A DNA stretch of 64,000 bases from an uncultured Verrucomicrobiae bacterium. Its GTDB lineage: Bacteria; Verrucomicrobiota; Verrucomicrobiia; Chthoniobacterales; JAFAMB01. This document shows, piece after piece, positions 1 to 64,000 of the stretch; the first letter of the stretch is position 1, and every line of letters begins with the position of its first letter. The position numbers and the translations under genes were made by a program. The notes under the pieces were generated by a model, which was not told the DNA's origin, made no database searches, and saw nothing but the letters and a program-made list of their open reading frames with translations. The stretch spans positions 767,989-831,988 of the forward strand of contig CAVZKG010000001.1 of assembly GCA_963775805.1 (NCBI GenBank), read 5' to 3'.

Positions 1-659
1 GACGGTACAGGCTGACAGCGGATCAACGAGCGCTCGCAATCCAATTCGGCATCAGCTTCGACGAATTCTCTGAAACCAGGCTCCCTTCTTGGAACATTGC
101 GCCAACGCAGAACATTTTGGCGATTCGCAATCGGCCCGATTCCGACAAGTCTGAATTCGATGTTTTCAAATGGGGCCTGGCCCCTAGCTGGGCCAAAGAT
201 CAAAAGATCGCCTACAAAACAATCAACGCTCGCGTCGAAACCGTCGACACTTCTCCTTCCTATCGCGGGGCTTTCAAAAAACGCCGATGTCTCATCGTTG
301 CGGATGGGTTTTACGAATGGAAGCGCACCGGCAATGCCAAACAACCGTACGCGATCCAACGCCAGGATTTTACACCTTTCGCCTTCGCGGGACTGTGGGA
401 AGCGTGGCGTCAATCCGAAGAAACCGATTGGCTCATGACCTGCACCATCATCACCTGCGAGCCAAACGAGTTTATGAGCGGAATTCACAACCGGATGCCC
501 GTAATCTTGCCAGAAGAACATCATCAGGCGTGGCTTTCAGGCACAGCCGGCAAAGAAGTTCTCGTCCCCTATCCTTCCGATTTGTTATCTGCTTATCCCA
601 TCAGTACGCGCGTCAATACCCCGGTCAATAATGACCATGATATCTTGAAACCTCTCTGA
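1..659 (+). CDS. yedK: SOS-response-associated peptidase (SRAP/YedK family), 5' end cut by the window edge
   Basis: Frame 3 is open from nt 3 (RYRLTADQRALAIQFG...WNIAPTQ), so only the first few codons are missing. Listed ORF 117..659 is the in-frame continuation. Motifs WNIAPTQ, GFYEW, PFAFAGLWE and HNRMPVIL are present. Confidence 0.85.
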   Translation, partial: RYRLTADQRALAIQFGISFDEFSETRLPSWNIAPTQNILAIRNRPDSDKSEFDVFKWGLAPSWAKDQKIAYKTINARVETVDTSPSYRGAFKKRRCLIVADGFYEWKRTGNAKQPYAIQRQDFTPFAFAGLWEAWRQSEETDWLMTCTIITCEPNEFMSGIHNRMPVILPEEHHQAWLSGTAGKEVLVPYPSDLLSAYPISTRVNTPVNNDHDILKPL

Positions 660-871
660 TTCAGATTTACTAGAGCATCCCGTTGGCCAGATCGATTTGG
701 GCAAGGCCCAGCTTCGTTTTATCGACCCCTCTTGAAACTCGATAATGTATTTTATCATGTTAGGAAAGGGGATCCTTTTTGGAGACGTTTTTTCCAGAAA
801 ATTTTCACCGGCGCGTCATAATGGGAGCAGCGACAAAGCCTTTAAGGTTGCGGAAACGAATTTCCCAAATT

Positions 872-1186
872 CTAGCCTAACACCTGATCAATCCAGTCGA
901 ACGCGACGATCTCCCAAAGGCTCGCGCCCAAGCCGCAGCAATGTCCGCCGGCGCCCTCGGATTCCTCAAAGCGGTGAAAGCGCTTTTCACAACTTAACAG
1001 CTCATAGAGCCACCTACTTTGGGAGGCAAAATCGCCTTCGCCTTCCGTCACCAGCGTCGGGCAGCGGATCTCCTTTACCCGCTCTTGGATTGTGTAGGCG
1101 GGTTGCAGGCGAAGAAACTCGCCCAGCGTCTTGGCGCCCAGCGTGGCCATGCGAGCTCCGTACCGACGCTGCAGCACCGCGTCCAT
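872..1186 (-). pseudogene. C-terminal remnant of an alpha/beta-fold hydrolase
   Basis: The 104 codons resemble only the last third of alpha/beta hydrolases (EIRCPTLVTEGEGDF...GAGGHC). In-frame TAA and TGA lie just upstream of LAADPEMDAV. No nucleophile-elbow region occurs before the SDR gene end at 1336. Confidence 0.45.
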
Positions 1187-1335
1187 CTCAGGGTCCGCCG
1201 CCAGTTACCTTCAAGCTTTCCTATGATTTTTCACCTTTCGTTGTGTTGGACAGCGTCCAGTACTCATTTTCAAGACAAACTAAAGCATGTCCTCTGACGT
1301 GGCGACATTTTGGGCGTTTACGCGCGAAGTCGAGG

Positions 1336-2073
1336 CTACTCGAAGAATTTTTCTTGGTATGGGCGAAGGTCGAGTTCTAAGGTCCACGCGCTGCGCTCCT
1401 GGCAGACTAGCTGCCAGTAGACTGTCGCCATGGCATCCGGGTCCAGTTCGTCATTTGCTGCCGGACCCAAAGAAAGATCGGCGAAGCCACCGTCGAGCAC
1501 GATGTGAGCGACGTGAATGCCTCGGGGCCAGAGTTCTCGCGCCAAGGACTGCGCCAGCCCACGCGAGCCGAACTTGGCGCTGGAAAAAGCGATCCCGCCG
1601 CCACGCACAGATGACGTGGCACCGGTGAAAAGTATCGTTCCACCATCCCGGCCCGAAGCGAGCATATCGGCAGCAGCTTCTCGCGCGCAGAGCAGGGCTC
1701 CAAAGACTCCAACCCTCCACGCACGTTCAAAATCGTCCGGGTCCAGTTCCAGCAGATTGCCTCCGCGCGGCCCCCCGCCGCCACTGGCATGATTTACGAG
1801 CAAATCGGTGGGACCTAATTTTTCCCGTACCTGTCTAAACGCACCTGCAATTTCTTCTGGATCGGCCAGATCACAGGGCACCGCGAGCGCCGAATCGGAC
1901 CCGTGCTTATCATTTATCTGGCGCGCGAGTTGCTCAAGGTATTCAGTCGAACGCGCCAGCAGCGCAACTTTGCAACCTTCCTGGACGAAGCGGCGCGCCA
2001 GCGAGGCACCGAGACCGGATCCGACACCCGCTATGACGGCCACCCGAGCATTAGAACTTGAGGATGAGTTCAT
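1336..2073 (-). CDS. short-chain dehydrogenase/reductase (SDR) family oxidoreductase
   Basis: Rossmann motif AGVGSGLG, NHASGGG and an IHVAHIVLDGG tail. Start moved to ATG 2073 (MNSSSS) because the 51 upstream codons are Arg/Lys-rich. The canonical YxxxK reads FSSAK here. Confidence 0.85.
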   Translation of the reverse strand: MNSSSSSNARVAVIAGVGSGLGASLARRFVQEGCKVALLARSTEYLEQLARQINDKHGSDSALAVPCDLADPEEIAGAFRQVREKLGPTDLLVNHASGGGGPRGGNLLELDPDDFERAWRVGVFGALLCAREAAADMLASGRDGGTILFTGATSSVRGGGIAFSSAKFGSRGLAQSLARELWPRGIHVAHIVLDGGFADLSLGPAANDELDPDAMATVYWQLVCQERSAWTLELDLRPYQEKFFE

Positions 2074-2083
2074 TGAAACAAGC

Positions 2084-2287
2084 CTACACGCCTTGCGGGT
2101 TCGCTTCCACTCGGGCTGACCGGTCGATCTTTTGAGCTGCCTCAAAAAAATCTTCTTCGAGTATGTCCGAGTCCGTTCCGACTGAATCCACCTGGTGGCC
2201 ACGGTTATCGACGCCTTGGAGCACATAGAGTCCTGCGCCGATCTGTTTGATTTGATAGGTCCAATTGGAAATGTTTAGGCTGTTCAT
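2084..2287 (-). CDS. hypothetical small protein
   Basis: 67-codon ORF, co-directional with the SDR gene and 10 nt upstream of it. No family recognised. Confidence 0.3.
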   Translation of the reverse strand: MNSLNISNWTYQIKQIGAGLYVLQGVDNRGHQVDSVGTDSDILEEDFFEAAQKIDRSARVEANPQGV

Positions 2288-2516
2288 CGAATGATCCTTA
2301 GTATAGTCTAGCTCTGGCTGGGCGTCCGAGTGGGTTGTGGTTGTCCAGGTCCTGAATTTCTACGGTTCAGTCCAACTCACTGCCACTGGAGCCCCTGTGA
2401 TTTCTATCGGGGTTACGCCCGGTAACAATGACCCGCGCTCCCTCGGCGATTAGGAGTCGCCCGCCAGTCCGCTATTCCTCCTCGATCCGCTTGTGCTTCA
2501 TTTTTCAGAAAAGCGC

Positions 2517-2563
2517 TTGACACCCTACTAGCACGTGTTAAAAAAACGTCCTAGCACGTGCTA
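2517..2563 (+). promoter_or_regulatory. candidate promoter -35 box with two palindromic operator-like sites
   Basis: TTGACA at 2517-2522. Perfect palindrome TAGCACGTGCTA at 2552-2563 and a 10/12 copy TAGCACGTGTTA at 2529-2540, centres 23 bp apart, 60-100 nt upstream of the first ORF of the ABC operon. Confidence 0.4.
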
Positions 2564-2621
2564 TCAAACGCGCTGACGCCAACGCCCGATTCAGTCGATC
2601 ACACTTTAAATCACCCGGAAA

Positions 2622-3188
2622 ATGCGGACGACAACCCCCACTTTGTCAGACTCATCGACGGTGCCTCTCCCAGCGGCCCACTCGCGCCCGAGGCCATCCG
2701 ACAACGAACCCTTCTGCGGTTGGTTGTTTATTACTCCCGCTCTTGTCGGTTTCACCTTTTTTTATCTCTTGCCGACGATTCGCGGCTTTTACATCGGTCT
2801 GACGAACTGGAACCTCTTGCGAGGGCCGAAGTTTCTTGGACCGCAAAATCACAGTCGACTGCTCGGCGACGAGAAGTTCTGGAGCTCGATCTGGATTACG
2901 GTCCTTTACGTTGTTTACAATATTCCCGTCCAGACGGTGCTCGGACTCCTTATCGCAGTCCTATTGAAACGGTTGACCGGATCGGTGTTCGTTCGCTCGA
3001 TCATGCTAGCCCCATTTTTGATCTCGAACGTCATCGCCGCGATGATCTGGTTCTGGATGCTCGACCCAGTCCTCGGCTTCGTAAATTTCATCTTACAAGC
3101 AATCGGCCTAGGAAGCCACGCATTCTTCAGTGATGAACATCTGGAGAAGATTGACGTCCTAGGAAGGGATATAGTCAATAGGTACTAG
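2622..3188 (+). pseudogene. truncated duplicate (N-terminal half) of the adjacent CUT1 ABC permease
   Basis: Aligns residue by residue with the first ~170 aa of ORF 3216..4148 (FYLLPT.R..YI..T.WNLL; LAP.L.SNVI.AM.WFW.LDP.LGF). It diverges after AFF and stops. The EAA-loop half is missing. Confidence 0.75.
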
Positions 3189-3215
3189 CAAGAGTTAAAT
3201 CGAGGTTCATATTTT

Positions 3216-4148
3216 ATGGCTATCTCCCCCTCCGAAGCAACTGTCATAGTTGGAGCTACACCTAACCGCAGTCGCTTTCAAATTGATAAAACCGTTATCA
3301 CCGCCTATGCGTTTATCGCGCCAGCGGTTTTCGGATTTTTGATCTTTTATCTCTTACCGACGTTTCGGGCGATTTATATCAGCTTTACCGACTGGAATCT
3401 GTTGAGAATCCCCAAAGTGGTCGGTTGGGCCAATTACGACCGGCTTATTCACGACAAAAATTTCTGGGCGTCGATGTGGATTACCCTTTTGTATGTCATC
3501 TACAACATCCCGCCACAATTGGTGTTCGGTTTGGTCCTCGCTGTCCTTCTGCAGAGGATCAGCAAATCGGTCACTTTTCGCTCTTTGTTTCTAGCGCCGT
3601 ATTTGCTCTCCAACGTCATCGTGGCCATGCTTTGGTTTTGGACCCTCGACCCCATCCTTGGTTTTGGAAACGCGGTGCTGGGATGGTTTGGGATTGGTCC
3701 TATCGCGTTCTTCAACAGTCAGAACCTGGCTTTGGTGACGATCGCGGCGGTGAACACTTGGCGACATACCGGCTTCACGGCATTACTATTTTACACCGGG
3801 CTTCAGAATATTCCGCATGACGTCTATGAAGCGGCGCGAATTGAAGGAGCCTCTCCATTGCGACAATTCTGGAGTATTACCCTTCCGTTGCTGCGTCCGA
3901 CCATCGCGTTCGTGCTGGTGACCAGTGTGATCGGATCCTTTCAGATTTTCGATACAATCGCCGTGACGACGATGGGAGGGCCTGCCAACGCCACTCAAAC
4001 GATTGTTTGGTACGTGTATCAGAACGCGTTTGCCAGCTCCCGGATGGGCTACGCATCCGCGATGTCGGTGGTGCTCTTCCTGTTTCTGATCGTGATCTCG
4101 CTGATTCAGATGCGCGTCCTCCGATCCGGAGAATCCGACCTCAAATAG
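3216..4148 (+). CDS. carbohydrate ABC transporter permease (MalF/UgpA type)
   Basis: Multiple TM segments and an EAA-type loop (YEAARIEGASPLRQFWSITLPLLRP). Confidence 0.9.
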   Translation: MAISPSEATVIVGATPNRSRFQIDKTVITAYAFIAPAVFGFLIFYLLPTFRAIYISFTDWNLLRIPKVVGWANYDRLIHDKNFWASMWITLLYVIYNIPPQLVFGLVLAVLLQRISKSVTFRSLFLAPYLLSNVIVAMLWFWTLDPILGFGNAVLGWFGIGPIAFFNSQNLALVTIAAVNTWRHTGFTALLFYTGLQNIPHDVYEAARIEGASPLRQFWSITLPLLRPTIAFVLVTSVIGSFQIFDTIAVTTMGGPANATQTIVWYVYQNAFASSRMGYASAMSVVLFLFLIVISLIQMRVLRSGESDLK

Positions 4149-4150
4149 TC

Positions 4151-5044
4151 ATGAATACTTCAGAAACCTCTTCAAACCCATGGGGGCATCGCATCGGACT
4201 GGCCGTCCTGATCATCCTTGCGGTCGTTTCGCTCCTGCCTATCTGGATTGCCATCAAGACGGCGTTTACCGACACTGGAGCGATTTACACCAGTGCGTCA
4301 TCGTTACTCCCGAAGGATGCGACGCTTTTTAATTTCCAGCGTGTGCTTGGGCTCGCGAATCCCGCTGACCCACGTCTGGCCAAATCCGGTTTGGGGAAAA
4401 TCGACTTTCTACGAGCTCTTTTAAATAGCGTGATATTTACGACGATGGTCGTTGTTCCTCAGATCCTCTTCAGTGCAATGGCCGCGTTTGCGTTCGCACG
4501 GCTAAAATTCCCGGGAAGGAACCTCATTTTCTTCCTTTTTATCACGGCGACGATGATTCCGGGGGCAGTGCTGTTCATACCGAATTTTATTTTGATGAAG
4601 GAGTTGGGTTGGTTGAACACCTTCCAGGGGATGGCAGCTCCCTACGCTTTGATGACTCCTTTCTCGATCTTCTTTTTACGGCAAATGTTTTTGGGTACCC
4701 CAGCCGAACTCGAAGAAGCTGCCCATATCGACGGCGCCGGAATTGTGACCATCTTCTTTAAGATCATGCTGCCACTGCACACCGGTTCGCTGGCGACCCT
4801 CACGATTTTGACTTCGATCGCGATGTGGAACGAGTTTTTCTGGCCGTTCCTGATCGGACGGGATCCGGCCGTTCAAGTGATGGCAGTCGCCATCAATTCT
4901 TTCCGGACCCAATCCGCCGCGGGGACGCCTGATTGGACCGGTCTCATGGCTTGCACGGTTTTAGGAATTATTCCGGTCGCTCTTCTCCTGATTTTCTTCG
5001 GCCGCAAAGTCGTTGAATCCATCCAGTTCAGCGGTGGAAAATGA
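4151..5044 (+). CDS. carbohydrate ABC transporter permease (MalG/UgpE type)
   Basis: EAA loop EEAAHIDGAGIVTIFFKIMLPL. ATG 4151 lies 2 nt after the upstream stop. The listed longer ORF overlaps the previous gene. Confidence 0.9.
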   Translation: MNTSETSSNPWGHRIGLAVLIILAVVSLLPIWIAIKTAFTDTGAIYTSASSLLPKDATLFNFQRVLGLANPADPRLAKSGLGKIDFLRALLNSVIFTTMVVVPQILFSAMAAFAFARLKFPGRNLIFFLFITATMIPGAVLFIPNFILMKELGWLNTFQGMAAPYALMTPFSIFFLRQMFLGTPAELEEAAHIDGAGIVTIFFKIMLPLHTGSLATLTILTSIAMWNEFFWPFLIGRDPAVQVMAVAINSFRTQSAAGTPDWTGLMACTVLGIIPVALLLIFFGRKVVESIQFSGGK

Positions 5045-6384
5045 TATCCAATCCACACTCCCAACAATCCAAAATAATGCAAATCTTCAGAAAAATATTC
5101 TTCGCCACGATGGTAGCTTTCGCGGTCTCGGCTCACGCCGCCACCGAGATCAGCTATTGGTTATGGGACTCCAACCAGCTCCCAGCCTACAAGGCCTGCG
5201 CGGCCGAATTTCAGAAACAAAATCCGGACATCACGGTCAAAATCACGCAGACGGCCTGGAGTGATTACTGGACTGGAATCAGCACCGGGTTCGTCTCTGG
5301 GTCCGCGCCCGATGTTTTCACGGATCATCTGGCCCGGTATCCAGAATTTGCGCTCAACGAGCAACTGGTCGACCTGGCCCCGCTGATCAAAAAGGACAAC
5401 GTCGACACCGGAGTTTACGTGGGCGAACTCTTCAAGCTCTGGTCCAAGGAGGGGAAGCAATATGGACTTCCCAAAGATTGGGACACGATCGCAATTTTTT
5501 ACAACAAGGACATGATGAAGGCTGCGGGTGTCGATCCGGCCACTCTGGCTAATCTTGATTGGAATCCGAAGGATGGAGGGAGTTTTCAGAAGTTGATCGC
5601 GAAACTAAGCATCGACGCGGCTGGCAAAGATGGCACCTCGGCCAGTTTCGATCCTAAAAAAGTGAAGCAATATGGCTTAGTAATGCCCGGCAACCCGGAC
5701 GCCTACGGCCAGTCTGAATGGAGCCATTTCGCGGTCTCGAACGGATTCAAATTTAACGACGGGCTTTGGGCGGCTAAATTTTACTATGATGATCCGAAGT
5801 TAGCGGAGACCTTTAAATGGATCGTCGATGCCGGAAAAAAGGGATTTATCATTCCGGCCAAGGATTGCAACGAAAACACCGCAGCCGGCCTTTTTGCGGC
5901 CGGTAAAGGGGCAACTATTTTGCACGGCTCGTGGATGATCAACTGGTACAAGGAAAACTGCAAATTCGAGGTGGGGATTGCTCCGTTGGCAAAGGGTCCG
6001 GACGGGAGAAAGTCGATGTTCAACGGCTTGGCCGATTCGATTTGGATTGGGAGCAAGCACAAACCCGAGGCCTGGAAATGGGTAAAGTTTCTCGGATCTC
6101 CTGAAGCGCAAAAGATTGTCGCAAGCTATGCTGTCGTCTTTCCTGCTGCGCGCGAAGACGTTGATATCGCGAAAGAAGCTTTTGCCAAGAAAGGAATGGA
6201 TGTTAGTCCGTTTGTTGAAGAGGGAACCGACCCCAAAGTTACCTTTCTTTTTCCGGTCACTGACCATGCCAGTGATGTGGTCAGGATCATGCAGGCGGCC
6301 ATCGACCGGATCATGCTGAGTGGTGCTGATCCTGCTTCGACACTGAAATCGGCAAACCAAGAGGTAAACGCGCTCTTTCAGTAA
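5041..6384 (+). CDS. ABC transporter extracellular solute-binding protein (family 1, sugar)
   Basis: ATGA start/stop overlap with the permease gene. Signal peptide MQIFRKIFFATMVAFAVSAHA (alternative start 5077). Overall family-1 SBP pattern. Confidence 0.85.
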   Translation: MISNPHSQQSKIMQIFRKIFFATMVAFAVSAHAATEISYWLWDSNQLPAYKACAAEFQKQNPDITVKITQTAWSDYWTGISTGFVSGSAPDVFTDHLARYPEFALNEQLVDLAPLIKKDNVDTGVYVGELFKLWSKEGKQYGLPKDWDTIAIFYNKDMMKAAGVDPATLANLDWNPKDGGSFQKLIAKLSIDAAGKDGTSASFDPKKVKQYGLVMPGNPDAYGQSEWSHFAVSNGFKFNDGLWAAKFYYDDPKLAETFKWIVDAGKKGFIIPAKDCNENTAAGLFAAGKGATILHGSWMINWYKENCKFEVGIAPLAKGPDGRKSMFNGLADSIWIGSKHKPEAWKWVKFLGSPEAQKIVASYAVVFPAAREDVDIAKEAFAKKGMDVSPFVEEGTDPKVTFLFPVTDHASDVVRIMQAAIDRIMLSGADPASTLKSANQEVNALFQ

Positions 6385-6541
6385 GAAAAATAACGAGAAC
6401 GCAGCGGCGTTAAGTTCGGTATTCCAGCATAGGTCTATTGTACAATAAAACCCGAAAAATCTCGCTGACCGGCTTTCGCCCGCACCGTCTGCGGCCGGAG
6501 ATCTTTGGCCGAAATAAAACAATTATACCATGGGGGGAACG

Positions 6542-6577
6542 CAGCCCTTCGAGAAGTCGTGAGACTCCGAAGGGCTG
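6542..6577 (+). other. intercistronic GC-rich stem-loop
   Basis: Perfect 10-bp inverted repeat CAGCCCTTCG/CGAAGGGCTG. The 16-nt loop can itself pair (AGTC/GACT). It sits in the 274-nt gap between the SBP and melA-like genes and has no clear U-tract. Confidence 0.4.
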
Positions 6578-6658
6578 TTGTCGATTGCAGTTATGTCGTA
6601 GGCTTTTGCCATCGAATGATAGACCATTTAAACCCTCAATCGCTCCCACAGAAAAGCC

Positions 6659-8005
6659 ATGAGTAACTCACCAAAAAAAATTACCTTTATCGGGGCCGGA
6701 AGCACCGTTTTCGCAAAGAATCTTATTGGAGATATCCTGTCCTTCCCCGAGCTTGCAGACTCCAAGATCTGTTTGTTCGACATCAATGAGGAACGTCTCA
6801 AGACATCCGAAGTAGTTGCCCGGCGGATCGCCCAGACCCTTGGGGCTTCGGCCGCCGTCGAAGTTACGGCTGATCGTTCCCGCGCGCTCGACGGCGCCTC
6901 CTACGTAATCACCATGATTCAAGTTGGCGGTTACCGGCCGTGCACGGTCAGCGATTTCGAAATCCCAAAGCGGTACGGTCTTCGCCAGACCATTGCGGAC
7001 ACCGTGGGGATCGGCGGAATTATGCGCGCCTTGCGAACGATTCCCGTGTTGATCGACATGTGTCAGGAAATGGAACGCGTCTGTCCTCACGCCGTTCATC
7101 TGAACTATGTCAACCCGATGGCAATGAACTGCTGGGCCTTGAGCCAGGCCACGAAGATTCGAACGATCGGACTCTGCCACAGCGTTCAACACACCGCTGG
7201 AGAACTCGCCAACGATATCGGCGTTCCGCTTGAGGAAATAAACTATGTGGTCGCCGGAATCAATCACATGGCTTTTTATCTGCGCTTTGAGCGGAACGGG
7301 CAGGATCTCTATCCGGAAATCCGTCGCGTGGTCGACGAGGGGCGAGTACCCGACGGAAACCGCGTCCGATATGATATGTTCAGCCGACTCGGTTACTTCG
7401 TGACCGAGTCGAGCGAACACTTCTCTGAGTATGTTCCATGGTATATCAAGCGAGGACGGGAGGACCTCATCAAGAAGTACAATATTCCGCTCGATGAGTA
7501 TCCGCGCCGTTGCGAAGCCCTGATTGCGGAGTGGCAAAAACTTCGGACCGAGTTGGAGGTTTCAGATCTAGCGCTCAAGATCCAGCGAAGCGTTGAGTTT
7601 GGTTCTTCGATTATCCATAGCCTGGAGACGGGTGTTCCTCGAGTAGTCTACGGCAATGTGGCCAATCACGGTTTGATTGAGAACCTGCCGGTTGACTGTT
7701 GCGTCGAGGTACCGTGCGTAGTTGACAAGAATGGTGTTCAGCCGGTTCGGATCGGACGATTGCCTTCCCACCTTGCCGCGCTCATGCAAACGAACATCAA
7801 CGTGCAAGCACTGACGGTTGAAACACTCCTGAAGCGGGATCGCAATCTGATCTATTACGCGGCCATGTTAGACCCGCATACTGCTGCAGAGCTTGATCTG
7901 GACCAGATCTGGGCGCTGGTCGACGATCTCCTCGCTGCCCATGGCGATTGGATTCCGGAATACTTGCGATCCGGCAGGAAAAAGACGCAGGCTGCCGCTG
8001 CCTAA
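6659..8005 (+). CDS. melA: GH4 NAD/Mn-dependent alpha-galactosidase
   Basis: Colinear with E. coli MelA as I recall it: KITFIGAGST.F.KN, CTV.DFE..KR.GL.QTIADT.G.GGIMRALRTIP, LNYVNPMAMN, GLCHSVQ, GINHMAFYL, GYFVTESSEHF.EY.PW.IK.GREDLI. Confidence 0.9.
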   Translation: MSNSPKKITFIGAGSTVFAKNLIGDILSFPELADSKICLFDINEERLKTSEVVARRIAQTLGASAAVEVTADRSRALDGASYVITMIQVGGYRPCTVSDFEIPKRYGLRQTIADTVGIGGIMRALRTIPVLIDMCQEMERVCPHAVHLNYVNPMAMNCWALSQATKIRTIGLCHSVQHTAGELANDIGVPLEEINYVVAGINHMAFYLRFERNGQDLYPEIRRVVDEGRVPDGNRVRYDMFSRLGYFVTESSEHFSEYVPWYIKRGREDLIKKYNIPLDEYPRRCEALIAEWQKLRTELEVSDLALKIQRSVEFGSSIIHSLETGVPRVVYGNVANHGLIENLPVDCCVEVPCVVDKNGVQPVRIGRLPSHLAALMQTNINVQALTVETLLKRDRNLIYYAAMLDPHTAAELDLDQIWALVDDLLAAHGDWIPEYLRSGRKKTQAAAA

Positions 8006-8274
8006 TGACTACAGAATTTTCAGATGCTCGTTTCGGGGGCGTCACTAGCCTGCCAGCCAACACGCTCCAACCGTCTTGTACAGATCCCGTTCGCTGCTGC
8101 TTATTGAAGTTCACTGTCATTATTCCGTCCGCCCATACCTTGGGGGGAACCGGTGGGTGGGGCAACTTAGCTCCACCTGCCGGCTCATCGCAGGTGTCAT
8201 GACCGGGGCTCACATTCTTCTCGAAACGCGGAGAATAATTCCACAATGAGGATCACCAATTCGGCTGCACATGA

Positions 8275-8514
<240 letters not shown>

Positions 8515-8630
8515 GAATTCATGAAAATCCCTGATAAATCGGCAGCGTCGTTATATAGTATTGCCGATGTTGGCTTCGGGGCGTTATTACCAGGCTTTGC
8601 GTTGATTCTTCAGACTCACGATAAGCGATT

Positions 8631-9761
8631 ATGACTGGACGCGTTACGACTCACGACATTGCTCGCGAAGCGGGGGTGTCGCGAACGACCGTGTCACACG
8701 TCTTGAATAACCTTGCGGGAATCAACATTAGTCCCAAAACCCGGGCGCGCGTCCTGGCGACCGCTCGAAAACTTGGCTACGTTCCGAACTCAGCAGCTCA
8801 GATGCTCGTTACCGGGCGCAGCCGGACCATAGGCTTGATCCTGTCCCGTCCTGACCTGATTTCCGTCGATGCCTTCGTACCAAAAATGATATTTGGCATC
8901 AACGAGGCGTGTCGGGCACGAGGATATCGCTTACTAATCGAAGCCATTGAAGATTCTGCGGACGTCAACGCCTACCTGAACTTGGCGAAAAGCAAACGCA
9001 TTGACGGCCTGATCATCATCAACCCACGCAAGGGGGATGACGGGTTACGAAAATTAATCGAATCGAGGTTCCCCGTCTTGGTGTTCGGAACTTCCGGACA
9101 TCCGCAGGAAAATTCGATCGGAACACGAGATGATCAAGCCAGCTGCCAAGCAACTAAGCACCTGCTTTCGCTGGGACATCAGCGGATAGCCCATATAAGC
9201 TATGCCCCCCTTGAGTATGTCCCCGCCTGTAAACGGCTCGAAGGATATCGCGCCGCCCTTAAGGCGGCAAAAATTCCCCTCAATAAAAAGCTTTTCGCCG
9301 AGGGAGATTTCACCTGTGAGAGCGGCTACACCGCGATGAGCCAGATCCTTGCTTCGAACGCCCGTCCAACCGCGCTTTTCGCGGGTAACGACACCATTGC
9401 AATCGGAGCCATGATGGCCCTTCGTGAAGCCGGACTTTCCATTCCAGCAGACTTCGCCGTGGTTGGATACGATGACATTCCGACCGCGCCATTTACCTAT
9501 CCCCCGCTCACTACGATCCGTACCCATGCCGCTGAACAGGGAAAATTGGCCGGACGGGCTGTGATTACGCTATTGGATGGCAAAGAGATCGGAAGCCAAC
9601 AAGACGTCCTCCCGCTCGAGTTGATTATCCGAGCGTCTTGCGGAGCAAACGCAACGCGCAATACCCAATGCGCTTCTCCACTCCCTGGCTCGCAGAAACG
9701 CGTAGCGGAATCCTCAGACTCTCGAGAGCCTCAGAAAGGAGCCTCAAAGCGTCTAGCTTAG
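8631..9761 (+). CDS. LacI family transcriptional regulator
   Basis: HTH TTHDIAREAGVSRTTVSHVLNN followed by a periplasmic-binding-fold sensor. The last ~40 codons after ELIIRASCG look like a non-homologous tail. Confidence 0.9.
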   Translation: MTGRVTTHDIAREAGVSRTTVSHVLNNLAGINISPKTRARVLATARKLGYVPNSAAQMLVTGRSRTIGLILSRPDLISVDAFVPKMIFGINEACRARGYRLLIEAIEDSADVNAYLNLAKSKRIDGLIIINPRKGDDGLRKLIESRFPVLVFGTSGHPQENSIGTRDDQASCQATKHLLSLGHQRIAHISYAPLEYVPACKRLEGYRAALKAAKIPLNKKLFAEGDFTCESGYTAMSQILASNARPTALFAGNDTIAIGAMMALREAGLSIPADFAVVGYDDIPTAPFTYPPLTTIRTHAAEQGKLAGRAVITLLDGKEIGSQQDVLPLELIIRASCGANATRNTQCASPLPGSQKRVAESSDSREPQKGASKRLA

Positions 9762-9762
9762 C

Positions 9763-10164
9763 ATGGCTTCTTCCGACAAAGGATCGATCAAAGAGGCTTT
9801 TGGAACTGATCGTGAAGGAAGTAGTCCGAATCCCAGCGTTTCGGCTTTCAAAATCCATTCTTCATTCAAGGCTCTAAAAGATCATCCGGAAAAGCGCGAG
9901 GAGAGCTTCTGGCGTGCAAATCTTGAGCACGTCTGCCAACTCCTGGCCAATAGCAACAGGTCGGCACGGGTCTTTATTTGGGACCATCGCGACCTTCCCG
10001 ACGAATTCCATGACCGCTATTTGCTAACAGAGCTAGGGAGCTGTGAAATCGGCAAAGGCTTTGACGTTAAGAAGGGCGTGAAAAACAGATTTTATCGGCT
10101 CGATCGCGAAACTAATCACCGCCTCGAAAGCCTGTTTAGAGCCGATGAAAATAGTAAACAGTGA
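9763..10164 (+). CDS. hypothetical protein with MIT_C/PLD-like HDR motif
   Basis: Starts 1 nt after the LacI-family stop. FHDRYLLTELGSCEIGKGFD resembles the HDR...G...IGRGLD core of the MIT_C phospholipase-D-like fold. The N-terminal half is unassignable. Confidence 0.4.
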   Translation: MASSDKGSIKEAFGTDREGSSPNPSVSAFKIHSSFKALKDHPEKREESFWRANLEHVCQLLANSNRSARVFIWDHRDLPDEFHDRYLLTELGSCEIGKGFDVKKGVKNRFYRLDRETNHRLESLFRADENSKQ

Positions 10165-10676
10165 GGGCGATACTTGGAAGATCCGCAGAGATACGTACGA
10201 CGAGGGCTGGGGTTATTAGAAGACGTAGATGGGAAGAGCCTCGCTCACTGGCTATGACTTGCGCTCCGATAACGGAGACAGGGATGGTTCAGGAAAATGC
10301 ACCATTCATCTGACCGACGATTAGCGATCCCAGTTTGTCTGAGAGCCTTCCATTACGCTGTCGCTCACGAGCATAAAAGAGCTCTTACTGTGCTTTACTT
10401 TCCGTTTCGTACGGGCGGGCCCTCCTGCGCCGTACGGGTTTCGGGTCGGGGCCGCTGTCGCCGATGCCGGACAGGATGACGGGATGACTATCGGGAAACT
10501 CCGCGACAAGGGAGAGCCTGCCGCCCATGGCTCCGACAAAGTGTGACACGGTGCTGTTCGGCACACCACCAGCGCTCTTCACGTTCTTCGGCGAGCGCTT
10601 CGGCCTCCCTTATTACCTGCTGACCATGCTCGAAGAACTTTCAACCGGGTCGCCAAAGAGTACTCCGAAAACGAAG

Positions 10677-10880
10677 CTAAGTAGCTTTTGCGGAAACCAT
10701 CGAAACAGCTTCCGCGCCAGACTTAGAACGCCGAATTTTGAACCAGACCGCACCTTCTTCTCGAGTCAGCGTTTCCAGGTAATGCCGTTTGCAGACCGCC
10801 TCAGAATTGCCCATTCGTTTGGAGAGTTCGCCTAGTCCCTCTTTGCTTGAACGCGCCAGCGCAGATGGCCGCCAATAACG
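10677..10880 (-). pseudogene. tyrosine recombinase C-terminal tail remnant
   Basis: Open frame without a start codon: GELSKRMGNSEAVCKRHYLETLTREEGAVWFKI, which is the last ~45 aa of an integrase including the catalytic-Tyr region. It is closed upstream by TGA (10881-10883). Confidence 0.55.
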
Positions 10881-11125
10881 TCAGTATCGGTGATTGGGCG
10901 ACCGTTACCAACAACGGTAACGGCCAACAAACCTATGCAAGGGTTGAAGATGTCGGGCCAGCCGGTGGAACCGGGGAAATATCCCAAGCGGCTGCGAGTG
11001 CGGTTGGGATTCAATATTTAAGCAATTCGTCGACGGTCGGAGACCCTTCCGTGACGGTCACCGCCTATGCCGGCACCGCCGGCATTCAGGGTGATTGTCC
11101 CCTAAGCACAGCTAGTAATTCATGA
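10847..11125 (+). CDS. small protein with half of a DPBB/RlpA-like (or 3D-domain-like) wall-lytic fold
   Basis: The listed start is TTG; an ATG lies at 10865. IGDWATVTNNGNGQQTYARVEDVGPAGGTGEISQAAASAVGI matches the second half of RlpA-type DPBB domains. The first half is absent. Confidence 0.4.
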   Translation: MNAPAQMAANNVSIGDWATVTNNGNGQQTYARVEDVGPAGGTGEISQAAASAVGIQYLSNSSTVGDPSVTVTAYAGTAGIQGDCPLSTASNS

Positions 11126-11661
11126 AAACAACATTGATTTCATTAGTTTCGATCCTCTCAGGCTTAACAGGAGTCTCGGCCTACGCAAAAAATGTTATGT
11201 CGCCAGATAGGAATTGGGCGGTCCTAGCCGAACAAACGATTTCGATCGCGGATGCGAACGGTCAGCCGGTTTTGCCATGGTTGAATAACACATCGTTGGC
11301 TGAGCGAATTGAAATCGCTTGGGCTGGCGATTCGGCCAAGGTTGTCATGGCCTCAAACCTAGCCAGAGGGTCGGGCATCTTCGGCGCTTGGGTCGAAGGA
11401 GGTAAGTGGCACAAGACTTTGCAATCCGATGATGACCAGGGACCGATCATCCGGCAAGCGCAGCGAGTCTGCGGCGGCCAACTGGTAAGCGGACATCGGT
11501 CCTTTGACGGCTGGATCGGTTCCAACGCCGTGAAGGTGAAAGGGGAAATGACTTTCAGTTCGGGGAAGCGGATTAATCTGCCGCACAAAGAATGCCAGAA
11601 CTTAAGGTCTACATCCTCTGGCAGCTTAACAGGCCGTTTTCAGGCCATATCGAATTCGTAG
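11122..11661 (+). CDS. secreted hypothetical protein
   Basis: ATGA overlap with the preceding ORF. Sec signal peptide MKTTLISLVSILSGLTGVSAYA. No family recognised. Confidence 0.55.
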   Translation: MKTTLISLVSILSGLTGVSAYAKNVMSPDRNWAVLAEQTISIADANGQPVLPWLNNTSLAERIEIAWAGDSAKVVMASNLARGSGIFGAWVEGGKWHKTLQSDDDQGPIIRQAQRVCGGQLVSGHRSFDGWIGSNAVKVKGEMTFSSGKRINLPHKECQNLRSTSSGSLTGRFQAISNS

Positions 11662-11770
11662 ATTTTTCCGCTCAAAACGTCGGTCTTGGCGAGTGCTGCC
11701 AGCAGATCGTTGAAAGCCTGCTGGGCTTGGGAATCGGAAAGCTGGCCTGGCAGAGCCTCCAGCGCTTCGG

Positions 11771-11953
11771 CAAGGGCGGATAGTGCTCGCTCTCCACGCC
11801 CGCCTGCCCTTTGTGCGGCATACAGAATATACGGAATTTTTGAAAGAAGATTGGTTATTCGAGGCGATCACGGAAACCTACGTGCCCCACTCGCAAGGTT
11901 TTGAAGGACATTATCGTGATAGCCTCTCGTTTCGGCTGACGATGGCTTTGTGA
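11771..11953 (+). pseudogene. N-terminal remnant of a GH57 (DUF1957) alpha-glucan branching enzyme
   Basis: The hand-translated frame reads GRIVLALHARLPFVRHTEYTEFLKEDWLFEAITETYVP...FRLTMAL*, matching LHAHLPFVRHPE and WLFEAITETYIPL of GH57 enzymes. It stops after ~60 codons, with weak out-of-frame continuation to ~12150. Confidence 0.6.
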
Positions 11954-12163
11954 CAATGATGCGAATATCCTTTTGTACGACCGAGTCGACCGTGTACGAT
12001 TCTTTTGAGAGAATTTTGGGTCGCCGTCTTGTTTTTTTGGAGGATTGCTTTCTCAGGTTTGAGGAATCTTACGCGACCGGCGAAGGCCTGAACGATTCTT
12101 GAGCACCATCCGACTTCACGATTTGGCCCTCTTAACCGCACCTAACCTGCTTACTACCCTAAC

Positions 12164-13123
12164 ATGAGCATCACCAACTTTCTCCGTATTGGAAGTCTAA
12201 CCATTATGGGCGTGCTTTTAGGAGGCGTCCTGGAAACATCGACGCTTGCCGAGACTAAGAAACTTGATTCGGTGGCCCTGACCGTGGGCGACCTCGGGAA
12301 TCCCTTCTTTGTACAGGTAGCCCATGGCGCGGAAGCCCAGGCTAAGCATATCAACGACAAAGTGCAGTTCACCGCGCTTTCGAGCAATTACGATGTAGAC
12401 AACCAAAGCAATCAAATTGATAAATTCGTTTCTTCGCACGTTAATCTGATCCTTCTAGGTGCGGCGGACAGCAAGGGCATCGCCCCTGCAGTCCAGCGAG
12501 CGAAGCAGGCGGGCGTCACGGTGGTGGCTGTTGATGTGGGCGCCGAAGGCGGCGTGGACGCCACGGTCACCTCAAATAACAAACAGGCTGGCACGGAGGA
12601 TGGTGTATATTTGGCGAAGCGGCTTAACGGCAAGGGTCAAATTGTTATTGTCAATGGACCTCCTGTAACGGCGGTAACCGATCGGGTGACCGGCTTTCTG
12701 GAGGAGATCAAAAAACACCCGGATATCAAGATCCTTTCGCAAGACCAAAACGCCGGCGGCAACCGTGAAGGGGGTCTGCGCGTCATGAGCGGCCTATTGA
12801 CGGCATTTAAGCAAATTGATGCAGTCTTCGCCATCAACGATCCGACCGCTATCGGATGTGACTTGGCAGCGAAGCAAGCCCAGCGGAAGGAGTTCTTTAT
12901 CCTGGGGGTCGACGGTTCGCCGGACATCGTCCCTTTTCTGAAAGATCCCGCGAGCTTGATCGCAGCCACCGCTGCGCAGGATCCTTACTTAATGGCGGAA
13001 GAGGCCGTCAAGATTGGTTACGACGATATGGAGGGCAAAAAGCCGAAGGATGAGCTGACCCTCATCCCGGTGGGTCTAATTACTAGGGAAAATGTCGACA
13101 GGTACGCTGGCTGGACCAAGTAA
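12164..13123 (+). CDS. periplasmic sugar-binding protein (RbsB-like, PBP type I)
   Basis: Signal peptide plus DLGNPFF, VVAVDV and NGPP..AV..R..GF motifs. No cognate permease or ATPase is adjacent. Confidence 0.8.
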   Translation: MSITNFLRIGSLTIMGVLLGGVLETSTLAETKKLDSVALTVGDLGNPFFVQVAHGAEAQAKHINDKVQFTALSSNYDVDNQSNQIDKFVSSHVNLILLGAADSKGIAPAVQRAKQAGVTVVAVDVGAEGGVDATVTSNNKQAGTEDGVYLAKRLNGKGQIVIVNGPPVTAVTDRVTGFLEEIKKHPDIKILSQDQNAGGNREGGLRVMSGLLTAFKQIDAVFAINDPTAIGCDLAAKQAQRKEFFILGVDGSPDIVPFLKDPASLIAATAAQDPYLMAEEAVKIGYDDMEGKKPKDELTLIPVGLITRENVDRYAGWTK

Positions 13124-13290
13124 GCGGGAGAACTCGGGTTGGACCTGCGCGGCGGTGACGACGAAAATTGATTCTAGTAGTGCCTTCGCTCCGATTTAAA
13201 CTCGGCCCTCGTTCTCGCCCTCGAGATTGGCCGACCGGTCGTGATCAATGAGGACAGCGCTGCGAGAGCCTTCGAACCTCCATGAAGGAC

Positions 13291-13659
13291 CTAAAGCTGC
13301 CGCGCCGCAAGCAGAAACCAGCAACTCAAAAAGCGCTCGCGGGCGCGTTCAGGCACTGGGTTGTCCTCCGAGGGTGCCTTAGCCTTTAGATTGGCTCTAA
13401 ACTCGTGGATAATCTCTTGAGGCAGCAACGGCGTCGCTCCCTCGTGCGAGGCGACAATGCTACCCAGACGGCAAGCAGTTTCCAGGACGGTGTGAGAGTT
13501 GGCTCCTCGCGTCAGCCCGACCATCAGGCCGGCCATGAACGCATCACCCGCGCCTACGGTATCCTTGACGACCACTTCCGGAGCAGGCGCCGAAACGAGG
13601 TTGCCCCGATCCCACAGCGACAAGGATCTAGTGTTTATCCTTGAACCGGACGGCGACAT
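13291..13659 (-). pseudogene. C-terminal remnant of a PfkB-family sugar kinase
   Basis: VVVKDTVGAGDAFMAGLMVGL...ASHEGATPLLP is the C-terminal ATP/anion-hole region. Only ~120 of ~300 codons remain. The fucP stop is 32 nt upstream. Confidence 0.65.
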
Positions 13660-13691
13660 TTCGTGATCGCGTTATTTTGTTTGACGCGAGC

Positions 13692-15077
13692 TCAGTGCCC
13701 TCCTGAAGCCGACACCCCGTGCAGGCCCTCCGATCCACTGAGTCTCGGCCACAAAAATGCATAAACCGCAATGAACGCAAAGCACCCCATCGGCACGATA
13801 AATGCCCGAGACAGATCGTACATGTCGGCTATTGATCCCATTACCTTTGGCAGAATCGCCCCGCCCATGATGGCCATGACAAGAAAGGAGGATGCCTTTT
13901 TTGCACGCTGCCCGAGGCCGAAAATGCCCAGCGCAAAGATGGTCGGGAACATGATGGACATAAAAAAATAAGTCAGTAAGACGCAAGCGCCCGATAGCCA
14001 GCCCAATTTTAAGAAGATTACCAGACAAAGGACCGCATTGATGGCGCCATAGAGACCGAGAAGTTTGTGGGCAGAGAATCTTCTTAGCAGACCAGTGCCA
14101 ATGAACCGGCCGCCCAGGAAGAGAAGCAGGCCCACCGATACCAGATTGGAGGCGCCTTTGTTGCTAAAAGCAACTGCTCCAGTCGTGCGAATTTCAGTCA
14201 AGCTGTTCAGCCAGTGCTTCAAGAAGTCGGGGCTGTTTTGTACGGCCGCGTCCAACCTGTCAGGAATTGCGGGGACCTGAGAGGTCACGTAATTAATAAA
14301 GAAGCTGAAGATGCCGGCCTGAGCGGCTACGTATAAGAATTGTGCAATGACCGCCATCACGAAGTGTGGGTGCGACCAGATGGAGTGTGAAACCCCCGTC
14401 GTCGAGTCGTCCATGTGAAAGTCGTCCTTGGCTTTGATGTCGGGAACATTGGCAAAGTAGAATATGACGGCCAGGATAATGACCACCAAACCGACAGCGG
14501 TGTAAGGAATCCAGAGATTCTCGCTGCCCGTACTCTCTCCTGAGGCATTCTTGGAATAGAAAAACATGCCGCCCGCGATTGGGCCGAAAATCAAGCCGAT
14601 GCCATTGCAGGATTGGGCCAGATTTATGCGGGTGGCGCCATATTCCTCTGCCCCTAGGACCGTGGCGTACGGATTAGCAATGGTTTCGAGGAAGGTTAGA
14701 CCCGCTGCAATGATGCAGACGCCCAGCAAAAATGCCCAGAAGGATCCAATGTGCGTCGCCGGGATAAACCAGAATCCACCCACTGCAACTAATAAGAGAC
14801 CCGCAATGATGCCGCCTTTATAACCCAGTTTCGCCGCCAGCCATCCCGCTGGAAGCGCCATCAGGAAATAGCCTAGGTAGTGTGCGAATTGCACCCAGGC
14901 AGATTGGGCCAAGTCCAGGTGTAGTACTTCCTGAAAATGCTTGTCCATGACGTCGATCATCCCATTGCAAAATCCCCACAGAGCAAATAGCAAGATGAGG
15001 AGGAGAAACGTGAAGAGGACATTTTGGCCGTCGTCAGTGACAAACATGCCTTTTTTAGTGATTTTACCGGTGTTCAT
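13692..15077 (-). CDS. fucP: L-fucose:H+ symporter-type MFS permease
   Basis: FALWGFCNGMIDVMDKHFQ and a 12-TM-like hydrophobic pattern typical of FucP. Confidence 0.85.
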   Translation of the reverse strand: MNTGKITKKGMFVTDDGQNVLFTFLLLILLFALWGFCNGMIDVMDKHFQEVLHLDLAQSAWVQFAHYLGYFLMALPAGWLAAKLGYKGGIIAGLLLVAVGGFWFIPATHIGSFWAFLLGVCIIAAGLTFLETIANPYATVLGAEEYGATRINLAQSCNGIGLIFGPIAGGMFFYSKNASGESTGSENLWIPYTAVGLVVIILAVIFYFANVPDIKAKDDFHMDDSTTGVSHSIWSHPHFVMAVIAQFLYVAAQAGIFSFFINYVTSQVPAIPDRLDAAVQNSPDFLKHWLNSLTEIRTTGAVAFSNKGASNLVSVGLLLFLGGRFIGTGLLRRFSAHKLLGLYGAINAVLCLVIFLKLGWLSGACVLLTYFFMSIMFPTIFALGIFGLGQRAKKASSFLVMAIMGGAILPKVMGSIADMYDLSRAFIVPMGCFAFIAVYAFLWPRLSGSEGLHGVSASGGH

Positions 15078-15320
15078 TTTTGGAGGAACTGGGGAAGTTT
15101 AAGAGTCGATTTGGCGTCTCATGCTGGGATCGAACCAGATCTGTCTGATTCTATTGTGTGTAACCCAAAACACGCCACCGCTAGCCGTTTTGCCGAAACA
15201 AAACGCTTGTCCGCGAGCCAGTCTGATCGTCGATTGGAGCAGGACTTGGAGAAGAATTCGAGTTTAAAAACTCTGAGTTCTCAATGACGCGCTCGCCGAC
15301 ATGATTTCGGCAGCGCACAT

Positions 15321-15761
15321 TTAGCCCGTTCGGTTAGACTGACGGACACCGGCGGTTCGATGACTGACCGGATGTTTAGATTGCGATGGCGGTACTTCTG
15401 GTGACGTTCTCTGGAGTCCTAGTGGGGAAAAGTATCTGCGAGTAAGCACAATCCGAGCGATTCTCGAATTGTGCTCGTCGGATAGGGGCACGAAAGTGCT
15501 TACGTTATTTGTCGAATAGCTAGGGGCCTCCGCGACGATGCTCTCCGCCAACCGCGCGCCGTGGCGACAAAGCAACTCCGGTTCGTGAGCCATTCGTTCC
15601 TTTTGCGTTAGCTCCGGTTCCACGTCCGAGAGTGCCACGATTTCGTCGAAACAGATACGTAGACCAGCACGGGCGGCCTCCTCCACTCGCCCGCCGAACG
15701 CGATGACCGGTCGTCCGAGTCGTCGGGCCATGGCGGCGATACCGGCTGGAGCTTTGACGCC
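15321..15761 (-). pseudogene. C-terminal remnant of glycerate kinase
   Basis: From codon 54 of the listed ORF, GVKAPAGIAAMARRLGRPVIAFGGRV...RICFDEIVAL aligns with the GlxK/GarK C-terminus (GKVPIGVANVAKKYHKPVIGIAGSL...GIDAVFSV). The N-terminal ~300 aa are absent. Confidence 0.6.
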
Positions 15762-15903
15762 TGTACTGACCGCCGACGAAGCCCGTACGTTGCTTGACAG
15801 TATCCCAATCACCAAACCTGCCGCAGAAGACGGATCCGAGGCGACCAGCATCGATCTCATCGGCTTGCGCGACCGAACCGCCAAGGCCATCATCGGTTTA
15901 ACA
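15757..15903 (+). pseudogene. internal fragment of a tyrosine integrase
   Basis: TPVLTADEARTLLDSI...IGLRDRTAKAIIGLT matches the inter-domain region of the integrase family also seen at 51022, 61803 and 63566 (IGLRDRT is identical to the 51-kb copy). It has no start codon and no catalytic domain. Confidence 0.55.
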
Positions 15904-16055
15904 AATGATTCGTTTTCCACTCAGGTTTCCCACTGCTACGACTTATTTTACTTTTTTACCGCAATCGTTACTCCCGTAAACTCGTTTGGCACTACAGTCG
16001 AGCCTCCTGACATTCACCAGCTCTCTCAAATATTCAGCAGCTCGAAAAACGCACA

Positions 16056-17045
16056 ATGCCTGATCTAACTTTTCTCGCGCTCGAGAATCCCCTCGGTTTA
16101 CTCGGCACAAAAATCAAAGGCGTAATCCAGGACGAATTAGACCCTCGTTTAAAGCCTATTGCGAAACTCAACCAGGAGAGCCCAGCGGGAGGTCTCGTGG
16201 TACGTAATTTTCAAAAAAATGGCAAGGACCCAACCAAATATTCAGACAGATATGACCGGATGGTACGCGAGGATAAAAACACTGCCTTCGAAAATTCGCA
16301 GCTGCCTAAGGGAGAAAAGCCGTCGCCCCTAATCCTACCAACATTTGTCGAAGATGTCTCCGACAATAAGGCGCTCCTAATCAAGCTGCTACGCAATAAG
16401 GCGGATTACCCCGATCTGCGTGTCGCGATGTGCAGCTCGTTAACTTCCACCGTGAAGTATATTCAAAATTACCAAACCGCGAATCCGAACGACCAGTTCG
16501 ACACTTTGATTCTTTACGGTCATGGCAGCCCTGGCGCTATAAACATGGGCACTTCCAAATGGAACATCGGCGAGGCCATAACACTAACGGACACCAACAA
16601 GGACAAGTACAAAAACAGGAAACATGGTCGCGAGATGTTCGGCCTCGACAAACCCGAAACAGACCCCACACAACCTTTGCGCGTTCGCAGCCTTAACTCC
16701 GGCACCGAAAAATATTTTGTACGTGAATTTAAACAGCGTTACAAGGGTGCATGTTTTGTAGAAAATCTCGAAACGAAACATTTTCATATTTTCCTCATGG
16801 GCTGTGAAGTCGGAGCAAACGAACAGACCTTCACGCAGGAATTGGCAGTATCTATAGCCAAGATGGGACTTACGGTGTGCATTTCGGCGCCGACCGATGA
16901 AATAAAACCGCTTCATCTCGAAGACCTTCTGTGGCGCCTGCAGCACCCCGGCAAAGTCGATGTCCGTCAGAAATGCGTCGATCGAGTAGCATGGAAACTA
17001 AACGATACTGTTCCCGTAGTGTCCGCGGTCGCGTCTCCACCATAG
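16056..17045 (+). CDS. stand-alone DUF4347-like (clan-CD-like His/Cys) protein
   Basis: LPTFVEDVSDNKALLIKLL...DTLILYGHGSPGAINMG...HIFLMGCEVGANEQTFTQELAVSIAKMGLTVCISAPTDEI follows the DUF4347 pattern, with a ~80-aa Lys-rich insert between the His and the Cys. The region is visibly AT-richer than its neighbours. Confidence 0.5.
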   Translation: MPDLTFLALENPLGLLGTKIKGVIQDELDPRLKPIAKLNQESPAGGLVVRNFQKNGKDPTKYSDRYDRMVREDKNTAFENSQLPKGEKPSPLILPTFVEDVSDNKALLIKLLRNKADYPDLRVAMCSSLTSTVKYIQNYQTANPNDQFDTLILYGHGSPGAINMGTSKWNIGEAITLTDTNKDKYKNRKHGREMFGLDKPETDPTQPLRVRSLNSGTEKYFVREFKQRYKGACFVENLETKHFHIFLMGCEVGANEQTFTQELAVSIAKMGLTVCISAPTDEIKPLHLEDLLWRLQHPGKVDVRQKCVDRVAWKLNDTVPVVSAVASPP

Positions 17046-17055
17046 AACGACTACG

Positions 17056-17460
17056 ATGATTGAGGTTTTATCGCTGCGGTCGATAATGGCTTCAAAACAT
17101 GTGTGGGCGATACAGACTGACAGCAGACCAACGAGCTCTCGCTATTGGGAAGGCGAATTCGGTTCGGACCTCAATCTCGCCGGGTGGACAAAAAAATTTA
17201 CCGGGAAGCCGACGATTACTGTCGGCTCGGTGACGCTCAACAATTCCATGATTGAGATGATGCAGGGGTTCGGCGGTTCACCGGTCGATAATCTCGACCG
17301 GCTATTGTCTGGTTTTGAGCGCGGTGAATGCGACATGGTCGCGGTGGGCCGGGCGATGATCGCCAATCCCGATTGGGTCAAGCGAGTTCGAGAGGGTGAG
17401 CCTCTCAGGCCCTACCACATACACATGCTCAAGACGCTCGATTCATCACTTTCTCCTTAA
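17056..17460 (+). pseudogene. C-terminal remnant of an Old-Yellow-Enzyme-family NADH:flavin oxidoreductase
   Basis: GECDMVAVGRAMIANPDWVKRVREGEPLRPY is the OYE C-terminal block. Only ~110-130 homologous codons remain and the FMN-binding N-terminal part is missing. Confidence 0.7.
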
Positions 17461-17573
17461 CAACAAGACAATGACATGACCATGCAGAATGATTCCAACA
17501 CCAAGACGAAAGCGGTTCGCGGAATCTCTCATTCCCTCGTTGCGCCAATCACAGGCAAGCTTTCCTCAATGCT

Positions 17574-18356
17574 TCAATGCTGGTCGTACTCATCATTCCG
17601 CCGCCACCAGATCCCCTCCTCCGCTTCATTGCGCCCGAAGGGACCGCGATCAAGCCATTGATACATCCCCCAGAGTCCGTCCAATCCACGCGCATAAGTG
17701 GAATAGGTGTGATAGACTTCGCCTTCATCGAGAACAAAGGCGCTCATTCCAGGTCTGTCCCGGGTGTAAGTTGGAACGTCGGTTCCACAGGTCGCCGCGA
17801 TTTGAGCGACTGCCTCGGAAACTACTGTGGTCGCGTCCATCGCGTGGCCGCCACATTCATAATTATATTCGATCGTTCCTGCACGCTGCTCCTCCTCGGT
17901 GAACGACACGTTAAAATCGAAGTTGAATTCGCCGCCGACCGACGAGGCCCAGGGAAATTTCCAGCCCATTCGCCGCTTGTACGCCCGCAACTTCGCCAGA
18001 GGGGCACGCGACACCGCCGTCAAAGTGACGTCGTGATTCGCCAGATGAATGACGAAGCCGTTGAATCCATCTGCGATCGAAGAGCAAGAGGGGCACCCCG
18101 CCGCGTAATCGGGTCCGAACATGAAATGGTAGACGAGCAGCTGCGAACGGTTCCTGAACAGGTCTTTAAGGAAGGCGCTTCCCTCCTCGGTCTCGAATCG
18201 ATACTCCTTGTCTACCCGGACCCAGGGCAGTTCCTGGCGTCGCTGCGCCAACTCATCGCTGCGCCGTGTCAGTTCCTTTTCCGCAGCAAGCAACTCGAGT
18301 CGGGCTGCCAGCCATTCTTTACGTGTTCCGGTAATATGTTTAATTTTGGTCTCCAT
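17574..18356 (-). CDS. DUF899 thioredoxin-like protein
   Basis: LPWVRVDKEYRFETEEG, QLLVYHFMFGPD...GCPSCS, YHTYSTYARG. Confidence 0.85.
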   Translation of the reverse strand: METKIKHITGTRKEWLAARLELLAAEKELTRRSDELAQRRQELPWVRVDKEYRFETEEGSAFLKDLFRNRSQLLVYHFMFGPDYAAGCPSCSSIADGFNGFVIHLANHDVTLTAVSRAPLAKLRAYKRRMGWKFPWASSVGGEFNFDFNVSFTEEEQRAGTIEYNYECGGHAMDATTVVSEAVAQIAATCGTDVPTYTRDRPGMSAFVLDEGEVYHTYSTYARGLDGLWGMYQWLDRGPFGRNEAEEGIWWRRNDEYDQH

Positions 18357-18424
18357 AGAGTCTCTTTCTTTGTTGTCAAAACGACCTGCTGGTTGGTGGT
18401 CGTCAGATAGGCTACCGTTAGGAA

Positions 18425-19687
18425 TTGGCTAGCGTGAGTGACAAGTGTGGCGCGATTAAGAACGAAGACGATTTGGAAATCGCAGCTGCGGCGCGGGCAC
18501 TTGCGGCGGGGGATCCTCTGGCGGCACTGAACCTGGTTGCGTTGCGTGCCGATGCTCCTGGCCTTGCACTTCGAGGTATCGCCATGGCGCGGCTCGGCGA
18601 TCTCGCTCGAGCGAAGGTCCTTCTGCGAAGTGCAGCGCGCGCATTCGGCTCAAGAGACCCGCTGAAACGCGCCCGGTGTGTTGTTGCCGAAGCCGAGATT
18701 GCCCTCGTTTCACGCGACCTAAGCTGGCCTGCAAAATCGCTTGAAGCTGCCCAGGTCACACTCAAAAAGCATGGAGACCGGGCAAATTCCACGCACGCAC
18801 GCTATCTGGAAGTGCGACGCTGTTTGCTAATCGGCCACCTCGACGAAGCAGAGCAAGCGCTCGCCAAGCTCGACTTCTTCCCTTTTCCTCCTGCATTGAA
18901 AACAGTTCACGAACTTGTCGTAGCCGGAATCGCGATGCGACGCCTTCAGATTAAAACCGCGCGCGCGGCTCTGGCTCGAGCCGAAGCAGCCGCACACCGC
19001 GCGGGTATCCCTGCGTTGACTGCCGAAGTCGAAAGTGCATCGCTCGTTCTGAGCGCACCCGCCGCACGATTGATTGAGCAAGGCAAAGAACGATTCATCC
19101 AACTGGACGAAGTTGAGCGTTTACTCGCGTCCGAGACACTCGTAGTGGACGCTTGCCGTTTTGTCGTGCGCATCGGGCGCGCTGTAGTTTCACTCACAAA
19201 ACGTCCTGTATTGTTTGCGCTTGCGCGGGCGCTGGCTGAAGCGTGGCCTCTCGATGTGCCGCGGAGCACACTTCTTGCAAGGGCGTTTCAGGCAAGGTTC
19301 GCAGACGAATCGCATCGGACCCGGTTACGAGTCGAAATTGGCCGGCTCCGAAGAGCCATTCGGATTTTTGCCGATGTGCGCGCGACCAGACAAGGATTCA
19401 CCCTCGTCCCGCACCACACGCGTGAGGTTGCCGTCTTAGCGCGGCCGATGGAGGAGGAGCATGCCGAGGTGCTTGCTCTTCTTGCCGATGGCGAGACCTG
19501 GTCGAGCTCCGGACTTGCACTTGCGCTTGGAATCAGTCAGCGAACCGTCCAGCGCGCCCTCGACTCGCTCGAGGAATCCGGCAGGGTTCAACCATTCGGC
19601 CGCGGGCGCGCTCGTCGATGGACGACTCCGCCCATGCCGGGATTCACGACGACATTGTTACTCCCCGCACCGCTCCCAATTGGTTAG
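18425..19687 (+). CDS. winged-helix/HTH transcriptional regulator
   Basis: Ala/Arg-rich ORF, visibly GC-richer than its surroundings. OmpR/SARP-like segment (VVSLTKRPVLFALARALAEAWPLDVPRSTLLARAF...RLRVEIGRLRR) and C-terminal HTH (GLALALGISQRTVQRALDSLEESG). Confidence 0.65.
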   Translation: MASVSDKCGAIKNEDDLEIAAAARALAAGDPLAALNLVALRADAPGLALRGIAMARLGDLARAKVLLRSAARAFGSRDPLKRARCVVAEAEIALVSRDLSWPAKSLEAAQVTLKKHGDRANSTHARYLEVRRCLLIGHLDEAEQALAKLDFFPFPPALKTVHELVVAGIAMRRLQIKTARAALARAEAAAHRAGIPALTAEVESASLVLSAPAARLIEQGKERFIQLDEVERLLASETLVVDACRFVVRIGRAVVSLTKRPVLFALARALAEAWPLDVPRSTLLARAFQARFADESHRTRLRVEIGRLRRAIRIFADVRATRQGFTLVPHHTREVAVLARPMEEEHAEVLALLADGETWSSSGLALALGISQRTVQRALDSLEESGRVQPFGRGRARRWTTPPMPGFTTTLLLPAPLPIG

Positions 19688-19696
19688 CCTTGTGAA

Positions 19697-20350
19697 ATGA
19701 CAACTAAATCAAAAGCCGAGATCGTCCGCGAGTATGGCCCTTTCCCAGGCGCGGAACGCGTCAACGGCGTTACTTTCGACGGAACACAGGTCTGGTTTGC
19801 GGCTGATGACAAGATCTGTTCCTTGGATCCGGCGAGCGGCAAATTGGGACGCTCGATTAATGTAGACGCTTACGCAGGGAGTGCGTTCGACGGTCAGTAT
19901 TTGTATCAAATCTCCGAGGGTCGGATCCAAAAACTCGACCCGAACACAGGGCAGGTGCTCGGCACAATCCCGGCGCCGCCTGGCGGCAAACATTCGGGCC
20001 TCGCATGGGCCGAAGGATCGCTCTGGGTTGGTCTGTATGACGACAAGAAAATCCATCAAGTCGATCCTCAGACAGGGGAAGTCCTGCGAACGATTGAAAC
20101 AAACCGTTTTGTCACCGGTGTTACCTGGGTGGATGGCGAACTTTGGCATGCCACATGGGACGATGACGGAAGCGATTTGCGACAACTCGATCCGGCGACA
20201 GGCGAGGTCCTGCAGAGCCTCGAGATGCCAGAAGAAATCGGCATTTCCGGCCTCGAGTCCGACGGAGGCGGCCAGTTCTTTTGTGGAGGCGGAGGAAGCG
20301 GGAAATTGCGAGTTGTTCGAAGGCCGAAGCGGAGTTCCGGACGAGGCTAG
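19697..20350 (+). CDS. beta-propeller repeat protein (glutamine-cyclotransferase-like)
   Basis: Four-fold repeat LDPASGKL / LDPNTGQVL / VDPQTGEVL / LDPATGEVL, typical of propeller blades. The product call is tentative. Confidence 0.55.
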   Translation: MTTKSKAEIVREYGPFPGAERVNGVTFDGTQVWFAADDKICSLDPASGKLGRSINVDAYAGSAFDGQYLYQISEGRIQKLDPNTGQVLGTIPAPPGGKHSGLAWAEGSLWVGLYDDKKIHQVDPQTGEVLRTIETNRFVTGVTWVDGELWHATWDDDGSDLRQLDPATGEVLQSLEMPEEIGISGLESDGGGQFFCGGGGSGKLRVVRRPKRSSGRG

Positions 20351-20426
20351 AGGCAGAAAGCAGCGAGCCCGGAGATACTTTCGCGGAACTCGCGTGCTTA
20401 GCATCCATATCTAAGGAGGAAACGGA

Positions 20427-20540
20427 ATGAAGAAAATCGTCAGCGAAGAAAACCAGAGAAACGTCTTGTGTTCTGACCGGCATGACCGAGTATGCGGCGT
20501 TCGTTTGTTTTTGTTCATAGCGCGGAAGATCGTCGATTGA
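20427..20540 (+). CDS. candidate 37-aa small ORF
   Basis: AAGGAGG lies 7 nt upstream of the ATG. Sequence MKKIVSEENQRNVLCSDRHDRVCGVRLFLFIARKIVD. It is below the ORF-track length cut-off and sits upstream of the RRM gene. Confidence 0.3.
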   Translation: MKKIVSEENQRNVLCSDRHDRVCGVRLFLFIARKIVD

Positions 20541-20616
20541 ATTCCTCAAAGGTGATTTGAACTCCCGGCTCTCGGGAACGGCTTTGTATCTGGCATTCGT
20601 TCCATCACCAATATAT

Positions 20617-20898
20617 ATGAAACTTTACGTAGGTAATCTCTCCTTTAGCACCACCGATCCTGATCTGAAGGATCTTTTCGCACCGTACGGAAACGTAACG
20701 GACGTGCATCTTGTCACCGACCGCATGTCGGGCGACTCGCGCGGATTCGCCTTTGTGACAATGAGCAGCGCCGCAGAAGGAAAAGCCGCAATTGCCGGTT
20801 TATCGGGCAAAAGCGTGGACGGCCGTAGTCTTACCGTCAATGAAGCCCGGCCGAAGACTGAAGGGGCGAAAGGCCCTTTCACCAAATCGCGCCGGTAG
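20617..20898 (+). CDS. RRM-type RNA-binding protein
   Basis: RNP2 KLYVGNL and RNP1 RGFAFVTM. Start set to ATG 20617. Confidence 0.9.
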   Translation: MKLYVGNLSFSTTDPDLKDLFAPYGNVTDVHLVTDRMSGDSRGFAFVTMSSAAEGKAAIAGLSGKSVDGRSLTVNEARPKTEGAKGPFTKSRR

Positions 20899-20947
20899 AC
20901 GCACTCCTGTCTCACGCAGGCGGATTTTCTCCGAACCCGTCCGCCGT

Positions 20948-20998
20948 CCGTTCCTGAAGAGGAACGGCTAATACACACGCCGTCTACGGGAGACGGCG
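20948..20998 (+). other. two GC-rich hairpins downstream of the RRM gene
   Basis: CCGTTCC-6 nt-GGAACGG (20948-20967) and CGCCGTCT-5 nt-AGACGGCG (20978-20998). Neither has a U-tract, so a terminator role is uncertain. Confidence 0.3.
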
Positions 20999-21050
20999 AT
21001 GTGATCGATCAAATCACTACGCCGGCCCTGCCCAGCAGAACTTAGATACC

Positions 21051-21266
21051 ATGCCTACTGAGAACGCTATTGTCGTTGAGGGAAGAATCATCGCTGTCCT
21101 GCCTGGAACAATGTTTCGAGTGGAACTTCCCAATCAGCACGTTGTTCTTGCCCATATCTCTGGGAAGATGAGAAAGCGATATATACGTTTGACCGTGGGA
21201 GATCGAGTAAGGATGGAAATGTCTCCTTACGACGTGAACAAAGCGCGCATTGTTTACCGGCTCTGA
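21051..21266 (+). CDS. infA: translation initiation factor IF-1
   Basis: 71 aa with an S1-like pattern: [17 protein letters not shown]...[14 protein letters not shown]...GD.V..E.SPYD..K.RI.YR. Confidence 0.95.
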
Positions 21267-21602
21267 TCAGATCCGCTGATCTTTTTCGCCGCGATAAAAC
21301 CGGATAGGAGCGCGCCGTTCTCGGAGATCGGTACGGCCACCTCGTTTCCGGCGCTCGGCGTCGAAGATTTCGTCGCACCCGTCCACTTTGAGCTGGTGCG
21401 TGATTCGAAGCAGCTCGCCGATCCGGCCTTTGGGAAAGCCTTTCGTGGCGAACCACTGCAGATATTCAACCGGCAAATCGAACAGCGGCACGCCGGACGG
21501 GGGAAAGTTTCCCGGTCCGAATTTCCCGAAAGGCATGCGCACTTCGACGATTTCTTTCAGATCGGCAGCAAGCCAATCGCGCAAATTTTCGTCCAGAGGC
21601 AT
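21267..21602 (-). CDS. DUF3820 family protein
   Basis: MPFGKFGPG...LFDLPVEYLQWFATKGFPKGRIGELL. The start is uncertain (ATG 21602 or 21719). Its stop abuts the infA stop (TGATCA). Confidence 0.7.
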   Translation of the reverse strand: MPLDENLRDWLAADLKEIVEVRMPFGKFGPGNFPPSGVPLFDLPVEYLQWFATKGFPKGRIGELLRITHQLKVDGCDEIFDAERRKRGGRTDLRERRAPIRFYRGEKDQRI

Positions 21603-21744
21603 TTCGTCTGAATCTGCGATTTTAGCGGAGCCTGCGCACGATCCTGCAGATCCTGAACAGATCTTTGCGGCACGTCTGCTAAATAATCGTGCTTGCCAGG
21701 CAACTTCTAGTTCGATCACGCATTGGTTTGAAAATGCTTCAACG

Positions 21745-23289
21745 TCACGGAAGCAACATAAACACTAGTCCACTGATCAATGTCGGTGCCACCGCAGCAG
21801 CAAAAAGGTAAAGCGGCGATATTCCGGTGTCTCCAAAACGAGATGCGAGAATCGATTGCCCAGCGGGATTTGGAGAGTTGGCGATGACGGTCAAACCGCC
21901 GCCAGTCACCGCTCCTACCATTACCGCATATTTCAGAGAGTCAGAAAATCCTGGAACAAGCGAAGCGAGATAGGTAACCGCTGCGTTGTCATTAAAAGCG
22001 GTAAGAATCGTAGAGCTGATCATTAAAGGCCAACGAGACAACGCAGCCAGAAGGGGTGCAATCCACCATTGTTGGCAACCGCCATGAATGATAAGGGCTG
22101 CAAGGAAAAATCCGACGAGCAACGGCGGCCGTAGCGCGATCGCCCGCTGGTTCAGTCGCGTGGCCGAGACAAAGGCGAGAAAGAATAAAAGGCCCAGAAT
22201 GACAAGAACCGGGTAGTGGGCGTTAATCACTGTCCAACATAGGAAAAGGAGGTGAATCATTGTGATGCCCCAGGGAATCGCCCGGACCTGTTCCTCTTTC
22301 TCTTCAACTTCCGGCGTACCCCGCCCAATTTTGGCGAATTCCTTCCGAAACAGTGTTAGGTAAAGCAGATTCGAAAGAATGATCCCGATTACTGCCTTCC
22401 AACCAAATTTGGTCAGCATGTATGGCAGGTCCCAGTTCCATCGGGTGGCGACGATGACGACTGGGGGAGAAGCAAACTGAGTCAATACTCCTCCGACTGA
22501 GACATTGACGAACAATAATCCTAAGGTCGCATACTTTAATGGTTCGGACGGTTTAAGGCTGTAAAACCGGTGACGCAATAAAAGTGCGCAGATCGTCATC
22601 GCAGCGGGCCCGGTAATGAATGATCCTAAGAGAGGTCCCAAAGTTAGAATAGTTAGCCACCAGGAAGAGGGTGTGCCTTTCCCAATCGCCGACACTTTGG
22701 CAATGAGGCTCTCCGTAAACCGAATGATCGGCAATGAACTGGCAATCGTCATAATGACAACGACGAAAATCGCGTCCGTGACGTTAACATTCCCGACATA
22801 CTCGACCATTGTAGACCATCCGTGGAATGCAATGATTGAAATGAAGAGCGGGATTAGCCAGATACCGAAGACGGCTTCAACTTCGCTCATGAAATAAAAG
22901 AACTGCGCTCTGAACAGGAGTCGTTCATGTCCTCTACCGGCGTCCGGCAGATCATCCGGATTATGCAGCAAATACTCGATGGCGTCGTACGCTTGCTGGT
23001 AGTGGTAAGAGATCTTGCGAAATTTTGCGACGAGAAACGTGTGAACGATCGCAGCGAAAAAGATAATCGTGACGACCAGATTCAACGGCTCTTGTTGAAC
23101 GCGCCGTTCAAGCCTTACGAGAAACGGTTGGCCCTTTTGGTCCTGGTAAACATCGACAGGCAGAGGGAATTGGGTTGCTGATGCCGATGTCCCGCGCTCA
23201 GCCGGTGTGGCTGCCTCACTCGCTAGGCAGAAACAGAATCCCAACAAAACTATCAGGAATGCGCTACTCGGAACCATTCCTGACCCCAT
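21745..23289 (-). CDS. polytopic membrane transporter (putative Na+/H+ antiporter, DUF1504-like)
   Basis: 514 aa with at least 10 hydrophobic segments. The family call is from memory of Na_H_antiport_2-type sequences and is tentative. Confidence 0.5.
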   Translation of the reverse strand: MGSGMVPSSAFLIVLLGFCFCLASEAATPAERGTSASATQFPLPVDVYQDQKGQPFLVRLERRVQQEPLNLVVTIIFFAAIVHTFLVAKFRKISYHYQQAYDAIEYLLHNPDDLPDAGRGHERLLFRAQFFYFMSEVEAVFGIWLIPLFISIIAFHGWSTMVEYVGNVNVTDAIFVVVIMTIASSLPIIRFTESLIAKVSAIGKGTPSSWWLTILTLGPLLGSFITGPAAMTICALLLRHRFYSLKPSEPLKYATLGLLFVNVSVGGVLTQFASPPVVIVATRWNWDLPYMLTKFGWKAVIGIILSNLLYLTLFRKEFAKIGRGTPEVEEKEEQVRAIPWGITMIHLLFLCWTVINAHYPVLVILGLLFFLAFVSATRLNQRAIALRPPLLVGFFLAALIIHGGCQQWWIAPLLAALSRWPLMISSTILTAFNDNAAVTYLASLVPGFSDSLKYAVMVGAVTGGGLTVIANSPNPAGQSILASRFGDTGISPLYLFAAAVAPTLISGLVFMLLP

Positions 23290-23435
23290 CAGATGCGTAA
23301 ATGCCCCAGTTCATGGATGTGTAACGTTTATCACTGTGGATCGCATTCGTTAAAATGGAATTTAATTCGAAAGCGACTGGCGACTGACTGATAGTCCTGA
23401 GACTTCCGGAACTATTCCCATCACATCCCAGTTGA

Positions 23436-24035
23436 TCAGTGGGACTGATCAGCACTCCAAATCGTGTTATCGGCGAACACGACTTTGCGTACGATCAACG
23501 TGAGTATAACATCGTCATGAGGTAAGCTGCGCATTCGCTGCGGGCTGCCCTCGAACATGTTCAAAGGCCAGACACCGGTCTGTTGAGTTGGTGCATCGGC
23601 TGGGTAGATCACATCTCGAACCGCACGTACCATCAAGATTTGCTGTCCTAGTCGATCACGAAAGACGAGGGAAGCATCTACTAATTTGATATCTTTGTGA
23701 GTCCGATTCTTCAGGCAGTAACTGATAATGTGCCTTTTATCAAAATCGTATTGAGCATCATTGTATGTGTAGTCCCAGTCTCCAGCGATGACCAAAGGTG
23801 AATCAGCTTGTGGTGTGGGCGAAGGCGTCGCAACGGTCGAAGCCGACTCTTTAGCTTCTTTGAGAGCGATAGCTACCGCCGGGATGTTTTCCAGCTCATT
23901 CAGACGATCTTCCAGCGCTTTAACTCGTTGCTCCAATGTATCGGGCGAAGGAGATGGTGTCTCCGCACTTACCAGCGATGGCGAAGTTGTGAGGCAGAAA
24001 GCGAATATCGTCAGCCATAGATTCCGGGGAGTCAC
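23436..24035 (-). CDS. secreted hypothetical protein
   Basis: Signal peptide MTPRNLWLTIFAFCLTTSPSLVSA, a coiled-coil segment LEQRVKALEDRLNELE and a Pro/Thr linker. Confidence 0.6.
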   Translation of the reverse strand: MTPRNLWLTIFAFCLTTSPSLVSAETPSPSPDTLEQRVKALEDRLNELENIPAVAIALKEAKESASTVATPSPTPQADSPLVIAGDWDYTYNDAQYDFDKRHIISYCLKNRTHKDIKLVDASLVFRDRLGQQILMVRAVRDVIYPADAPTQQTGVWPLNMFEGSPQRMRSLPHDDVILTLIVRKVVFADNTIWSADQSH

Positions 24036-24208
24036 AAAATCTGGAAATTACGAAAATTCTAGAAAGAAGTCACGATCATCGTACAAGCTCTTCAGCCCGT
24101 GGAAGTTCAATGCCAACCAAGTGTCTGCGATTATCTCCTTCCTCATACCTTCGCAGATTTAATTGCCACGGAGTGGCAATGTTTCTGAGCCCTCTTCCTT
24201 CTTCCTTC

Positions 24209-25603
24209 TTACTTCTTCAGCACCTCTTCGGTTTCCACATAACCGTACATCTCGGGCAGGATGAATTTTGCGGAGAGGAATCCGATTAAAGAGAGGATCG
24301 AAACCACAAAAGTTGCGCCGGCTTTGCCAAACGCCTCGCTGACCATCGGGAAGACAAATGCACCGAAAAAGGAGGCTGCCTTAACGAATGCATATCCAAA
24401 ACCGGAGGCAGTCGCCTTGAACCTGGCTGGCGCCGCCATCGACGTGATCGTCATTCCATTCGAAGCATCCCAGTAGTGGCCCCACATAAGAATGCAGGCA
24501 CCAATGACGATGAAGATTTTCCAGTCATTCTGGATTGCAAATCCGCCGATCAAAAGCCCCAGGAAGGCCAGCCCGAAACCCCACATCGCAACACCACGAT
24601 GCCCAATCTTGGCGAGCATCAGCGGCGCAACATAACCGGAAACCGTCCCAAGACAAAAAATCAACGCGGTCACGAGATTTGTGCCGACAAGATTGCCACC
24701 GGAGGAGACTCCAACACCCGAGAGAACCAGGATAACCGGAAGATAAAACCCCCAGGCGGCAAATTCCGCCCCCTGGCAGGCGTTGGAAATCCAGCCAAAA
24801 ATCGTGGCGCGCTTCTTGATCGGATCGGACCAGATGACCTTCAGGAAGTCGCCCAGTTTCGGTTTCTCAAGCCGCACATCCTCATTGGGCAGCATATCCA
24901 ATGAATCGTCGAATAACTGTTTGGAGACTTCCTTGGCCTTCACAAATTGACCGCGTTGCAAAAGCGACAACGGCGTTTCGGGAAGATTCAGCCGCCCCAA
25001 CAACAGGACAATCGCCGGGACAGCGCCCAGAGCCAGCGCGGCGCGCCACAAAATCCAGTGCGGCATGCCCGTACAGTACATAATGGTGATTGCGATGATC
25101 GAGAACACCTCCCCTAACCCGAACATGAATTGCCAGCGGCTCCCCATTTCCTCCCGTTTACCTTTGGACATCGACTCCATGATGTAAGCGTATCCATTGG
25201 AGATATCGCTCCCGAGCGGGATACCAATCAGTAGGCGCAACACAATGAGATCCCAGATGTTTCTCGAAAACCCCTGGGCGATCGCGAGTACGATGAATAG
25301 GACCATCGTCAGAATGAAAACCTTCTTGCGTCCTAAAAGATCGGCGACGATTCCCCCTAGAAGAGCTCCGGCAAGCGCTCCACCCTGAACCGCTGCCGTG
25401 ACCAGCCCAAGTTGAACCGCATTCGGGTGATACTCGGCATTAATGAAGATGAGAACGAAGGCAATTGCATAGAGATCCCAGGCTTCAATCAGGATGGTGG
25501 CAATCATCATCCATCCGCCCGTATTGCTTGATGCTGTCCCTGGTTTATTGAGCAATATTCGGGTTGCCTCGTCGGACAATCGTCGAATCGTTGTCTGGTC
25601 CAT
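24209..25603 (-). CDS. MFS transporter (sugar-porter/phosphate-transporter-like)
   Basis: GGIVADLLGRKKVF, LNLPETP and a 12-TM pattern. Confidence 0.85.
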   Translation of the reverse strand: MDQTTIRRLSDEATRILLNKPGTASSNTGGWMMIATILIEAWDLYAIAFVLIFINAEYHPNAVQLGLVTAAVQGGALAGALLGGIVADLLGRKKVFILTMVLFIVLAIAQGFSRNIWDLIVLRLLIGIPLGSDISNGYAYIMESMSKGKREEMGSRWQFMFGLGEVFSIIAITIMYCTGMPHWILWRAALALGAVPAIVLLLGRLNLPETPLSLLQRGQFVKAKEVSKQLFDDSLDMLPNEDVRLEKPKLGDFLKVIWSDPIKKRATIFGWISNACQGAEFAAWGFYLPVILVLSGVGVSSGGNLVGTNLVTALIFCLGTVSGYVAPLMLAKIGHRGVAMWGFGLAFLGLLIGGFAIQNDWKIFIVIGACILMWGHYWDASNGMTITSMAAPARFKATASGFGYAFVKAASFFGAFVFPMVSEAFGKAGATFVVSILSLIGFLSAKFILPEMYGYVETEEVLKK

Positions 25604-25763
25604 ACAATGTTTCGTAGGGGGTATCGGGTGGCCGTCGGCAAAGCCAAGTGTTGCGCCCTAGTTAAACGCCAGAATGTGCTCTCAAGCAATCCACGATTTA
25701 ATTGCAATAATCGTTGCGACTCGGTCTTGCCTCCCGGTTGCCAGAAGCGATATCGATTAAGTT

Positions 25764-26864
25764 ATGTGGACATCTGATTCCCCCGGTTCGGCGCTTACTC
25801 TGGAGCAGAAACCTTTCGGTACCCTGCCAAACGGTTCGAAGGTTGATATTTATGCGCTCAAAAATTCTCAAGGCCTGGCAGTGAGTATCCTGACCTACGG
25901 CGGAATCATTCAATCGATTCTACTGCCGGATAAGAACGGCGTTCCTGCTGATGTTATCCTCGGGTTCGATAATTTGGAGGACTATGTCAATCGAAGTCCT
26001 TACTTCGGCGCAATCATTGGCCGCTATGGGAACCGGGTCGCCAATGGTCGCTTTACTCTCAATGGGATCGAATACCAAATTCCAACGAATGACGGAGCGC
26101 ACGCACTGCATGGGGGACCGGATGGATTCGATAAGAAGCTATGGGCAGCGAAGCCAATCGAGCATTCAGACTATGTTGGCGTGGAATTAGCCTACCGTTC
26201 TCCCGACGGCGAGATGGGGTTTCCGGGTAATCTGGATGTCGCCGTCCGGTACACGCTTAATAATGCGAACGAGCTGCGCCTCGATTATTCGGCTGTCACC
26301 GACAAAGAGACCGTACTCAACCTGACTAACCACGCATACTTCAACCTGGCGGGCGCCGGCACCGGCACTGTGCTGGATTCCATCGCATTGATCGATGCTG
26401 ACAGGTACACACCGGTGGATCAGACACTCATCCCGACAGGAGAACTTCACGATGTGAAAGGAACTCCGTTTGACTTTACGGTGCCGACTCCAATCGGTGC
26501 AAACGTTGAGATGGATCACGAACAGCTTAAGCACGCCGAAGCCAATCACGGCGGATACGATTTAAACTGGGTGCTAAATCATCCCGGCGATTTAAGCGCA
26601 CTTGCGGTGCGTGTCACCGATCCGAAGTCCGGACGGACGGTTGAGATGTACACGACCGAGCCGGCTGTCCAATTCTATTCCGGGAACTTCCTGGACGGCA
26701 CGTTAACGGGAAAAGCGGGCCTGACTTATCCGCATTGGGGGGCGTTCACCCTGGAAGCTCAACATTATCCGGACTCACTCAATCAGGGACATTTCCCGAC
26801 AACGGTTCTCTCCCCTGGAGATCGCTATGTCCAGACAACCGTATACAGGTTCCGGGCAACGTAA
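25764..26864 (+). CDS. galM: aldose 1-epimerase (galactose mutarotase)
   Basis: YFGAIIGRYGNRVANGRFTLNG.EY, NDG.HALHGG..GFDKKLW, NLTNHAYFNL. Confidence 0.9.
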   Translation: MWTSDSPGSALTLEQKPFGTLPNGSKVDIYALKNSQGLAVSILTYGGIIQSILLPDKNGVPADVILGFDNLEDYVNRSPYFGAIIGRYGNRVANGRFTLNGIEYQIPTNDGAHALHGGPDGFDKKLWAAKPIEHSDYVGVELAYRSPDGEMGFPGNLDVAVRYTLNNANELRLDYSAVTDKETVLNLTNHAYFNLAGAGTGTVLDSIALIDADRYTPVDQTLIPTGELHDVKGTPFDFTVPTPIGANVEMDHEQLKHAEANHGGYDLNWVLNHPGDLSALAVRVTDPKSGRTVEMYTTEPAVQFYSGNFLDGTLTGKAGLTYPHWGAFTLEAQHYPDSLNQGHFPTTVLSPGDRYVQTTVYRFRAT

Positions 26865-26988
26865 CCGGACGGAATTGACGAATCCCGCTCGGCGAACGAT
26901 ATAATTCCGCCACCGAAAAAATTAACTCGAAGTTGAGCGATCGGAGGAAACTCTCGTTCCCTCTGCGCCGCATGGGGTCAAGAGTTGT

Positions 26989-28248
26989 TTGACGGGTACA
27001 CCCGAAATGCAGACGCAAAATCAAACGACGGAACAGGCAGATAGCAAGAGCATCACCGAAAACACAGTTTTCGCGGTGCTCATCGCGATCAGCATATCGC
27101 ACCTTCTCAATGACACCATTCAATCGGTAATTCCGGCGATTTATCCGATTCTGAAAAGCTCATTTCATCTCAATTTTACGCAAATTGGGCTCATTACACT
27201 GACTTTCCAGCTGACCGCTTCGTTGCTCCAACCCTTCGTAGGTCTTTACACAGATCATCATCCCAAGCCCTACTCGCTGGCAATCGGGATGGGATTCACT
27301 TTAGTCGGCCTTTTGCTGCTTTCGACCGCGCGCAATTTTCCGATGATACTTTGCTCCGCCGCGCTCGTCGGCATGGGATCATCAATCTTTCACCCGGAAG
27401 CTTCCCGTCTTGCTCGAATGGCGTCCGGGGGGCGTCACGGATTTGCTCAATCCATTTTTCAAGTGGGCGGCAATGCGGGAACTTCATTTGGGCCATTGCT
27501 CGCTGCGCTGATCATTGTGCCGCGAGGCCAGTACAGCGTCGCTTGGTTCTCTCTCGTGGCCCTGATCGCGATCATTGTCCTCTGGAATGTCGGCCGCTGG
27601 TACCACCGGAACCTCTCCCGGATCAAACCCGCAACTCGCCGCAAGGATTCAGCCGGACGCCTTGGGTTATCGCGGCAAAAGGTGACATTGGCGCTGGCGG
27701 TCCTGATTGCGCTCATGTTCTCGAAGTTTTTTTACATCGCGAGCATGACCAACTACTACACTTTCTACCTGATCGGAAGATTTCACTTACCGGTGCAGGG
27801 TGCACAGCTGCTTTTGTTTCTCTTCCTCTTTTCAGTGGCCGGCGGCACAATGATTGGTGGTCATCTTGGCGATCAGTTTGGACGGAAATATGTCATCTGG
27901 GTTTCGATTTTAGGCGTCGCGCCATTCACTCTTCTCCTGCCATACGCCAACTTGTTCTGGACCGGCGTACTGACAGTGATAATCGGGCTGATTTTGGCCT
28001 CTGCGTTTTCCGCGATTCTGGTCTATGCCCAGGAACTGGTGCCCGGCAAAGTAGGGATGATTGCGGGCCTCTTTTTCGGATTTGCTTTCGGGATGGGAGG
28101 GGTCGGCTCGGCTGTTCTCGGCAAGCTCGCGGATCAGACGAGCATCTACTTTGTTTTCCAAGCCTGCTCGTTTCTTCCACTCATTGGCCTGTTAACAGGA
28201 TTTCTGCCGAACCTGAGCCAAGTGGACCGTGCGCAGCCGGCGCATTGA
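26989..28248 (+). CDS. MFS transporter (Fsr-like)
   Basis: LLQPFVGLYTDH, FHPEASRLARMASGGRHGFAQSIFQVGGNAG. Confidence 0.8.
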   Translation: MTGTPEMQTQNQTTEQADSKSITENTVFAVLIAISISHLLNDTIQSVIPAIYPILKSSFHLNFTQIGLITLTFQLTASLLQPFVGLYTDHHPKPYSLAIGMGFTLVGLLLLSTARNFPMILCSAALVGMGSSIFHPEASRLARMASGGRHGFAQSIFQVGGNAGTSFGPLLAALIIVPRGQYSVAWFSLVALIAIIVLWNVGRWYHRNLSRIKPATRRKDSAGRLGLSRQKVTLALAVLIALMFSKFFYIASMTNYYTFYLIGRFHLPVQGAQLLLFLFLFSVAGGTMIGGHLGDQFGRKYVIWVSILGVAPFTLLLPYANLFWTGVLTVIIGLILASAFSAILVYAQELVPGKVGMIAGLFFGFAFGMGGVGSAVLGKLADQTSIYFVFQACSFLPLIGLLTGFLPNLSQVDRAQPAH

Positions 28249-28380
28249 AGACACGTGAAAGGGCATTCTCCTCGTATCTTCTAGCCGTACTCTTCCTGAT
28301 ACGTTGAGAACACCCAAAGCCGCAGCAAACGTCTGCGCCTCCACTGGCAACTGACTACCGACGCTGACAACTGCCTCTGG

Positions 28381-28908
28381 CTAACGCCGCAGAAACTGAG
28401 ATGCGAGCTGAAAGACGTCGTTCAAGATCGCTCCTCCGTTCTGATTTGAACCAAGGAAGTTGCTGAGCACCGGGTTGGTTGCCTGCGAATCGGTCTGATG
28501 GGTACCGGTATCCAGTAACTTCATCACGACCGGAATCAGCAAGGGCAACATCTGATTGATCAGCTGCGGATTCAAGCCGGTGCGCTGGCCTATTTCGCCA
28601 ATCACCGAATTAAATCGATCCTGTCCGAGCAGGTTGACGATCTCCTGGAGCCCGGTGCCGGGCTGAGCTAGATTTGAGACGGTCTGCTGTACGGCAGCTT
28701 GTCCGTTTGTCTGCTGTTGTTGACTTAGCGCGTCCTGTAAATGCGATCCCAGAACATTCAGGATGGGCTGGATTTGCTGCACCCCTTGACCACCGGGGAG
28801 AAGTTGAGCGAGATTTGCCAGCCCTTGGAGGTCCTGCTGGCTACCAGCGTGGTCTGGATTCTCGATCGATTGAAGCACTGTTTGAAAGAGGCTCATAATG
28901 TGGGTCAT
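28381..28908 (-). CDS. Gln-rich DUF937/YidB-like protein
   Basis: GQRTGLNPQLINQMLPLLIPVVMKLLDTG resembles the DUF937 core. The rest is low-complexity and Gln-rich. Confidence 0.5.
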   Translation of the reverse strand: MTHIMSLFQTVLQSIENPDHAGSQQDLQGLANLAQLLPGGQGVQQIQPILNVLGSHLQDALSQQQQTNGQAAVQQTVSNLAQPGTGLQEIVNLLGQDRFNSVIGEIGQRTGLNPQLINQMLPLLIPVVMKLLDTGTHQTDSQATNPVLSNFLGSNQNGGAILNDVFQLASQFLRR

Positions 28909-29197
28909 CCCTTTTTAGGGCAGTCACCGGTTCGTAGCAAGAGTTGAAACCTTTCTCGGACTTGGTGCATTAGTGCACTAGTTGGGTCTCATGTCGTTTC
29001 CAGGATTGACAAGTCAAAATTTTGCTTAATCATTTGGGCCGGATTCCGAATTAGGCCTATAGGGGGTGCGATGGACGCTTTCCCGGCCTATAGTGCGGTA
29101 TTCAGGAGGTAATTCGATTTAAAGCGAAGCGTCGTATCGTAGCGTCCGGCACGGTCGCGTCGGGAGAATGATTTAGTGGAAAGAGTTCACGCCATCT

Positions 29198-30013
29198 ATG
29201 GCCTCCAATACAATTAAACGTTACAAACATCGTTGCCTGATCGCACTGACGCTCGCAGGTGGCTTTTTAGGAGCACAGACTGCCCTGTCTGAAAGCGTTT
29301 CGCCTCCAGCTGCAGCACCACGAGTGGCGCCTCCTGATCCCGCCCCAATCGTTGCTTCGACCAACCCCGCTCCGCCAAATCCTTTTGAGTCGGAAGTGAA
29401 CGCCTTGGATGCGCGGCTCTCGCAGTCACCCATCACTTCCAGTCCCATCATCTTTTACGGCAGTTCGTCGATTCGGCTTTGGAAAACCCTCCAACAGGAT
29501 TTTTCCGGTTATGCTGTCCTGAATTGCGGTTTTGGCGGATCGCGACTTACCGATTGCGTCCGGTACGCCAATAGGCTGGTCATCCCAAGGAAACCATCCG
29601 CCATCGTTATTTATGCCGGAGACAATGATCTCGCGATCGGAACTCCACCGGAAAAGGTCTTTCAATCCTTCAGACAACTGTTTGGGATCTTCCGTAGCTA
29701 TTCACCTTCGATTCCGATCGCTTTTGTTTCGGTCAAACCGAGTCCGGCCCGATTGGTATTTCTGGACAACATTTTGAAGTTCAATCAGCTCGTCGAAGAT
29801 TTTCTCAAGACGCAGCCTGAAACCGAATATATCGACGTCTGCTCTGACATGCTCGGGCATGACCGCAAACCGATTCAGTCTCTTTTTCGCAGCGATCAAG
29901 TGCACCTGAGTCCAGCGGGGTACGAGATCCTCCGCAAAGAAATCGGCGGGTTTCTGTCTCAAGACTGCCCCCGAGCTCAAGAGGCTCGTGCACAAGAAGC
30001 CCGGTCGCAATAA
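29198..30013 (+). CDS. SGNH/GDSL hydrolase
   Basis: The four SGNH blocks are present: IIFYGSSS, NCGFGGSR, IYAGDNDL, DQVHLSPAGY. There is an N-terminal signal peptide. Confidence 0.85.
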   Translation: MASNTIKRYKHRCLIALTLAGGFLGAQTALSESVSPPAAAPRVAPPDPAPIVASTNPAPPNPFESEVNALDARLSQSPITSSPIIFYGSSSIRLWKTLQQDFSGYAVLNCGFGGSRLTDCVRYANRLVIPRKPSAIVIYAGDNDLAIGTPPEKVFQSFRQLFGIFRSYSPSIPIAFVSVKPSPARLVFLDNILKFNQLVEDFLKTQPETEYIDVCSDMLGHDRKPIQSLFRSDQVHLSPAGYEILRKEIGGFLSQDCPRAQEARAQEARSQ

Positions 30014-30274
30014 ATTGCGGGTGTCCAGGCAACCGATGAAGTTTCAAATTTAGCTGTATTGATTCCTCGGTTTGGACTAGCTTTTCCCGCGGCTTAAGAC
30101 GGTGTAAGCTGGTAAAGCGCGACGCGCTACTGGTTATTTTGAAACCAGACTCCCCTTGGCGCGTCTAACGATGGACGACGTTTTCTAGATGTTTAGAGGG
30201 TGAAAGCGGGCAAACCAAAATAGCAAAGCGACGCGAACAAGTGGGACCTACGGAGCAAATTACCGTTTGTATCA

Positions 30275-31381
30275 ATGAAGCGACTGATTGAGCTCGATAT
30301 CCTGAGAGGGTTTTTATTGCTCATGATGGTGGTTAATCACGCGCCATCGCAGCTTCGGGTCTTCACCGACCAGCCGATTGGGTTTTTTTCTACTGCTGAG
30401 CCATTTGTGTTCGTTTCTGCGTTTCTTGCGGGTTTACTTTTCCAGCGGAGAGCAGAAAAGCAGGGATTTCACGCTGCCCGAGCTGCAACTGTCTCCAGGG
30501 CATTCCGGATTTATCGCGCCCACTTGGTGACGTTGCTTTTCGCTTTCGTCGTCGGCGGCGTTTTTCTGGCGCAGCTACCCGGAATTCAGAGCCTGCTCGA
30601 TCAATACTTTAAAAATCCGGGAGCAGCGATGCTTGCGGCGACGGCTCTGTTTTTTCAGCCGCCACTACTGGACATCCTTCCGATGTATGTCGTCTTTTCA
30701 CTGTTAACCCCTCTAGCATTTTGGGCAGCGAACCGCTGGGGATGGAAAAAAGTTCTGATTGCCAGTGCTTGTTGTTGGGTCATCTCTCAGTTCCGAGTGC
30801 GGGAGATGCTTCTGGCCAGTGTGAAAGACGCCACGTATCTCAATCCGGGACCGTTTGACTTGATGTCCTGGCAGCTGCTTTGGCTCGGCGGCTTGTTATT
30901 CGGTAAGTGCGTTCAGGAAGACCGACCCATTTTGCAGTTATCGCCACGTGGCGAGGCCGCGCTGATATTGCTGGCAATGGGTTTCCTCGGCTTGCGATGG
31001 TACACGATCTTAATGCAGATCGATCCCGGAAAACAGAATTGGATTCTGGATAAGTGGCATCTGGGTCCACTTCGGCTGTTTAACTTTTTTGTGACGGCGT
31101 GGGTCGTCGCAAAGTTGCTACCGATGCTACAACGCTGGCAGATCCCGCTCCGTCCGTTTAGTGTCGTTGGGCGAAACATGCTCCCCGTGTTTTGCGCCGA
31201 GATTTGTTTGTCGCTCGTATTGGTCGGCGCGATCGACCCGAGTAAGAGCCACAAGCCGCTCACAACGGTGCTGGTTCTCGCTCAGATCCTGAGTATTTTC
31301 GTTATTGCGGAGTTTCTCGAGCGGAGGTCGAACGCGAAAACCAGCAATAGCTTACAGGTTGCAAGCGTTCCGCCGCTGTAG
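30275..31381 (+). CDS. OpgC-like membrane protein
   Basis: Starts ELDILRGFLLLMMVVNH and has ~10 TM segments, as in OpgC/acyltransferase-3-like proteins. Confidence 0.6.
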   Translation: MKRLIELDILRGFLLLMMVVNHAPSQLRVFTDQPIGFFSTAEPFVFVSAFLAGLLFQRRAEKQGFHAARAATVSRAFRIYRAHLVTLLFAFVVGGVFLAQLPGIQSLLDQYFKNPGAAMLAATALFFQPPLLDILPMYVVFSLLTPLAFWAANRWGWKKVLIASACCWVISQFRVREMLLASVKDATYLNPGPFDLMSWQLLWLGGLLFGKCVQEDRPILQLSPRGEAALILLAMGFLGLRWYTILMQIDPGKQNWILDKWHLGPLRLFNFFVTAWVVAKLLPMLQRWQIPLRPFSVVGRNMLPVFCAEICLSLVLVGAIDPSKSHKPLTTVLVLAQILSIFVIAEFLERRSNAKTSNSLQVASVPPL

Positions 31382-31420
31382 GCGTTAAATTTTGCCTCGC
31401 CAATCCCGACGCAGGCTCCT

Positions 31421-31735
31421 ATGTTGCCTGCCTCTTCTGCTGTTATGTCCTGGAAGCGAGCGCAAATACACGCTGAATCGATGCTGGAAAACCTTGGCCT
31501 TGGCGAGAGGCTGAAGGGAAGAAAAGACCTTCGAGGTAAGAAGGTCATCTTCGTCGACGACGGCTCCAATAAATATCGGACCATGTGCTTTACGATTGCA
31601 TCCAAACTCGTCAAGAAACGAGGCGCTGAGGTGGAGCTCGTGCCGCCGGCGTCGGGCGAAGTGCCGCACGCAAAGGTTATCGAAATCGATCTGCGTCCGA
31701 AACCGCGGACTCAGCGCCCAATCAATCGGCGCTAA
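31421..31735 (+). CDS. hypothetical protein
   Basis: 104-codon ORF ending 13 nt before the EEP-gene GTG. No family recognised, and antisense ORFs of similar length compete with it. Confidence 0.3.
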   Translation: MLPASSAVMSWKRAQIHAESMLENLGLGERLKGRKDLRGKKVIFVDDGSNKYRTMCFTIASKLVKKRGAEVELVPPASGEVPHAKVIEIDLRPKPRTQRPINRR

Positions 31736-31748
31736 GGAGAATTCTATC

Positions 31749-32822
31749 GTGACGCCGAAGCCGTTGCAGCTCGGTGCCTGGCTGGCAGGCTTCGCGGCAG
31801 CCGCTTTTTCTATTTCACGGTGTCTGAATTATCATCCTCGCAAAATCGAGCTACTCGAGCCGCAAAATCGTAGCGATGCGACCCGCCTTCAGCCAGCCCA
31901 ACGATTAAGGATTCTAACGTTCAACGTCCAGTTTCTTGCTGGGACGGAGTACAACTTTTTCTACGATGGCGGCCCGGACACGCTTGTCGACAGAAGAGCA
32001 ATTGAAGTTGTTGCGGCAAGCATTTCCCGCTTCATCCGGAATTGTGACGCGGACCTCGTGCTCCTTCAGGAGGTCGATTGCGGTGCACGTCGGACTGCTT
32101 ATGTAAATGAATTGGCGCTGTTGGAAAGTTCTCTTCCGCCGGTCCTACAGAACCACGTTGCCGCCTACTATTGGAAATCCAGGTTTGTCCCTCATCCAAA
32201 AATCCTCGGAGCGGCGGGAACAATGTTGGTCGTCTTTTCCCGGTATGAGATCGCGTCGGCAAAACGCTATCAACTTCCGCTGACACCGGCGAATCTTGTC
32301 GAGCAGGATTTCAATCTTAAGCGCGCTGTATTGGAGGTCGTTCTCCCTCTTTCAAACGGAAAGAGTGTGACGATTCTCAATACCCATTTGGAAGCGTTCC
32401 CAAAGGAGACAAATATCATGGAACGCCAAATTCAGGCTCTACTCTCCCGTTTAGATACGCTCACCCGGCAGAATCAGCCCTGGATTATCGCAGGCGATTT
32501 CAACCTGCTTCCCCCCGGTCAGTCGGCTCGGTTGAGCCCGGAACATCGAGGGAATCATCGAGAGCCATCCGAGCTTGGATCGCTTTATGAGCGATATCAG
32601 GGTATTCCCCCGCTCCAAGATGCGACCGGAGACCAGATGCGGCGCTGCTTCACGTACACTCAAAAATCGGGGCAAGCCAGAATCCCGGTGCGTACGCTGG
32701 ACTACTTTTTCGCGGCGCAGACGATAAAAGTCCACGGCTATAAGGTCTCATCCGAGGAGATGATCGGCGTATCAGATCACCTGCCGCTAGTCGCGGAATT
32801 CACCCTGCCTGCTGACAGTTGA
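31749..32822 (+). CDS. endonuclease/exonuclease/phosphatase (EEP) family protein
   Basis: LRILTFNVQF, DLVLLQEVD, ILNTHLEAF, IIAGDFNL, VSDHLPLVAEF. Start moved to GTG 31749, which is preceded by AAGGAG (31734-31739). Confidence 0.8.
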   Translation: MTPKPLQLGAWLAGFAAAAFSISRCLNYHPRKIELLEPQNRSDATRLQPAQRLRILTFNVQFLAGTEYNFFYDGGPDTLVDRRAIEVVAASISRFIRNCDADLVLLQEVDCGARRTAYVNELALLESSLPPVLQNHVAAYYWKSRFVPHPKILGAAGTMLVVFSRYEIASAKRYQLPLTPANLVEQDFNLKRAVLEVVLPLSNGKSVTILNTHLEAFPKETNIMERQIQALLSRLDTLTRQNQPWIIAGDFNLLPPGQSARLSPEHRGNHREPSELGSLYERYQGIPPLQDATGDQMRRCFTYTQKSGQARIPVRTLDYFFAAQTIKVHGYKVSSEEMIGVSDHLPLVAEFTLPADS

Positions 32823-33425
32823 AGAGCGTTGAGCCGGCTGCATATCGCGTAGAAGACCAGCCAGATCCTCCGGCGTATCGACGTCCACCGCTCCGTCAGA
32901 CCACTCGATCACCTGAACGCGGTTTCCTTCTCTGGCAACGATGTTCCGTGCACCTTGATCACCCTCGAGAGTTTTCAGGATCGAAAACCAGTCCGACCCA
33001 AACATCATCGGCGCGCCGAGGATCCCCTCGTATCGGGCTGCGATAATCATGTCGGGCTCTCCTTTCGATCGATCGAAAAATTGCTGAACAACGTCTGCGT
33101 TCAGCCAAGGCTGATCTGCCAACAACAACAAGATCGAATTCGCCCCCTCTTCTTCGGCCCTTTCTACTCCGAGGCGGATCGATCCCGCCAGCCCGGTCTC
33201 CCAAAAAGGATTTACGACGATATCAGCACCGCTATTTTTTAGGACTGGGACGCAATCGTAAGCGCTGCAGCCCAGAACGACGATCAAATGATCCGGATTT
33301 GCGTCCGCGGCGATTCTGACGATTCGCCGAAGCAATGGCTCCCCCATGATGTACAGTAGCTGCTTCGGTTGCCCGAGCCTCCGCGATCCTCCTGCCGCGA
33401 GAATAACTATCGCGCTTCGTTGCAA
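32787..33425 (-). CDS. mocA: molybdenum cofactor cytidylyltransferase
   Basis: AIVILAAGGSRRLGQPKQLL (NTP_transf_3). It overlaps the upstream xdhC-like gene by 19 nt and has a 36-nt convergent overlap with the EEP gene. Confidence 0.75.
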   Translation of the reverse strand: MQRSAIVILAAGGSRRLGQPKQLLYIMGEPLLRRIVRIAADANPDHLIVVLGCSAYDCVPVLKNSGADIVVNPFWETGLAGSIRLGVERAEEEGANSILLLLADQPWLNADVVQQFFDRSKGEPDMIIAARYEGILGAPMMFGSDWFSILKTLEGDQGARNIVAREGNRVQVIEWSDGAVDVDTPEDLAGLLRDMQPAQRSSTVSRQGEFRD

Positions 33426-34333
33426 ATTTGCGGTCTCCTCACTTTATGGATCGATCCGGTCCGGTCCCGCAGTCGACCCCCTTCGCGTCCTGTCAAAGTT
33501 GCCTGTATCTCGGCAACAACTGCCAGGGCTATTTCTTCCGGCGACTCTGAACCGATATCCAATCCTGCCGGACTGTGTAAAGTAGATACGTTCTCGAGCC
33601 GAAAACCTTCGTTAAGCAGTTCGTTCAGAAGCAGATTTTTTCGCCGACGCGGACCGAGCAGGCCGACATAGCCAAAACTCCCTTGTAAGACCTTTCTCAG
33701 AGCCACGATATCTCGGCCAAAATGATGCGACATGACGACGCAAGCCGTGCGCGAGTCACCAGGCGGCAATAAGTCTGCATCGAAAGCCAGCTCAACCTGC
33801 CAGCCAAGAAATTTTGAGACATGGGAAACCGCCTCCGAATCCGCGTAGTCGCCGAATACGATCAGTCGAACAGGAGGTTGCATCTCCTCCACAATCTCTT
33901 CGTCATGGTCGCTCTCCCACCTGTCTGCCAATTTCGTACCTGGCTCCTGATCGGTCAGACGGTAATTCGTCGTCACTAAAAACGGTTCCCGATCGCCAAT
34001 GATTTGGATCAAAGACTCCAGGAACGGGCTTGGTTTCGTTAAACGTTCGACGAGCAATTGGATTGATCCGTCGCAAGCGAATCGGGAACGCAGGTCGACG
34101 GACCAAATAAATGGTTTCCCGGTCCGAATCACCCGCTGTGCACGGTCGGCAATCTCCTCTTCGACACAGCCCGCACTCAGCCGGCCAAAGAACTGTCTAT
34201 CGCGCGTAATCAGCATCCGCGCTCCAACTCGGCGATAGGTTGACCCGGAGGATTTAACGATGGTCGCTAGAGCGAATGGACCATCGGAGTCGCGATACGC
34301 ATCAATGATCTGCTTCAGTTCTATCCAAGCCAT
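33407..34333 (-). CDS. paoD: XdhC/PaoD-type molybdoenzyme maturation factor
   Basis: XdhC_CoxI N-domain (ATIVKSSGSTYRRVGARMLI) and a Rossmann-like C-domain (RLIVFGDYADSEAV). Confidence 0.75.
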   Translation of the reverse strand: MAWIELKQIIDAYRDSDGPFALATIVKSSGSTYRRVGARMLITRDRQFFGRLSAGCVEEEIADRAQRVIRTGKPFIWSVDLRSRFACDGSIQLLVERLTKPSPFLESLIQIIGDREPFLVTTNYRLTDQEPGTKLADRWESDHDEEIVEEMQPPVRLIVFGDYADSEAVSHVSKFLGWQVELAFDADLLPPGDSRTACVVMSHHFGRDIVALRKVLQGSFGYVGLLGPRRRKNLLLNELLNEGFRLENVSTLHSPAGLDIGSESPEEIALAVVAEIQATLTGREGGRLRDRTGSIHKVRRPQICNEAR

Positions 34334-34348
34334 TCTCGCCCAAAAATG

Positions 34349-36601
34349 TTAGTTCATGCTAATCGCTGGTTCCCTCAAATCCAACAATTTTTCCGGCCGA
34401 ATCGGAAAGTCCCTTACCCGTTTACCAGTCGCATTAAACACAGCATTAGCAATCGCAGCAGGTAATCCGGTCGTACCGATTTCCCCTATCCCGCGGGCGC
34501 CAACGGAATTGAAGATCGTATCCGGCTTATCGATGAAGTGGATGTCCATGTGCGGGACGTCCGCGTTGGTTGCCACGAGATAATCTGCAAAGTTTCCATT
34601 TGCGTACCTCCCATTGGAAGCCTCAAGAATTGATCCTTCGAACAATGCCATGCCGATGCCGAAGACAATTCCACCAATGATCTGGCTCCGTGCAGTCTTG
34701 GCGTTCACGACCGTACCGATATCCATCACCGAAGTGATTTTTTGGATCCGCACTTCTCCAGTCCACTGGTTCACTCCGACTTTGCAAAAGTGAGCTCCAA
34801 AAGAGTTAAATGCATATTTTTTCTCTTCTGGCCCCTGTTCAGTCGTTTCAACAGCTTCGACAGCACTGCGCCCGATACCAGTCAGGAACTCTCCAAAGTC
34901 GACGCTCTTGCCTCCTCCTATGAGCTCTCCATTGCGGTAGGCAATCTCTTCTGGTTTCATTCCGTAGAATGGTGATCTCGGATCGGTCGCAGCGACCAGG
35001 ACGAGCCTCTTGATCGCCGAACCCGCCGCCTTTTGAATGGCAGGAGTAACACTGCAAACCGATGTGGACCCGCCGGAATTGGGTGCAGGTGGCAATGCCG
35101 AATCGCCGAGTTCCGGCCGAATTCGCTCCATCGGCAACCCGAGAAAATCCGCTCCGACGAGGGCAAGCACCGTCCAGGTACCCGTCCCCAGATCCTGGGT
35201 TGCCGACGAAACCTTTACGGTGCCGTCCGGTTGAAATCTTACTTTGACCGATGCCGGGTTGCGATGCGCCGGATAGAGCGCAGTGGCCATTCCCATTCCC
35301 ATCGACCAATCGCCTTCCTTAACAGCACCCGGCTCAACGTTTCGACCAGACCATCCGAATTTATCCACACCGATTTCGTAGCATTCCCGAAGATTTTTTA
35401 ACGACCACGGGACATTCCGGCCGGGAAACAAATCCGCGTCATTTTTGATGCGCAATTGCACCGGATCCATGCCCAGCTTAACCGCTAACTCATCCATCGC
35501 GCACTCGAGGGCGAGCATTCCCGGGGCGCAACCGGGTGCCCGCATAAACGTTGGACCACCCACTGTAAACGGCACGGCCGTATGGCTAACCCGAATATTG
35601 GGCGACTTGTACAAAAGTCTCGAAGTCCGATGAGCGGCGGCTTCAATGAATGCTTTCGAAAACGAAACCGTCGACTTGACATCATGTTTAACGGCTTGGA
35701 GTGATCCGTCACGGTTCGCTCCAAGGACAAGTTGCTGACTCAGCGCCGGTCGGTGCCCCACGAGCGTGAACATTTGAGGGCGCGTCAGGATCGTTTTCAC
35801 CGGCCGATTCAGTCGGCGCGCGGCCGCCGCGGTCAATGGGGTAAATAGCCACATCGACCCTTTGCACCCGAAGCCACCGCCTACATAAGGACAGACGACT
35901 CGAACCAGAGCATCATCGATCCCAAGCACCGCTGCAATGTTACGCTGATCGGCGACAACGCCTTGAGTCGCATCGTAGATCGTCAACCGGTCGCCTTCCC
36001 AAGTCGCCGTAACGGCATGGGGTTCCATCGGATTATGATGCAAAATCAGCTCGGTATACGTTGCATCTACAACGACAGGGCTACCCTGGATGACATCATC
36101 GATCGAAGAGACTCCCTCCGCTAAGAACTCGATATCGGCCTTTTCTCCTCCGACATCATTCGGGGTGAACGCCTTCGCCATTCCGGCATCCCAAGATGCG
36201 ACTGGCTCTTGAGAGGCATACTCGGTTTTCACCAGAAACGAGGCGTCCCTTGCCTGTTCGAACGACTCGGCGATCACAAGACCGATGATTTCCCCGTAGT
36301 TGCGGACTTTCGTGTCCTGAAGCGGAGAAAACGGTTCCCCGCTGCTCGCGCCCTCCCCTGGACCGAGTGGTCGATAGAGTTGTATTGGGTTGAATGGGCT
36401 GAAGATCGCGATTACGCCGGGTAAGCGCTCGGCTGCGCTGGTGTCCATCGCCACGATAGACCCGTTAGCCACCGTACTGGTCAGCAGATAACCATACGCG
36501 AGATTACTCGGGCGGCGGTCCCCTGAGTAGACGGCTTTCCCAGTCACCTTCAACCGGCCATCCACTCGGTCGATCGACTTTCCGATGTATTCCGTGCTCA
36601 T
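34349..36601 (-). CDS. paoC: aldehyde oxidoreductase molybdopterin-binding subunit
   Basis: GKSIDRVDGRLKVTGKAVYSGD hammerhead start and a long Moco-binding domain. ATG 36601 gives an ATGA overlap with the FAD-subunit stop. Confidence 0.85.
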   Translation of the reverse strand: MSTEYIGKSIDRVDGRLKVTGKAVYSGDRRPSNLAYGYLLTSTVANGSIVAMDTSAAERLPGVIAIFSPFNPIQLYRPLGPGEGASSGEPFSPLQDTKVRNYGEIIGLVIAESFEQARDASFLVKTEYASQEPVASWDAGMAKAFTPNDVGGEKADIEFLAEGVSSIDDVIQGSPVVVDATYTELILHHNPMEPHAVTATWEGDRLTIYDATQGVVADQRNIAAVLGIDDALVRVVCPYVGGGFGCKGSMWLFTPLTAAAARRLNRPVKTILTRPQMFTLVGHRPALSQQLVLGANRDGSLQAVKHDVKSTVSFSKAFIEAAAHRTSRLLYKSPNIRVSHTAVPFTVGGPTFMRAPGCAPGMLALECAMDELAVKLGMDPVQLRIKNDADLFPGRNVPWSLKNLRECYEIGVDKFGWSGRNVEPGAVKEGDWSMGMGMATALYPAHRNPASVKVRFQPDGTVKVSSATQDLGTGTWTVLALVGADFLGLPMERIRPELGDSALPPAPNSGGSTSVCSVTPAIQKAAGSAIKRLVLVAATDPRSPFYGMKPEEIAYRNGELIGGGKSVDFGEFLTGIGRSAVEAVETTEQGPEEKKYAFNSFGAHFCKVGVNQWTGEVRIQKITSVMDIGTVVNAKTARSQIIGGIVFGIGMALFEGSILEASNGRYANGNFADYLVATNADVPHMDIHFIDKPDTIFNSVGARGIGEIGTTGLPAAIANAVFNATGKRVRDFPIRPEKLLDLREPAISMN

Positions 36602-37575
36602 ACCAGGCCTCCTAAATTCAACAACGCTCGAGCCACAGTCCGCCCCACCAAATCGACCTTGAACTGATTGTCTTTCAGCGGCTTCGCGCCCGCGCCCGCC
36701 AATGCCGCGGCGGCCGTAATGGTCTCGCGATTCAGACTCTTTCCCTTTAGGGCTTCGCAGACAGAAGGCAATTTCCACGGTTTTGTCCCCACTCCTCCGA
36801 CTGCAACCCGCGCGTCTCGAATTTGGTTCCCTTCGATATCCAATGCGACTGCCGCCGATGTGAGCGCAAACTCATACGAGTCACGATCCCTGACCTTCAA
36901 ATAAGCGGATTTCCTAGCCCACGGAAGCGCCGGTACTAGAATCTCAGAAATCAATTCTCCAGGGCGCAAATCGTTTTCCTTTTCCGGAGTTTCTCCTGGC
37001 AATCGATAAAACTCCTCCAGTTTCACCGAACGATCGCCGGATACGCTCTGGAGGCGAATCTCTGCGTCAAGCGCCACAAGCGCGACGGCAAGATCGCTTG
37101 GATGCGTCGCCACACAGTATTCACTAGTTCCGAAAATGGCATGACCCCGATTCTCGCCACTCAACGCTGAACAACCGGTTCCGGGCTGCCGTTTGTTGCA
37201 CGGAGTCGCCGGATCTCGATAGTAGCCGCATCGGGTCCTCTGCAGCAGATTCCCACCCATGCTCGCCATATTGCGAATCTGCGGAGAGGCGCTTTTCAAC
37301 AGAGCCTCGCTGATCACCGGATAGTTCGACATCACGTCGGGATGGATCGCGACATCACCCATCCGCTCCAGCGAGCCTATTCTTAAGCCGCCCTGGATCA
37401 TTTCGATCCCACGCATCGGCAATGAATTAACGTCGAGAAGGCGGGAAGGCGTCAAAACCTCCAGCTTCATCAGATCGATCATGGTCGTTCCGCCGGCAAT
37501 AAACGCGGAATTGACGTCGCCTCGGGAATTCGCATCGTTAACGCTGGAGGGGGTTTCGTAAGTAAATGAACGCAT
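36598..37575 (-). CDS. paoB: aldehyde oxidoreductase FAD-binding subunit
   Basis: FIAGGTTMIDLMKL (FAD_binding_5) and a CO-dehydrogenase flavoprotein C-domain. 325 aa. Confidence 0.85.
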   Translation of the reverse strand: MRSFTYETPSSVNDANSRGDVNSAFIAGGTTMIDLMKLEVLTPSRLLDVNSLPMRGIEMIQGGLRIGSLERMGDVAIHPDVMSNYPVISEALLKSASPQIRNMASMGGNLLQRTRCGYYRDPATPCNKRQPGTGCSALSGENRGHAIFGTSEYCVATHPSDLAVALVALDAEIRLQSVSGDRSVKLEEFYRLPGETPEKENDLRPGELISEILVPALPWARKSAYLKVRDRDSYEFALTSAAVALDIEGNQIRDARVAVGGVGTKPWKLPSVCEALKGKSLNRETITAAAALAGAGAKPLKDNQFKVDLVGRTVARALLNLGGLV

Positions 37576-37579
37576 CGTG

Positions 37580-38260
37580 TTACCCCTTTGATTTCGCAGC
37601 CGCCAATTTGATTGCGTCTACGATGTTTGGATAGGCCCCGCATCTGCACAAGTTGCCGGACATGTTCTCCCGTATCTCGGCCTCTGAATGGGTGTGCCCT
37701 TCACGAATACACGCCACTGCGGACATGATCTGGCCAGGTGTGCAATAACCGCATTGGAATCCGTCGCATTCGATGAAAGCCGCCTGGACCGGATGCAGTT
37801 CATCCCCCTGCGCCAGCCCTTCAATCGTGGTTATTTCCTTGCCTTCGGCCATCACTGCGAGCGCGAGACACGAGAGCGCTCTTCTGCCATCGATGTGGAT
37901 CGTACACGCCCCACATTGTCCCTGGTCACAACCCTTTTTTGTGCCGGGCAATTCCAATCGATCTCGCAACGCGTCGAGCAACGTCACGCGATTGTCGACC
38001 CGAAGCCGCTGAGCTTTCCCGTTAACTTTCAGGATGATTTCTGATTGCCCGTCTCCGCTTTCCTTTTTTGGGATATCGCCCGGAGAGGATTCTCGCTCAG
38101 GTGCCGGCGCGGCACGAAGCAAAGGTGGCGCGACGGTTATGCTCGCTGAGAGAGCCGCTAATCGAGCGATAAATCCACGTCTGGACGATCCGCCTGAATT
38201 TTCAGCAATGCTGGGAGAATCACCAGGCAACTCCACCGCACAATCGGATTCTTGCCGCAT
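37580..38260 (-). CDS. paoA: aldehyde oxidoreductase [2Fe-2S] subunit with Tat signal
   Basis: Twin-arginine signal SRRGFIARLAALSASITVAPPLLRA. Cys clusters CDQGQCGACT and CGYCTPG...CRCGAY. Start set to ATG 38260. Confidence 0.85.
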   Translation of the reverse strand: MRQESDCAVELPGDSPSIAENSGGSSRRGFIARLAALSASITVAPPLLRAAPAPERESSPGDIPKKESGDGQSEIILKVNGKAQRLRVDNRVTLLDALRDRLELPGTKKGCDQGQCGACTIHIDGRRALSCLALAVMAEGKEITTIEGLAQGDELHPVQAAFIECDGFQCGYCTPGQIMSAVACIREGHTHSEAEIRENMSGNLCRCGAYPNIVDAIKLAAAKSKG

Positions 38261-38546
38261 AAGATTATTACTTTCAATGGCCGAAAAAATTCGCGTTTGG
38301 CCTGCCCGCAATGATCGAAAATATTGAAGCGGACTTATCAACAAATCTAATAATCGTAAGAACGCTACAGAAAAGAGACTGCCAACCTCGACCTGCGAAC
38401 GAGTCGCAACTATTTGGTTGCGATTTGCATTTCGAAAGTGAGAACTCAACGAATGCCTCTTGCGTTTCGCACACTAAAATGCTTTTCGCATGAAACCGTT
38501 GAGGACTTGCAAACGTCTGCGTTCCGTACAATGACTTCTACCCGAC

Positions 38547-39461
38547 ATGCTCATTGACCTCAGCGATCGAGCGAAATTCAAAGCGACCGGAATCGATCGT
38601 AAGCGTTTTCTGAACGGCCAGCTCACGAACAATATGCTGGCGCTCAAACCCGGGTTCACACTCTACGCGTGCGCGCTGACAGCTAAAGGCAAGTTATCCG
38701 CGGACCTGTACGTGGCAGAAGCGCACGACGCCCACTATCTCGACGCCGATTCGTTGCTTCGGGAATCGCTGCAGATTCGCCTCGAGAAATACATCATAGC
38801 CGACGACGTGACGCTTGAAGATGTCACTGAAGAATTCGGGTTGTTTCACCTTGTCGACCCGGACGCGGTAGAGCAGGAAGCTCGCAAACATATCTCAATC
38901 GAGATCTTGGAAAAAAACGGCGCATTTCTGTTCGAATCGAGCCGGTTCGGCGTCCCGGGTATTGATCTCTGGTTTCCAACCAAATGCGGCACCGCGATAC
39001 GGGATGTGCTGGGAGAATCTCCAATTGGCTCCGAGAAAGCCGAAAGTCTTCGCATTGAAAAGGGAATTGCGCGCTGGGGGCACGAACTATCCGAAGAGGT
39101 TCTACCTCAGGAAGCCGGGCTCGATTCTCGTGCAGTCAGTTTTACCAAGGGATGCTACCTTGGGCAGGAAGTCATCAGCCGCATTAAAAGTATTGGACAC
39201 GTGAACCGTCATTTGCGCGGTCTGGTTCCGGCGGATGGCGTCGCCATCCTGGCCGGGGACAAACTATTCGGGTCGGAGGAGGCTGCCAAAGAGATTGGTT
39301 TTCTCACCAGCGTTGGCCCCACCCGCCATGGCGCGCAGACAATCGCTTTAGGATACGTGAAACGCGGTTTTGAAGCCGATGGAACGACCTTGCAAGTTCG
39401 ACGGAACAATACTTTGATTGGGCCCATCAAGGTTCAAAGCCTTCCATTTGAATTAGCATGA
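38547..39461 (+). CDS. ygfZ: YgfZ/GcvT-like folate-binding protein
   Basis: GcvT-like fold pattern and the KGCYLGQE motif. Confidence 0.75.
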   Translation: MLIDLSDRAKFKATGIDRKRFLNGQLTNNMLALKPGFTLYACALTAKGKLSADLYVAEAHDAHYLDADSLLRESLQIRLEKYIIADDVTLEDVTEEFGLFHLVDPDAVEQEARKHISIEILEKNGAFLFESSRFGVPGIDLWFPTKCGTAIRDVLGESPIGSEKAESLRIEKGIARWGHELSEEVLPQEAGLDSRAVSFTKGCYLGQEVISRIKSIGHVNRHLRGLVPADGVAILAGDKLFGSEEAAKEIGFLTSVGPTRHGAQTIALGYVKRGFEADGTTLQVRRNNTLIGPIKVQSLPFELA

Positions 39462-40066
39462 AAAAATTTTTAATCCTGTCGGTGGTCTTGCTCTCGTCGG
39501 TGGTTGTCTGTTTGGCTGACCCCGTAGCCGTGTTCGACGTTCAATGGGGCAAAGGGAAAAATCGGCAACAGCGGAGCTTCTCGATAGGTTTCTACGATGG
39601 TGCAGCACCGCAAACGGCCGCAAATTTCAAGAAACTGGTTCAGGACGGTTTTTACGTGCACACGACGTTTCATCGGGTGTTTCCAAACTACCTCGTTCAA
39701 GGGGGCGACCCGATAAGCAAAGGGAAAGATCTCACGGTCATCGGAACTGGGGGACCTGGTTACACGCTCCCGGCCGAAATTCGTCAAAAACATGTGCGCG
39801 GTTCGGTCGCAATGGGTCGACTTCCAGATAAGGTGAACCCCAATCGCCTGTCCAATGGCAGCCAGTTTTATGTTTGTCTCCAGCCGATTCCCGCTCAGGA
39901 CGGCCAGGACACTGTCTTCGGAGAAGTCGTTTCCGGTCTTCCCGCGCTCGATGAGATCAGCCACCTGCAAGCCGACACGAATGCGAATCCGGTCGAAAGG
40001 GTGGAAGTTATTCGAGCCTACATCATTGATCGCTCCCAACTCGGGCACGCGGTGAAAGTAAAGTAA
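39458..40066 (+). CDS. secreted cyclophilin-type peptidyl-prolyl isomerase
   Basis: FHRVFPNYLVQGGDP. Signal peptide MKKFLILSVVLLSSVVVCLA. ATGA overlap with the upstream stop. Confidence 0.9.
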   Translation: MKKFLILSVVLLSSVVVCLADPVAVFDVQWGKGKNRQQRSFSIGFYDGAAPQTAANFKKLVQDGFYVHTTFHRVFPNYLVQGGDPISKGKDLTVIGTGGPGYTLPAEIRQKHVRGSVAMGRLPDKVNPNRLSNGSQFYVCLQPIPAQDGQDTVFGEVVSGLPALDEISHLQADTNANPVERVEVIRAYIIDRSQLGHAVKVK

Positions 40067-40249
40067 GGGGCTTTCGCCATCCGGGCGCTGCATGTTGGAT
40101 TGTTCCCTTTGGAGAGTGAAAATCCGCTTGCGCGCCTGATTCGTGGGATCTATATACGTTCGCTCCAGCTACGGCGACAGTTCGGCGAGCAAGTTCAGAG
40201 TTTCTAAACTCCGAACCGAAGCCACTCCGCCAGTCTGGCAATTAGTTCC

Positions 40250-40332
40250 GGGTAGGTACCGAAGTGGCCAAACGGGGCAGACTGTAAATCTGCTGGCTTA
40301 TGCCTTCAGTGGTTCGAATCCACTCCTGCCCA
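40250..40332 (+). tRNA. tRNA-Tyr: tRNA-Tyr (anticodon GTA)
   Basis: Folded by hand. Acceptor GGGTAGG/CCTGCCC, 3-bp D stem CCG/CGG, anticodon stem GCAGA/TCTGC with loop CTGTAAA, long variable arm GGC-TTAT-GCC, T arm AGTGG-TTCGAAT-CCACT. CCA is not encoded. Confidence 0.9.
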
Positions 40333-40619
40333 TACTTCGCCCCTCGCAAACTCGGCGGCTTCGTAGGGCAAGCCATGTTTGACCACTTCGCATTCTGCGC
40401 ACGGAAACGGCGAAGTATGCCCTTCGAAGTTCGGCTCCTGCAGAACGTAGGAGGGCCCTAATTCCTTGTCACGGCGACTTCTCAGCGCCCCGCCGATTTT
40501 CTCCTTCATCACGCCCGCTTGGGTACGCAAAAAACGATTCTTCCCAACCCTTTTTCTTTTTGTATTTTACTTCACAAATATTCCAATTCCCATCTCCCGC
40601 AACAGAGAGAATACCGTCA

Positions 40620-40787
40620 ATGCACTATGTGTACATTATTGTTTCGTGCTCACGGCCAGAGAGATATTATGTAGGACTGACGAACCACGTCTCGCGCCGT
40701 CTTCGGCAACACAACAACGGGATCGTCAAGTCAACCGCCGCATTTCAAACCCTGGTAGTGCCTCTTCTACTTTACCCTGACCTGTGA
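40620..40787 (+). pseudogene. truncated GIY-YIG (URI) nuclease-family gene
   Basis: MHYVYIIVSCSRPERYYVGLTNHVSRRLRQHNNG is the N-terminal half of small GIY-YIG proteins. The ORF stops at 55 aa. The expected PW... second half is only seen out of frame, with an internal TAG. Confidence 0.5.
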
Positions 40788-40847
40788 GCGAGCTGAATCG
40801 CTGCTCGAGCCGCCAAAGAGATCTCGGGGTACTTCGCTTCAGCAGCT

Positions 40848-40887
40848 CATGAGCCTCATCAGGCCCATGAGCCCCATCAGGCTCATG
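40848..40887. repeat. inverted repeat / tandem 18-mer between convergent genes
   Basis: CATGAGCCT and AGGCTCATG form a 9-bp stem around a 22-nt loop. The region also reads as two tandem copies of CATGAGCC(T/C)CATCAGGC. Confidence 0.5.
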
Positions 40888-40900
40888 CGAGAAAGAGAAG

Positions 40901-42148
40901 CTATTTGATATTCAGCTTCTTGATCTGCGCGGCGGCATCATCGAGAGATGCGCTGATATCGCCGCCTGTGAGCGCTTTTTGGATCGCGGTACGAGTGATC
41001 AAGGAGACCTGCGGGTATTGGGCTCCTCCTTCTTCAGGCCTCGCGCGCGCCGTGTCCATCTGCGACACGAATACCGCCAGGTCCGGAAGTTGTTCAGCTT
41101 CTTTGGCTGCTACATCACGGAACGAAGAGATATAGTTGAAGGTCGAACATAGCTTGACCAATCGATCGGGATCCTGAACGAAGGCGATGAATTTCAGCGC
41201 CGCATCTTGAGTCGCTTTGTTAGTCTTCATCACGCACCAAGTTTCGCCACCCAGTCCAACAACGACTTTATCGCCTTCTTTCGGCACTGGAATCGTGACA
41301 ATTCCAAAGTCGAGGCCACTGCGTTTTACGGCGGGCAACATCCAGGGACCCATGACCATCATTGCGGCTGTGCCACCGATGAACTGGTTTGCGACATCTC
41401 CTTGATTCCAGTTTACGACATCGTGCGAAGCGGCTCCTTTTTGGACAAGGTCAACCCATAGTTTGAGTGCTTGTTTGGCTTTGTCTGATCCGAGGTCCAG
41501 AAGGCTGCCGCCGTTGCTCCAGAGGAACGGTTCCCATTGCCAGGTGGATTCTTCTGTGTTTGTCGCTGAAAACGCGAGTCCGTAGACAGGGCTTTTGGTG
41601 AGTTTAACAGCGTCATCCACGAGTTCGTCCCATGTCTTGGGCGGATCTTTGATACCTGCATCGGCGAACATTTTCTTGTTGTAGTACAACGCCAGACTGT
41701 TGCTGCCGATCGGTATAGCGTAGACGTGATTGCCGCTGGTGATCGAGGCTTTCGGGCCGTTATAAATGTTCTTCCAATCCGGGAAGAGCGAGAGTTTGTC
41801 CGCGATATCGAGAAGAACTCCGGCTTTCGCGACACGAAGCACGTCCGGATTGTCGATCGCAGCAATCGCCGGTGGTCGCTTCACCGCGGCAGTCTGCAGC
41901 GTTCGACTCACCAACTCGCCGAACGGCACGTAGGTTAGTTGGACCTTAATATCCGGGTTCGCCTGTTCGAACGCGGTAATTAACTCACTCAAACCCTGTT
42001 CCTGATCCTTGACATTAAAATAGTGAAGAATCTCGACAGTGGTTTGTTCGGCTCGTGCAGGCACGAGCGATAATAACAAGGCGAAACAGACCGGGAGACC
42101 GATCTGCCAAATGGATTTCTTTTTTATACCGGGGGGTGTTTTTCTCAC
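40901..42148 (-). CDS. ABC transporter extracellular solute-binding protein (family 1, sugar)
   Basis: Signal peptide IWQIGLPVCFALLLSLVPARA and a family-1 SBP pattern. No permease genes are adjacent. Confidence 0.8.
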   Translation of the reverse strand: MRKTPPGIKKKSIWQIGLPVCFALLLSLVPARAEQTTVEILHYFNVKDQEQGLSELITAFEQANPDIKVQLTYVPFGELVSRTLQTAAVKRPPAIAAIDNPDVLRVAKAGVLLDIADKLSLFPDWKNIYNGPKASITSGNHVYAIPIGSNSLALYYNKKMFADAGIKDPPKTWDELVDDAVKLTKSPVYGLAFSATNTEESTWQWEPFLWSNGGSLLDLGSDKAKQALKLWVDLVQKGAASHDVVNWNQGDVANQFIGGTAAMMVMGPWMLPAVKRSGLDFGIVTIPVPKEGDKVVVGLGGETWCVMKTNKATQDAALKFIAFVQDPDRLVKLCSTFNYISSFRDVAAKEAEQLPDLAVFVSQMDTARARPEEGGAQYPQVSLITRTAIQKALTGGDISASLDDAAAQIKKLNIK

Positions 42149-42351
42149 GGGTGTTCCTATCAGGTTGAGGCGATTTGGGTTAGCGTTATGGGAGTTGAAA
42201 TTCAGCGAACGTTTCTATTTTCGTTGTAATACCAGTTTGAACGGGAAACCGATCCAGACGTTGGCGACAATCGTTGCAAAAAAACGCAGAGACCGGTTCT
42301 GCGAGCCACTCGCTTTCATTGAGGGGTAATCGTCGAGAGTACGCCGATAGT

Positions 42352-43425
42352 TCATTGCAATGAAGTTTCTCTGGGAGGAAGGTTGTCCCTGAGATAGATC
42401 TCGACAGGAGCCAGTTGTTGGACCTGATCTGGTGAAAATGTGTTCGAGCAAAGTGCTCTCAACGTCTGGATCGCTCTATCAACAATAAACGCAGTGTTTT
42501 GATTGAGAATTGCGTCCATGGAGTCGTCAGCAAGCGCGACGCGCGTGGCATCTGTAAGTTCATGTGCAAGAAGAACGACTTGTCTTTTGCGACCCGTTTC
42601 CGTGATCGCTCTAGTGATTGGCTCAATTTCGGTTCCCGAGTAATAGATACCGAGCAGATCGCTATTCTCTTTTAGGAGGTCCGCAGCAATATTATACCGG
42701 TTTTCATCATTCCCTGGCTGATCGTTAATCTGGCAGATTTTCAGGTCAGGGAAATCTTCCATCATGACGGATTGAAAACCTAGCAAGCGATCCTGGTGGT
42801 CCAGTTGCTGTAACGGACCAGTTAAGACGGCAACTATTCCCTTAGATTCTCGTGAAAACCGGCCTATCAAGCTGGCAGCGGTTTTTCCAGCCGACTTGTT
42901 GTCAATGCCGATAAAAGCCTGGCGGCTGGAACGTGGCAAATCCGAAACCATGCACACGACCTTTCCTCCGGTGGCGCAATATCCGCCAACCGCCTCGAGC
43001 ACAGACGGATGATCTATCGTAACAATGGCCACTCCGTCGAACAACGTAGCCGTTTCCGCGAAAAATTTAACGACTGCTGCCGGGCCTGTTTCTTCAAAAT
43101 AACGTATCCCGAAAGTTAGGCCGTCTCGTAAGAATCGCCTGCGATTTCGTTCAAACTCGCACTCCAGCTTCAGGAAAAAAGGTACTTTTACTGAGGGCAA
43201 AGCAACGCAAAAGGAAAGGTTGGTACCTTTTGCTAGGCGGCTTGCGTTTCCATCCGGTACATATTGGAGCTGCTCAACCACGCGGAGAATATGCCTGACA
43301 GTCTCGGGCTTAACATTTCCCCGCTTGTTCAGTACGCGGTCAACAGTGGGGACACTGAAACCGGATTCGGCGGCAATATCCACCAACCGCGTACGGGTCC
43401 ATTTTTTTGAAGACGTGTGATCCAT
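42352..43425 (-). CDS. LacI family transcriptional regulator
   Basis: HTH TRLVDIAAESGFSVPTVDRVLNKRGNV plus a sugar-binding core. The start is probably ATG 43425. Confidence 0.85.
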   Translation of the reverse strand: MDHTSSKKWTRTRLVDIAAESGFSVPTVDRVLNKRGNVKPETVRHILRVVEQLQYVPDGNASRLAKGTNLSFCVALPSVKVPFFLKLECEFERNRRRFLRDGLTFGIRYFEETGPAAVVKFFAETATLFDGVAIVTIDHPSVLEAVGGYCATGGKVVCMVSDLPRSSRQAFIGIDNKSAGKTAASLIGRFSRESKGIVAVLTGPLQQLDHQDRLLGFQSVMMEDFPDLKICQINDQPGNDENRYNIAADLLKENSDLLGIYYSGTEIEPITRAITETGRKRQVVLLAHELTDATRVALADDSMDAILNQNTAFIVDRAIQTLRALCSNTFSPDQVQQLAPVEIYLRDNLPPRETSLQ

Positions 43426-43597
43426 TGCCGGGGGGGCGATTGAATGATCTAAAATATGACTAACGTACATCATTTTAGATGTCAACTAGATCATTCGGAA
43501 TTGTTTTTGTAGCCCCCGGCATGAATTCTCGAGTTTGCGGGCAACAAGATGGTTCCAAAAAGAAATTGCGATATTTAAACGAAAGTTCGCTTCCTTG

Positions 43598-44638
43598 TTA
43601 GCGACCGACGGGAATTTTTCGCATGAGAGGCGCTACTTTATCGCCGAGAAGTTCTATGGCGTGTAAGGCCTTGGCATGGGGAAGCGTGCCGGGACTCATT
43701 TGAATGTTCAGGCGGGAAATCCCTCCAAGAACTTCGTTATAGTGGAGGATTTTCTTGGCCACCGTTTTGACATCGCCGATGATCAGCGCGCCGGTAGGAC
43801 CAAGCATGGCATCGTAATGGGCGCGTCGCGTGGGTGGCCAACCCCGTTCCTTACCGATCTCGGTGAACATGTGGGCGAATCCAGGATAAAAATCATCGGC
43901 TGCTTGGGAATCTGAGTCGGCCACATAACCGACCGCATGGATGCCGACCTTCAGGCTCTCGGGAGAATGCCCCGCTTGAAGTCCGGCCTCGCGGTAGAGA
44001 TCGACCAAGGGACGAAACCGGTGAGGTTCACCACCGATGATGGCGATCATCAGGGGAAGACCAAGCGCGCCGGCTCTGACGAAGGAGGCGGGTGTTCCGC
44101 CAACTCCAATCCAAACAGGGAGTAGATTCTGTACTGGGCGGGGGTAAACCGCCTGCCCAGTAAGTGGAGCGCGATGCTTGCCGGACCAGCGGACGCGCAA
44201 GCTCTCTCGAATTTTGAGCAGGAGGTCGAGTTTTTCGGAAAAGAGAGAGTCGTAGTCGCTTAGGTTGAGACCGAAGAGCGGATAGGCCTCGGTAAAGGAG
44301 CCACGCCCAGCCACGATTTCCGCCCGGCCCCGTGAAATCAGATCCAACGTGGCGAACTCCTGAAACACTCGCACCGGATCGGCGGCACTGAGGACCGTTA
44401 CGGCGCTGGTCAGACGGATGCGTTTGGTTCGAGTCGCAACTGCCGCCATGATGACTACTGGCGCAGAATCGAGAAATTCTTCCCGGTGATGTTCGCCGAT
44501 GCCGAAGGCGTCGAGCCCTACACGATCGGCAAGCTCGGCCTCCTCGAGCAGGTTCTGCAATCGCACAACCGGGTCATGCAGCGCTCCGGTGACAGGGTCG
44601 GCCAGCGTGGCAACAAAGCTATCGATTCCAATTTCCAT
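43598..44638 (-). CDS. LLM-class flavin-dependent oxidoreductase
   Basis: GLDAFGIGEHH and an overall luciferase-like pattern. Start ATG 44638 (MEIGIDSF). Confidence 0.8.
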   Translation of the reverse strand: MEIGIDSFVATLADPVTGALHDPVVRLQNLLEEAELADRVGLDAFGIGEHHREEFLDSAPVVIMAAVATRTKRIRLTSAVTVLSAADPVRVFQEFATLDLISRGRAEIVAGRGSFTEAYPLFGLNLSDYDSLFSEKLDLLLKIRESLRVRWSGKHRAPLTGQAVYPRPVQNLLPVWIGVGGTPASFVRAGALGLPLMIAIIGGEPHRFRPLVDLYREAGLQAGHSPESLKVGIHAVGYVADSDSQAADDFYPGFAHMFTEIGKERGWPPTRRAHYDAMLGPTGALIIGDVKTVAKKILHYNEVLGGISRLNIQMSPGTLPHAKALHAIELLGDKVAPLMRKIPVGR

Positions 44639-44900
44639 CTTTTGTGCGCTGGCGGCGTTGAAAGCTCGAGTCCCTCTCCTTCGAGCCTCCGCCTCAGTTC
44701 GGCGGGGGATCCCACTGAAACGGCCACGATGATGCTCCAAATCTCATACGCTAAACGTTGCGCGTGAGTAGGAGCAGATGCAAGAGGACAAACATCGCTC
44801 TGACGCCGTATAGATTCGATCAGTGGCAGTAGCCTCTGTGGTATCCTGCGAGTTCCACAACGGAACAAAATAAAGTCGGATGTAGAATGAGCCGGACCCG

Positions 44901-45131
44901 TCACCCTGTCGCTGTTAAATCCCAGTTGTAGCGTTCTACTTCCTCAATTTCCGATAGGGTGGCATCAGGCCTAAACTTAAACCCATTAAGATCATAGTCA
45001 CTGACGGCGCGGGGTATTGGTTCAAAATGCACATGGGGTCGAGTATCCAGGATCAGCTGAGATCTAGATAAGTTTAATTTTTGTCTAATGCCGCGGCACC
45101 GAAACCTACTCCGTTTCGCTTGGCGTCTCAC
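44901..45131 (-). CDS. small basic hypothetical protein, translationally coupled to the upstream ORF
   Basis: GTG 45131 overlaps the upstream stop (GTGA). The N-terminus RRQAKRSRFRCRGIRQK is very basic. The listed ATG 45161 would overlap the upstream gene by 34 nt. Confidence 0.45.
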   Translation of the reverse strand: MRRQAKRSRFRCRGIRQKLNLSRSQLILDTRPHVHFEPIPRAVSDYDLNGFKFRPDATLSEIEEVERYNWDLTATG

Positions 45132-45856
45132 AATCCCTCTTTCCTTAAGGCGGCTTTCCATTCTGCCCGATCGCTATACTCTGAAAGTTTGCCCAGTCTC
45201 CACGTTCCGTTTTCCAAGACAAAGATAATCTTGTGACTGGAGTATGATTTTAATTTTGAAGGTAGAGCTTGAGTATCTAACTTCGGGCGCATGCGTTGCT
45301 CTAGTTTATTCCCTTCACGAGTTTTGATTGCATGTGTATGGTTCGGGTCGGCCATGAGGAATACACCCGCTACATACCCGGCTACCATGAGTCCGTTCAA
45401 CTTTCCGGCTGCATCTGCTGCTGAAATAGCTTGGCAGAATGCCTGAACAGTAACAACTTCCTGTGAATTTTGCGGCACCGGTTGCGGCGTTTTCTTATCG
45501 AACATTGCAACCCCGGAACAAGTGATAAAGCAGAGCTTTCTGATCCTAAATCCTTGCTCGGCCAGCCAGACGAGTTTTGTTGCGAGTTGTTGGGTACCGA
45601 TTGGGCCCGTTTTCCCTATAGGACCGATGAACTTCCCCCCGCCCCCATGGGCGATTACGTAGGCCCCAGCATCTTCATAATTTTCCGCAGGTCTCTCTTC
45701 GCCACTGAGCTTTACCAATGCCATATCTTCCGCGAACTGAAACTTGGTCACTCGTCTTTCCGCATATGTCGCTATAAGCGATTGCGTTACTCTACCGACT
45801 TCCTCATCAAATAGGTCCTCAGCGTCTTCGAAAATGAAGATACTTTTGCAGTTCAT
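45128..45856 (-). CDS. hypothetical His/Cys protein (C80/DUF4347-like arrangement)
   Basis: AYVIAHGGGGKFIG...KLCFITCSGVAMF...LMVAGYVAGV. The His-Gly...Cys spacing is as in clan-CD C80/DUF4347-like folds. An alternative reading is an HGGG lipase-type oxyanion motif. No signal peptide. Confidence 0.5.
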   Translation of the reverse strand: MNCKSIFIFEDAEDLFDEEVGRVTQSLIATYAERRVTKFQFAEDMALVKLSGEERPAENYEDAGAYVIAHGGGGKFIGPIGKTGPIGTQQLATKLVWLAEQGFRIRKLCFITCSGVAMFDKKTPQPVPQNSQEVVTVQAFCQAISAADAAGKLNGLMVAGYVAGVFLMADPNHTHAIKTREGNKLEQRMRPKLDTQALPSKLKSYSSHKIIFVLENGTWRLGKLSEYSDRAEWKAALRKEGL

Positions 45857-45922
45857 GGATACCTCCAGGGTGTAGCCGAATAACGGGTAAGATGGAATCT
45901 GTTACACTAATTTGATTCAAGC

Positions 45923-46081
45923 TTCTATTTCCCCAAAACGCCCGTCCTTGCTGCTTACATCGACCTCAACCCGATCCGTGCAGGTCTGTTTGCCGATCCT
46001 AAAGACTATCGCTATTGCGGTTATGCCGAGGCGCTCGGCAAAATGCTCCGCTCCTCGCGCCTTGCCGACGGCCCATTTTGA
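45923..46081 (+). pseudogene. remnant of an IS200/RayT-like (Y1) transposase
   Basis: LAAYIDLNPIRAGLFADPKDYRYCGYAEA is the conserved C-terminal block of COG1943-type transposases. There is no HUH/Tyr N-terminal part. Further out-of-frame decayed pieces extend to ~46550. Confidence 0.55.
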
Positions 46082-46691
46082 TCGCAACAAAGTACACGCT
46101 ATTTCGGGGACAGGACACAAGCACGCCAGGGGATCAGAACAATACTGGGCTAGCCAGAAACAGCTTCCTGGAAAGAAGTCAGCCGCGAGTATCGCAAATA
46201 CCTCTTTGTACACGGGAGTTTAAACAGCAAAGCCAATCTCCTTGAAAAATCCGAACCGCGGTGAATCAACAAATGGATATAGCTCGTGTTTTGCCCCATC
46301 GATCGGTACCGACTTGACCAGGGTCAAATAGGGAAAAGCGCCAGCGTTCACCGCTTGTGGAGTCGGGTCCCAGAGGGGGCCGACTTTATTCACTAACTAT
46401 GTGATCCGCATTCTTGTTAGTGAACTCAACGGCTTCGGGATTCGGAACACGACAGGATATCCCTTCGGCAATCGTATTCACCTGGCCATCGAGACCGGCT
46501 TGCCAGATCCGTTAATTCACGGATTGGGTAATCCTGGGAAGTCAGGGATTTGTTGAATTACATTTCTCCAACCTCAAGGCAAAGCTTGATTACATACGCC
46601 AGCACACGCGGGAAATGCAGACTCGTCGTGTTGCGACCTCCTGTGTAGCAACGACTTTCTTGGTTTTCGCTATTTGCCGTGCCTATTTTTT

Positions 46692-46738
46692 CTGACCTGT
46701 CCCTCTTTTCCTCTACTGACCTGTCCCTCTTTTCCTCT
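46692..46738 (+). repeat. perfect tandem direct repeat (2 x 23 nt, 24-bp period)
   Basis: CTGACCTGTCCCTCTTTTCCTCT occurs at 46692-46714 and again at 46716-46738. The second copy ends 37 nt upstream of ATG 46776 (SD GAAGGAG at 46762-46768). Confidence 0.9.
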
Positions 46739-46775
46739 TGACGGGTTGCTTGCCCGCTGGCGAAGGAGTGAGCTG

Positions 46776-48100
46776 ATGTTTGGAAAGTCCTTTATCTTCC
46801 ATCGGGACATCAATGTACGGATGCGTGACGGGATATCCCTATCGGCTAACGTCTTTCTACCGAAATCGACCATTGCCGCACCTGTTATCCTGTCAGTGAC
46901 GCCTTACGGGAAGGATCGCATGCCTGATTGGCTCGGCATGGCGTTGATGCGCCTCGCAGGAGTCCGCTTCGGCAAGCTCGACTGTTCGCGGTGGACGGGC
47001 TTCGAATCGCCTGATCCACTGTTCTGGACGCGAGCGGGCTATGCCGTCGTTCAGGCCGACGCGCGCGGCATGCACAAATCTGAAGGACATGCGGGCATGC
47101 TGAGCGACGTCGATTCCAGGGACTATGCCGAGCTTACCGGCTGGGCGGCCGCTCAGCCCTGGTCGACCGGCGCAGTTGGATTGCTAGGCGTCTCCTACCT
47201 CGCAATGTCGCAATGGCGGGTCGCCGCGCTTCGCCCATCTGCGCTCAAGGCGATCGTTCCATGGGAGGGCGTGACCGACCTATTGCGCGAGTTAGCCTAT
47301 CAGGATGGTGTGACCGAGACCGGCTTCATCGGTGTCTGGTGGAATATACGGATGAAGAAGGGCCGCAATCGCCGCTTCGCCATGGCGGAGGATTTCCCGG
47401 CCAATCGCGATCGGCACCCGTTTGATGATGCCTATTGGACAGCGAAGCGTCCGGACCTCAGCGCGATCGAAGTGCCCGCACTTGTCTGCGCGGGCTGGGC
47501 GGATCACGGCCTCCATACGCGCGGGTCGCTCGAGGGGTTCGAACGTATCAATTCTCGCCAGAAATGGCTGTTCACCCATGGTCGGCGCAAATGGGAAACT
47601 TTCTACAGCGCGGAGGCCAAGGCGGTGCAACGCCGCTTTTTCGACCATTTCCTCAAAGGTGAGGCGAATGGTTGGGAGAGCGAGCCTTCTGTGCGGCTCG
47701 AAACTCGTGTCACCGCCGAGCGCCGGACGATTCGGTCGTTGTCCGCTTGGCCACCCACAGATGTTGAATACCTGCCGCTTTACCTGGATGCTCGTTCTGG
47801 CACGCTGTTGCTGGAGCAGCCACGACGACGACGTCATGCCGTTATCGCTCCCCCGATCCAGACGCTGGAAGGACCAGCTTCCTGTTTCGTTTTGATACGG
47901 CGGCCGAACTGACTGGCGGGATGACGTTGAAATTGTGGGTGTCGACAACCGAGGGCAACGATGTAGACCTGTTCGTGGTCTTGCGAAAATTCGATGCCTC
48001 GAGTCGCGAGGTTTACTTTCCTGGGTATAACGGCTTTGCCCGGGATAGCGTTGCCAAAGGCTGGCTACGCGCGTCGCATCGCGCAATTGATGATGCGTGA
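46776..48100 (+). pseudogene. CocE/NonD (S15) family hydrolase, frameshifted and 3'-truncated
   Basis: INVRMRDGISLSANVFLP, VILSVTPYGKD, LGVSYLAMSQW. Near the (ACG)4 tract (47822-47833) the frame changes. FLFRFDTAAELTGGMTLKLWVSTTEGNDVDLFVVL...GWLRASHRAIDDA* continues in another frame and ends about 100 codons short. Confidence 0.75.
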
Positions 48101-48290
48101 CCAAAATTAGGCCCGCGAAATTCTTTGAGCGTTTCTCCAAAAAACCAATTGGCGTTCTGCTCGGGATCTCGGCTATCGGCAATGGAAACACTTGATATCG
48201 TGCTTCTCATCCTAGGGGGTCTTCTTTGCACCTCTTAGCCTTCATTATTTTGCGAGCGCCGGAGTTAACGAGTGCCCGCAAACTCGACGC

Positions 48291-48785
48291 TCATCTACCG
48301 ATTAGCATCGAAAGTTTTGAGGTCAGCAGCTTTACCATGAATCCAGCAGGATACATCGTGGAACTTGAAATATCTTTCGGGATCTCTGCATTCTCTGGTT
48401 TGAACTTCGTACAAATACGCCATTCCAAGGGGGGTATGTCACCCTGAAATCGTCCACGGTAAACTGGCACCCAATGTTTCGCGTCATCAAATTGCATTAT
48501 CATGGCCGAATTGCAGCAGGTCGCAACAACCCGGCTTGTGGTTGATTGCTCATCGACCTTGTATCCCTTTAGAAGCTCGGCGCCCTTTAAGTTCTTGATG
48601 CGATCTTTGCGATAGAGAACGTAAGCAGTTCCACCATCTGGACCTAGAATTGGAACGGCGTTAGTCAACGCTTCAAGCTGACGAGAACCTTCCTGGCAAG
48701 AGTCACAATAGCAAACGACGCTCGTAATAGGGATTCCGAATGTCTCAATTTCCACGTTTCCGCATGAACAACGAACGATTTGCAT
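48291..48785 (-). CDS. GFA (CENP-V/glutathione-dependent formaldehyde-activating) family protein
   Basis: Cys ligand pattern CSCG...CYCDSC...CC. Confidence 0.75.
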   Translation of the reverse strand: MQIVRCSCGNVEIETFGIPITSVVCYCDSCQEGSRQLEALTNAVPILGPDGGTAYVLYRKDRIKNLKGAELLKGYKVDEQSTTSRVVATCCNSAMIMQFDDAKHWVPVYRGRFQGDIPPLEWRICTKFKPENAEIPKDISSSTMYPAGFMVKLLTSKLSMLIGR

Positions 48786-49124
48786 ATTAAAGATAAGACG
48801 AATGAGTGGCGTGCCTTTAGGACACTAAATTCGACTCACTCAAATGAATGAGCGAACCAAGCTTTGCCATCTTCCAATTCCGTACCGGGCGCATCAAGCG
48901 ACCTGATTCCCGATTGCTACGGCGACTGTGGTCTACAAACTCGGGATCAAAAACGCAGAAACATTCGCGTCGGCGTCGTACACGAAGTCCAACAGAGCGA
49001 CGGGTGTTCTGGAGGTTCGCTAAATTTAACCTCAACTCTTGTGAAAAGCGTCCGTCCGTAGACATTCCGTTGCAATAGTCCAGGGTATCTTGTTTGTAAG
49101 GCCTTTGATATTCTCGGGAGCTTT

Positions 49125-50144
49125 GTGCCCAAACCCGCATCCAAGTCGCTAAAGATCGAATCGCCAACGTTCACCGAGCCGATGATGGCCAAGTTGGTTG
49201 CGGACAGACGACACGGTGATTGGATCTATGAGATCAAGCACGACGGCTATCGGGCCTTAGTCTTAATCGACGGGAAAGAGATCAAAGCTCTCTCCAGAAA
49301 CGAGAATGATTTCGGCGCGAGATTTCCTGAGGTCATCCAGTCATTCTCCAAATTAAAGGTTTCCGACGCGATCATCGACGGCGAAATTGTGGCTTTAGAT
49401 AAACAAGGCAGGTCGTCATTCCAACTGCTGCAGCAGTACTTCATGGGAAAACAGAAACCTCCCCTCGCCTTTTACGGCTTTGATCTTCTACGATTGAACC
49501 AAAAGGATTTGAAACAGCTGCCGATAGAAGAGCGAAAAGCAAAGCTGGAAATGTTGCTAAAAAATCCACCCGGAATCATTCGCTATTCGGTTTCGTTCAC
49601 CGAGAACATCGACGCTCTTCTGGACAAAATCCGCGAACTTGGTCTTGAGGGATTGATTGGTAAGCGATCCGGTTCAAAATACGAACCGGGACAACGCAGT
49701 GGTACGTGGATTAAACTCAAAGTTCTCCACCAACAGGAATTTGTGATTGGTGGGTTTACTCCACCGGATGGCTCACGCAAATACTTTGGAGCCATACTTG
49801 TCGGAGTCTACGAAGGTAAAGACTTCAAATTCAGCGGCCGTGTCGGCACAGGTTTCGATGAGATAACTCTGAAAAATCTCTATACTCAATTGAAGGAAAT
49901 CGCGACCGATAAACCTGTCTTTGTCAATCTCCCAAAGGGCGGAGGAAGTCGCTGGGATAAAGGTCTAACAGCAGCTGAAATGAGACACAGCACGTGGGTA
50001 AAACCGAAGATCGTCTGCCAGGTTAAGTTCACAGGCTGGACCCAAGATGATCGCCTCCGACAACCCGTTTACCTTGGGCTACGGGAGGACAAAAATCCCG
50101 GCGAAATTATCAGGGAAAACGCGCCAACAGTGGGTGATCGATAA
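49125..50144 (+). CDS. ligD: ATP-dependent DNA ligase (LigD ligase-domain type)
   Basis: Motif I EIKHDGYR (KxDG), [13 protein letters not shown]. The size matches a ligase-only LigD. The listed start is GTG; ATG alternatives lie at MMAKL. Confidence 0.8.
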
Positions 50145-50836
50145 GTTCTCGCGTCGCCGCGCGCGGCGAATTCCCATTCCGCTTCCGTAGGCAACCGCTT
50201 GCCGGCCCACTTCGCGTAAGCAACGGCATCGGTATAGCAAACCTGCACCACCGGATACTTTTCTTTTCCCTGTAACTCGCTATCCGGCCCGGTAGGATGC
50301 CGCCAGTTAGCTCCCTTAACATAACGCCACCACTGAGAGTAATCATTCAGTGGCACCGGTTGCGCGGTGGGTGTGAAGACCATGGAACCGGCCACCAGGT
50401 TTTCCGGCGGAGCCGTGGGGAACTGCTCTTTCGTCGGCGCAATCTCCGCCACAGTCACGTAGCCGGTAGCGTTGACGAATTTTGCAAATTCCTCGTTGGT
50501 CACATCGGTTTTATCCATCCAGAATCCGTCTACATAAACTCGGTGGATGGGTTGCGCATCGTTCACGGCGTTCATGGTGGCCACAGTGCAGAAACCGGTC
50601 GATGGTAGTTTACAGCCCATCGAGAATTCACCACCCGGTATCCAGACCATGCAATTGGGCGCGTTATTGGGTACGGGGAGTTTGTTGGGAACCGTCGGGG
50701 CGAAGCCCGATCCATCGATGGCTGGTGCACCTTCATCTGCCGAGCTAGCCGGTGAAAGCCATGCCACGCTCAAGACGACTAGCGTGAACGTTCCGAACAA
50801 AAAGGCGGCAGGTAAGTGGGCCTTTGTCAAAGTCAT
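50141..50836 (-). pseudogene. formylglycine-generating enzyme (FGE/SUMF1) gene, 3'-truncated
   Basis: [54 protein letters not shown]. Homology ends within ~10 nt of the ligD stop. The C-terminal ~100 aa that carry the catalytic Cys pair are missing. Confidence 0.75.
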
Positions 50837-51017
50837 GACTATCGGTCTGAAATATACTGAGGGTTTTTCGCGGCTGTGGCCAAGCGTGATAACCGTCGGC
50901 GCCATGATTGCTAGTTTTGTATTACTCGCACAAGCACTAAAAACCATTCCCGTCGGCACGGGCTACGCTGTGTGGACGGGGATTGGAGCAGCAGGCACAG
51001 CTGTGATCGGAATGCTA
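50835..51017 (+). pseudogene. internal fragment of an SMR (EmrE/SugE-type) efflux gene
   Basis: [61 protein letters not shown] aligns with the TM1-end to TM3 core of EmrE. Homology stops at 51017. Confidence 0.7.
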
Positions 51018-51021
51018 CGGG

Positions 51022-51601
51022 GCCGATCCGGGCAAAGGTGTAGGCCATCACTCCGAGAAGCGTGCGGTCGCGTAAGCCAATGACAGTGGTTACATCGATG
51101 CCGTCCAGGAGTTGTTGGACTTTTTCAGTTGGTGGTGCCGACGTCTTACCTACGACTCGGGAAAATCTGGGCGTTTGAACCTCTCTGGCTGGATTCATAC
51201 CCAGGATGCCCTTTTCGGTCAGGTAGCTGAACAGCATCCGGATGGCGGCCATGTGTGTTGCTTAATTGTTGCGCGGGATCCGCCGTGGCCTTCGATGTAG
51301 GCGGCAACGTGGATTGGCTCGAGATCTTCAAGGTGACGAAAGCCGGCCTGATCAGCCCAGTGAAGGAACTGTTTGATCGCTCGATGGTAAGCCATCCGTG
51401 TATTTTGGTTTCGGATGCGAACGCCAAAAAATCGATATATCGTTTAACGGTTTCCGTTCCGCCTTGGGCGACGATGGCGGGAACTGGCAATGCTACTTCG
51501 GGCCGGTACGTCCTCAGTTCGGCATAACTGCTCCTGTGGCCGCCGTTCTCTCTAGTCGATCGAAAGATCCGCCGATTCTGGATTTGGCGAAGGCGCGCCA
51601 A
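51022..51601 (-). pseudogene. tyrosine integrase N-terminal half, multiply frameshifted, catalytic domain deleted
   Basis: Three frames are needed: AQGGTETVKRYIDF | FGVRIRNQNTRMAYHRAIKQFLHWADQAGFRHLEDLEPIHVAAYIEGHGGSRATIKQH | AAIRMLFSYLTEKG...[21 protein letters not shown]. The shifts lie at the A6 run (51426-51431) and near 51250. Confidence 0.75.
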
Positions 51602-53951
51602 TATATTTCACGGTTACTTTCTCGATTTTGCCTGTGAACTTAAAGGGCGCGCGTTCGGCATAGTCGAGCGACACGGGCGAGCCGAGGTCTTCGCCGACAT
51701 CGAAGGTCTCCGAGGCAGTGAAGAGTGCCGGTACCGTGTTGCCGATCTTTCCGCCGCCGACCCTCTGTCCGTTGACACGCAAGGTGACGGTGGCGGAAGT
51801 ACCGCGCTTTTGCGGATCGTCCATCACAGTTTCGATCTCGATTTTTACTTTGCCGGTCGCGATGGGGCCGTCGCTCTTGACCTTGTATCGGTTCATCGTC
51901 ATGGCGTTGTACTCTAGGTGTAGTTCGCCTTTATCGAGGAATACGGTAAATCCTGCCGAGATGCCGCCGACGGCGAAGATTACGCCGCTGGCACCTTGGG
52001 GGATCTCAGCATCTACGGTGGCGAGCGTCGAGCGGTTCTTGAAGCTGGGTGCGAGGGTTTCGCCGATGCGATTCTGTCCTTCGTAAAAGGTCCACTGGGT
52101 CAGAGGGGAGACACGCATCTGGAGCGGGTTGAGGAGGATGTAAAGGCCGCCGCCCACAGGGAAGACATGATTGTTCGCAGCCTCGATGGTGAAGAGTTCT
52201 TTCATCGCGGCTAGCTTCGCAGGCTCCTTCGCGGCGAGGTCATCGGCTTGCGAGAAGTCGTCGTCGATATGGTAAAGCTCCCACACATCCTGGTCCGGGG
52301 TCCAGGTCATAACCTTCGACAGATCAGGACGCCACGGCACTTTCGGACCGAAGGCAGAGGCCATCCAACCATCATGATAAATGCCACGGCTGCCCATGAT
52401 CTCGAAATACTGGGTATGTTTGCGATCCGCGGCCTTGGCGTCAGCGAAACTATACACCATCGAGATACCATCGAGCGGGTCTTGCGGCACACCATCCACG
52501 GTCCGGGGCGGGGTGATGTTGAGGATTTCGTAGATCGTTGGTGCGATATCATTCACGTGCGTAAACTGCGGACGCGGTGTCTTTTCTGGCTTGATTCCCT
52601 TCGGCCACGAGATGGCAAGCGGAGTACGCGTGCCGCCAAAGTGCGAGGCGATGAGCTTGGTATATTTCAGCGGCGTATCGCCAGCCCATGCCCAACCGTG
52701 ATGATACATGTTATCGACCTCCGGGCCACCCAATGCGTCGAGGCCGCCGTAGTCCTGGTCAAGCACTTTAATTTGCTGGTCGACCGTAGTTAAAATGCCA
52801 TTTTGCGCTAACAGTTCAGAGATGGTGCCGTTCACGCCTTCACCGGACGCGCCATTGTCCGAACAAATGTAGAGGATCATTGTATTGTCGCGGATGCCCT
52901 CGGCCTCCAACTCATCAACTATCTTCCCGAACTGTGCATCGGTATGCTCGAGGAACCCCGCATATACCTCCATCAGGCGCGACTGAAACGCTCGCTGGTT
53001 CTGCGGAATGCTCTCCCACGAATCCACGATATCCGGCCTCGGCGTCAGCTTTGCGTTCGCGGGAACCCAGCCCAGCTCCTTCTGTCGAGCAAAGGTTTCC
53101 TCGCGCAGCTTCTCCCAGCCTTGATCGAACTTCCCTTTGTACTTGTCCGCCCACTCCTTCTGGACTTGATGCGGTCCGTGCACCGCACCGGGCGCGAAAT
53201 ACATGAAAAAGGGCCTTTCCGGGCTTAGCGCGCGATTTAGCCGCATCTGCGCGATCGCTTTTTTCGCCAGGTCCACGGTCAGGTGGTAACTCGGATCATG
53301 ATGGGGAGGCTCGACCGGAATATTACTTTCAAACAGTCGCGGCTCGTATTGAGAAGTCTCGCCCGCCATAAAGCCGTAGAAATAGTCGAAACCCAAGCCC
53401 GTCGGCCAATTATCGAACGGCCCGAGCTTCGTGACCTCACTCGGAGGGGTGTTGTGCCATTTGCCGAACGCCCACGTGGTGTAACCGTATTCCGAGAGCA
53501 CCCGCGCAATTGTTGCTGAAGTGCGCGGAATGATGCCCGTGTAACCGTCCCAATCATTCGCGAGCTCAGAGATCTGCCCGTTTCCGACGCGATGATGGTT
53601 GCGCCCGGTAAGCAGCGACGCGCGCGTAGGCGAGCACATAGCGCAAGTGTGGAAACGGTTGTAAGCAATGCCCGAATCGTAAATGCGCGAAAGTGTGGGC
53701 GTATGAATCGGGCCGCCAAAGGTGTCGTAGTTGCCGTACCCGGCATCATCCACAAGGAAGATAATGAGGTTCGGCGCGTCCTTTGGCAGCCGGTTAGGCG
53801 TTTGTCGCCAATGATGAACGGATTCCTGCATCGAACGCCCTGCCGTGCTACTAGATGGGGCCTCGGGAAAGGGCAGGCTTTCCTGAGCGAACCCAGAGAA
53901 TGCGCCCAGCCCAAAAGCCAGTGCAAGAATGTTTATTGGTGCGAACTTCAT
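51552..53951 (-). CDS. Cys-type arylsulfatase (large form)
   Basis: Signal peptide MKFAPINILALAFGLGAFSGFAQE, LIIFLVDDAGYGN, and the C-x-P-x-R motif CSPTRASLLTGRNHH. 799 aa. Confidence 0.9.
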   Translation of the reverse strand: MKFAPINILALAFGLGAFSGFAQESLPFPEAPSSSTAGRSMQESVHHWRQTPNRLPKDAPNLIIFLVDDAGYGNYDTFGGPIHTPTLSRIYDSGIAYNRFHTCAMCSPTRASLLTGRNHHRVGNGQISELANDWDGYTGIIPRTSATIARVLSEYGYTTWAFGKWHNTPPSEVTKLGPFDNWPTGLGFDYFYGFMAGETSQYEPRLFESNIPVEPPHHDPSYHLTVDLAKKAIAQMRLNRALSPERPFFMYFAPGAVHGPHQVQKEWADKYKGKFDQGWEKLREETFARQKELGWVPANAKLTPRPDIVDSWESIPQNQRAFQSRLMEVYAGFLEHTDAQFGKIVDELEAEGIRDNTMILYICSDNGASGEGVNGTISELLAQNGILTTVDQQIKVLDQDYGGLDALGGPEVDNMYHHGWAWAGDTPLKYTKLIASHFGGTRTPLAISWPKGIKPEKTPRPQFTHVNDIAPTIYEILNITPPRTVDGVPQDPLDGISMVYSFADAKAADRKHTQYFEIMGSRGIYHDGWMASAFGPKVPWRPDLSKVMTWTPDQDVWELYHIDDDFSQADDLAAKEPAKLAAMKELFTIEAANNHVFPVGGGLYILLNPLQMRVSPLTQWTFYEGQNRIGETLAPSFKNRSTLATVDAEIPQGASGVIFAVGGISAGFTVFLDKGELHLEYNAMTMNRYKVKSDGPIATGKVKIEIETVMDDPQKRGTSATVTLRVNGQRVGGGKIGNTVPALFTASETFDVGEDLGSPVSLDYAERAPFKFTGKIEKVTVKYIGAPSPNPESADLSID

Positions 53952-54477
53952 AGTTTCCTTGCGCTGTGTTTGCTTTTAGCAGGCGCTCGGATATAGGACT
54001 CTAGTCCCATTCCTCGACTGAATTTGGTGTAGGGTTCCCAGGCGTCCATCTCGGAAAAGTGTCAGACAGTCTCGGACGAAATGGAAGCCTAATTCAGTTG
54101 AACTTTCGGCCTCTCTGCTGCGGTTGTGCGATTTGAAGGAGAGGTTGGTCTTCCAGTACCGGTTTTGCCGTAAAACGAGCTGTAATCGAGTTCTGGAGCG
54201 TTTTCTTTTAGTCGGATGATTCTTGGAAGGCCTAAGCGTACGATTTTTTCCGTTTCGTGAGCCGACCCCTTATAGGAATAGACGTTTTAAGGCACTGCGT
54301 CCTTACCTACGACGGGCCAAACAAGGTTTTTACGCTCGATTTCTAAACGTCTTCGCCGCCATCAAGCATGTCTTCCGGCGTAAACACCTTGATACGCCGG
54401 TCAAGCTCATTCATGAAATCCTCGCCCCGCAGTTGGCCTTCGTTGTTTGGCCATCGGTCACGGTTCTTAGGTCAGCC

Positions 54478-54927
54478 TCAAGTATGGCGACCGGCTAGAC
54501 CCACCATAAGATTATCGATGAAATCCGAATGCTCTGGATCGTGCAAATAAGGGCGTGCAAATTCCTCTGCCTGCTTATTTATCCGTCTTCCTTTCTTACT
54601 ATCGCCAGCGATGTCATCGGCAATCTGTTTTTTAGATTCGCAAACAAATTCATGCGGTAACGTTAAACCTCCTGCGCGCATTTTACCCAATGCCCAAGCC
54701 TCAGCCTCAAACTCCCTTAGGTGATACGGCTTTCTCTTATCGTGCCTATGAAGGAAAAAATGGGCGCATTCGTGCAGATACGTCCGTAGGTTCTGTAGCG
54801 AGTTGGGCCTGGGCACGAACATCATCATCTTGCAGTAGCAAGCTCTTCCGGGTTCCAAGGGGTCTTTGAGGTAGCACACTAGAACGTTCGGAGGCGTGTG
54901 CTCCTTAGCGACTCTATAAAGGTTCAC
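54478..54927 (-). CDS. ImmA/IrrE-like (HExxH) metallopeptidase
   Basis: YLHECAHFFLHRH (HExxHxxxH) is followed by EFEAEAWAL, as in M78-like ImmA/IrrE peptidases. The GTG start overlaps the RHH-gene stop (GTGA). Confidence 0.6.
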   Translation of the reverse strand: MNLYRVAKEHTPPNVLVCYLKDPLEPGRACYCKMMMFVPRPNSLQNLRTYLHECAHFFLHRHDKRKPYHLREFEAEAWALGKMRAGGLTLPHEFVCESKKQIADDIAGDSKKGRRINKQAEEFARPYLHDPEHSDFIDNLMVGLAGRHT

Positions 54928-55106
54928 TCCGCCTCCTGCAGCTTCTTAGCCATCTCGTCAATAACAGCGCCAAGCGTAATACCCCCTCGCTCTCCTTGCG
55001 CCCGCAGTTTGCGCGCGGTCTCGGCGTCTACGCGCGTTGAGATTGCGATTTTCACAAAGATTGACGCTTGCCGTTTGCAATCCGTACAGAATGTATTACT
55101 TACCAT
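54924..55106 (-). CDS. ribbon-helix-helix (CopG-like) DNA-binding protein
   Basis: KIAISTRVDAETARKL...GITLGAVIDEMAKKL fits a beta-strand plus two-helix RHH pattern. It may start at the internal GTG (VKIAIS). Confidence 0.5.
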   Translation of the reverse strand: MVSNTFCTDCKRQASIFVKIAISTRVDAETARKLRAQGERGGITLGAVIDEMAKKLQEAE

Positions 55107-55166
55107 GATCCCTATCCCCAGAACGGCGGTAGGGTTTTTTCATTTCATCATAAGAGGAAAAATCCA

Positions 55167-55472
55167 ATGACCACCAAGGTTTATCGAGTTTACTGCACCG
55201 CAGGAACACCAATCACTAGGTCGCCAGACACTCCCAGAAAGATGATTACCGTTCAATTTCTGGATGACACCGTGCAAGGGATGCCGAGCGTTGAAGCCCA
55301 GAGAAAAGCCATTGAATACGGGAGAACTCTTCTACGGAATGAGATCCTGAGCGATCCCCAGTTCAAAAGCGGTTTTGGTTGGGAAGCGCGAAGAGAAGAG
55401 GTTGATATTTCGGAGTACGAGTACGCGACTCCGAATCTGCAAACCGCCAGAGCAAGGGCTTGGTTTAATTAA
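55167..55472 (+). CDS. hypothetical protein
   Basis: Purine-rich AAGAGGA lies just upstream of ATG 55167. 101 aa, divergent from the RHH/peptidase pair, no family recognised. Confidence 0.5.
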   Translation: MTTKVYRVYCTAGTPITRSPDTPRKMITVQFLDDTVQGMPSVEAQRKAIEYGRTLLRNEILSDPQFKSGFGWEARREEVDISEYEYATPNLQTARARAWFN

Positions 55473-55500
55473 GCCAAGCTCGGAACAGATCAGCCACGGC

Positions 55501-55743
55501 ATGAAACCCATGTATGAAATTGCCGCCACCGTCACTACCGCAACCGAAAAGGAAGGAATAAAGCTAACGGCTGATTGGCCGCTTGCTTGGTTGCAGGGAA
55601 ACGGTTCCACCACGATCCTCCGAAAACTCTTACCAAGCGAACCTTCACCGGCTCTCGCCGAGCCCGTTCAACGCCTAGAAATCGGTGGCTATAACCGGCC
55701 AGAGTTGCGCCTCGGTGACCGGGTGATGGTCCAGCTTTTTTAA
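55501..55743 (+). CDS. hypothetical protein
   Basis: 80-aa ORF from ATG 55501. It is followed by the hairpin CCTCGA-TTTT-TCGAGG (55752-55767). No family recognised. Confidence 0.4.
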   Translation: MKPMYEIAATVTTATEKEGIKLTADWPLAWLQGNGSTTILRKLLPSEPSPALAEPVQRLEIGGYNRPELRLGDRVMVQLF

Positions 55744-57411
55744 CTCCAGGGCCTCGATTTTTCGAGGTAGTGGTGAAGAACGAATATGGATGCTTATTGG
55801 GTCTTATCGCAGCTGATATCAGTTTCGGAGTTATTCATGACCGAGCAAACCGGCCAACCCCAGCCAGACAGAGCGAGGTTGTGAATAACTCCGCCGCCGG
55901 CGAAAATAGTGCCGGCGGACGTCCTGCCTCGGCTCGATCACGGTCATATCGCAGCGATCCCAAGAGGATCAAGGGAAGACGACCGGGCGAGCCGAAGGCC
56001 CTTGCTCCGACATCTAATAGAAAGGCGCCTCAAGAAGGCCATAATATCAGCTTGGTGGATAGCAGGGCAAAGCGACGCAAAAACCAAAGCCAGCAAAGGC
56101 AAACCATGAATGACTCCGAGCATTGGAAGCAGCACCGGGCATATGGCGCTTTGGATTGGGCAAGCGAAAAGCACTCCGTTATCGTTGTCGATCAAGCTGG
56201 TAAAGTGATCGAAGACTTCGAGATCGAACAGTCGGCTTTAGGTTGGAAGAAGTTTCGGGAAAAACTCCAGCCTTACAGCTCGATTCCTTTTGCCATCGAG
56301 ACCAGTCAGGGAGCGGCAGTCGAGCAGTTGTTGGAAGCCGGTATGATCGTTTATCCGCTCAATCCCAAGAGCGCTCAGGCCTACCGCGAACGCAAAGCCC
56401 CCAGTGGGGTTAAAGACGATCGACTGGATGCTTGGAGTTTTGCCGACGCCTTGCGGGTTGATGGCCAAGACTGGAAAGCACTCCGGCCAGAGGAGCCGCT
56501 GATCAAAGAACTGCGTTTACTCTGTCGCGATGAAGTTAGCCTCATCGAACAACGCACCGCTTTTATTAGCCAGCTGCGCCATGCCTTGGCAGAATATTAC
56601 CCCGCCGCATTAGAGGCCTTCGAGGATTGGACTTCGGTCTCGGCCTGGATGTTTTTGCAGCGTTTTCCCAGCCCCGAGCTGCTGGCCCTGGCCGGTAAGC
56701 GACAATGGCAGAAGTTCCTACACAGTCGCCGGCTCTGGGGCAGCGACCAGGGGCCTCGCCGCATGGAGATCTTCGCTCATGCGACCGAGCTGAGTGGGAG
56801 CGCGCCCACCGTCAAAGCCAAGAGTCTTCTGGCCCTAAGTCTAGTGAAGATGCTCTTTGTCATTGAAAAGCAATTGGCAGTCTATCGCCAACGAATCGAA
56901 GAGCTCTTCGCTCGTCATCCTGATCATGATCTATTCGGTTCCTTGCCAGGCGCCGGCCCGAAGATCGCTCCGCGGTTGCTCTCCGAGATTGGCGATGACC
57001 GCGAACGATTCGACGGCGATGCCCGAATTTTACAATGCTATGGCGGAACCGCCCCGGTGACCAAACGCTCCGGGAAATATCGTCACTGCCATCAACGTTG
57101 GGCCTGTGACAAACACCTCCGCCACGCCCTCCATCTTTTTGCTGAGAAGAGTCTGTCCCGTTGTGTGTGGGCCCAGACTTACTATCAGCATCACCGCCAA
57201 AAGGATCGCAGTCACGCTAATGCTCTGCGCCGACTCGGTCACCGCTGGCTCAAAATCATTCACAAGATGTGGATGGATCGAACCCTATACGACCCAGAGC
57301 TCCATCACCGCAATCAACTCCAACACGGCTCTTGGATCTTTCAGTTAAAAGAATGTTAATAACCCATGATTTTTTCGCTTGAAGACCGATAGAAAGTCTT
57401 CCCTTGTGTAG
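55744..57411 (+). mobile_element. IS110-family insertion sequence (ends approximate)
   Basis: A single DEDD-type transposase gene with a ~360-nt non-coding leader. The right limit is inferred from where homology of the flanking OYE fragment ends (~57412). No terminal inverted repeats are expected for this family. Confidence 0.5.
56106..57359 (+). CDS. IS110 family transposase
   Basis: DEDD_Tnp_IS110 N-domain (YGALDWASEKHSVIVVD, FAIETSQG, DRLDAWSFAD) and Transposase_20 C-domain (LGSLPGAGPKIAPRLLSEIGD, GTAPVTKRSGK). Start ATG 56106. Confidence 0.9.
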   Translation: MNDSEHWKQHRAYGALDWASEKHSVIVVDQAGKVIEDFEIEQSALGWKKFREKLQPYSSIPFAIETSQGAAVEQLLEAGMIVYPLNPKSAQAYRERKAPSGVKDDRLDAWSFADALRVDGQDWKALRPEEPLIKELRLLCRDEVSLIEQRTAFISQLRHALAEYYPAALEAFEDWTSVSAWMFLQRFPSPELLALAGKRQWQKFLHSRRLWGSDQGPRRMEIFAHATELSGSAPTVKAKSLLALSLVKMLFVIEKQLAVYRQRIEELFARHPDHDLFGSLPGAGPKIAPRLLSEIGDDRERFDGDARILQCYGGTAPVTKRSGKYRHCHQRWACDKHLRHALHLFAEKSLSRCVWAQTYYQHHRQKDRSHANALRRLGHRWLKIIHKMWMDRTLYDPELHHRNQLQHGSWIFQLKEC

Positions 57412-57578
57412 CCCCTTCGGAAGCTCGTTGCGTGTAGTACTCACGCATCAGATCGTTGGGAATATCTCCTGGCTGTTGAGATCGCGACCGCGTGTGGCGC
57501 CATCACAACACGATGGCCAAGCGTGATAGGTCCAATCTGAACGGGGGAGAACAGCTTTCGATGATCGTGAGTATTCAT
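57412..57578 (-). pseudogene. N-terminal remnant of an Old-Yellow-Enzyme-family oxidoreductase
   Basis: MNTHDHRKLFSPVQIGPITLGHRVVMAP, then a frame shift, then SQQPGDIPNDLMREYYTQRASEG. Homology ends about 50 nt from the IS110 transposase stop. Confidence 0.7.
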
Positions 57579-57749
57579 GGTCAGTTTCGATGGTTAGCTT
57601 TCTGTAAGTGAAAAGTGTTCTGTTCGAGTTTTTACTTGGTCTTTCGTTGCTTTGTCTAGTGCTCTTCTGGTGGTACCAAGAGGTAATTTTGTAACACGGC
57701 GAGACGGATTTTAACTGCCACTTTTGAGTAGGGCAGAGATATTCCCTTC

Positions 57750-58862
57750 TTACCAGTGCGTAACCGTTTGCCTGTCACCGGCAGATGCCGCGTTCGAAAT
57801 TAGATCGATCAACCGGTGCATCCTGACGGCGTCGGCAAAGGTCGGCGCGTCGTACGCTCCTTTATCGCCGCCTTTGGCGAAGGCTGCATAAAGATGCGCG
57901 AGATCCAGTACACTGGCGTCGAGCTTTGACCCGGGCAGGCCTTGATAGCTGTCTGGTATAGGCAGGGTGTTGAGCGGTGCATTGTCGCCTTGAGAACCTT
58001 CGATCTTGTTATCGTCCGGATTGGCGAAGGATAGCGGATTAGAGATTTTCAAATCGCCTTTCATACCCGTGATGTCGATTTGGAGCCCAGAGTTATTTCG
58101 TTTCCCGCCTTCGATCTGAAAGGTGAACACGCCGCCATTGGCCAAGGTTCCAATCACCAGGACCTGGTCCGGAGTTGTGTTTGGCAATGTCTCGCCGTTA
58201 TCGGTGATAGTAATCGTTGGAAATTGATTCACAACGACCGCTGAGACAGTCTGGGGCGCTCCTACGGCATGGAATAGCATGTCCATGAAATGGCCGCCAT
58301 AGATGGAGAGAATATGCGAGAAATTCTCCGCTGGCACGGTCCAGGCGAGGTCTCGCGGACGGTGCGCCTGGAAATAGTTCATACTCACATGCATTCGAAC
58401 GGAGCGAATCTGTCCAACATAACCTTCTGCCAGTAAATCGCGGAGGTAGCGCGCGCTCGGGCCCATCCGGCGTTGCAGTCCCACGGCATGTCGGAGGCCG
58501 GCTTTCTCGGCGCGCTTGAGAAGGTCTTCGGTATCCGCGACAGTCGTGGTCAGCGGCCACTCGCAATAGACGTCTTTGCCCGCCGCGATGGCGGCGCGGA
58601 CAAACACTGCATGCTGCGGCGCCGGAGGCAGGACGACTACTAGGTTTACGTTGGGATGGCCGATCAGGTCGGCCGGTTCTGTGAACAGATGGGGAATGCC
58701 AAACTCGTTTGCCAACTGTTTCCCATATTCCTCGCGGCGGGTGGAGACGGCCACAATCTCATAGTTCGGGAGGAGCCGGAGCACAGGAATGTGACCATAA
58801 CGGCCCCAGTTCCCGACGCCGACGATTCCAACCCCAATCTTTCTGCTGCTGGGCGTATTCAT
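57750..58862 (-). CDS. Gfo/Idh/MocA family oxidoreductase
   Basis: IGVGIVGVGNWGRYGHIPVL Rossmann N-domain and an EWPL motif. Confidence 0.85.
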   Translation of the reverse strand: MNTPSSRKIGVGIVGVGNWGRYGHIPVLRLLPNYEIVAVSTRREEYGKQLANEFGIPHLFTEPADLIGHPNVNLVVVLPPAPQHAVFVRAAIAAGKDVYCEWPLTTTVADTEDLLKRAEKAGLRHAVGLQRRMGPSARYLRDLLAEGYVGQIRSVRMHVSMNYFQAHRPRDLAWTVPAENFSHILSIYGGHFMDMLFHAVGAPQTVSAVVVNQFPTITITDNGETLPNTTPDQVLVIGTLANGGVFTFQIEGGKRNNSGLQIDITGMKGDLKISNPLSFANPDDNKIEGSQGDNAPLNTLPIPDSYQGLPGSKLDASVLDLAHLYAAFAKGGDKGAYDAPTFADAVRMHRLIDLISNAASAGDRQTVTHW

Positions 58863-58960
58863 GATTAGTCGATTAGTAACGAAATTTATTTGCGTGCTTC
58901 CTCATGACATCGCCCGTACCGGGAGAGTCTACTATTTACCTGTATCCGAGCCGGGGGAGC

Positions 58961-59347
58961 CTACGATTTCGATACGGCAACACCACTACCGAGAGACCAA
59001 TCTTCCAAACCTGCGGTCATGGAGAGGCGGACGAAGACATCGTCACGCGCAATTCCCGGCGAGGCAGCAAGTTTGTCTGAAAGACGCGCCAGGAAGGCCT
59101 CCTTTTCGCCCCGACGCCGCGCGTCTGACTCGACGTTAATGATCACGAAATCTCCCGAGCGAGACCCTTTGATCCCGAAGTGACGATCGTAGATCAGATC
59201 GCCCGGCTCAAGTTGCTCTATGATCTGGAACACTTCGTTCTCCGTCATTTGATAAGCCTCGACGAGCGCCTCGTATATGCTGTCTGACATCTTCTTGATA
59301 TAGTCGGGCGACTTGCCCTTAATCATCGTAACACGAACCAGTGGCAT
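58961..59347 (-). CDS. tautomerase-superfamily protein
   Basis: Starts Met-Pro (MPLVRVTMIKGKS). 128 aa, with tautomerase-like size and pattern. Confidence 0.65.
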   Translation of the reverse strand: MPLVRVTMIKGKSPDYIKKMSDSIYEALVEAYQMTENEVFQIIEQLEPGDLIYDRHFGIKGSRSGDFVIINVESDARRRGEKEAFLARLSDKLAASPGIARDDVFVRLSMTAGLEDWSLGSGVAVSKS

Positions 59348-59467
59348 GAGAATCCTCCTTATTGCTGAGTTTTACCTGTCCTCATTGAAGCAGCCATTTG
59401 GAAGATAGTCCATGAGCATAAGTCGCTATAACATTGCAATTCGTCTCAATTTTGCTAAGATACAGCC

Positions 59468-60406
59468 ATGCACGCATTGAACGGTTGGCTAAAAGCCGTT
59501 CGCGCTGACGGCTTGATCTTGGTGCGCACGCGTGTGGCAGGCCCATGGGGGTACGCGGTGGAACCTGGCGATGATGTGGTGTTCCATTTCGTAGCGGAAG
59601 GACGTGCCTTCGTACGCCGTCCTGACGCCGAAACTATGGAATTGCAGGCTGGTGAACTGGTCATGTTTCCGCGTGGCGGCGCACATGAAGTGGCGAATTC
59701 AGCGCGGGGCAAAGCCGTGCCACACGAAACGTTCATGGCTAAGCGTAATGGTGTCGTCGACCACGACCCAAACGCCGTCACGCTGATTTGCGGCCACTTC
59801 AATTTGGACCGGCACCTGGCGCTTCCCGCCCTGCGGGCGCTACCACGGGCTGTGACGCTCCGCGTCGGAATGGAAGCCGGATATTCACCGCTGAGCGACA
59901 CGTTGCGGATGCTCCGTCACGAAGTGGAGACCCCAAACTTTGGCAATGAGATCGTGGTGCGTAACCTTCTCTCGTCCTTGTTCGTTTACTTCATGCGCGA
60001 TTGGGCCGAAGCTGTTTCTCCGGCAGCAAACGACTGGTTTTCGGCTATGCGCTCGCCGTTCATAGCGCGGGCTCTCGCGCGAATGCACGAAGCACCCGAA
60101 CGCGCGTGGACACTCGAGGAACTCGCCCAGGAAGCTGGTTTGTCGCGCGCTGCATTCGCTCGCACTTTCAATGCCTCGGTGGGTGAGCCACCACATAGCT
60201 ATCTGACGCGCTGGCGCATGGGTATTGCCGCCCAGTTGCTTGAGGAAACCGATCTGCGACTCACCGAGATCGCGCCGCGTGTCGGTTATCAGTCGGAATT
60301 TTCGTTCAGCCGGGCCTTCAAGTTGGCTCGAGGCGTCTCGCCGATTCAGTACCGCCGGGCAGCGCAGAGTCCCTCATTCCATGAGACACTTTCGCCAAAA
60401 GCGTAG
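59468..60406 (+). CDS. AraC family transcriptional regulator (cupin N-domain)
   Basis: C-terminal HTH_18 (LEELAQEAGLSRAAFARTFNASVGEPPHSYLTRWRM; GYQSEFSFSRAFK). Confidence 0.85.
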   Translation: MHALNGWLKAVRADGLILVRTRVAGPWGYAVEPGDDVVFHFVAEGRAFVRRPDAETMELQAGELVMFPRGGAHEVANSARGKAVPHETFMAKRNGVVDHDPNAVTLICGHFNLDRHLALPALRALPRAVTLRVGMEAGYSPLSDTLRMLRHEVETPNFGNEIVVRNLLSSLFVYFMRDWAEAVSPAANDWFSAMRSPFIARALARMHEAPERAWTLEELAQEAGLSRAAFARTFNASVGEPPHSYLTRWRMGIAAQLLEETDLRLTEIAPRVGYQSEFSFSRAFKLARGVSPIQYRRAAQSPSFHETLSPKA

Positions 60407-60447
60407 CAGAGGCGTGACCCTGAATGCGCCTATTCTCGACCGCCATC

Positions 60448-61800
60448 TCAGAAACGTTGAGCTAGCTCGTTAGCGACAGCTACCGCATCTCGAACGAACT
60501 GCTGCGCTTGGACTGACGAAGGATCATATGCATAAATGGACTGGTCGACTACCTTCCTCGCCTTCTCTTGCAATTCGGGGATCGAGCGTATCAGTTCGCT
60601 CGGAAAGCGTGTGTCGTACTCAAGTCTCTTGAGACTGAACATGATGTCGGCTGAAGTAGGGTGAGTATTGCCGCTTTGGACATTAGCCGCTCCCAAGATA
60701 GCACTGCCCAGCTCACTCCAAGTTTCGCGAATAGCAGCTCTAGGATTCTTTTTAGCTAGTTCGATGAGTTCAGATGACCGCTGGTCCGAAACCATTGGAC
60801 CGTAAGGTGTACGTACGGAGGTGCGAGTAGGTTGGTCGTCAAGGAAAGGAGGGTTGCCAGGCTGCAGCGGTCCCAAGGGCGGGGGCTTTGGCCCGGTCCC
60901 AAGAATCGTTGTCAGCAAATCCGAATAGCCCTGTTCGTATCGGGCTGCGTCACTGAGGTCGACGTAACGCTTGCCCAGAAGCCAAGACGGAGCCGCTTCG
61001 ACCCAGGCGCCTCTGGCGAGAAGCGGAATGAACTTTCTGTGATTTTGCTTTGCTAGAACCTCGGCTGTCATGATGTCGCCTTCGTAACCCACCCCGCCAG
61101 TTCGAGCTTCCGATTTGGTTTTGTACTTAGGAGTACAGATCACGAGGACGTAATCGTTGTCGCGGATTTCGCGCTCCATGAATTCCGGTAATTGATCGCC
61201 GGGGACAGTGTGCCAGTGGTCTAGACGAACATCGATGCCATCCGTTCGAAGACGCGTCGCGAGGTCTCGTACCCATTTCTTATGCGTTTCGTCGTCCCAG
61301 GAATAAGAGATGAAGGCTGTTTTATGAAGTGGCATTGAAGAAGGGCGCAGCACGTCGGCCTGTATGGGTTCCTTTTGTAGTTCGATTATTGAGGCGCGGA
61401 GCGGGAGCAGGTTAGAGTAGAGGTGCCCAAATATGTGGTCCACTTTCTGAGCTATAGCTGGTTCCTGGCCGGGATCATAGTGAGGTGGTACGACATTACC
61501 TTTTTGGGGTTGGCATTTGATTGGTAATTCTTTGGCGAGCTTGTAAAGAGATTCCACATCCGCCCAAACCGCCTGACGAAAGGAAGCCGGCATGGTCTCG
61601 AATACCGGAGCCGATCTGTCGTCGCCAAAAATGCGCAAGAAATCCACAACTTTTTGAAGGTTGTCGCGGATAGGTGCGGTTGCATCGTACTTACCACGCT
61701 CGATATTCCTTAACTGCATTTCTGCGAGTGGCGTATCTCTGTCCGGAAATCGATCAACGACCTCACATAGATTTTTGATTGTCGATCTGGTCTCGTCCAT
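60448..61800 (-). CDS. three-domain TIR (SEFIR/TIR_2-like) protein
   Basis: Central KTAFISYSWDDETHKKWVRDLATRLRTDGIDVRLDHW...DYVLVICTPKY...GGVGYEGD (about nt 60901-61323). It also has a ~155-aa N-terminal region, a Pro-rich linker and a ~110-aa helical C-domain. The ATG lies 2 nt after the integrase-remnant stop. Confidence 0.75.
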   Translation of the reverse strand: MDETRSTIKNLCEVVDRFPDRDTPLAEMQLRNIERGKYDATAPIRDNLQKVVDFLRIFGDDRSAPVFETMPASFRQAVWADVESLYKLAKELPIKCQPQKGNVVPPHYDPGQEPAIAQKVDHIFGHLYSNLLPLRASIIELQKEPIQADVLRPSSMPLHKTAFISYSWDDETHKKWVRDLATRLRTDGIDVRLDHWHTVPGDQLPEFMEREIRDNDYVLVICTPKYKTKSEARTGGVGYEGDIMTAEVLAKQNHRKFIPLLARGAWVEAAPSWLLGKRYVDLSDAARYEQGYSDLLTTILGTGPKPPPLGPLQPGNPPFLDDQPTRTSVRTPYGPMVSDQRSSELIELAKKNPRAAIRETWSELGSAILGAANVQSGNTHPTSADIMFSLKRLEYDTRFPSELIRSIPELQEKARKVVDQSIYAYDPSSVQAQQFVRDAVAVANELAQRF

Positions 61801-61802
61801 GG

Positions 61803-62141
61803 TCAGTACCGAATCCTTTCAACATCTTCACGGAGGACGACCTGTTGCCGGCGGTCGTAAAGTTTAGTCGTTCGGCTGTCGGCGTGGTCGGCAATATTCT
61901 GCGCTCCCTCAAGCGTTCCACCTTCCTCAAGAAAGCGAGTGAGTCCGCTGGCACGGAAAGAGTGCGGCGAGTAGGTACCCACAATCCCGGCTTGCGCTAG
62001 ACGGCGTTTCAGCATTCGGGCGGCATCAATCCTGGTCATCGGTCTACTACCAAGTTCCCGGCCCAGCGAGGCAAGGCTCTACTGAAAGTCAGGTTACTCT
62101 CTAATACGGGCTACTCCGTTGGTTCCACGATGCCAAAGCAC
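61803..62141 (-). pseudogene. tyrosine integrase C-terminal remnant
   Basis: FSRALPRWAGNLVVDRMTRIDAARMLKRRLAQAGI...HSFRASGLTRFLEEGGTLEGAQNIADHADSRTTKLYDRR parallels the copy at 63566. The frame is closed by TAA at 62142-62144 and overlaps the 3' end of ORF 62101..62775. Confidence 0.75.
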
Positions 62142-62775
62142 TTAACGCTTCATTTAGTCGCTCTTTTGCCTCCTTTTTGATTTGGTCAGTGCCTTTCCAC
62201 GGTCGGGTGGGTTCATTGCGCAGCGCTGTTTCCGATTCATAAACATATATTGTGAATTGCTTAATGGCGTCCGTCGCTTCCGCGAAGGCATTGGCGTCTA
62301 CTAGCTTGCTTAATTCGTTAGCGCTATGCTCGGATTTAGGGTCAGGCTTCCCGGTTAAGATCAGGCTTTCCAAGCCATTGTTGATCTCGACTATCCATCG
62401 TGAAGCGTTTAGATAATTTTGGACGTCCGCCTTGGCTATTTCTGCACGCGCAGTGGTGGATCGAGCGTTTGCCATAGTCCAGTCGGCGGTGCATTTTGCG
62501 CTTAAAAGCGCTCCACATACCGCTGCGACAATGGTTAGCAGCGGCACAACGTAGTCTTTCCACCAATCCCTCTTTGGTCTATCGACGACGCCTTTAAGCG
62601 CGGCGACTTCGCTTTTCACGCTTCCGATATCTGTTTTTATCTCTTGCAGCCCTGCTGTTACTAGGGACGATAGCTCCGAAAGCTCCAATACTGGTACCGC
62701 CGGGATCACAGCAGGCGATACGGAAGATTCCTTCGACGGAGGGTTCCCCGACGACGGTGCAGTTGGCGTGGACAC
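62101..62775 (-). CDS. single-pass membrane hypothetical protein
   Basis: GTG start preceded by AAGGA. One TM helix (YVVPLLTIVAAVCGALLSA) sits between a coiled-coil-like N-region and a helical C-region. No family recognised. Confidence 0.55.
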   Translation of the reverse strand: MSTPTAPSSGNPPSKESSVSPAVIPAVPVLELSELSSLVTAGLQEIKTDIGSVKSEVAALKGVVDRPKRDWWKDYVVPLLTIVAAVCGALLSAKCTADWTMANARSTTARAEIAKADVQNYLNASRWIVEINNGLESLILTGKPDPKSEHSANELSKLVDANAFAEATDAIKQFTIYVYESETALRNEPTRPWKGTDQIKKEAKERLNEALSALASWNQRSSPY

Positions 62776-62785
62776 AGAAATCCTT

Positions 62786-63283
62786 TTATTGTTTGATCTG
62801 ATCCCAGGGAATCAGTTTAAAGCGAGGATCGCTAGCGGGTATGTCGCGAGGGGGACTTGCAGCAAGCGCATTTGCAATTTCAAGCCAATGGGGAACATCA
62901 TAGAAGTTTTTATTTTTTGCAGTTACCCATTCCGCTTCGGAAACGCGCGGTATTTCTTGCAGAAGCTTATTGTACGCCTCGCTGTCTGTAGTTATGTAAT
63001 GGCCATCACAACACTTCCAGCAGGTTGGACTGAGCTTTTCGGCGGGGCTGCAGCAATCTTGTTTGGTTGTAGCCCCAACAAAAATCCTGGCGACTAGGGG
63101 CGAATCGGCGCGGTAAGCCTGATTCACTATTGAAGCATCAATGGCGTACGCGTGTTGCTCTTTTTTTGCACTATCCAAAGTACCGACGAGCACTTTCGCA
63201 TCAGATTGCTGTGCGCCTGCCCTTCCTAGTGCAGAGAATGCAACACACGACAGAACTGCGATTGCCATTGAGCGCGATTTCAT
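62786..63283 (-). CDS. secreted Cys-rich hypothetical protein
   Basis: Signal peptide MKSRSMAIAVLSCVAFSALGRAGA and a CC..C..CC cluster (KQDCCSPAEKLSPTCWKCCDGHY). It lies 10 nt upstream of the next ORF. Confidence 0.55.
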   Translation of the reverse strand: MKSRSMAIAVLSCVAFSALGRAGAQQSDAKVLVGTLDSAKKEQHAYAIDASIVNQAYRADSPLVARIFVGATTKQDCCSPAEKLSPTCWKCCDGHYITTDSEAYNKLLQEIPRVSEAEWVTAKNKNFYDVPHWLEIANALAASPPRDIPASDPRFKLIPWDQIKQ

Positions 63284-63434
63284 AACGATCGGACGTGAAG
63301 ACTACCAAACCTTGAGTGCTTGCCTCCAGTTTAGAATCGTTTTATTCGCGACCCTTTCCTGTCCGCTCGTCAAATCGATGAGACACCGGACCAGCTTATG
63401 AAAACGCTCATGGTCTATCCATGACTCCTTTGCC

Positions 63435-63460
63435 CTGCCCGACCAGGGACGGTCGGGCAG
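63435..63460. other. perfect 10-bp-stem hairpin
   Basis: CTGCCCGACC-AGGGAC-GGTCGGGCAG, about 105 nt downstream of the integrase stop. No U-tract on either strand. Confidence 0.5.
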
Positions 63461-63565
63461 GCGAAAAGGCGAAGGACTGCAAGGTAAGAGCTAAAGCCGA
63501 CGCTCCAGATTGGCCCAGGATCGACGTTTCCGAGTGACCCGCTATCCTGACACACCCGGCTTTTT

Positions 63566-64000
63566 TTAGATCGCAATCCGCTCTATTTCGTCGAGTGAAA
63601 TCTCGTCCTGTCGCCGATCGTAGAGTTTGGTGGTCCGCGGTGATTCGTGGTTGGCGATTTGCTGCGCGACTTCGAGTTTGCCGCTGTTCTTCAGATACGC
63701 CGTGATGCCGGTCGCGCGGAAGGTATGATTGCCAATCCGCGTTTCGATGCCGGCCGCTTTCGCGCGCCGGCGGATGATGCGGTGCGCGTCCTGTTGGAAG
63801 AGGGGATTGGTGGTAAGCTGGCCGGTCTTACGGCGGGCGCTGCGGAAAAGATAGCCGTCGACGTCATCGGCGATGCCGGTCGCTTCGATATAATCGTGCA
63901 GACACTGATCGAGACGATGATGACAGGGAACATCGTGCTCCTTGCCGCCTTTCTCATGCAGGCGCACCCAACGGCGGCGCCCCTGGACAAAATAGTCGCC
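63566..64000 (-). CDS. tyrosine integrase, 5' part beyond the window
   Basis: The frame is open to the window edge (DYFVQGRRRWVRLHEKGGKEHDVPCHH...HTFRATGITAYLKNSGKLEVAQQIANHESPRTTKLYDRRQDEISLDEIERI). The catalytic H-x-x-R and Tyr regions are present. Confidence 0.8.
   Translation of the reverse strand, partial: GDYFVQGRRRWVRLHEKGGKEHDVPCHHRLDQCLHDYIEATGIADDVDGYLFRSARRKTGQLTTNPLFQQDAHRIIRRRAKAAGIETRIGNHTFRATGITAYLKNSGKLEVAQQIANHESPRTTKLYDRRQDEISLDEIERIAI

What the first reader, a model, noticed from the sequence alone, without database searches (positions are those of the whole stretch)
60448..61800. Integrase-adjacent three-domain TIR protein with none of the known TIR-system partners
The 450-aa ORF has a central TIR/SEFIR-like core (FISYSWDD..HKKWV..LA..L...GIDVRLDHW...VLVICTPKY...GGVGYEGD). 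The Glu of GYEGD sits where NADase TIRs carry their catalytic Glu, though this needs an alignment. The core is flanked by an unassignable ~155-aa N-domain and, after a Pro-rich linker, a ~110-aa helical C-domain that is only loosely DUF4145-like. Its ATG is 2 nt after the stop of an integrase remnant, so it was the first cargo gene behind that integrase. Bacterial TIR proteins act in Thoeris, CBASS and SPARTA-type anti-phage systems. However, no ThsA (SIR2/SLOG), CD-NTase or short Argonaute gene is visible anywhere in the window. This points to a single-gene system, or a new pairing, with novel sensor domains.
Basis: partly seen in the sequence, partly recalled or inferred. Interest (0 to 1): 0.8.

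Follow-up and report, generated by a model that had tools for sequence, protein, structure and literature searches.

The report
Variant bSEFIR anti-phage NADase gene
This gene encodes a member of the already described single-gene bacterial SEFIR anti-phage family (NAD+-depleting), but with an unusual build: an extra, unannotated N-terminal helical domain that is also found fused to other defence-type effectors, and a rare C-terminal helical domain.

Summary
The 450-aa ORF (window 60448-61800, minus strand) is real. It is intact, under purifying selection, and starts 2 nt after the stop of a 5'-truncated tyrosine-recombinase gene. Its core (aa 158-305) is a bacterial SEFIR domain, not an orphan TIR: PADLOC bSEFIR E=3e-67, B. 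cereus SEFIR structure 5Y8E E=1e-22, and 5Y8E is the top Foldseek hit. bSEFIR is a published single-gene defence system that depletes NAD+, so the lack of ThsA, CD-NTase or Argonaute is expected. The motif Glu (E240) is invariant in the family.

What differs is the architecture. Canonical bSEFIR has SEFIR at the N-terminus. Here a 146-aa helical domain precedes it, with no Pfam, PADLOC or PDB match by sequence or fold. That domain recurs in about 25 protein clusters, always N-terminal. There it is fused to TIR, Pycsar-type TIR, Schlafen, alpha/beta-hydrolase or membrane modules, or a nucleotide cyclase.

The C-domain (aa 338-450) is helical and rare (about 8 clusters), also occurs stand-alone, and gave no DUF4145 hit.

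A relative keeps an intact integrase with the same 2-nt junction. A closely related integrase in another contig carries Shedu plus an N-domain-TIR gene.

Verdict: new variant of a known kind; moderate interest.

The parts
60448..61800 (-). Complete gene for the 450-aa N-domain / SEFIR / C-domain protein (stop codon 60448-60450)
   Evidence: ORF list. PADLOC bSEFIR hit at 3.2e-67. dN/dS 0.20 against the L002 orthologue. Identical copy in L091.
61363..61800 (-). N-terminal helical domain, aa 1-146, with seven helices. Invariant residues are R35, Y38, D39, I44, R45, L48, P71 and C96 (motif RGKYD...IR...KCQ...VVPP). It is an unannotated, recurrent N-terminal module.
   Evidence: No Pfam hit at E<=10. 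Exhaustive phmmer found 25 representative clusters, always with the domain at the N-terminus. Alignment invariants. AlphaFold2 pLDDT 88.4 and pTM 0.81. No PDB match by sequence or by fold (best E 1.3). Fusion partners in homologues are listed.
60886..61329 (-). SEFIR (STIR-superfamily) domain, aa 158-305; the predicted NADase effector
   Evidence: PADLOC bSEFIR covers aa 154-352. PDB 5Y8E/5Y8F at E=1e-22; profile search 1e-32. Foldseek top hit is 5Y8E with target-normalised TM 0.75-0.78. The core is 57-70% identical to the best 80 of at least 520 matching loci in GTDB species-representative genomes.
61081..61083 (-). Codon of Glu240 in GGVGYEGD; candidate catalytic residue
   Evidence: Read directly from the sequence. 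Aligned to the Glu of B. cereus SEFIR. Motif present in the top 120 homologues and invariant in alignment A6.
61219..61221 (-). Codon of Asp194 in LDHWH. It is the probable equivalent of the SEFIR-SEFIR interface Asp (D40) whose mutation abolished defence in the tested Bacillus bSEFIR.
   Evidence: Invariant in A6. D40A result from the Millman preprint.
60790..60885 (-). Pro-rich disordered linker, aa 306-337 (GPKPPPLGPLQPGNPPFLDDQPTRTSVRTPYGP)
   Evidence: pLDDT below 50 at aa 316-330. The PPPLGP motif is conserved across the SEFIR clade. The FLDDQPTRxSVR stretch is conserved with the C-domain module.
60451..60789 (-). C-terminal five-helix domain, aa 338-450; a rare module occupying the position of the variable C-terminal (sensor) domain of bSEFIR proteins
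   Evidence: pLDDT 76-95 and helical. The word-indexed search found only 5 further clusters, besides P0002 and P0003. Stand-alone 172-aa versions occur in three samples. No Pfam hit, including DUF4145. It is one of at least 10 C-region types among the top 120 homologues.
61803..62060 (-). 5'-truncated tyrosine-recombinase gene (C-terminal ~85 codons retained; the listed ORF is 61803-62039). Its stop codon lies 2 nt before the SEFIR ATG.
   Evidence: Pfam Phage_integrase 2.4e-8. tblastn matches aa 183-267 of the L002 integrase fragment at 88% identity. DNA homology to L002 starts near 62055. The retained sequence differs by 1 aa from the L003 integrase C-terminus.

Best explanation
The gene encodes a single-polypeptide abortive-infection protein of the bacterial SEFIR (bSEFIR) family, carried as cargo directly behind the integrase of a small integrative element.

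Proposed mechanism:
1. In uninfected cells the central SEFIR domain is held inactive.
2. A phage-derived cue is recognised by one or both flanking helical domains.
   - The C-domain sits where the hypervariable sensor domain of other bSEFIR proteins sits.
   - The N-domain is a shuffled module also found on other effectors.
3. Recognition drives SEFIR-SEFIR self-association, which involves the conserved Asp194 surface.
4. [quoted passage not shown]
5. NAD+ is depleted and phage replication stops.

Shown here: domain identities, conservation, purifying selection, modular domain swapping, the integrase linkage, and the absence of known partner genes.

Taken from the literature on a Bacillus homologue: phage defence, NAD+ depletion, loss of defence in the D40A mutant, and capsid escape mutants.

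Inferred: which domain senses, what the trigger is, the role of E240, and oligomerisation.
For: **SEFIR identity**
- PADLOC bSEFIR gives 3.2e-67 (226 bits).
- B. cereus SEFIR 5Y8E/5Y8F gives E=1e-22 by sequence and 1e-32 by profile, and is the top Foldseek hit.

**Published function of bSEFIR**
- It is a single-gene defence system and its D40A mutant is dead.
- It depletes NAD+ through the SEFIR domain, and the phage NARP1 pathway overcomes it.
- SEFIR is listed among the NAD+-depleting domains that yield ADPR and nicotinamide.
- Phage escape mutations map to the capsid protein.

**Conservation and selection**
- The GGVGYEG Glu and the LDxWH Asp are invariant.
- All three domains are under purifying selection, with dN/dS 0.16-0.29.

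**Modularity typical of a sensor plus effector**
- There are at least 10 C-region types and 7 N-extension types around a 57-78% identical core.
- The N-domain is fused elsewhere to:
  - TIR_2, CAP12/Pycsar-type TIR, Schlafen AlbA_2, alpha/beta-hydrolase, FGE-sulfatase and YkuD;
  - PADLOC PDC-S35-type TIR;
  - a class III nucleotide cyclase and another TIR_2.

**Single-gene status**
- No other ORF in the window hits a PADLOC defence model.
- The flanks differ between the window, L002 and L001.

**Mobile, defence-type context**
- In L002 an intact integrase meets the gene at the same 2-nt junction.
- In L003 an integrase about 84% identical to the L002 fragment is followed by Shedu SduA (8e-20) and an N-domain-TIR gene.
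- The +-2 neighbours of SEFIR genes in 37 GTDB loci include restriction-modification (RM) and other defence genes.
Against: - No experiment exists for this protein or for this architecture.
- The SEFIR domain is not N-terminal, as it is in the family definition used by Millman et al..
- Only positions 33-215 of the 412-position PADLOC profile are matched.
- Pfam scores TIR_2 above SEFIR.
- Alignments to NADase TIRs do not reach E240, so its catalytic role rests on family conservation only.
- In this window the gene is not in a defence island.
- The upstream integrase is truncated, and no promoter-like site was found upstream of the gene. Expression is therefore unproven.
Confidence: 0.68

Rival explanations
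1. Two-component system with a distant partner. Under this reading the N-domain is an adaptor, like the effector-associated domains (EADs) that Aravind's group described from memory. It would dock the SEFIR effector onto a separately encoded sensor carrying a matching domain, for example a STAND NTPase encoded outside this window. The SEFIR protein would then be only the effector arm.
For: - The N-domain is always at the extreme N-terminus.
- It is swapped between many unrelated effector types: TIR, SEFIR, Schlafen, hydrolase or membrane modules, and a cyclase. That is the distribution expected of an adaptor.
- The protein already has a C-terminal domain in the usual sensor position, so the N-domain could have a different role.
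Against: - None of the 25 representative N-domain proteins carries an NTPase or another recognisable sensor fused to the domain.
- An HMM search of the six-frame window found no second N-domain copy.
- No neighbour is conserved between the loci.
- There is no Pfam EAD or Death-like hit at E<=10.
Confidence: 0.15
2. Signal-generating rather than NAD+-depleting enzyme. The SEFIR domain would make a nucleotide-derived second messenger, such as a cADPR isomer as Thoeris ThsB does, for an effector encoded elsewhere.
For: - The domain belongs to the TIR superfamily.
- There are weak hits to ThsB-type and Thoeris type III models: ThcB4 at E=0.014, and ThsB1 at 6e-4 for the homologue P0004.
- The N-domain is also fused to a nucleotide cyclase in L007.
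Against: - The published bSEFIR depletes NAD+ as a single protein.
- No ThsA, SLOG, SIR2 or other receptor-effector is in the window.
- The Thoeris hits fall far below the curated cut-offs (14 bits against 220).
Confidence: 0.07
3. Not an immune protein. It would be either a SEFIR-mediated protein-protein interaction scaffold for ordinary physiology, as was proposed before 2022 for bacterial SEFIR, or a module that stabilises the mobile element, or an inactive leftover of a decayed element.
For: - The integrase upstream is truncated, and the surrounding 15 kb is a patchwork of element remnants and metabolic genes.
- In this window there is no defence island.
- The earlier scaffold hypothesis of Yang et al. 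2018 is cited.
Against: - The ORF is intact, with dN/dS 0.2 in all domains.
- The candidate catalytic and interface residues are invariant.
- Defence has been demonstrated for the family.
- The related integrase in L003 carries Shedu, a bona fide defence gene.
Confidence: 0.1

Closest known systems
bSEFIR single-gene anti-phage system (Millman et al. [quoted passage not shown]
   Same: - The SEFIR core is highly similar (226 bits).
- The Asp and Glu are conserved.
- It is a single polypeptide with a variable non-catalytic domain after the SEFIR domain, and no partner genes.
- It is expected to deplete NAD+ to ADPR and nicotinamide.
   Different: - The SEFIR domain is central rather than N-terminal, preceded by a 146-aa helical domain absent from the profile.
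- The C-terminal half of the profile (positions 216-412) is not matched.
- The C-domain belongs to a rare type of about 8 clusters.
B. cereus SEFIR domain crystal structure (PDB 5Y8E/5Y8F; Yang et al. 2018)
   Same: Best sequence and fold match for aa 158-305. The GGVGxE motif is shared.
   Different: The crystallised fragment is the isolated domain. It says nothing about the flanking domains or about activation.
The main environmental SEFIR clade: ~300-315-aa proteins with an N-terminal SEFIR, a PPPLG linker and a ~150-aa C-domain (e.g. P0034)
   Same: The SEFIR core and PKPPPLGP linker are 60-78% identical. The clade is found in at least 520 GTDB species-representative genomes across many phyla.
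   Different: - 80 of 114 close homologues share one C-domain type that is unrelated to this one.
- 86 of 105 have no N-terminal extension.
- The N-domain and C-domain HMMs are absent from the 80 best genome loci.
N-domain fusion proteins (P0126/L003 N-domain-TIR_2; P0128 N-domain-Pycsar-type TIR; P0134 N-domain-Schlafen; L007 N-domain-cyclase; P0132/P0137 N-domain-hydrolase)
   Same: They share the ~140-aa N-terminal helical domain at 31-61% identity, with the invariant RGKYD...IR...C motif.
   Different: The effector moiety differs. Only the window protein (and its identical copy in L091) and P0002 combine this domain with SEFIR.
Thoeris ThsB, CBASS/Pycsar TIR effectors, and SPARTA TIR-APAZ
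   Same: They share the TIR-superfamily fold and NAD+-directed chemistry.
   Different: - The required partners or fused domains (ThsA, CD-NTase or cyclase plus a SAVED/cNMP sensor, APAZ plus short Argonaute) are absent.
- Profile hits are marginal, with E between 0.005 and 0.02.

Membership tests
bSEFIR (Millman 2022 / PADLOC PDLC03957) | A SEFIR-type STIR domain that matches bacterial SEFIR better than generic TIR | tested here: met
   - PADLOC bSEFIR gives 3.2e-67.
- PDB SEFIR 5Y8E gives 1e-22, against 5e-3 for the best TIR.
- The Foldseek top hits are 5Y8E and 5Y8F.
- Caveat: with Pfam HMMs, TIR_2 (78 bits) outscores SEFIR (54 bits).
bSEFIR (Millman 2022 / PADLOC PDLC03957) | SEFIR domain located at the N-terminus of the protein (the selection rule stated in the paper's methods) | tested here: not met
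   SEFIR spans aa 158-305, behind a folded 146-aa domain. The rule is quoted. Among close homologues, 86 of 105 meet it and 8 have extensions longer than 100 aa.
bSEFIR (Millman 2022 / PADLOC PDLC03957) | Conserved Asp of the SEFIR-SEFIR interface (D40 in the tested protein; D40A abolishes defence) | tested here: inconclusive
   Asp194 in LDHWH is invariant in A6 and aligns with the Asp of ILDRWH in B. cereus SEFIR.
bSEFIR (Millman 2022 / PADLOC PDLC03957) | Full-length match to the family profile, including its C-terminal half | tested here: not met
   Only profile positions 33-215 of 412 are matched. The same holds for all six other close SEFIR homologues tested, whatever their C-domain (positions 28-245 at most). 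The C-terminal half is therefore not conserved even within the family.
bSEFIR (Millman 2022 / PADLOC PDLC03957) | Works as a single gene, with no conserved partner | tested here: met
   - No PADLOC defence hit among the other 63 window ORFs.
- Downstream flanks differ between the window, L002 and L001.
- The only conserved neighbour is the integrase.
bSEFIR (Millman 2022 / PADLOC PDLC03957) | Phage defence through NAD+ depletion | not testable with these tools
   This needs phage challenge and NAD+/ADPR measurement.
NADase-type TIR domains | Catalytic Glu at the structurally equivalent position | tested here: inconclusive
   - E240 is invariant in bacterial SEFIRs. It lies at the start of helix 238-251, after the third strand (aa 217-222) and a short helix.
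- HMMER alignments to PdTIR, BtTir and AbTir end at aa 226-230.
- Model coordinates could not be superposed residue by residue.
- The Glu is not conserved in the non-enzymatic human Act1 SEFIR.
Thoeris | ThsB-type TIR together with a ThsA (SIR2/SLOG or equivalent) effector gene | tested here: not met
   The NCBIfam ThcB4 hit scores 14 bits against a cut-off of 220. No ThsA or SIR2 hit is found in the window.
SPARTA / short pAgo TIR-APAZ | TIR fused to APAZ and encoded next to a short Argonaute | tested here: not met
   The Aga_TIR models hit only the TIR part, at E=0.005-0.017. There is no Argonaute in the window.
DUF4145 (for the C-domain) | Match to Pfam PF13643 | tested here: not met
   A Pfam scan of the isolated C-domain at E<=10 returned only a chance DUF945 hit. 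A fold-level comparison of the isolated C-domain could not be run.
Effector-associated / Death-like adaptor domains (for the N-domain) | Match to a described EAD, bDLD or TRADD-N family, and presence of the same domain on a STAND NTPase | tested here: not met
   - No Pfam hit at E<=10.
- No PDB fold match.
- No NTPase fusion among the 25 representatives.
- Only the distribution pattern resembles these domains.

The most novel reading that the evidence does not exclude
The 146-aa N-terminal helical domain (RGKYD...IR...KCQ...VVPP) would define an undescribed family of phage-sensing or trigger-receiving modules. This family is shuffled among at least six effector classes: SEFIR, TIR, Pycsar-type TIR, Schlafen nuclease, hydrolase or transmembrane effectors, and a nucleotide cyclase. 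The window protein would then be a dual-input SEFIR NADase, with two independent flanking sensor domains (N and C) gating one effector. This architecture has not been described for bSEFIR. In this lineage it travels as the single cargo gene of a minimal integrase-plus-defence element.
Probability: 0.3. Interest if true: 0.55.

Novelty: new variant of a known kind. Interest (0 to 1): 0.4.

Why it matters
bSEFIR is known from essentially one tested Bacillus protein. How it senses phage and how the SEFIR domain is switched on remain open.

- **A natural dissection tool.** This variant combines an almost invariant SEFIR core with two swappable flanking domains. Close relatives differ in only one of them: P0003 has the same C-domain but a different N-domain.
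- **A new domain family.** The N-domain family links SEFIR, TIR, Schlafen, hydrolase and cyclase proteins through one unannotated module. That module could be added to defence-gene catalogues and might point to a shared trigger.
- **Annotation.** These genes should be labelled bSEFIR-like rather than orphan TIR.

The finding does not change the current picture of TIR/SEFIR immunity.

Tried and rejected
1. **DUF4145 or any Pfam assignment for the C-domain.** No hit at E<=10. The R...H spacing seen in P0002 (RKVIDQSIH) is not conserved (Y in the window, F in P0003), so a catalytic HEPN reading was dropped. This last point is by eye.
2. **Structural relatives of the N-domain.**
   - The PDB sequence profile gave a best E of 0.21.
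   - Foldseek against PDB gave a best E of 1.3 and TM below 0.4; weak plant-NLR CC-domain hits at probability 0.07-0.12 were treated as noise.
   - BFVD with the full model returned only TIR or deoxyribosyltransferase folds.
3. **N-domain relatives in genomes.**
   - A pattern scan of GTDB species representatives found none.
   - IMG/VR found none.
   - The word-indexed protein search with the N-domain profile returned only 4 proteins, far fewer than the exhaustive search.
4. **A general link between this integrase family and SEFIR genes.** tblastn of the integrases against 80 genome SEFIR loci gave one weak hit, and none was found in IMG/VR. The linkage is therefore lineage-specific.
5. **att-type repeats around the gene.** No direct repeats of 16 nt or more in 54-64 kb. 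The only tRNA is at 40.25 kb.
6. **Promoter or terminator upstream of or flanking the gene.** Counts were no higher than in shuffled sequence and no site lay upstream of the gene.
7. **The final journal version of Millman et al.** It was not held, so the exact residue tested for catalysis, if any, could not be checked.
8. **A second N-domain-bearing gene in the window.** None found.
Full report
**1. Observation**

The ORF is at window 60448-61800 on the minus strand. It is 450 aa and starts with ATG. The ATG (61800-61798) lies 2 nt after the TGA (61805-61803) of a 78-aa ORF that matches only the C-terminal third of the Pfam Phage_integrase model (positions 105-168 of 172).

The gene is not a chance ORF:
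- It has an 89%-identical, co-linear orthologue (P0002 on L002).
- An identical copy was assembled from another sequencing run (L091).
- dN/dS against L002 is 0.20 overall: N-domain 0.18, SEFIR 0.16, linker 0.18, C-domain 0.29.

**2. The core**

- Pfam gives TIR_2 at 1e-21 and SEFIR at 3.7e-14.
- The decisive result is the PADLOC model bSEFIR (PDLC03957) at E=3.2e-67. It covers aa 154-352 of the protein and positions 33-215 of the 412-position profile.
- The best solved structure by sequence is the B. cereus SEFIR domain, 5Y8E/5Y8F. It scores E=1e-22 with the protein and 1e-32 over its full length with a family profile.
- 5Y8E is also the top Foldseek hit of the AlphaFold2 model, with target-normalised TM 0.75-0.78. 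Ordinary TIR domains follow.

The bSEFIR literature says:
- bSEFIR is a published single-gene defence system. A Bacillus sp. NIO-1130 protein protects B. subtilis from phi29, and its D40A mutant is inactive (Millman et al. preprint).
- It depletes NAD+ through its SEFIR domain and is overcome by the phage NAD+-reconstitution pathway NARP1.
- SEFIR is listed among the NAD+-depleting domains that yield ADPR and nicotinamide.
- phi29 escape mutants map to the capsid protein.

The absence of ThsA, CD-NTase or Argonaute is therefore expected rather than puzzling. I confirmed that absence. Of the other 63 window ORFs of at least 90 aa, only one hits any PADLOC model at E<=1e-6, and that model is a generic oxidoreductase.

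**3. Key residues**

*Glu240.*
- The Glu of GGVGYEGD is E240 (codon 61083-61081).
- It aligns with the Glu of GGVGTE in B. cereus SEFIR.
- It is present in the motif of the 120 best homologues and is invariant in alignment A6.
- In the model it lies at the start of helix 238-251, which follows the third beta-strand (217-222) and a short helix.
- HMMER alignments to bacterial TIR NADases (PdTIR, BtTir, AbTir) end at aa 226-230. Equivalence with the TIR catalytic Glu is therefore plausible but not shown.
- The Glu is not conserved in the non-enzymatic human Act1 SEFIR. That fits a catalytic role confined to the bacterial proteins.

*Asp194.*
- Asp194 (in LDHWH) is invariant.
- By position it is the likely equivalent of the D40 interface residue. 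This is an inference.

**4. Architecture**

The AlphaFold2 model has mean pLDDT 86.6. Its pTM of 0.46 indicates no confident packing between the domains. It shows three folded units:
- N-domain, aa 1-146: seven helices, pLDDT mostly above 90.
- SEFIR, aa 158-305.
- Linker, aa 306-337: disordered and Pro-rich.
- C-domain, aa 338-450: five helices, pLDDT 76-95.

This SEFIR clade is very large, with more than 1,965 protein clusters. At least 520 loci occur in GTDB species-representative genomes, spread over Acidobacteriota, Chloroflexota, Latescibacterota, Bacteroidota, Verrucomicrobiota and other phyla. The core plus the PKPPPLGP linker is 57-78% identical throughout. What lies around the core varies:
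- 86 of 105 close homologues start with SEFIR. Only 8 have N-terminal extensions longer than 100 aa, and N-terminal regions of 60 aa or more fall into 7 unrelated types.
- The C-terminal regions fall into at least 10 unrelated types. One is dominant (80 of 114), and the type seen here has three members.
- Every close homologue tested matches the PADLOC profile only over positions 28-245.

A conserved effector with swappable flanking domains is the usual design of single-protein sensor-effector defence genes.

**5. The N-domain**

It has no hit in Pfam (E<=10), no hit in PADLOC or NCBIfam outside the SEFIR part, no PDB sequence match (best E 0.21) and no PDB fold match. The fold search used a model of the isolated domain (pLDDT 88.4, pTM 0.81) and gave a best Foldseek E of 1.3.

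It is not an orphan, though. An exhaustive phmmer search of 1.84 billion representative proteins found 25 relatives, with E from 1e-35 to 5e-4. In every one the domain is at the extreme N-terminus. The invariant residues are R35, Y38, D39, I44, R45, L48, P71 and C96, within the motifs RGKYDAT-PIR, KCQ and VVPPS.

The partners fused behind it are:
- TIR_2 (P0126, P0130, L008)
- CAP12/Pycsar-type TIR, also matching the PADLOC candidate PDC-S35 (P0128)
- Schlafen AlbA_2 (P0134)
- alpha/beta-hydrolase, with or without FGE-sulfatase or YkuD (P0131-P0133, P0137, P0138, P0143)
- hydrophobic, apparently transmembrane regions (P0135 and P0142, by eye)
- a class III nucleotide cyclase (L007)

This partner list is typical of conflict systems. 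Fusion to a cyclase (a signal generator) as well as to direct effectors argues that the N-domain acts upstream, as a trigger-receiving or regulatory domain. It argues against a second-messenger receptor.

The alternative is that it is an adaptor docking onto a separate sensor. That cannot be excluded, but no support was found:
- There is no NTPase fusion among the relatives.
- There is no second copy in the window.
- There is no conserved neighbour.

The domain was not found in GTDB representative genomes by pattern scan or in IMG/VR. Eight metagenome loci carry it.

**6. The C-domain**

- Apart from P0002 and P0003, only five more clusters share it, at 65-87% identity.
- It also occurs as a stand-alone 172-aa protein in three different samples, and in a contig with no SEFIR upstream.
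- The conserved unit includes the preceding FLDDQPTRxSVRxPYGP stretch.
- No DUF4145 or other Pfam hit was obtained.
- P0003 combines this C-domain and a 69%-identical SEFIR with an unrelated 220-aa N-terminal region. The two flanking domains are therefore exchanged independently.

**7. Genomic setting**

*The integrase and its cargo.*
- In L002 an integrase ORF of at least 267 aa, cut by the contig end, stops 2 nt before the orthologous ATG.
- DNA homology between the window and L002 starts near 62055, inside the integrase gene, and ends about 15 nt after the SEFIR stop codon.
- The conserved unit is therefore integrase plus this one gene, and in the window the integrase has lost its 5' two-thirds.
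- In L003 an intact 320-aa integrase is about 84% identical to the L002 fragment, and its last 78 residues differ from the window remnant by one residue. It is followed by a Shedu SduA gene (PADLOC 8e-20, Pfam SduA_C 5e-12) and then an N-domain-TIR_2 gene.
- In this lineage the integrase therefore carries exchangeable defence cargo directly downstream.
- The link is lineage-specific. The integrase family is not near the 80 best genome SEFIR loci and is not in IMG/VR.

*The rest of the region.*
- A second recombinase of the same family (42% identical to the L002 fragment) runs off the window end at 63566-64000.
- Two ORFs without any family hit lie between the two recombinases.
- A frameshifted N-terminal remnant of a third copy lies at 51016-51371.
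- An IS110 transposase is at 55770-57359.
- The remaining genes at 45-60 kb look metabolic or regulatory.
- Elsewhere, the +-2 neighbours of SEFIR genes in 37 genome loci include Type I and Type II RM components, mad2, Type IIG enzymes and TIR proteins. This agrees with the published defence-island enrichment.

**8. Mechanism and rivals**

*Best explanation (confidence about 0.68).* This is a single-polypeptide abortive-infection NADase of the bSEFIR family. The flanking helical domains keep the SEFIR domain off until a phage cue is bound. SEFIR-SEFIR assembly then activates NAD+ hydrolysis and NAD+ is depleted.

*Rivals.*
- An adaptor-mediated two-component system with a partner outside the window (0.15).
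- A signal-producing TIR-like enzyme (0.07).
- A non-immune scaffold or a decaying remnant (0.10).

*What is shown and what is not.* Domain identity, conservation, selection, modularity and context are shown here. Defence and NAD+ depletion come from the literature on a homologue. The sensing domain, the trigger, the role of E240 and oligomerisation are inferred.

**9. Comparison and novelty**

*Function.* It should work like bSEFIR.

*Membership.*
- Met: the SEFIR core and the single-gene criterion.
- Not met: the N-terminal position of SEFIR, and a full-length profile match.
- Untested: biochemical activity.

I file it as a new variant of a known kind. The unannotated N-domain family is the most interesting by-product. 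The interest score is 0.4. The architecture and the shuffled N-domain are new details that could help in dissecting bSEFIR activation.

Noticed in passing
window 51016-51371 (-): An N-terminal remnant of the same tyrosine-recombinase family. It is 66-69% identical to aa 1-118 of the L002 integrase fragment and has a frameshift near 51255. It lies between a sulfatase gene (51552-53951) and an FGE-sulfatase-domain ORF (50069-50959). Being less similar than the 62-kb remnant, it is probably a different decayed copy.
   Followed up: partly
window 62101-64000 (-): A second tyrosine recombinase of the same family (42% identical to the L002 fragment) runs off the window end at 63566-64000. It is followed by two ORFs with no Pfam, NCBIfam or PADLOC hit. 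One is 62786-63283 (165 aa) with a signal-peptide-like N-terminus. The other is 62101-62775 (224 aa) with one hydrophobic segment. They sit where the missing 5' part of the SEFIR-linked integrase should be.
   Followed up: partly
L003 6277-9065: A metagenome contig carries an intact 320-aa integrase about 84% identical to the L002 integrase fragment and nearly identical to the window remnant over its last 78 residues. It is followed by a 218-aa Shedu SduA/DUF4263 gene and an N-domain-TIR_2 gene. This is a different defence cargo on the same integrase backbone.
   Followed up: yes
L007 4798-6486: A 562-aa protein joins the N-domain to a class III adenylate/guanylate cyclase domain (Pfam Guanylate_cyc 1.8e-7). 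This may be a Pycsar-like signal generator using the same N-terminal module.
   Followed up: partly
L093 864-1382, L094 94-612, L095 292-810; L092 116-661: The linker plus C-domain module of the window protein also exists as a free-standing 172-aa protein in three independent samples. In another contig it is attached to a different N-terminal stretch, with no SEFIR domain upstream.
   Followed up: partly
window 53900-55700, including ORF 54478-54927 (-): A low-GC patch (48-51%, against 55-58% around it). It holds a 149-aa ORF containing an HECAH (HExxH-type) motif and a small adjacent ORF, just upstream of the IS110 transposase. There is no Pfam hit; the metallopeptidase-like reading is by eye only.
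   Followed up: no
window 55770-57359 (+): An IS110-family transposase (DEDD_Tnp_IS110 plus Transposase_20). The domain match starts at aa 128 of the 529-aa ORF, so the true start is probably further downstream.
   Followed up: no
L011-L090 (GTDB species-representative genomes): The SEFIR core plus PPPLG linker keeps 57-70% amino-acid identity across more than ten phyla, which points to extensive horizontal transfer of this effector module. Some members carry very long N-terminal regions, up to about 900 aa by longest-ORF calling, and fusions to WD40, HEAT or FGE-sulfatase domains (P0021, P0086, P0119).
   Followed up: partly
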